From: a virus | Taxonomy: Duplodnaviria; Heunggongvirae; Uroviricota; Caudoviricetes | DNA length: 13,750 bases | Direction: 5' to 3' (one strand) | Virus record (IMG/VR): IMGVR_UViG_2698536576_000010 | Location: 1-13,750 of that record | Shown: positions 1 to 13,750 of the stretch, in pieces | How the letters are laid out: each line of letters starts with the position of its first letter | How positions within the stretch are numbered: the stretch's first letter is position 1 | Program-made: the position numbers and the translations under genes | Notes under the pieces: model-generated | The model's input: only the letters and a program-made list of their open reading frames with translations | What the model was told of the DNA's origin: nothing | The model's database searches: none

Positions 1-114
1 ATTAATATATTCATCAGACCAGCCAGTATATTCATACGTAACTGCCTCATAATAAAAACAACGCATATTACCCGGTACTGTAGCCAGCCCATTTTCATCA
101 AAAACAGGTTTCAT
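1..114 (-). CDS. tfa: Tail fibre assembly protein (Tfa-like), N-terminal 38 codons only; gene runs off the window edge
   Basis: ATG at 114..112 overlaps the TAA of the upstream tail-fibre ORF (TAATG coupling). Translation [38 protein letters not shown] resembles the N-termini of phage tail-fibre chaperones. Partial. Confidence 0.55.
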   Translation of the reverse strand, partial: MKPVFDENGLATVPGNMRCFYYEAVTYEYTGWSDEYIN

Positions 115-935
115 TATGCAGCCCTCACAATATAATTAAAGGCGATGTTACGTGGACGGTTTTCATTAGCTGTTGGCACGACACGAGAGGCGTCGAATCC
201 AAGGTCATCGGTTTTGCCTATAGCAGTTGTGTTATTCGCCATTGTCGCTGATCGTGTTCCTGCATCGTAAAAAGCCCCTCTGATTGCATCAAAAGACATA
301 CCGATCCCGCCATCTGCGAATCCCTCAATATTTCTTATTGCATCCCCCTGTGAAGATAATAATTGTCGCCCGGCATCCACTCCACGTCCGTCATCCCAGC
401 CACGAATAAATTCACCGCGTAAATCAGGCAATTTATTTGTCGGGTAAACCTTTGCCAGTTCCGGGTATTCTTCAGCAGAAAAAGCCGCACCATTGCATTT
501 CAGCCAGCCTGTTGGCGGAGTGGCTGAAGGCCACGGAACAGGGACACCAACAGGTAATGCAGAGCCTTCTCCCAAACCAAGGTTTTCGAGAGCCGTTTGC
601 ACAGTGCCATCCGATTTGATATCGCCAAACGGATTCTTGCGGCTCAGGTATTCAACAGCAAACCCCGATCCCAGCAATTCAACAAAACCGGGCAGATCAC
701 CATTATCAAGCACATCCCGTTGCGTTTTATCACTTACAAACTGGGCCAGAGCTGCAGCAATAAAGCTGGCCTGCCGAATAACCTTATTGACTTGCGCACT
801 GGATGCTTTCCCTGCTGTAAATCCGGATATAAGCGCAGGCAACGCTTCCCATTCCTCCTGCGACATAACATTGGCATTTCGATCAGTTGCAAACGCTTTA
901 AAGTCATTTTTCGCCATCAGAGTAATACTCCCCAT
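114..935 (-). CDS. stf: Phage side-tail-fibre protein, C-terminal (receptor-binding) region, 273 aa
   Basis: C-terminal half ([16 protein letters not shown]...[19 protein letters not shown]...[12 protein letters not shown]) matches my recollection of the lambda Stf C-terminus and the tail-collar motif. Followed by a translationally coupled tfa. Weak SD at its ATG and an in-frame stop 12 nt upstream. Confidence 0.7.
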
Positions 936-1084
936 GCCCCTACATCAAAACCACTGATGAATTCGTTATCCATATCAAAACCAAAAAATTTAGAGCCTTC
1001 CGATGGAGTTTCCACCGAAGGTGTTTCAATGCCCCCCGCCCATACCCCGGCGGCTTTTACTGTTAGATACCGCCAATACCCGTT
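917..1084 (-). pseudogene. Start-less open frame (3' remnant of a deleted late-region gene?) overlapping the tail-fibre start
   Basis: The frame is open from about 1084 down to TGA at 919..917 ([55 protein letters not shown]) with no plausible start or SD. It begins about where ren stops resembling lambda ren. Confidence 0.3.
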
Positions 1085-1340
1085 TCATCGCGGCACTCTG
1101 GCGACACTCCTTAAAAATCAGGTTCGTGCTCATCTTTCCTTCCCGTTCTTCCCTGGTAGCAAACCGGTAATACACCGTTCGCCAGACCTTACCTTCGATA
1201 ACCAGAAGACCTGCCCGTGCCATTTTAGCCGCGGCCTGATTTATGCTGGTTACTGTTGCGCCTGTTAGCGCGGCAACGTCCGGCGCACAGAAGCTATTAT
1301 GCGTCCCCAGGTAATGAATAATTGCCTCTTTGCCCGTCAT
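1026..1340 (-). CDS. ren: Ren-like protein (lambda ren homologue) with a divergent, extended C-terminus
   Basis: MTGKEAIIHYLGTHNSFCAPDVAALTGATVTSINQAAAKMARAG... matches recalled lambda Ren. ATG overlaps the P stop. The last ~13 residues (SNSKSRRGMGGGH) and the length (104 aa, versus about 96 as I recall) differ from lambda. Confidence 0.8.
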   Translation of the reverse strand: MTGKEAIIHYLGTHNSFCAPDVAALTGATVTSINQAAAKMARAGLLVIEGKVWRTVYYRFATREEREGKMSTNLIFKECRQSAAMKRVLAVSNSKSRRGMGGGH

Positions 1341-2038
1341 ACACTTGCTCCTTTCAGTCCGAACTTAGCTTTGATTTCTGCGATCTTCGCCAGAGCCTGT
1401 GCACGATTTAGAGGTCTACCGCCCATGACAGGAAGTTGTTTTACTGGTTCAGGGATCGCCTCACCACGGTTAATTCTCGCAGTCATATGGACAAGCTCAT
1501 CTGCGGCCTTACGGCGTAATTCCGCATCAGTAAGCGCATTGGCCCGCATGTTCTGATACAGGTTGGTAACCAGCCAGTAGTGCGCGTTTGATTTCCACGG
1601 ATAAGACTCCGCATCCGGATACAGGCCTCGCTTCCGGCAATACTCGTAAACCATATCAACCAGCTCGCTGGCGTTTGGCAGCCCGGCGGTAACGGATGCT
1701 TCTTCCCGGCACCAGGCAACAAACTGCCCGGGTGATGGCAGGAATGGTCGATTCTGCCGACGGGCTACGCGCATTCCAGCGTTAACCTGTTCCATCGTGG
1801 TGATCCCATTTTCCCGGAAAGCCAGAACCCACTGGCGGCGGATTTCGTTCAGTTCATTCTGGTCACGGTTAGCCAAGCTCGCCGGGAAAGTTGCCAGTAA
1901 CTGGCTGAACACACCATTGATGATCTGCGCTACCTGTTGTACCTGCGGCTTTTCGTCGTACTGTTCCGGCATGTTGTTGGCGATCCGGCGCATCTGCTCA
2001 CGGTCAAAGTTAACCATCTGTGCGGCGATGTTTTTCAT
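1337..2038 (-). CDS. P: Replication protein P (DnaB helicase loader), 233 aa
   Basis: Full-length match to recalled lambda P (MKNIAAQMVNFDREQMRRIANNMPEQYDEKPQVQQ...). Start overlaps the O stop. Confidence 0.95.
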   Translation of the reverse strand: MKNIAAQMVNFDREQMRRIANNMPEQYDEKPQVQQVAQIINGVFSQLLATFPASLANRDQNELNEIRRQWVLAFRENGITTMEQVNAGMRVARRQNRPFLPSPGQFVAWCREEASVTAGLPNASELVDMVYEYCRKRGLYPDAESYPWKSNAHYWLVTNLYQNMRANALTDAELRRKAADELVHMTARINRGEAIPEPVKQLPVMGGRPLNRAQALAKIAEIKAKFGLKGASV

Positions 2039-2934
2039 AAATCCACCCCGTAAATCCAGTCAGTGTTTGTCAGGTCGAGTTTTGGTTTGCTGGCTGTCAC
2101 GCCTGCCTGTTGCTTGTTACGGTTGATTTCGAGCTGGGTCCACTTGTCGCGGAGTTTGGCCGGACTCAGCACGTTACCGGACCAGAAGTTGTCCTGGCAG
2201 GCCCAGCGGAAAAGCACACACATATCGCGGTGGTTACGTCCGTCACGTTCACGCATCAGGCGGATATCGTTAGCCCACCCAGCAAAATTCGGTTTTCTGG
2301 CTGATGGCGCGATGGTCTTCACCATGTCAAACATCCACTCTGCGGCGGTCAGGTCTTCTGCTGTTCCCCACTTGCTGCCGCTCTGAATTGCAGCATCCGG
2401 TTTAACCACAGAAAGATCGTTTTCTGGCTGGTCAGAGGATTCGCCAGAATTCTCGGACGAATAATCTTTTCTTTTTTCTTTTGTAATAGTGTCTTTTGTG
2501 TCTCCCTGTTTTGAGGGATAGCAATCCCCCAATTTGAGGGATGTTTTATCCCTCGTTTTAGGGGATTTTCCCTCGTTTTGAGGGATACACCATTCTGAGA
2601 TGTTTTTATTTGGTCCAAACATGCCGCCTTGCTGCTTGATAATATTCATTCTGACGAGTTCTAACTTGGCTTCATTGCACCGTTTGACAGGTAACTTTGT
2701 AATCTCGCTAAGTTGAGAATCGGTGATTCTGTCCATTGGTTTATTCCACCCATAGGTTTTACGCAGAATGGCAAGCAGCACTTTAAACTGTCGCTTGGTC
2801 AGATCTGCGCCCGAATAAGCCTCAAGCAGCATATTTGATAGTCTGGCGTAACCATCATCGAGATCTGCCACATTACGCTCCTGTCCGGCAAAGTTACCTC
2901 TGCCGAAGTTGAGTATTTTTGCTGTATTTGTCAT
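2035..2934 (-). CDS. O: Replication initiator protein O, 299 aa
   Basis: Matches recalled lambda O (MTNTAKILNFGRGNFAGQERNVADLDDGYARLSNMLLEAY...). Contains the ori iterons internally. Confidence 0.95.
   Translation of the reverse strand: MTNTAKILNFGRGNFAGQERNVADLDDGYARLSNMLLEAYSGADLTKRQFKVLLAILRKTYGWNKPMDRITDSQLSEITKLPVKRCNEAKLELVRMNIIKQQGGMFGPNKNISEWCIPQNEGKSPKTRDKTSLKLGDCYPSKQGDTKDTITKEKRKDYSSENSGESSDQPENDLSVVKPDAAIQSGSKWGTAEDLTAAEWMFDMVKTIAPSARKPNFAGWANDIRLMRERDGRNHRDMCVLFRWACQDNFWSGNVLSPAKLRDKWTQLEINRNKQQAGVTASKPKLDLTNTDWIYGVDL
2461..2590. repeat. Lambda-type replication origin: four about 18-19-bp iterons (2503..2586) plus an adjacent AT-rich tract (2461..2500) inside O
   Basis: Direct repeats of TCCCTC-N-GAGGGA type (tccctgttttgaggga, atcccccaatttgagggat, atccctcgttttaggggat, tccctcgttttgagggat), next to ataatcttttcttttttcttttgtaatag. 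Confidence 0.9.
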
Positions 2935-2966
2935 AATGACTCCTGTTGATAGATCCAGTAATGACC

Positions 2967-3260
2967 TCAGAACTCCATCTGGATTTGTTCAGAACGCTCG
3001 GTTGCCGCCGGGCGTTTTTTATTGGTGAGAATCGCAGCAACTTGTCGCGCCAATCGAACCATGTCGTCGTCAACGACCCCCCATTCAAGAACAGCAAGCA
3101 GCATTGAGAACTTTGGAATCCAGTCTCTCTTCCACCTGCTGATCTGCGACTTATCAACTCCCACAGCTTCCGCTGTCTTCTCAGTTCCAAGCATTGCGAT
3201 TTTGTTAAGCAACGCACTCTCGATTCGTAGAGCCTCGTTGCGTTTGTTTGCACGAACCAT
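2967..3260 (-). CDS. cII: Transcriptional activator CII, 97 aa
   Basis: MVRANKRNEALRIESALLNKIAMLGTEKTAEAVGVDKSQISRWKRDWIPKFSMLLAVLEWGVVDDD... matches recalled lambda CII. The upstream in-frame extension in the ORF track is rejected. Confidence 0.93.
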   Translation of the reverse strand: MVRANKRNEALRIESALLNKIAMLGTEKTAEAVGVDKSQISRWKRDWIPKFSMLLAVLEWGVVDDDMVRLARQVAAILTNKKRPAATERSEQIQMEF

Positions 3261-3339
3261 ATGTAAGTATTTCCTTAGATAACAATTGATTGAATGTATG
3301 CAAATAAATGCATACACCATAGGTGTGGTTTAATTTGAT

Positions 3340-3371
3340 GCCCTTTTTCAGGGCTGGAATGTGTAAGAGCG
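3340..3371 (-). promoter_or_regulatory. nutR (boxA 3371..3363, boxB hairpin 3354..3340 on the - strand)
   Basis: Minus-strand reading gives CGCTCTTAC (boxA), then GCCCTGAAAAAGGGC (boxB), between cro and cII, as in lambda. Confidence 0.8.
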
Positions 3372-3379
3372 GGAATGTC

Positions 3380-3595
3380 TTAAGCGGCTTTGTGTTCCGG
3401 AGGGAACACGTCATCAAGACTGACTTTTGCGCCTAACTTGTTTAGGCATGCAACAAGAGCGCGGCATGTTTTAAGGTCTGGGAAGCGACGACCAGATTCC
3501 CAATGCCCAATAGCTCCCTGTGTGCATCCAACCGCCTTAGCAAGTGTTGTTTGAGAGATATTCAGTGACTCTCGATATTTTCGTAGGTTGCTCAT
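3380..3595 (-). CDS. cro: Cro-like HTH repressor, 71 aa, non-lambda specificity
   Basis: Internal start MSNLRKYRESLNISQTTLAKAVGCTQGAIGHWESGRRF... with GGAGGG SD. Divergent from cI. The HTH recognition region TQGAIGHW parallels TQGGIGHW in the cI N-terminal domain. The longer ORF 3380..3835 is rejected. Confidence 0.8.
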   Translation of the reverse strand: MSNLRKYRESLNISQTTLAKAVGCTQGAIGHWESGRRFPDLKTCRALVACLNKLGAKVSLDDVFPPEHKAA

Positions 3596-3712
3596 ATGCC
3601 CTCCATAGTAACCATGAGACAATAATACGATATGTACTTTTGGAATGCAAACAAAAAATACATCTTGTGCATGGATGGTTTTAGTACAGAGCGTAATAAT
3701 AAGGATATGAAA
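3596..3712. promoter_or_regulatory. Immunity control region OR: pR on - strand (-35 TTGCAT 3650..3645, 17-bp spacer, -10 TATTAT 3627..3622), a putative weak pRM on + strand, and 2-3 putative operator dyads
   Basis: Consensus-like sigma70 elements sit at the right distance upstream of cro. Imperfect dyads of TAC-N5-GTA type lie at about 3621..3640, 3659..3669 and 3679..3698. Operator assignment is tentative. Confidence 0.55.
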
Positions 3713-4366
3713 ATGAAATGGTATGAACTGGCTAGATCCAGAATGAAAGAGCTCGGCATAACTCAAGAGAAGTTGGCTGAAGAGCTTGGTATGACGCAGG
3801 GTGGAATTGGTCACTGGTTGCGCGGATCTCGTCATCCATCTCTTGACGAGATTGGTGTGGTGTTTAAATACCTTGGTATTGATAACGTCTCATTCAACCA
3901 CGACGGTACATTTTCACCTGTTGGCGAATACTCATCTGCCCCCGTTAAAAAACAATATGAGTACCCTGTTTTTTCTCATGTTCAGGCCGGGATGTTCTCG
4001 CCTGAGCTTAGAACCTTTACCAAAGGTGATGCGGAGAGATGGGTCAGCACAACCAAAAAAGCCAGTGATTGTGCGTTTTGGCTTGAAGTTGAAGGTAATT
4101 CCATGACCGCACCAACAGGATCCAAGCCAAGCTTTCCTGACGGGATGTTAATTCTCGTTGACCCTGAGCAGGCTGTTGAGCCAGGTGATTTCTGCATAGC
4201 CAGACTTGGTGGTGACGAGTTTACCTTCAAGAAACTGATCAGGGATAGCGGTCAGGTGTTCCTACAACCACTAAACCCGCAATATCCAATGATCCCATGC
4301 AATGATAGCTGTTCCGTTGTAGGGAAAGTTATCGCCAGCCAGTGGCCAGAAGAGACGTTTGGGTGA
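3707..4366 (+). CDS. cI: CI-type prophage repressor: non-lambda N-terminal HTH domain fused to a lambda-like C-terminal dimerisation/autocleavage domain
   Basis: C-terminal ~135 aa ([21 protein letters not shown]...[51 protein letters not shown]) matches recalled lambda CI almost exactly. N-terminus [37 protein letters not shown] is different. Start is 3707 or 3713 (AAGGA SD favours 3713). Confidence 0.9.
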
Positions 4367-4391
4367 TAGGAATGGATGTTAAGGATTAAGA

Positions 4392-5438
4392 ATGTCAGCG
4401 ATTGATCAACCTGCGCAATATGTTATCAAGTCAGAAGACGACTTTGTATCTTTTGTAACAGAAATGCTCGGAAGGAAGGATATCGACTCAAGCGACTTCA
4501 CATTCCCTAACGTAGTTTTCAGTGGATGGCCAAAGATCAATATTAATGTAAAAGGCGATCCAAATAGATATAATTCTTCATTGACTGCGTCAATGCTTTT
4601 TGGTATGGCAGAGCTTACGCATGAAATACAAAAAGCATTTACGGTAGTCAGTCACAGCACTCATAATCGGCAGAAGCTAAAAGATGCAGAGAAAGGTTTG
4701 CTGGATATTGTCTACCGAATAAGCGAAGGCTCAAGCCAAGCGGATGGTGACTCAGATCCGATTGTAAACGGAGTGGTGACAGTGTTTACTCAAGCGATAG
4801 GCAAAATGACAGGAAGGCAAGCACTATGCGCCGTCGCCGCTATCGTCTTAGCTGCCAGCACGGTAGGCTATAAGTGGATCAATGAGTACTACGAAACACA
4901 GCGACATGACCAAGATTCTCAGGTGCAATTGGTGGAAAAAAGCACCAAAGCGGTAAACGAAGCACAAGACAATGTGCTCAAGTTGTTGATTAGCGGTCAA
5001 ACAAACATTAGCAGAGAGGTTCTGGCTCACGGCGAGGATGGTAAAAGCAAGTTGCTTAAAAAGCTTGCTCAAGACTCGTCAGTTGAGAGGGTAACAATTG
5101 GTCAGAGAGTGGTAAATAGAGAACAGTTGAATACCTTAAACCAAAGACAATCAATTGATCGAAAAAAGGAAACTAGAAGAGATAACTTTTATGTCACGGG
5201 CGTTCGTCGCTCGGGAGAAACAAATCAGGACATAAATATTGACGTCATAAGGGTTTCAAATGGTGAATCTTTCACCATAAAAACCTCAGCCGACATAACA
5301 TCTACTGATGAGCTTCTTGAGTTTTTGAATGCTGTAGCCAAAGAATCAACTGTTGAAATTTCATACCTAGAGGTTGTAGAAAATGGGCACATTTCAACAG
5401 GGCAATTGATAAATATATTCCCCAGCGAACCAGAGTGA
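4392..5438 (+). CDS. Hypothetical 348-aa protein in the cI-distal slot occupied by rexAB in lambda; one central hydrophobic segment; candidate exclusion/defence gene
   Basis: Long ORF with an AAGGA SD 25 bp after the cI stop, on the same strand. AT-rich codon usage by eye. Hydrophobic stretch ALCAVAAIVLAASTVGY. No family recognised. Intrinsic terminator immediately downstream. Confidence 0.7.
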   Translation: MSAIDQPAQYVIKSEDDFVSFVTEMLGRKDIDSSDFTFPNVVFSGWPKININVKGDPNRYNSSLTASMLFGMAELTHEIQKAFTVVSHSTHNRQKLKDAEKGLLDIVYRISEGSSQADGDSDPIVNGVVTVFTQAIGKMTGRQALCAVAAIVLAASTVGYKWINEYYETQRHDQDSQVQLVEKSTKAVNEAQDNVLKLLISGQTNISREVLAHGEDGKSKLLKKLAQDSSVERVTIGQRVVNREQLNTLNQRQSIDRKKETRRDNFYVTGVRRSGETNQDINIDVIRVSNGESFTIKTSADITSTDELLEFLNAVAKESTVEISYLEVVENGHISTGQLINIFPSEPE

Positions 5439-5447
5439 TGCACTCCA

Positions 5448-5477
5448 AACCCGGCCTCAGCGCCGGGTTTTCTTTTT
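5448..5477 (+). terminator. Rho-independent terminator ending the cI-plus-348-aa transcription unit
   Basis: aaCCCGGCctcagcGCCGGGtt stem-loop followed by TTTTCTTTTT. Confidence 0.75.
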
Positions 5478-5489
5478 CCAAAATATAAA

Positions 5490-5575
5490 CCCATTAAATA
5501 CAAAGCGTTATAAAAAACTAATTATATTTAGAACATTTTGTATTGACTCGATAAAGTACAAATCGTACTATTTAG
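5490..5575 (+). promoter_or_regulatory. pL promoter (-35 TTGACT 5543..5548, 17-bp spacer, -10 TACTAT 5566..5571) with putative OL operator dyads
   Basis: Near-consensus sigma70 promoter upstream of nutL and N. Dyad AGTAC-AAATC-GTACT (5555..5569) overlaps the spacer and -10; a second weaker dyad at about 5499..5509. Confidence 0.7.
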
Positions 5576-5611
5576 CCATCAGCAGGACGCACTGACCACC
5601 ATTGAAGGTGA

Positions 5612-5642
5612 GGCTCTTAAAAATTTAGCCCTGAAGAAGGGC
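5612..5642 (+). promoter_or_regulatory. nutL (boxA-like GGCTCTTA 5612..5619; boxB GCCCTGAAGAAGGGC 5628..5642)
   Basis: BoxB hairpin identical to my recollection of lambda nutL boxB; boxA with one change; located between pL and N. Confidence 0.85.
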
Positions 5643-5752
5643 AGCATTCAAAGCAGAAGGCTTTGAGTAGCGCGAAATGCAGCTGCAAGACAGCAACCGT
5701 GGAGATAAGCATCACGGCGCGTTACTCAAAGCTAACTGACAGGAGAATCCAG

Positions 5753-6085
5753 ATGGATGCACAAGCACGCCGCCGCGAACGTCGCGCAGAGAAACAGGCT
5801 CAATGGAAAGCAGCAAATCCCCTGTTGGTTGGGGTAAGCGCAAAACCAGTTAACCGCCCTATTCTCTCGCTGAATCGCAAACCGAAATCACGAGTAGAAA
5901 GCGCACTGAATCCGATAGACCTTACGGTGCTGGCTGAATACCACGAACAGATTGAAAGCAACCTGCAACGTATTGAGCGCAAGAATCAGCGCACATGGTA
6001 CAGCAAGCCACGCTGTGAAATGGGTGTGACTTGCTCAGGCCGCCAGAAGCAACGCGGAAAATCAATTCCAGCTTATTACGATTGA
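5753..6085 (+). CDS. N: Antitermination protein N, 110 aa
   Basis: MDAQARRRERRAEKQAQWKAANPLLVGVSAKPVNRPILSLNRKPKSRVESALNPIDLTVLAEYH... matches recalled lambda N, with an arginine-rich motif. AGGAG SD. The upstream extension to 5663 is rejected. Confidence 0.93.
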   Translation: MDAQARRRERRAEKQAQWKAANPLLVGVSAKPVNRPILSLNRKPKSRVESALNPIDLTVLAEYHEQIESNLQRIERKNQRTWYSKPRCEMGVTCSGRQKQRGKSIPAYYD

Positions 6086-6277
6086 GGTGAGCCATGCTCA
6101 AGAAAGTCAAACGCCGACTTTACAAAGAAGGTAGATATTCATGCCAAATGCGACACAACAAAATGGAGTGTCGATGATTGGTGTAACTGGATAGATAGAT
6201 ACGGAACTTGGTGGGATAAATAACAGGTAACTTAAGCGTATTTACTTTCGCAGCAAACAACTTATTTGAGGTGATAT

Positions 6278-6364
6278 ATGGAAGAAGAATTTGAAGAGTT
6301 CGAAGAGCATCCTCAGGATGTGATGGAACAATACCAGGACTATCCGTATGACTACGACTATTGA
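6278..6364 (+). CDS. Small acidic protein, 28 aa (lambda orf28-like)
   Basis: Strong SD (GAGGTGA) 6 nt before the ATG. MEEEFEEFEEHPQDVMEQYQDYPYDYDY. Overlaps the ral start, as I recall orf28 does in lambda. Below the ORF-track size cutoff. Confidence 0.45.
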   Translation: MEEEFEEFEEHPQDVMEQYQDYPYDYDY

Positions 6365-6527
6365 TAAAAATCAATGGTGTGGACAATTCAAGCGATGCAA
6401 TGGATGCAAGCTGCAATCGGAATGCATGGTTAAGCCTGAAGAAATGTTTCCTGTAATGGAAGATGGGAAATATGTCGATAAATGGGCAATACGAACGACG
6501 GCAATGATTGCCAGAGAACTTGGTTAA
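6348..6527 (+). CDS. ral: Restriction-alleviation protein Ral, 59 aa
   Basis: MTTTIDKNQWCGQFKRCNGCKLQSECMVKPEEMFPVMEDGKYVDKWAIRTTAMIARELG matches recalled lambda Ral except for a shorter C-terminus. Below the ORF-track size cutoff. Confidence 0.75.
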   Translation: MTTTIDKNQWCGQFKRCNGCKLQSECMVKPEEMFPVMEDGKYVDKWAIRTTAMIARELG

Positions 6528-6683
6528 CAGAACAACAAAGCTGCCTGATAGTGGCCTTTATTTTTGGCATAAATAACAGAATAAACACTGCACTGTGTAT
6601 TCATTCCAACGAGTGAATACACGGAGCAATGTCGCTCGTAACTAAACAGGAGCCGACTTGTTCTGATTATTGGAAATCTTCTT

Positions 6684-6711
6684 CGCCCTCCAGTGTGAGG
6701 GCGATTTTTTA
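6684..6711 (+). terminator. Rho-independent terminator between ral and ea10 (tL2-like)
   Basis: CGCCCTC-cagtgt-GAGGGCG hairpin followed by TTTTTT. Confidence 0.65.
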
Positions 6712-6730
6712 TCTATGAGGATATGAATAG

Positions 6731-7099
6731 ATGTCAAACATCAAAAAATACATCATTGATTACGACTGGAAAGCATCAATAGAAATTGAAATCGACCATG
6801 ACGTAATGACAGAGGAAAAACTTCACCAGATTAATAATTTCTGGTCAGACTCTGAATACCGACTCAATAAACACGGCTCTGTATTAAATGCTGTATTAAT
6901 CATGCTGGCGCAACATGCTCTGCTTATAGCAATTTCAAGCGACTTAAATGCATATGGTGTTGTGTGTGAGTTCGACTGGAATGATGGAAATGGTCAGGAA
7001 GGATGGCCTCCAATGGATGGTAGCGAAGGAATAAGAATTACCGATATCGATACATCAGGAATATTTGATTCAGATGATATGACTATCAAAGCCGCCTGA
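6731..7099 (+). CDS. ea10: Ea10-like early protein, 122 aa
   Basis: Position between ral and cIII and length match lambda ea10. Sequence MSNIKKYIIDYDWKASIEIEIDHD... is consistent with my recollection, unverified. Confidence 0.7.
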   Translation: MSNIKKYIIDYDWKASIEIEIDHDVMTEEKLHQINNFWSDSEYRLNKHGSVLNAVLIMLAQHALLIAISSDLNAYGVVCEFDWNDGNGQEGWPPMDGSEGIRITDIDTSGIFDSDDMTIKAA

Positions 7100-7171
7100 G
7101 CGCGGCGTTACCGCATACCAATAACGCTTCACTCGAGGCGTTTTTCGTTATGTATAAATAAGGAGCACACC

Positions 7172-7336
7172 ATGCAATATGCCATTGCAGGGTGGCCTGT
7201 TGCTGGCTGCCCTTCCGAATCTTTACTTGAACGAATCACCCGTAAATTACGTGACGGATGGAAACGCCTTATCGACATACTTAATCAGCCAGGAGTCCCA
7301 AAAAATGGATCAAACACTTATGGCTATCCAGACTAA
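7172..7336 (+). CDS. cIII: CIII (FtsH/HflB inhibitor), 54 aa
   Basis: [54 protein letters not shown] matches recalled lambda CIII. AAGGAG SD. Not in the ORF track because it is under 60 aa. Confidence 0.9.
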   Translation: MQYAIAGWPVAGCPSESLLERITRKLRDGWKRLIDILNQPGVPKNGSNTYGYPD

Positions 7337-7448
7337 ATTCACTATCGCCACTTTTATTGGCGATGAAAAGATGTTTCGTGAGGCCGTCGACGCTTATAAA
7401 AAATGGATATTAATACTGAAACTGAGATCAAGCAAAAGCATTCACTAA
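7305..7448 (+). CDS. kil: Kil (host cell-division inhibitor), 47 aa
   Basis: [47 protein letters not shown] matches recalled lambda Kil. Overlaps the cIII 3' end and the gam 5' end, as in lambda. Confidence 0.85.
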
Positions 7449-7819
7449 CCCCCTTTCCTGTTTTCCTAATCAGCCCGGCATTTCGCGGGCGATATTTTCA
7501 CAGCTATTTCAGGAGTTCAGCCATGAACGCTTATTACATTCAGGATCGTCTTGAGGCTCAGAGCTGGACGCGTCACTACCAGCAGATCGCCCGTGAAGAG
7601 AAAGAGGCAGAACTGGCAGACGACATGGAAAAAGGCCTGCCCCAGCACCTGTTTGAATCGCTATGCATCGATCATTTGCAACGCCACGGGGTCAGCAAAA
7701 AAGCCATTACCCGTGCGTTCGATGACGATGTTGAGTTTCAGGAGCGCATGGCAGAACACATCCGGTACATGGTTGAAACCATTGCTCACCACCAGGTTGA
7801 TATTGATTCAGAGGTATAA
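7403..7819 (+). CDS. gam: Gam (RecBCD inhibitor), 138 aa
   Basis: [55 protein letters not shown]... matches recalled lambda Gam. Confidence 0.95.
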
Positions 7820-7824
7820 AACGG

Positions 7825-8610
7825 ATGAGTACAGCACTCGCAACGCTGGCTGGGAAGCTGGCTGAACGTGTCGGCATGGATTCTGTCGACCCACAGGAAC
7901 TGATCACCACTCTTCGCCAGACGGCATTTAAAGGTGATGCCAGCGATGCGCAGTTCATCGCATTGTTGATCGTCGCCAACCAGTACGGCCTTAATCCGTG
8001 GACGAAAGAAATTTACGCCTTCCCTGACAAGCAGAACGGCATCGTTCCGGTGGTGGGCGTTGATGGCTGGTCCCGCATCATCAATGAAAACCAGCAGTTT
8101 GATGGCATGGACTTTGAGCAGGACAATGAATCCTGCACATGCCGGATTTACCGCAAAGACCGCAATCATCCGATCTGCGTTACCGAGTGGATGGATGAAT
8201 GCCGCCGCGAACCATTCAAAACCCGCGAAGGCAGAGAAATCACGGGGCCGTGGCAGTCGCATCCCAAACGGATGTTACGGCATAAAGCCATGATTCAGTG
8301 TGCCCGTCTCGCCTTCGGATTTGCTGGTATCTATGACAAGGATGAAGCCGAGCGCATTGTCGAAAATACCGCATACACTGCAGAACGTCAGCCGGAACGC
8401 GACATCACTCCGGTTAACGATGAAACCATGCAGGAGATTAACACTCTGCTGATTGCCCTGGATAAAACATGGGATGACGACTTATTGCCGCTCTGTTCCC
8501 AGATATTTCGCCGCGACATTCGCGCATCGTCAGAACTGACACAGGCCGAAGCAGTGAAAGCTCTTGGATTCCTGAAACAGAAAGCCACTGAGCAGAAGGT
8601 GGCAGCATGA
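7825..8610 (+). CDS. bet: Bet (Red-beta single-strand annealing recombinase), 261 aa
   Basis: [59 protein letters not shown]... matches recalled lambda Bet. Confidence 0.95.
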
Positions 8611-9287
8611 CACCGGACATTATACTGCAGCGTACCGGGATCGACGTGAGAGCTGTCGAACAGGGGGATGATGCATGGCACAAATTACGGCTCGGCGTCA
8701 TCACCGCTTCAGAAGTTCACAACGTGATAGCAAAGCCCCGATCAGGAAAGAAGTGGCCTGACATGAAAATGTCCTACTTCCACACCCTGCTGGCTGAGGT
8801 TTGCACCGGTGTGGCTCCGGAAGTTAACGCTAAAGCGCTGGCCTGGGGAAAACAGTACGAGAACGACGCCAGAACCCTGTTTGAGTTCACTTCCGGCGTA
8901 AATGTTATTGAATCCCCGATCATCTATCGCGACGAAAGTATGCGCACCGCCTGCTCTCCCGATGGTTTATGCAGTGACGGCAATGGCCTTGAGCTGAAAT
9001 GCCCGTTTACCTCCCGGGATTTCATGAAGTTCCGGCTCGGTGGTTTCGAGGCCATAAAGTCGGCTTACATGGCCCAGGTGCAGTACAGCATGTGGGTGAC
9101 GCGAAAAGATGCCTGGTACTTTGCCAACTATGACCCGCGTATGAAGCGTGAAGGCCTGCATTATGTCGTGGTTGAGCGGGATGAAAAGTACATGGCGAGT
9201 TTTGACGAGATGGTGCCGGAGTTCATCGAAAAAATGGACGAGGCACTGGCTGAAATTGGTTTTGCATTTGGGGAGCAATGGCGATGA
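8607..9287 (+). CDS. exo: Exo (lambda exonuclease, Red-alpha), 226 aa
   Basis: [62 protein letters not shown]... matches recalled lambda Exo. Start overlaps the bet stop. Confidence 0.95.
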
Positions 9288-9445
9288 AGCATCCTCACGA
9301 TAATATCCGGGTAGGCACGATCACTTTCGTCTACTCCGTTACAAAGCGAGGCTGGGTATTTCCCGGCCTTTCTGTTATCCGAAATCCCCTGAAAGCACAG
9401 CGGCTGGCTGAGGAGATAAATAATAAACGGGGGCTGTATGACTGA
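9284..9445 (+). CDS. Small early protein, 53 aa (lambda orf60a-like)
   Basis: ATG overlaps the exo stop (ATGA). [53 protein letters not shown]. Position and start resemble the ORF after exo in lambda. Under the ORF-track size cutoff. Confidence 0.5.
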
Positions 9446-9995
9446 TTTCACCGGAAGCAATACTCCTGCCGAACATCGCGACAGCTGGCGCACACCACCA
9501 GAGATTTTTGCTGCGCTTAATGCAGAGTTCGTTTTTCAACTTGATGCTGCCGCCAGCGAAAAAAACCGACTATGTCGGCTTTTTATCTCACAGGAGCAGA
9601 ACACATTAACCACTTCATGGCCTGAAGCAATGGGATATGCCTCTGGTTATGTCTGGTTGAATCCACCATACAGCAATATTTCCCCTTTTGTGAAAAAGGC
9701 AGCCACTGAAAACAAATTCAGTAGTGTGGGATGTGTAATGTTATTGCCTGCTGACACATCTGTCGGATGGTTTCATGAAGCGATACAAACCGCCAGTGAG
9801 GTCAGATTCATCACGGCAGGACGACTGGCATTTATTAACCCACTCACTGAGAAACCCGTCAGTGGAAATAATAAAGGCTCGATGCTCATTATCTGGCACC
9901 CATACCCCCGTACACACTGCCACTTTACGACCGTTGATCGTGGAGAGTTGATGGCGTTCGGCTCAAGGATTCTTGCCCGTCGGGAGGCTGCATGA
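9438..9995 (+). CDS. Phage-type DNA N6-adenine methyltransferase (Dam family), 185 aa, orphan
   Basis: Catalytic NPPY motif (WLNPPYSNISPFVKKA), size and overall pattern typical of phage Dam-family N6A methyltransferases. No adjacent restriction endonuclease. Confidence 0.8.
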   Translation: MTDFTGSNTPAEHRDSWRTPPEIFAALNAEFVFQLDAAASEKNRLCRLFISQEQNTLTTSWPEAMGYASGYVWLNPPYSNISPFVKKAATENKFSSVGCVMLLPADTSVGWFHEAIQTASEVRFITAGRLAFINPLTEKPVSGNNKGSMLIIWHPYPRTHCHFTTVDRGELMAFGSRILARREAA

Positions 9996-10075
9996 CAACC
10001 ACGGAATGCATTTTTCTGGCAGCGGGCTTCATATTCTGTGTGCTTATGCTTGCCGACATGGGACTTGTTCAATGA
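9992..10075 (+). CDS. Putative 27-aa hydrophobic (single-helix) membrane peptide
   Basis: GGGAGG SD 5 nt upstream. MTTTECIFLAAGFIFCVLMLADMGLVQ. ATGA overlaps at both ends link it to the methyltransferase stop and the next ORF start. Confidence 0.35.
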   Translation: MTTTECIFLAAGFIFCVLMLADMGLVQ

Positions 10076-10287
10076 CACCTCAGCAGGAAAACGCCCTTCG
10101 CAGCATTGCCCGTCAGGCTAATTCTGAAATCAAAAAAGCCAGACAGCAGTTTCCGGATAAAAACGTCGATGACATTTGCCGTAGCGTACTAAAGAAGCAC
10201 CGCGAAACGGTAACGCTGATGGGATTCACACCGACTCATTTAAGCCTGGCGATCGGCATGTTAAACGGCGTCTTTAAGGAACGGTGA
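10072..10287 (+). CDS. Hypothetical early protein, 71 aa
   Basis: MTPQQENALRSIARQANSEIKKARQQFPDKNVDDICRSVLKKHRETVTLMGFTPTHLSLAIGMLNGVFKER. The ORF-track entry 9973..10287 is trimmed to the internal ATG that does not overlap the methyltransferase. Confidence 0.55.
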   Translation: MTPQQENALRSIARQANSEIKKARQQFPDKNVDDICRSVLKKHRETVTLMGFTPTHLSLAIGMLNGVFKER

Positions 10288-10289
10288 AC

Positions 10290-10379
10290 ATGAAAAGCAA
10301 AATCATCAGGGAGCTACAGGCTCCTTTTTTATTGTTCGCATTCATCCTCAAGCGTATTAACCAACAATTCAGGGATTAA
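10290..10379 (+). CDS. Possible small ORF, 29 aa
   Basis: MKSKIIRELQAPFLLFAFILKRINQQFRD. Tightly packed between neighbours, with no strong SD. Speculative. Confidence 0.25.
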   Translation: MKSKIIRELQAPFLLFAFILKRINQQFRD

Positions 10380-10385
10380 TGGAAG

Positions 10386-10604
10386 ATGGCAGACATCATT
10401 GATTCAGCATCAGAAATCGAAGAATTACAGCGCAATACAGCAATAAAAATGCGTCGTCTGAACCACCAGGCTATATCTGCCACTCATTGTTGTAAGTGTG
10501 GCGATCCCATAGATGAACGAAGACGCCTGGCCGTTCAGGGTTGTCGGACTTGTGCAAGTTGCCAGGAGGAGATCGAACTTAAGAACAAACAATGGGGATT
10601 GTGA
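10386..10604 (+). CDS. TraR/DksA-family C4 zinc-finger protein, 72 aa
   Basis: CxxC-(17)-CxxC motif (CCKCGDPIDERRRLAVQGCRTCASC) at the C-terminus of a short helical protein, typical of phage TraR-like RNA-polymerase-binding factors. Confidence 0.75.
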   Translation: MADIIDSASEIEELQRNTAIKMRRLNHQAISATHCCKCGDPIDERRRLAVQGCRTCASCQEEIELKNKQWGL

Positions 10605-10651
10605 TGGCCTCAAAGCAGCAAATTTCAACATCGTCCAACTGAGGTGTAAAA

Positions 10652-10930
10652 ATGTTCAGAATCATTTTTCCTAACACCTGGTACGTCGACCACCACGGCA
10701 CTCCCTGCAAAATCCTGCGTTCTACCCACAACAAAGTTCACTACATCCGAAAAGGCAGAACATGTATCGCCAGCATGTTCCGCTTTAATCATGACTTTGA
10801 ACCTGTGAATAAAGCTGATGCAGATCGGATAGCAGAAGAGATCGAAACGGCAGAACACATTAAGAAGTTACGTGACATGCGTTCAAAAAGCAGAGGTAAC
10901 CATGGAATCATACAGCCTCACACTCGATGA
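10652..10930 (+). CDS. Hypothetical early protein, 92 aa
   Basis: GAGGTG SD 5 nt upstream of the ATG. Overlaps the xis start. No family recognised. Confidence 0.55.
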   Translation: MFRIIFPNTWYVDHHGTPCKILRSTHNKVHYIRKGRTCIASMFRFNHDFEPVNKADADRIAEEIETAEHIKKLRDMRSKSRGNHGIIQPHTR

Positions 10931-11252
10931 GGCCTGTCAGTTTCTTAAGATATCCAGACCAACCGCCACCAACTGGATACGAACAGGCCGCCTACAGGCA
11001 ACACGCAAAGACCCCACTAAACCAAAATCTCCTTACCTCACAACGCGACAAGCCTGCATTGCGGCGCTTCAGTCTCCGCTGCATACTATCAAGGTGAGCG
11101 CGGGTGATGGCATAACAGAGGAAAGAAAATGTCACTCTTCCGCAGAAGTGAAATATGGTACGCCAGTTTCACATTGCCGAACGGTAAAAGATTTAAACAG
11201 TCTCTTGGAACAAAGGACAAAAGGCAGGCGACAGAGCTCCATGACAAGCTAA
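10902..11252 (+). CDS. xis: Excisionase (P22-type Xis), 116 aa
   Basis: [38 protein letters not shown]... is an HTH excisionase directly upstream of and overlapping int, with the length of P22 Xis. The ORF-track entry is trimmed to the ATG at 10902. Confidence 0.8.
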
Positions 11253-12292
11253 AGGCTGAAGCATGGCGGGTCAGCAAACTTGGTGAAATACCTGATATGA
11301 CGTTCGAGGAGGCGTGTATCAGGTGGCTCGAAGAGAAAGCACATAAAAAATCACTGGACGATGACAAAAGCCGGATCGGATTCTGGCTTCAACATTTCGC
11401 AGGAATGCAACTAAGAGACATTACTGAATCAAAAATTTATTCAGCAATGCAGAAAATGACGAACCGGCGTCATGAGGAAAACTGGAAACTCAGGGCAGAA
11501 GCATGCAGAAAAAAAGGGAAACCTGTTCCAGAATACACGCCAAAACCAGCGTCCGTTGCAACGAAGGCTACGCATCTTTCATTTATAAAGGCCCTACTAA
11601 GAGCCGCAGAGCGTGAATGGAAAATGCTGGATAAGGCACCAATTATTAAAGTGCCTCAACCAAAGAATAAACGGATCCGCTGGCTGGAGCCCCATGAAGC
11701 ACAAAGGCTGATTGATGAATGTCCGGAGCCATTAAAGTCTGTTGTTGAATTTGCACTGGCAACAGGTTTAAGACGCTCGAACATCATCAACCTTGAATGG
11801 CAACAAATAGATATGCAGCGCCGGGTGGCATGGATAAACCCGGAAGAGAGTAAATCAAACCGCGCAATCGGCGTTGCGCTGAATGATACTGCATGTCGCG
11901 TTTTGAAAAAACAAATCGGGAATCATCACCGTTGGGTATTTGTGTACAAGGAAAGCTGTACCAAACCAGACGGAACGAAAGCGCCAACAGTAAGGAAGAT
12001 GCGGTATGACGCAAACACAGCCTGGAAAGCGGCGCTGAGACGAGCTGGTATTGATGATTTCAGATTTCACGACTTGAGACACACCTGGGCAAGTTGGCTG
12101 GTTCAAGCCGGAGTCCCGTTGTCAGTGTTACAGGAAATGGGTGGCTGGGAGTCTATCGAAATGGTTCGTCGATATGCTCACCTCGCGCCTAATCACCTTA
12201 CCGAACACGCACGGCAAATAGACTCGATTCTGAACCCATCGGTCCCAAATTTGTCCCAGTCAAAAAATAAGGAAGGTACTAATGATGTGTAA
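11129..12292 (+). CDS. int: Tyrosine integrase (P22-type Int), 387 aa
   Basis: [46 protein letters not shown]... with the C-terminal catalytic region [39 protein letters not shown] (R...HxxR...Y). Matches recalled P22 Int, which targets thrW. Confidence 0.95.
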
Positions 12293-12306
12293 CTTATTGA
12301 TTTAAA

Positions 12307-12382
12307 TGGTGCCGATAATAGGAGTCGAACCTACGACCTTCGCATTACGAATGCGCTGCTCTACCAACTGAGCTATATCGGC
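12307..12382 (-). tRNA. thrW: tRNA-Thr (anticodon CGU), thrW-type; phage attachment site at its 3' end
   Basis: Minus-strand sequence GCCGATATAGCTCAGTTGGTAGAGCAGCGCATTCGTAATGCGAAGGTCGTAGGTTCGACTCCTATTATCGGCACCA is 76 nt, folds as a cloverleaf with anticodon loop TTCGTAA and T-loop GGTTCGA, and ends in CCA. Confidence 0.92.
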
Positions 12383-12433
12383 CCTGAAAGGACATGTTCA
12401 CGAACGTGAATCACGGTGGACAAGGTTAAAACT

Positions 12434-12492
12434 AACCGGGCGATGCGTCAATGGCCTTGTGAATCAAATGGCTACTTTTGCATCACCCGGTT
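12434..12492. other. Imperfect long inverted repeat between proA and the tRNA (possible proA terminator or tRNA leader structure)
   Basis: AACCGGGCGATGC ... GCATCACCCGGTT arms separated by about 33 nt; T-rich on the + side only. Role uncertain. Confidence 0.3.
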
Positions 12493-12496
12493 TTAT

Positions 12497-13750
12497 TTAC
12501 GCACGAATGGTGTAATCACCAATGCCGATCCACTTGTAAGTGGTCAGTGCTTCCAGCCCCATTGGGCCACGCGCGTGGAGTTTTTGTGTGCTTACCGCCA
12601 CTTCCGCACCCAGACCAAACTGGCCGCCGTCGGTAAAACGCGTAGAGGCGTTAACGTAAACAGCGGACGAATCCACTTCGTTAACAAAACGCTGGGCGTT
12701 GCGCATATCGCGGGTCAGGATCGCATCGGAGTGTTGTGTGCCGTGTTCACGAATATGGGCGATGGCATCGTCAAGATCGCTGACGATTTTGACGTTCAAA
12801 TCTAATGACAGAAACTCATCGTCATACTCTTCGGCTTTAACAGCAACCACCTTCGCAGGGCCTGCCTGCAACTGCGCCAGTGCAGCTGCATCTGCGTGTA
12901 ATGTCACGCCGCTTTCCGCCATTTGTTTGCTTAATGCGGGCAGGAAGCTATCGGCGATGTTTTTATTCACCAGCAACGTTTCAACCGTATTACATGTGCT
13001 CGGACGCTGAGTTTTCGCGTTGACGATCACTTTTAATGCTTCAGCGATCTCTACACTTTCATCAACGTAAATATGGCATACGCCTATACCACCTGTGATC
13101 ACCGGGATTGTCGACTGTTCACGGCACAGTTTATGCAAACCAGCGCCACCACGCGGGATCAGCATGTCGATGTATTTATCCATACGCAGCATTTCACTGA
13201 CCAGCGCACGGTCAGGATTATCAATCGCCTGCACGGCACCCGCCGGTAAGCCGCAGGATTTCAGGGCGTCCTGAATCACCGCCACCGTTGCAGCGTTAGT
13301 GCGACACGTTTCTTTGCCACCGCGCAGGATCACCGCATTACCGGTTTTCAGGCACAGCGAAGCGACATCAACCGTCACGTTCGGGCGCGCTTCATAAATC
13401 ACGCCAATAACCCCCAGCGGTACGCGACGACGCTCAAGACGCAGGCCGCTGTCCAGTACGCTGCCATCGATTACCTGCCCCACCGGATCGGCGAGGTTAC
13501 ACACCTGGCGCACATCATCGGCAATGCCTTTCAGCCGTGCGGGCGTCAGTGCCAGACGGTCAAGCATCGCTTCGCCAAGGCCATTGGCACGCGCGTCAGC
13601 AACATCCTGGGCGTTAGCGTTGAGGATGATTTCGCTTTGTGCTTCCAGTTCATCGGCGATTTTTTCCAGCACGCGATTTTTTTCGCGGCTGGAGAGTTGC
13701 GCTAATTTATACGAGGCTTGCTTCGCGGCAATGCCCATTTGTTCCAGCAT
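12497..13750 (-). CDS. proA: Gamma-glutamyl phosphate reductase (host gene), 417 aa, complete
   Basis: Full-length match to recalled enterobacterial ProA ([58 protein letters not shown]...). ATG at 13750..13748. Confidence 0.95.

What the first reader, a model, noticed from the sequence alone, without database searches (positions are those of the whole stretch)
917..1100. Probable deletion joint: ren abuts a tail-fibre module, with nin, Q, lysis and morphogenesis genes missing
In lambdoid genomes ren is followed by the nin region, Q, lysis, terminase, head and tail genes (tens of kb) before stf and tfa. Here ren is followed within about 90 bp by a tail-fibre C-terminal ORF and tfa on the same strand. 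The ren product stops matching my recollection of lambda Ren after ...AAMKRVLAV (about nt 1067) and ends in an unrelated tail, SNSKSRRGMGGGH. From about 1084 a different frame is open with no start codon and runs into the tail-fibre ATG; it looks like the 3' stub of a deleted gene. Together these point to a large internal deletion with a novel joint at roughly 1065..1087, leaving a defective prophage that keeps immunity, replication, Red, int/xis and a tail-fibre cassette.
Basis: partly seen in the sequence, partly recalled or inferred. Interest (0 to 1): 0.5.

Follow-up and report, generated by a model that had tools for sequence, protein, structure and literature searches.

The report
Deletion joint in a decayed prophage
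A 24.8-kb internal deletion in an E. coli prophage inserted in the thrW tRNA gene next to proA fused the end of the lambda-type ren gene to the tail end of a baseplate gene, removing all lysis, head and tail genes; this is ordinary prophage decay.

Summary
Lambda-type homology (98.4%) stops at window 1067, which is 17 nt before the ren stop. Positions 1-1071 match the far end of the late operon of contractile-tailed lambdoid prophages. The two homologies overlap by 5 bp (ATACC, 1067-1071).

An apparently intact prophage with a near-identical integrase at the same proA-thrW site (E. coli Eco_23-2667) carries ren and the baseplate gene 24,760 bp apart, in the same order and orientation. The missing stretch holds 36 genes and 2 tRNAs: nin, Q, lysis, terminase, head, sheath, tube and baseplate.

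The identical joint occurs in independent assemblies, which rules out an assembly artefact. Two relatives have the 47-bp att core on the far side of the joint. In one of them the near copy is also in view, so the joint lies between both att copies. None has late genes nearby.

Three corrections:
- The late module is not lambda stf/tfa.
- The tail-fibre gene is complete (267 aa), not a C-terminal fragment.
- The start-less stub is the last 51 codons of a DUF2612 baseplate-wedge gene.

O157:H7 Sp1 and K-12 e14 are known close analogues. Interest is low.

The parts
1067..1071 (.). Deletion joint: the 5-bp microhomology ATACC (GGTAT on the coding strand) shared by both parental sequences
   Evidence: Three-way alignments of the window with lambda or an intact prophage (early side) and with intact late modules. 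BLAST end points are 1067 and 1071.
1026..1340 (-). ren' fusion ORF: Ren residues 1-91 plus 13 foreign residues read out of frame from the baseplate-gene stub
   Evidence: ORF list. Comparison with the intact 96-aa Ren of L010. The exact protein occurs on 60 contigs.
917..1071 (-). 3' stub (51 codons plus stop, no start codon) of a DUF2612 / baseplate-wedge gene
   Evidence: 99-100% identical to the 3' end of full 226-aa DUF2612 genes in E2348/69 and Eco_23-2667. The full gene hits PF11041 at 3.8e-47. The stub alone hits nothing. Translation.
114..917 (-). Complete tail-fibre gene (267 aa). The N-terminal constant part is encoded at about 584-917. The C-terminal variable part lies inside the invertible segment.
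   Evidence: Collar domain PF07484, 8e-15. PHROG tail-fibre families. Same length as the homologue in NZ_CP038859.1. A 267-aa gene is called in L016 and L019-L021.
565..597 (.). Pin/Gin/Hin-type crossover site (TTCTCCCAAACCAAGGTTTTCGAGAG, 572-597; 19-nt inverted-repeat arm at 565-583) at the constant/variable boundary of the fibre gene
   Evidence: Window 1-583 matches NZ_LR882057.1 in inverted orientation and 565-12352 in direct orientation. A 19-nt inverted repeat flanks 1725 bp there. Window 565-644 is 100% identical to e14 stfP. Likeness to hix/gix sites is from memory.
1..114 (-). First 38 codons of a tail-fibre assembly gene (tfa), cut by the contig end
   Evidence: Homologous tfa of 197 aa follows the fibre gene in L002 and L016. 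Window position 1 equals the end of contig CXWT01000045.1.
1337..2934 (-). Intact lambda-type replication genes P (1337-2038) and O (2035-2934), upstream of ren' in the same operon
   Evidence: 98.4% identical to lambda 39520-40553. ORFs of 233 and 299 aa. Phage_lambda_P and Phage_rep_O in identical loci.
11129..12292 (+). Integrase (387 aa) at the prophage end next to thrW
   Evidence: PF00589, 9.5e-48. The same integrase lies next to proA in 959 complete E. coli genomes.
12306..12382 (-). tRNA-Thr(CGU) thrW (12307-12382) with the 47-bp att core (12306-12352). proA follows at 12497-13750.
   Evidence: ARAGORN. The 47-bp core recurs at the far end of the intact prophage L010, at the end of the O157 element, and on the far side of the joint in carriers L012 and L014.

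Best explanation
The window holds the thrW-proximal two-thirds of a cryptic lambdoid prophage. A single internal deletion of about 24.8 kb produced it from an about 43-kb temperate phage with lambda-type early genes and contractile-tail late genes.

The deletion joined a point 17 nt before the ren stop codon to a point 155 nt before the end of the DUF2612 baseplate-wedge gene, at a 5-bp microhomology (GGTAT).

I infer short-homology illegitimate (RecA-independent) recombination, for example replication slippage or misjoining of breaks.

The deletion removed ninB-ninG, a phosphatase gene, Q, two tRNAs, the lysis cassette, terminase, portal, head, sheath, tube, tape-measure and baseplate genes.

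Inferred consequences:
- The element cannot lyse the cell, package DNA or build particles.
- It keeps cI/cro immunity, N, Red, O/P/ori and int, so it may still be derepressed, excise and replicate.
- tR2 and the Q-dependent late promoter region are gone. The fibre and tfa genes now lie directly downstream of the pR early operon and would be transcribed with it.
For: Shown:
- Break points and microhomology.
- An apparently intact collinear reference prophage at the same att site, with near-identical int, Red genes, O/P/ren and late module. The window aligns at 98.6-99.6% on both sides of a 24,760-bp gap containing 36 CDS and 2 tRNAs.
- A second reference, the PSS-11 prophage, is 99.5% identical over window 1067-9440 and has intact ren followed by ninB.
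- A lambdoid prophage in E2348/69 carries nin-Q-lysis followed by the same late module, 100% identical over 576-1071.
- The identical joint occurs in independent assemblies.
- The 47-bp att core lies on the far side of the joint in carriers L012 and L014, and in L014 also on the near side. No late genes lie in between.
- O157:H7 Sp1 at the same locus has a different, independent P::DUF2612 joint. The same two modules were therefore adjacent parts of one prophage there too.
- No terminator-like hairpin lies on the coding strand between ren' and the fibre gene.
- The gene order pR-cro-O-P-ren-tR2 is given in PMC3640518.
Against: - The reference prophage is not the literal parent. Its immunity region differs (92.6% or no match over about 3380-6580), so the deletion size is an estimate for a mosaic relative.
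- The window ends inside the invertible segment. The far end of this particular copy cannot be seen, and the context comes from relatives that are 99.9% identical.
- The mechanism of joining is inferred from 5 bp of microhomology only.
- Excision, replication and read-through transcription are untested.
Confidence: 0.93

Rival explanations
1. The joint arose by ectopic recombination between two different prophages, a lambda-like one at thrW and a separate contractile-tailed one elsewhere. It would then be a chromosomal rearrangement rather than an internal deletion of one prophage.
For: The best single-module matches to the two sides come from prophages at other sites: att-lambda in PSS-11 for the early side, and argW in E2348/69 or yfhH/yfhL in strain 357900 for the late side. 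The carrier NZ_LR882057.1 is rearranged around the element by IS3 copies.
Against: One prophage at thrW carries both modules in the right order and orientation. The 47-bp att core lies on the far side of the joint in carriers L012 and L014, and in L014 also on the near side, which places the joint inside one att-bounded element. O157 Sp1 shows the same pair of modules at the same site with a different joint.
Confidence: 0.04
2. The arrangement is a functional, conserved configuration. It could be a natural mosaic boundary of a viable phage, or a satellite-like element that borrows a helper's virion and keeps only its own fibres.
For: The fusion is widespread enough to be on 60 contigs. The fibre and tfa genes are intact in most carriers. 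Fibre cassettes of cryptic prophages can have host-level roles (PMC12529663).
Against: - Both genes at the joint are truncated.
- No phage record spans it.
- Only 1 of 5426 complete E. coli genomes has it.
- No packaging signal or capsid-redirecting genes are present.
- Carriers show further decay: pin split by IS3, and a second deletion from Ral into P.
- In the O157 analogue the fibre genes are frameshifted.
Confidence: 0.02
3. The joint is an assembly chimera at a contig end.
For: The window starts at a contig end that lies inside a repeated, invertible segment.
Against: The joint lies 1 kb inside the contig. It is 100% identical in a closed chromosome and in several other NCBI and ENA assemblies made independently.
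Confidence: 0.005

Closest known systems
Sp1 of E. coli O157:H7 Sakai (seen here in strain 472), described as a 'highly degraded lambdoid prophage' (Asadulghani et al. 2009, PMC2669165)
   Same: Same chromosomal site (proA-thrW). Same kind of integrase remnant. Lambda-type cI-cro-cII-O region fused to a start-less DUF2612 stub. The stub is followed by fibre, tfa, tfa', fibre' and pinE. No lysis, packaging or morphogenesis genes.
   Different: The joint is independent. P is cut after about 21 codons and the DUF2612 stub is about 105 nt longer, with no clear microhomology. Sp1 has also lost Red and N and has an IS-truncated int, a frameshifted O and frameshifted fibre genes. The window element keeps all of these intact.
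Cryptic prophage e14 of E. coli K-12
   Same: A lambdoid remnant with a chimeric replication/terminase ORF (ymfN) marking an internal deletion. It retains a baseplate-fibre-tfa-tfa'-fibre'-pinE end with an invertible P segment. Window 565-644, which includes the crossover site, is 100% identical to e14 stfP.
   Different: e14 is integrated in icd and has different early genes. Its baseplate remnant is DUF2313-type, not DUF2612. It has several joints, and its pinE is intact.
Apparently intact thrW prophage of E. coli Eco_23-2667 (NZ_CM176497.1), and related induced phages such as vB_EcoM-606R2
   Same: The Eco_23-2667 prophage has the same att site and near-identical int, Red genes, O/P/ren and late-operon end. 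It is the undeleted form of the element. vB_EcoM-606R2 shares the DUF2612-fibre region at 96.9%.
   Different: Eco_23-2667 differs in its immunity region. vB_EcoM-606R2 has a non-lambda early region with its own DNA polymerase; the corresponding prophage in strain 357900 also encodes a VapE-domain protein.
Lambda nin5 deletion (laboratory deletion between P and Q)
   Same: Its left end lies in or next to ren. It removes tR2, so downstream genes become directly coupled to pR transcription. The gene order pR-cro-O-P-ren-tR2 is from PMC3640518. The nin5 end points are from memory.
   Different: nin5 removes only about 2.8 kb and leaves a viable phage. The deletion here is about 24.8 kb and also removes Q, lysis and all structural genes except the fibre cassette.

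Membership tests
Cryptic (defective) lambdoid prophage made by internal deletion | Sits at a phage attachment site and is bounded by att core repeats | tested here: met
   The 47-bp core lies in thrW at 12306-12352. The core is also found on the far side of the joint in carriers L012 and L014, and L014 has both copies in view. The far end of this very copy lies beyond the contig end.
Cryptic (defective) lambdoid prophage made by internal deletion | Remaining genes are collinear with an intact relative on both sides of a single gap | tested here: met
   The window aligns to L010 at 13311-15273 and 40029-40535, leaving a gap of 24,760 bp.
Cryptic (defective) lambdoid prophage made by internal deletion | Genes at the joint are truncated or fused | tested here: met
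   Ren loses its last 5 residues and gains 13 foreign ones. DUF2612 is reduced to 51 of 226 codons with no start.
Cryptic (defective) lambdoid prophage made by internal deletion | Essential lysis, packaging and morphogenesis genes are absent from the element | tested here: met
   No such genes lie between the att copies or within 10 kb in carriers of the identical joint. NZ_LR882057.1 has a single copy of the fibre/DUF2612 region. This could not be read directly for the source contig, which ends at window position 1.
Cryptic (defective) lambdoid prophage made by internal deletion | Cannot produce particles on induction | not testable with these tools
   Needs mitomycin C induction, electron microscopy or plaque assay, and attP/attB PCR.
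Din-family (Pin/Gin/Cin/Hin) invertible tail-fibre segment | Inverted crossover sites at the constant/variable boundary of the fibre gene | tested here: met
   19-nt inverted-repeat arms lie 1725 bp apart in NZ_LR882057.1. The window holds one arm at 565-583. The second arm lies beyond the contig end.
Din-family (Pin/Gin/Cin/Hin) invertible tail-fibre segment | Both orientations are found among otherwise identical copies | tested here: met
   Window 1-583 is inverted in NZ_LR882057.1. Of 10 carrier loci, 4 have the 267-aa fibre form and 6 the 210-aa form.
Din-family (Pin/Gin/Cin/Hin) invertible tail-fibre segment | An adjacent serine invertase gene | tested here: inconclusive
   The intact prophage has pinE. 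In carriers of this joint where the region was read, the Resolvase gene is in fragments, and an IS3-family transposase gene lies between the fragments in L014 and L015. Inversion would then need an invertase supplied in trans, as shown for PinQ on e14 (PMC12529663). The gene lies outside the window.
Phage satellite (PICI / P4-like) | Own replication module plus genes that hijack a helper's capsid or packaging, without being a deletion derivative of a full phage | tested here: not met
   All genes are 98-99% identical to those of full lambdoid phages and collinear with them. No capsid-size or packaging-redirection genes were found in the ORF or Pfam tables.

The most novel reading that the evidence does not exclude
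The deletion did more than inactivate the phage. By removing tR2, Q and the late promoter region, it put a Pin-invertible fibre/tfa cassette under the SOS-inducible pR early operon. This arrangement would then be kept because the fibre proteins serve the host, for example by masking a receptor against other phages, as reported for StfE2 of e14 (PMC12529663). The repeated, independent retention of the same cassette in O157 Sp1, in e14 and here would reflect selection rather than position at the prophage end.
Probability: 0.06. Interest if true: 0.45.

Novelty: new member of a known kind. Interest (0 to 1): 0.1.

Why it matters
It matters little beyond annotation. The result gives an exact, base-level account of how one common E. 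coli cryptic prophage arose: break points, microhomology, the undeleted form, and the genes lost.

It shows that the 104-aa 'hypothetical protein' or 'protein ren' and the start-less ORF next to it are deletion scars rather than genes.

It adds one more case, alongside O157 Sp1 and K-12 e14, of lambdoid remnants that keep immunity, recombination and replication genes together with an invertible fibre cassette. That recurring pattern could be examined for selection. The evidence here (terminal position of the cassette, IS-disrupted pin, frameshifted fibres in Sp1) fits neutral decay.

Tried and rejected
- An exact-pattern scan of the 34-nt joint in the GTDB species-representative genomes found nothing. 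The joint is strain-level variation within E. coli, and it was found instead through the exact Ren' protein.
- Pfam on the 55-aa stub, on the 38-aa tfa fragment and on Ren' gave no hits. The stub was identified only through the full-length homologue.
- NCBIfam gave nothing for the fibre, DUF2612, Ren' or the 348-aa ORF.
- The first late-module match, the prophage of strain 357900 (like vB_EcoM-606R2), was rejected as parent because its early region is not lambda-like; it encodes a DNA polymerase and, in strain 357900, a VapE-domain protein.
- Strain 13TMH22, with 100% identical int-thrW-proA, was checked as a possible close relative. It carries a different prophage with the same integrase.
- IS-mediated deletion was considered. 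No IS sequence or IS end lies at the joint. The IS3 copies in carriers lie in pin and beyond.
- Homologous recombination between repeats was considered. The parental sequences share only ATACC, plus scattered matches in the 20 bp to one side.
- A terminator between ren' and the fibre gene was looked for. The only hairpin there (1036-1053) is on the non-coding strand.

Full report
**What the window is**

Read on the minus strand from right to left, the window contains proA (12497-13750), tRNA-Thr thrW (12307-12382) and a lambdoid prophage that begins at thrW. The prophage genes, in order, are:
- a 387-aa tyrosine integrase (11129-12292; PF00589);
- an HTH excisionase-like gene, a Dam-type methylase, and exo, bet, gam, kil and cIII;
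- a DUF2528 gene, ral and N;
- a 348-aa orphan ORF;
- a cI-type repressor (HTH plus Peptidase_S24);
- cro, cII, O, P and a ren-like ORF.

The 1.1 kb to the left of ren holds a start-less ORF, a tail-fibre gene and the first 38 codons of a tfa gene. All are on the same strand as ren.

**Checking the observation**

Megablast of window 1-2100 against 50,697 phage records gave 197 hits. Every early-side match begins at window 1067. Lambda itself matches 1067-2100 at 98.4%, corresponding to lambda 40553-39520, and lambda ren ends at 40570. The homology therefore stops 17 nt before the ren stop.

The window's Ren' is 104 aa. It is identical to an intact 96-aa Ren through residue 91 (...KRVLAV), then reads SNSKSRRGMGGGH instead of YGVKR.

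Against 5,426 complete E. coli genomes, window 1-1071 matches a different class of sequence at 97.7-100%. That class is the end of the late operon of prophages annotated 'baseplate J – DUF2612 – phage tail protein – tail fiber assembly protein'.

The two homologies overlap by five bases, ATACC at 1067-1071. Beyond these five bases the parental sequences share only scattered matches.

From 1071 down to its TGA at 919-917 it encodes the last 51 residues of a 226-aa DUF2612 protein. The full-length homologue hits PF11041 at 3.8e-47, with the domain covering residues 4-185, so the stub retains almost none of it.

The fibre gene starts at the ATG at 917-915, which overlaps that TGA by one base. It is a complete 267-aa gene with a Collar domain, the same length as its homologues, and not a C-terminal fragment.

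**The undeleted form**

959 complete E. coli genomes have this integrase next to proA. One of them is strain Eco_23-2667. It also carries the DUF2612/fibre region about 36 kb away on the same strand.

Its annotation shows an apparently intact about 43-kb prophage between two copies of the 47-bp att core. The gene order is:
- int, Red genes, N, cI, cro, cII, O, P, ren (96 aa);
- ninB, ninE, ninF, ninG, a phosphatase gene, Q, two tRNAs;
- holin, lysozyme, Rz-like lysis gene;
- terS, TerL, portal, head genes;
- sheath (DUF3383), tube (DUF3277), tape measure, baseplate genes, baseplate J;
- DUF2612, fibre, tfa, tfa', fibre', pinE.

The window aligns to it at 98.6% (window 1067-3029 to locus 15273-13311) and at 99.6% (window 565-1071 to locus 40535-40029). 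The gap is 24,760 bp and holds 36 complete CDS and 2 tRNA genes.

Two further references agree:
- The att-lambda prophage of strain PSS-11 is 99.5% identical to window 1067-9440 and has intact ren followed by ninB.
- A lambdoid prophage of E2348/69 has nin-Q-lysis followed by the same late module, 100% identical to window 576-1071.

**Is the joint real, and is the element bounded?**

The 161 bp around the joint are 100% identical in the closed chromosome NZ_LR882057.1, a Norwegian broiler isolate. That is the only one of 5,426 complete genomes with the joint.

A look-up of the exact Ren' fusion protein found it on 60 contigs and in 171 index blocks, all from E. coli. Ten loci were fetched, and all carry the identical joint.

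Window 1-11340 is 100% identical to the end of contig CXWT01000045.1 of assembly GCA_001268905.1. The window therefore starts at a contig end, and its own left flank cannot be read.

The carriers that extend further show, after the fibre cassette:
- fragments of a resolvase (pin) gene, separated in L014 and L015 by an IS3-family transposase gene;
- a few unrelated ORFs;
- in L012 and L014, a copy of the 47-bp att core about 6.6-7 kb beyond the joint.

None has nin, Q, lysis or structural genes. L014 has both att copies in view, with the joint between them. This makes the event an internal deletion of one att-bounded prophage.

The size adds up. About 11.3 kb plus about 6.6 kb is close to 43.3 kb minus 24.8 kb.

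Some carriers (L014, L017, L018) have a second deletion on top, from ral into P, which shows continuing decay.

**An independent parallel**

At the same proA-thrW site, O157:H7 (strain 472, the Sp1 region) has a lambda-type cI-cro-cII-O region fused to a DUF2612 stub. The stub is followed by fibre, tfa, tfa', fibre' and pinE.

Its joint is different. P is cut after about 21 codons and the DUF2612 stub is about 105 nt longer. Neither element can be derived from the other by deletion, so the same kind of prophage lost its middle twice.

Asadulghani et al. describe Sp1 as a highly degraded lambdoid prophage. It lacks all morphogenesis, packaging and lysis functions, and its remaining early genes are still induced by mitomycin C (PMC2669165).

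K-12 e14 is a third analogue. It has a chimeric replication/terminase ORF and retains baseplate remnants plus the fibre/pinE end. Window 565-644 is 100% identical to e14 stfP.

**Mechanism and consequences**

Shown:
- The break points.
- The 5-bp microhomology, with a chance probability of about 0.005 under random joining (my calculation).
- The absence of IS ends at the joint.

Inferred:
- A single short-homology, RecA-independent illegitimate recombination event produced the joint.
- The element cannot lyse, package or assemble particles.
- It keeps an intact repressor, N, Red genes, O/P with the origin region, and int. It may therefore still be derepressed, excise and replicate.
- tR2 lies just after ren (gene order pR-cro-O-P-ren-tR2, PMC3640518), and Q is gone. 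No terminator-like hairpin lies on the coding strand between ren' and the fibre gene. The fibre and tfa genes are therefore probably co-transcribed with the early operon.

**Rivals**

- Recombination between two separate prophages is disfavoured by the single-prophage reference at the same site, by the att core on the far side of the joint in two carriers (with the near-side copy also in view in L014), and by the O157 parallel.
- A functional mosaic or satellite reading is disfavoured for several reasons. Both genes at the joint are truncated and no phage record spans the joint. The joint is rare among complete genomes, carriers show further decay, and the fibre genes of Sp1 are frameshifted.
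- An assembly artefact is excluded by the independent assemblies.

**Verdict**

- The late module is contractile-tail lambdoid, not lambda stf/tfa.
- The fibre gene is complete.
- The stub is a DUF2612 baseplate-wedge gene.

This is ordinary prophage decay with close, published analogues. Novelty is limited to this particular joint, which I did not find described in the few literature searches I ran. Interest is low.

Noticed in passing
window 565-597 (and 1-583): There is a Pin/Gin/Hin-type crossover site inside the fibre gene. The segment to its left is inverted in NZ_LR882057.1 and in 6 of 10 otherwise identical loci, giving a 210-aa instead of a 267-aa fibre. In the carriers where the local pin gene was read it is in fragments, with an IS3-family transposase gene between them in L014 and L015. 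Inversion is therefore probably driven by an invertase encoded elsewhere.
   Followed up: partly
window 1: Window 1-11340 is 100% identical to the terminal 11.3 kb of contig CXWT01000045.1 (GCA_001268905.1). The contig, and so the window, ends inside the invertible segment, probably because mixed orientations or repeats broke the assembly.
   Followed up: yes
window 4392-5438 (+): A 348-aa ORF lies immediately downstream of cI, in the position of lambda rexAB. It has no Pfam, PADLOC or NCBIfam match, only phrog_6191 (unknown function). It is conserved with the same immunity region in PSS-11 and NZ_LR882057.1. It is a candidate lysogen-expressed exclusion or defence gene.
   Followed up: partly
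L007 14329-14640 (E. coli O157:H7 strain 472, Sp1 region): An independent deletion joint at the same thrW locus links P (cut after about 21 codons) to a longer DUF2612 stub. RefSeq annotates the pieces as 'phage replication protein, incomplete'.
   Followed up: yes
L014 9501-9693; L017 and L018 9419-10001: Some carriers of the same joint have a second deletion that removes N, the 348-aa ORF, cI, cro, cII, O and the 5' part of P, from ral to the P C-terminus.
   Followed up: partly
L013 12051-20315 (ENA metagenome contig k141_29595): Here the second crossover site lies inside a P2-type fibre gene (504 aa). That gene is followed by P2-like baseplate, tail, lysis and capsid genes. This is either a chimeric metagenome assembly through the shared invertible segment, or invertase-mediated exchange between two prophages.
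   Followed up: no
L001 26797-28281; L017 1904-3229: In NZ_LR882057.1 and one metagenome contig, the att core next to int is followed by a second integrase and a CP4-type island (cbtA/yeeU and others) instead of the 5' part of thrW and proA. This indicates tandem occupancy of thrW or a rearrangement. In NZ_LR882057.1, IS3 copies join the pin end of the element to a truncated rclR.
   Followed up: no
phage record MW057783.1 (H50): A record named 'Campylobacter phage CJLB-4' (48,361 bp) matches lambda-type O-P-ren at the same 98.4% and at nearly the same coordinates as lambda. It is probably lambda DNA under a wrong name.
   Followed up: no

Follow-up and report, generated by a model that had tools for sequence, protein, structure and literature searches.

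Gene organization downstream of the cI-type repressor gene

The gene under study (hereafter, the target gene) is located in the window, that is, the whole stretch of 13,750 nucleotides that was analysed (IMG/VR record IMGVR_UViG_2698536576_000010, Caudoviricetes), and its neighbours and the parts of its product are summarized in Table 1. According to the ORF reading of the window, the target gene begins with ATG and ends with TGA. The product of the preceding ORF matched Peptidase_S24 (E = 9e-29) and HTH_3 (E = 8e-11) in the Pfam search, and the coordinates of this ORF are those of WP_096216393.1, annotated in RefSeq as 'LexA family protein'; its translation may in fact begin at one of two internal ATG codons (3707 or 3713). 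As had been described in an earlier note on this DNA, the target gene follows the cI stop by 25 nt on the same strand and has its own Shine-Dalgarno sequence (AAGGA at 4381-4385, 6 nt upstream of the ATG). No terminator-like site was detected in the spacer with the promoter and terminator scan; with this result and the 25-nt gap, the target gene is probably co-transcribed with cI from pRM in the lysogen. Inside the target gene, the same scan gave a terminator-like site (4579-4595) and a promoter-like site (4638-4667), both at chance level.

Table 1. Positions of the genes, signals and predicted protein parts at the target locus (numbering of the window)
Feature	Position	Strand	Remarks
cI-type (LexA/S24) repressor gene	3671..4366	+	Upstream of the target gene, same strand
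Spacer between cI and the target gene	4367..4391	+	25 nt; cI stop TGA at 4364-4366, target ATG at 4392
Target gene	4392..5438	+	348 aa; RefSeq WP_001272876.1; PHROG 6191; flanked by cI stop and terminator
N-terminal alpha/beta domain, residues 1-138	4392..4805	+	Conserved; AF2 model
Probable single transmembrane helix, residues 141-163	4812..4880	+	GRQALCAVAAIVLAASTVGYKWI; hydropathy and family conservation
Polar helical stretch, residues 164-230	4881..5081	+	Poorly conserved; low-confidence linker at 173-181; AF2 model
OB-fold domain (predicted), residues 255-345	5154..5426	+	b1-b2-b3-helix-b4-b5; AF2 model
Intrinsic terminator	5447..5477	+	9-bp stem (5447-5470) and T-run; 8 nt after the ORF end
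pL-like promoter	5543-5571	+	TTGACT-17-TACTAT; promoter scan; far boundary of the slot
nutL boxB	5628-5642	+	Sequence comparison with lambda
N antiterminator gene	5753..6085	+	Pfam N36 (E = 3e-25); RefSeq annotation

The order of the elements is cI, the target gene, a terminator identical to tImm, pL, nutL and N. The terminator, which had been called strong in the earlier note, has a predicted RNA folding energy of -15.5 kcal/mol (z = -2.9), and its 28-nt sequence AACCCGGCCTCAGCGCCGGGTTTTCTTT is identical at 28 of 28 positions to the lambda sequence directly after rexB (tImm); from the pL transcript start through nutL, the sequence is near-identical to that of lambda. The target gene was thus confirmed to occupy the slot of lambda rexA-rexB, downstream of cI, on the same strand and in front of the same terminator before pL. 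Prophages with the same cI allele were found to have an empty slot (L072, with a compensatory change in the terminator stem) or a slot filled with DUF3024 (PADLOC candidate PDC-S43), a 153-aa ORF and the Stk kinase (L073). Because one cI allele occurs with the target gene, with nothing or with other cargo, the target gene was regarded as a cassette of ~1.07 kb, as the earlier note had suspected. In another lambdoid record (L022), DUF3024 and a gene of the target family lie side by side, so these two are separate cassettes.

The earlier impression that the target gene is AT-richer than its flanks was also borne out by calculation: its G+C content is 42.0% (GC3, 40.1%), against 47.1% for cI, 51.5% for N and 47.8% for the window, although ea10, a gene of the same operon, has an even lower value (38.5%). 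The dN/dS ratio between the target gene and a homologue of 87% identity was 0.039; judged from these sequences, the target gene is under strong purifying selection. Since full-length homologues were also found down to 18% identity, the target gene was considered to be a real gene beyond chance. The allele is patchily distributed (18 of the 5426 complete E. coli genomes). The element that carries it is an E. coli prophage remnant, from which all the late genes have been lost and in which the target gene is intact.

Family assignment and predicted architecture of the protein

The target protein matched the profile of PHROG 6191 ("unknown function") over its full length (E = 5.8e-36; residues 7-342 aligned with positions 5-331 of the 338 in the profile). 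Clustering of the target family at 50% identity gave 337 clusters, across which length and architecture are conserved. No significant match was obtained for the target protein in Pfam, NCBIfam and PADLOC-DB v2, nor in PDB, searched by sequence and by family profile; the best PDB profile match (titin Ig, E = 0.018) was regarded as spurious. The earlier statement that no family could be recognized therefore stands as far as curated families in these databases are concerned. When 138 relatives were scanned, the Pfam matches were scattered single ones without consistency, and no consistent match was obtained with PADLOC (the best were for single members, E ~1e-3 or weaker); for the target protein itself PADLOC gave no match, so that no homology to a validated defence protein was indicated. 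The absence of a relationship to RexA, RexB or kinases, also claimed previously, was supported: no Pfam match to either Rex protein was found, the hhalign probability with the family profile was 0.06% for RexA and 0.3% for RexB, and there was no Pkinase match at E values up to 1 and no DUF3024 domain.

The homologues of phages PhiR12 and mEp332 are labelled 'T2SS GspM containing protein' in GenBank. This label was not reproducible: T2SSM (PF04612) was not found in the target, PhiR12_2, mEp332, Pmp14, L056 and L059 proteins at E values up to 1, nor in the 138 relatives at E values up to 0.01. The layout of GspM (a short N-terminus, an N-terminal transmembrane helix and a periplasmic alpha-beta domain) also differs from that of the target protein, with its central helix and predicted C-terminal OB-fold. 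In the literature searched on mEp332, phi458 and WP_001272876.1, no functional statement was found, and the target gene is not mentioned in PMC12315714. HepS (PMC13043305) and SNIPE (see below) are proteins other than the target.

The structure was predicted with AlphaFold (AF2) from the 138 diverse relatives (pLDDT 88.4, pTM 0.77); this model replaced an earlier, poor one built from 25 close homologues (pLDDT 63.7). The N-terminal domain, for which no fold relative was detected, contains the motifs F43-x-G-W-P, G55, S63/T65, Q76, L96-T-x-x-E-K and G113-S/C-S/T. Only G55, L96, G113 and M139 are conserved in at least 90% of the 138 relatives. The nearest to an invariant polar residue is S114 (Ser in 121 and Cys in 16 of the 138), and among these relatives there was no invariant polar residue that would indicate a known catalytic activity in this domain.

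The single central hydrophobic segment pointed out in the earlier note was recovered, with a Kyte-Doolittle peak of 1.72 at residues 145-163. It is Ala-rich and of moderate hydrophobicity in the target protein. The peak lies at the same alignment position in 137 of the 138 relatives; the value is 1.6 or more in 97 and under this threshold in 41. An uncharged stretch of at least 18 residues (115 of the 138), an aromatic residue at the C-terminal end (121 of the 138) and a low hydrophobic moment (0.46) are further features of the segment. As for the remainder, which had been described as a charged, probably helical C-terminal region, only the part at residues ~164-230 is predicted to be helical. 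In the AF2 model, the region ~255-345 is beta-rich and forms a closed barrel of five strands, with a helix inserted between the third and the fourth, that is, an OB-fold, so the helical assignment was wrong for the C-terminal third. SilF and the B subunits of AB5 toxins, OB proteins that are periplasmic or secreted, rank among the best matches to the OB-fold; identity to members of the OB superfamily (SilF/CusF, AB5-toxin B subunits and SSB/PriB) is 10-15%, which means a resemblance of fold only.

Conservation is highest in the N-terminal domain, and the stalk and the OB-fold are the most variable parts; this is the pattern expected of an effector versus a sensor. No N-terminal signal peptide was found. 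In the enterobacterial clade, Lys and Arg residues flanking the helix number 3 on the N-terminal side versus 1 on the C-terminal side, which fits an N-in/C-out orientation; over the whole family, the numbers are 1.8 versus 2.4, and the positive-inside signal is ambiguous. The N-terminal domain is predicted to be cytoplasmic and the OB-fold to be periplasmic. Note that, with a pTM of 0.77, the two halves may be packed together in the model, in a way that would be unfit for a membrane between them.

Distribution of the relatives and comparison with known systems

The gene recurs beside cI-type repressor genes: distant homologues (18-25% identity) were again found just downstream of the repressor in lambdoid, Mu-like and other prophages, and directly downstream in no fewer than 11 further phages or prophages, most of them unrelated. 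These include PhiR12_2 and mEp332 (hhalign probability 100%), lambdoids from IMG/VR (L015, L024, L031 and L040; in L022, one gene lies between), loci of Pantoea (L069) and Photorhabdus (L047) and a Mu-like prophage of Desulfobulbaceae (L056); in a metagenomic sequence (L059), the relative lies in a module running from the repressor to the integrase. The homologue of L022 carries a frameshift. Other relatives face int in convergent orientation at the edge of the prophage (L032-35, L051 and L066) or lie beyond the tail fibres (L045, L061 and L068), and both of these positions are classical moron sites. Some relatives were found among restriction-like genes, and some outside prophages. A gene 99.9% identical to the target gene is present in phage phi458 (host in the record, E. 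coli MC1061 (K-12)), and the remaining two E. coli variants of the family occur in mEp332 and in the PhiR12 phages, with MG1655 and E. coli C as hosts.

In Pasteurella phage Pmp14, a reverse transcriptase of a type VI retron (PADLOC RT_VI, E = 2e-88) is encoded immediately upstream of the homologue. Published type VI retrons, as far as the accessible descriptions go, are complete as reverse transcriptase, HTH protein and small toxin, and only the Pmp14 homologue follows an RT_VI gene. Membership in the retron was therefore rejected, and the Pmp14 reverse transcriptase was taken as a matter of neighbourhood. In the window, no reverse transcriptase gene adjoins the target gene, the neighbours of which are cI, the terminator and N.

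RexB has several transmembrane helices. Like rexAB, the target gene is presumably co-expressed with the repressor in the lysogen, and its product would probably likewise be a membrane component; the target differs in that it is one gene instead of two, with one predicted transmembrane helix, an OB-fold and an N-terminal domain without a detected relative. Behind closely related cI alleles (L073 and L022), the same slot holds a 933W-type Stk kinase or DUF3024 (PDC-S43), neither domain of which is present in the target protein. P22 SieA, HK97 gp15, T4 Imm and Sp, and TP-J34 Ltp are envelope proteins for superinfection exclusion that block genome entry, and they are mostly small, without a conserved cytoplasmic domain of 140 aa. 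The proposed periplasmic recognition domain of the target protein would act at the same step; in the domain-library searches, no homology between these proteins and the target was found. The membrane-bound nuclease SNIPE cuts phage DNA during injection (bioRxiv 10.1101/2025.11.03.685801). It resembles the proposed target protein as a single-pass inner-membrane anti-phage protein with a binding domain at the site of genome entry, but its N-terminal transmembrane helix is followed by DUF4041 and a GIY-YIG nuclease, all cytoplasmic, whereas the target protein has a central helix, a probably periplasmic C-terminal domain and no match to a nuclease or DUF4041.

In Table S10 of DefensePredictor (Science 2026, PMC13092281), WP_001272876.1, whose sequence is that of the target protein, carries the label 'Predicted novel defense gene', with the cluster representative WP_021530618.1, a mean log-odds of 6.86 and a minimum of 5.17 (cut-off, 4). 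Validation in that study was performed with plasmids in MG1655 and scored as reduced plating of at least one phage. WP_001272876.1 is absent from the 94 tested units (Table S6), and none of the genes tested singly there corresponds to it in length; the motifs of the family do not occur in the supplementary sequences, and the target is not among the validated systems DS-1 to DS-46. In view of this listing, the word 'undescribed' in the earlier note is too strong. By our own count from Table S6, 14 of the 28 tested units with log-odds of 5-9 gave defence; DefensePredictor may use the same kind of context signal as that considered here. In the same study, DS-34 ('CITO'), which consists of a cI repressor gene and an AbiZ-like transmembrane protein, was protective in experiment (PMC13092281), showing that cI-linked transmembrane proteins can confer defence. 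DS-34 shares with the target the arrangement of a repressor gene followed by a gene for a protein of ~320-350 aa with a central transmembrane region. Its sequence, however, is unrelated (hhalign probability, 0.1%), and it has a coiled coil and an AbiZ/DUF6161-like transmembrane region without an OB-fold.

Possible function of the target gene

The target gene product is most likely a prophage accessory ('moron') protein, and its function is most likely the protection of the lysogen against other phages. More specifically, we consider, with a probability of about 0.5, that it is a lysogen-expressed, membrane-anchored exclusion or abortive-infection protein. The anti-phage reading is based on the rexAB slot, the purifying selection, the repressor linkage of distant relatives, the moron sites of others, the retron neighbour in Pmp14, the DefensePredictor listing, the predicted membrane architecture and the DS-34 precedent. 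The cI transcript from pRM would carry the gene in the lysogen, and the product would be a single-pass inner-membrane protein, with residues 1-138 in the cytoplasm as the constant effector or signalling part and the helical stalk and OB-fold (residues ~164-345) in the periplasm as the variable specificity part. The latter would recognize either a component of the phage that arrives, namely its tail tip, tape measure or ejection proteins, or the machinery on which this phage relies for entry. As a result, genome entry would be blocked (superinfection exclusion), or an abortive response mediated by the membrane or the N-terminal domain would follow. As prophage-end and repressor-adjacent slots also hold non-defence cargo, the genomic context is only suggestive.

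An alternative is lysogenic conversion without phage defence, of which bor and lom of lambda are examples. The product would then be an envelope protein that alters fitness, stress tolerance, adhesion, biofilm or virulence; the probable membrane anchor with a probable periplasmic binding domain would suit such a role, and the moron positions near tail fibres and integrases also hold virulence and fitness cargo. When phi458 was deleted as a complete prophage from APEC, biofilm and virulence changed (PMC9701743), an effect that was not attributed to the target gene. We regard this explanation as rather unlikely. If the N-in/C-out topology is wrong, the OB-fold may instead stay on the cytoplasmic side and bind ssDNA, RNA or replication intermediates of the phage there, with the helix serving as an anchor or oligomerization element on the inner face of the membrane and binding triggering membrane damage or another abortive response. 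The protein would then unite in a single polypeptide what RexA (DNA sensor) and RexB (membrane effector) do together; it would still be anti-phage, although infection would be sensed at another step. We consider this possibility unlikely.

A role as helper of the lysis-lysogeny switch or of induction, for example through FtsH/HflKC controlling CII and CIII, might be expected from the same-strand linkage to cI in many phages, and Thomason et al. (2021, cited in PMC12315714) proposed a second, switch-related role for RexAB. Very weak Pfam similarities to fvmX3-analog (E = 0.16) and FtsH_ext (E = 0.93) point in the same direction but are far from significant, and this link was rejected; many relatives lie far from repressors, at prophage ends or outside prophages, and since prophages with the same cI allele manage without the target gene, it is dispensable for the switch. 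Such a role is thus very unlikely. Finally, the target gene might be of no benefit to host or phage, either as a selfish cassette of the addiction or toxin type or as a non-functional ORF in decay. Its AT-richness relative to the flanks, its patchy distribution (the 18 genomes mentioned above) and the frameshift in L022 could be read in this way; set against the dN/dS of 0.039, the architecture and length conserved over 337 clusters, the intactness of the gene in a remnant devoid of late genes and the absence of an antitoxin-like partner in the slot, this reading is extremely improbable.

Within the preferred anti-phage reading, it may be speculated that the target and its relatives form a new anti-phage system, widespread and encoded by one gene, in which infection is sensed outside the cytoplasm and the signal passes from a periplasmic OB sensor through the transmembrane helix to a cytoplasmic executor; we put this forward tentatively, as a doubtful extension. 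The OB-fold on its stalk would detect the injection apparatus, and the N-terminal domain would execute exclusion or abortive infection; lambdoid, Mu-like and Pasteurella phages would each have placed the family under repressor control.

rexAB is the oldest known abortive-infection system, and the slot behind the repressor acts as an interchangeable cargo bay, which is empty, filled with DUF3024 and Stk, or filled with the target gene. The family found there, behind repressors in lambdoids and Mu-like elements alike, has no name, domain annotation or solved relative, and it is open to direct testing, as phi458, mEp332 and the PhiR12 phages carry variants on K-12 or E. coli C hosts. If the protein is not protective, the case would be a caution for context-based and machine-learning prediction of defence genes. 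If it is protective, a further defence family would be gained, one whose N-terminal domain has no annotation and which may have the rare property of outside-in sensing, and this would explain why remnants keep cI and the target gene after the loss of every late gene.

The rexAB slot and the prophage remnant

The 348-codon open reading frame (hereafter, the target; RefSeq WP_001272876.1, 'hypothetical protein') was confirmed as first described, with an ATG at 4392 located 25 nt past the cI stop codon and AAGGA 6 nt before the ATG. The window is a lambdoid prophage region adjoining thrW and proA (see the table), and the position of the integrase gene beside tRNA-Thr(CGT) (thrW) and proA places the element at the thrW site. 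The prophage is a remnant: ren directly adjoins a tail-fibre gene fragment, and the nin, Q, lysis, head and tail genes are missing between them (window 114-1340). The same junction was found in NZ_LR882057.1 (locus L074, 10691-13244), where IS3 elements and a broken pinE lie close by. In the window remnant, cI, the target and the early-left operon are still intact.

Features of the window
Feature	Position	Strand	Remark
tail-fibre gene fragment	114-935		
ren	1026-1340	minus	
P, O, cII, cro		minus	together with ren
cI	3671-4366	plus	
target	4392-5438	plus	
terminator-like hairpin	4579-4595	coding strand	intragenic, weak, 3 GC pairs
promoter-like site	4638-4667	coding strand	intragenic, 9/12
G113-S114-S/T115 codons	4728-4736		in target
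terminator	5447-5470		9-bp stem, 6 GC pairs
N	5753-6085	plus	
early-left genes		plus	between N and int
int (integrase)	11129-12292	plus	
tRNA-Thr(CGT) (thrW)	12307-12382		after int
proA	12497-13750		after tRNA-Thr(CGT)

The earlier note had placed the gene in the slot occupied by rexAB in lambda, and this was right, as the sequence identity at the slot boundaries and the empty-slot alleles indicate. All 28 nt of the terminator (AACCCGGCCTCAGCGCCGGGTTTTCTTT) recur unchanged in lambda directly after rexB, and from the start of the pL transcript to the end of nutL the two sequences are nearly identical; the operator region differs from that of lambda, which indicates a different immunity. The same cI allele (98-99% identity) was found in other E. 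coli prophages without the target gene. At one such locus (L072) the slot is empty: about 33 nt past the cI stop codon lies a variant of the shared terminator, and N comes next. Behind a 91%-identical cI (L073), the slot (3276-5185) carries DUF3024, an ORF of 153 aa and an Stk kinase gene annotated as a partial gene; the DUF3024 gene matches the PADLOC candidate PDC-S43 (E 3e-38). DUF3024 (2672-3013) and a target homologue adjoin in the same slot of L022. Because the same cI alleles occur with the slot empty or otherwise filled, and the boundaries are shared with lambda, sequence comparison identifies the target as an inserted cassette of ca. 1.07 kb, exactly between the cI stop codon and tImm (the lambda terminator after rexB), in a slot of exchangeable cargo that looks like a small defence-cargo hotspot. 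Strain MLI023K1 has an identical cI-plus-target cassette in a prophage that occupies the ybhC-side (lambda) attachment site; thus, with the window at thrW/proA, the cassette moves between lambdoid backbones. The L022 homologue (3060-4105; 88% identical) is one base short, with six in-frame stops read through after the shift, which makes it a pseudogene unless the IMG/VR contig contains a sequencing error.

The hairpin with its T-run was a good intrinsic terminator, as had been proposed (-15.5 kcal/mol, z -2.9). Its stem reads CCCGGC...GCCGGG in the window and CCCGAC...GTCGGG in L072 (ca. 2300-2325); this compensatory change fits selection on the hairpin and is direct, if small, evidence that the hairpin works. 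The AT-richness first judged by eye was borne out by the computed GC content (target, 42.0%; cI, 47.1%; N, 51.5%; window, 47.8%). Co-transcription of lambda cI and rex is established, and by this analogy, together with the 25-nt gap, the target's own ribosome-binding site and the lack of a detected terminator before 5447, we infer that the target would be transcribed with cI from pRM. Lambda rexA contains an internal promoter; the two intragenic sites in the target (see the table) are both probably due to chance, since their counts in the region were at or near the shuffle expectation.

The family and its genomic neighbours

Comparison with an 87%-identical homologue (L015; dN 0.073, dS 1.9, dN/dS 0.039) indicates that the target gene is real and under selection. 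Identical or near-identical copies are present in 18 of 5426 complete E. coli genomes, the exact protein is encoded on at least 1000 contigs of a large collection (E. coli and Salmonella), and phage phi458 carries a 99.9%-identical copy (Orf11, 'hypothetical protein'). An exhaustive HMMER scan (E 1e-3 or better) gave 337 cluster representatives at the 50% identity level; among the matches listed, most were 310-380 aa long and aligned over most of their length. The target had no match in Pfam, NCBIfam, PADLOC, PDB sequences or a PDB profile search, and no source gives the family members a name. PHROG 6191 ('unknown function') did match, at E 6e-36; no curated family names the target, in agreement with the initial failure to recognise one. 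The PhiR12 and mEp332 homologues carry the label 'T2SS GspM containing protein', which could not be reproduced.

Recurrence beside cI-type repressors, set as a test beforehand, was found across very different phages. The PhiR12_2 and mEp332 homologues (ca. 18-25% identity; for mEp332, hhalign probability 100%, E 3e-41) are repressor-adjacent, and in the IMG/VR lambdoids L015, L024, L031 and L040 the upstream neighbour always carries S24 and HTH_3. A homologue lies beside the repressor in a Pantoea lambdoid (L069) with a different replication module, and behind a short HTH_3 repressor in Photorhabdus (L047). In a Desulfobulbaceae Mu-like prophage, the Mu A/B transposase genes are divergent from the repressor-homologue pair, and one metagenomic prophage has the order repressor, 214-aa ORF, homologue, 162-aa ORF, integrase. 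Other members occupy prophage edges, either convergent with int beside host genes (L032-35, L051, L066), past tail-fibre, invertase or DinI genes and adjoining host genes (L045, L061, L068), or adjoining smpB (L026-29, L050). Behind the homologue, in the same orientation, L026-L029 (L029, 5084-5428) and L037 (2353-2697) all have a conserved 114-aa ORF (MSLKYAHEKFHTAVLTLAGHG...). This ORF had no Pfam or PADLOC match, is absent from the window, and may be a partner gene in the smpB-proximal subfamily.

In Pasteurella phage Pmp14 (L004, 2665-5029), an HTH gene and an RT gene matching PADLOC RT_VI (E 2e-88; labelled just 'polymerase' in the record) apparently form a type VI retron inside the phage genome, and the homologue lies 85 nt downstream. 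The type VI retrons published so far need no protein of this family to be complete; thus, the adjacency was read as co-location of defence cargo. Repressors, prophage edges and defence genes recur as neighbours of the family.

Predicted architecture

An AlphaFold2 model (pLDDT 88.4, pTM 0.77) was built from an alignment of 138 diverse relatives. The predicted layout is a conserved N-domain, a probable transmembrane helix, a variable stalk and an OB-fold; Foldseek found no full-length fold relative in PDB or BFVD, and no structural relative of the N-domain when searched as part of the full-length model. Conservation peaks in the N-terminal alpha/beta domain (residues 1-138): distant members share 28.5% pairwise identity there on average, vs 16-19% elsewhere. 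This domain carries the motifs F43-x-G-W-P (GWP is lacking in mEp332), G55, S63/T65, Q76, R81, Y83, L96-T-x-x-E-K and a nearly invariant G113-S114-S/T115 turn. Sixteen of the 138 relatives, including mEp332, have Cys instead of S114; Ser/Cys exchange is typical of nucleophile positions, and the family alignment contains no invariant partner residues for such a putative nucleophile.

The single hydrophobic segment proposed earlier was recovered (peak at residues 145-163), whereas the C-terminal third, first taken for charged and probably helical, was a beta-rich OB-fold in the model. The hydrophobic helix (residues 141-163) keeps its position in 137/138 relatives (uncharged stretch, median 19 residues; mean Kyte-Doolittle, 1.71; low hydrophobic moment), with an aromatic residue at its C-terminal end in 121/138; the target's own segment is Ala-rich and borderline. 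On these hydropathy statistics the helix is probably transmembrane and not an amphipathic helix of a protein core. The polar helical stretch that follows (residues 164-230) shows little conservation, and a linker within it was modelled with low confidence.

Proposed anti-phage function and its alternatives

The target is a genuine, well-delimited gene, a selected, mobile cassette in a repressor-linked slot, of a family without a characterised relative. We put the probability that it is an anti-phage protein at roughly 50-60%. The conserved N-domain and variable stalk and OB-fold suggest a constant effector or signalling module joined to a diversifying recognition module. As the N-terminal domain spans 140 residues and is not preceded by a signal peptide, N-in/C-out insertion is expected on hydropathy, which would make the OB-fold periplasmic; K/R enrichment on the N-side of the helix in the enterobacterial clade and the best structural matches of the OB-fold, which are periplasmic or secreted proteins, point the same way. 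The lysogen would then express an inner-membrane anti-phage protein, whose periplasmic part would recognise the incoming phage or its route of entry and which would block genome entry or set off an abortive response. We hold this outside-in mechanism itself with low confidence. The pTM could mean that both halves are packed together, arguing against a membrane between them, and a one-protein analogue of Rex that binds nucleic acid in the cytoplasm while tethered to the membrane is only slightly less probable. The same predicted periplasmic domain could belong to a non-defence envelope protein of lysogenic conversion, which is unlikely though about as credible as the outside-in mechanism. Adjacency to repressors could also suit a helper of the phage's own switch, which we consider improbable, and a selfish or decaying ORF, set against the low dN/dS, is very improbable.

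The earlier note called the target an undescribed effector candidate; the lack of a characterised relative stands, but a computational defence prediction had already been made. DefensePredictor (DeWeirdt, Mahoney and Laub, Science 2026, PMC13092281) lists WP_001272876.1 in Table S10 as 'Predicted novel defense gene' (log-odds: mean 6.86, minimum 5.17, maximum 8.95; cluster representative WP_021530618.1). The target was not among the 94 transcription units tested there, and the family motifs were not found in the supplement sequences; by our count of Table S6, defence was obtained with 14 of the 28 units tested in the log-odds range 5-9. One protective unit, DS-34, comprises a cI gene and an AbiZ-like transmembrane protein, and is a functional precedent although its sequences are unrelated. 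The genomic context and the machine-learning score are not mutually independent lines of evidence. No published test or description of the family was found in the literature covered, which did not include Brenes and Laub 2025. Anti-phage function is thus a reasonable hypothesis, already raised computationally by others, and the target is putatively a repressor-linked prophage exclusion cargo of a known type, built from a family without a characterised relative.
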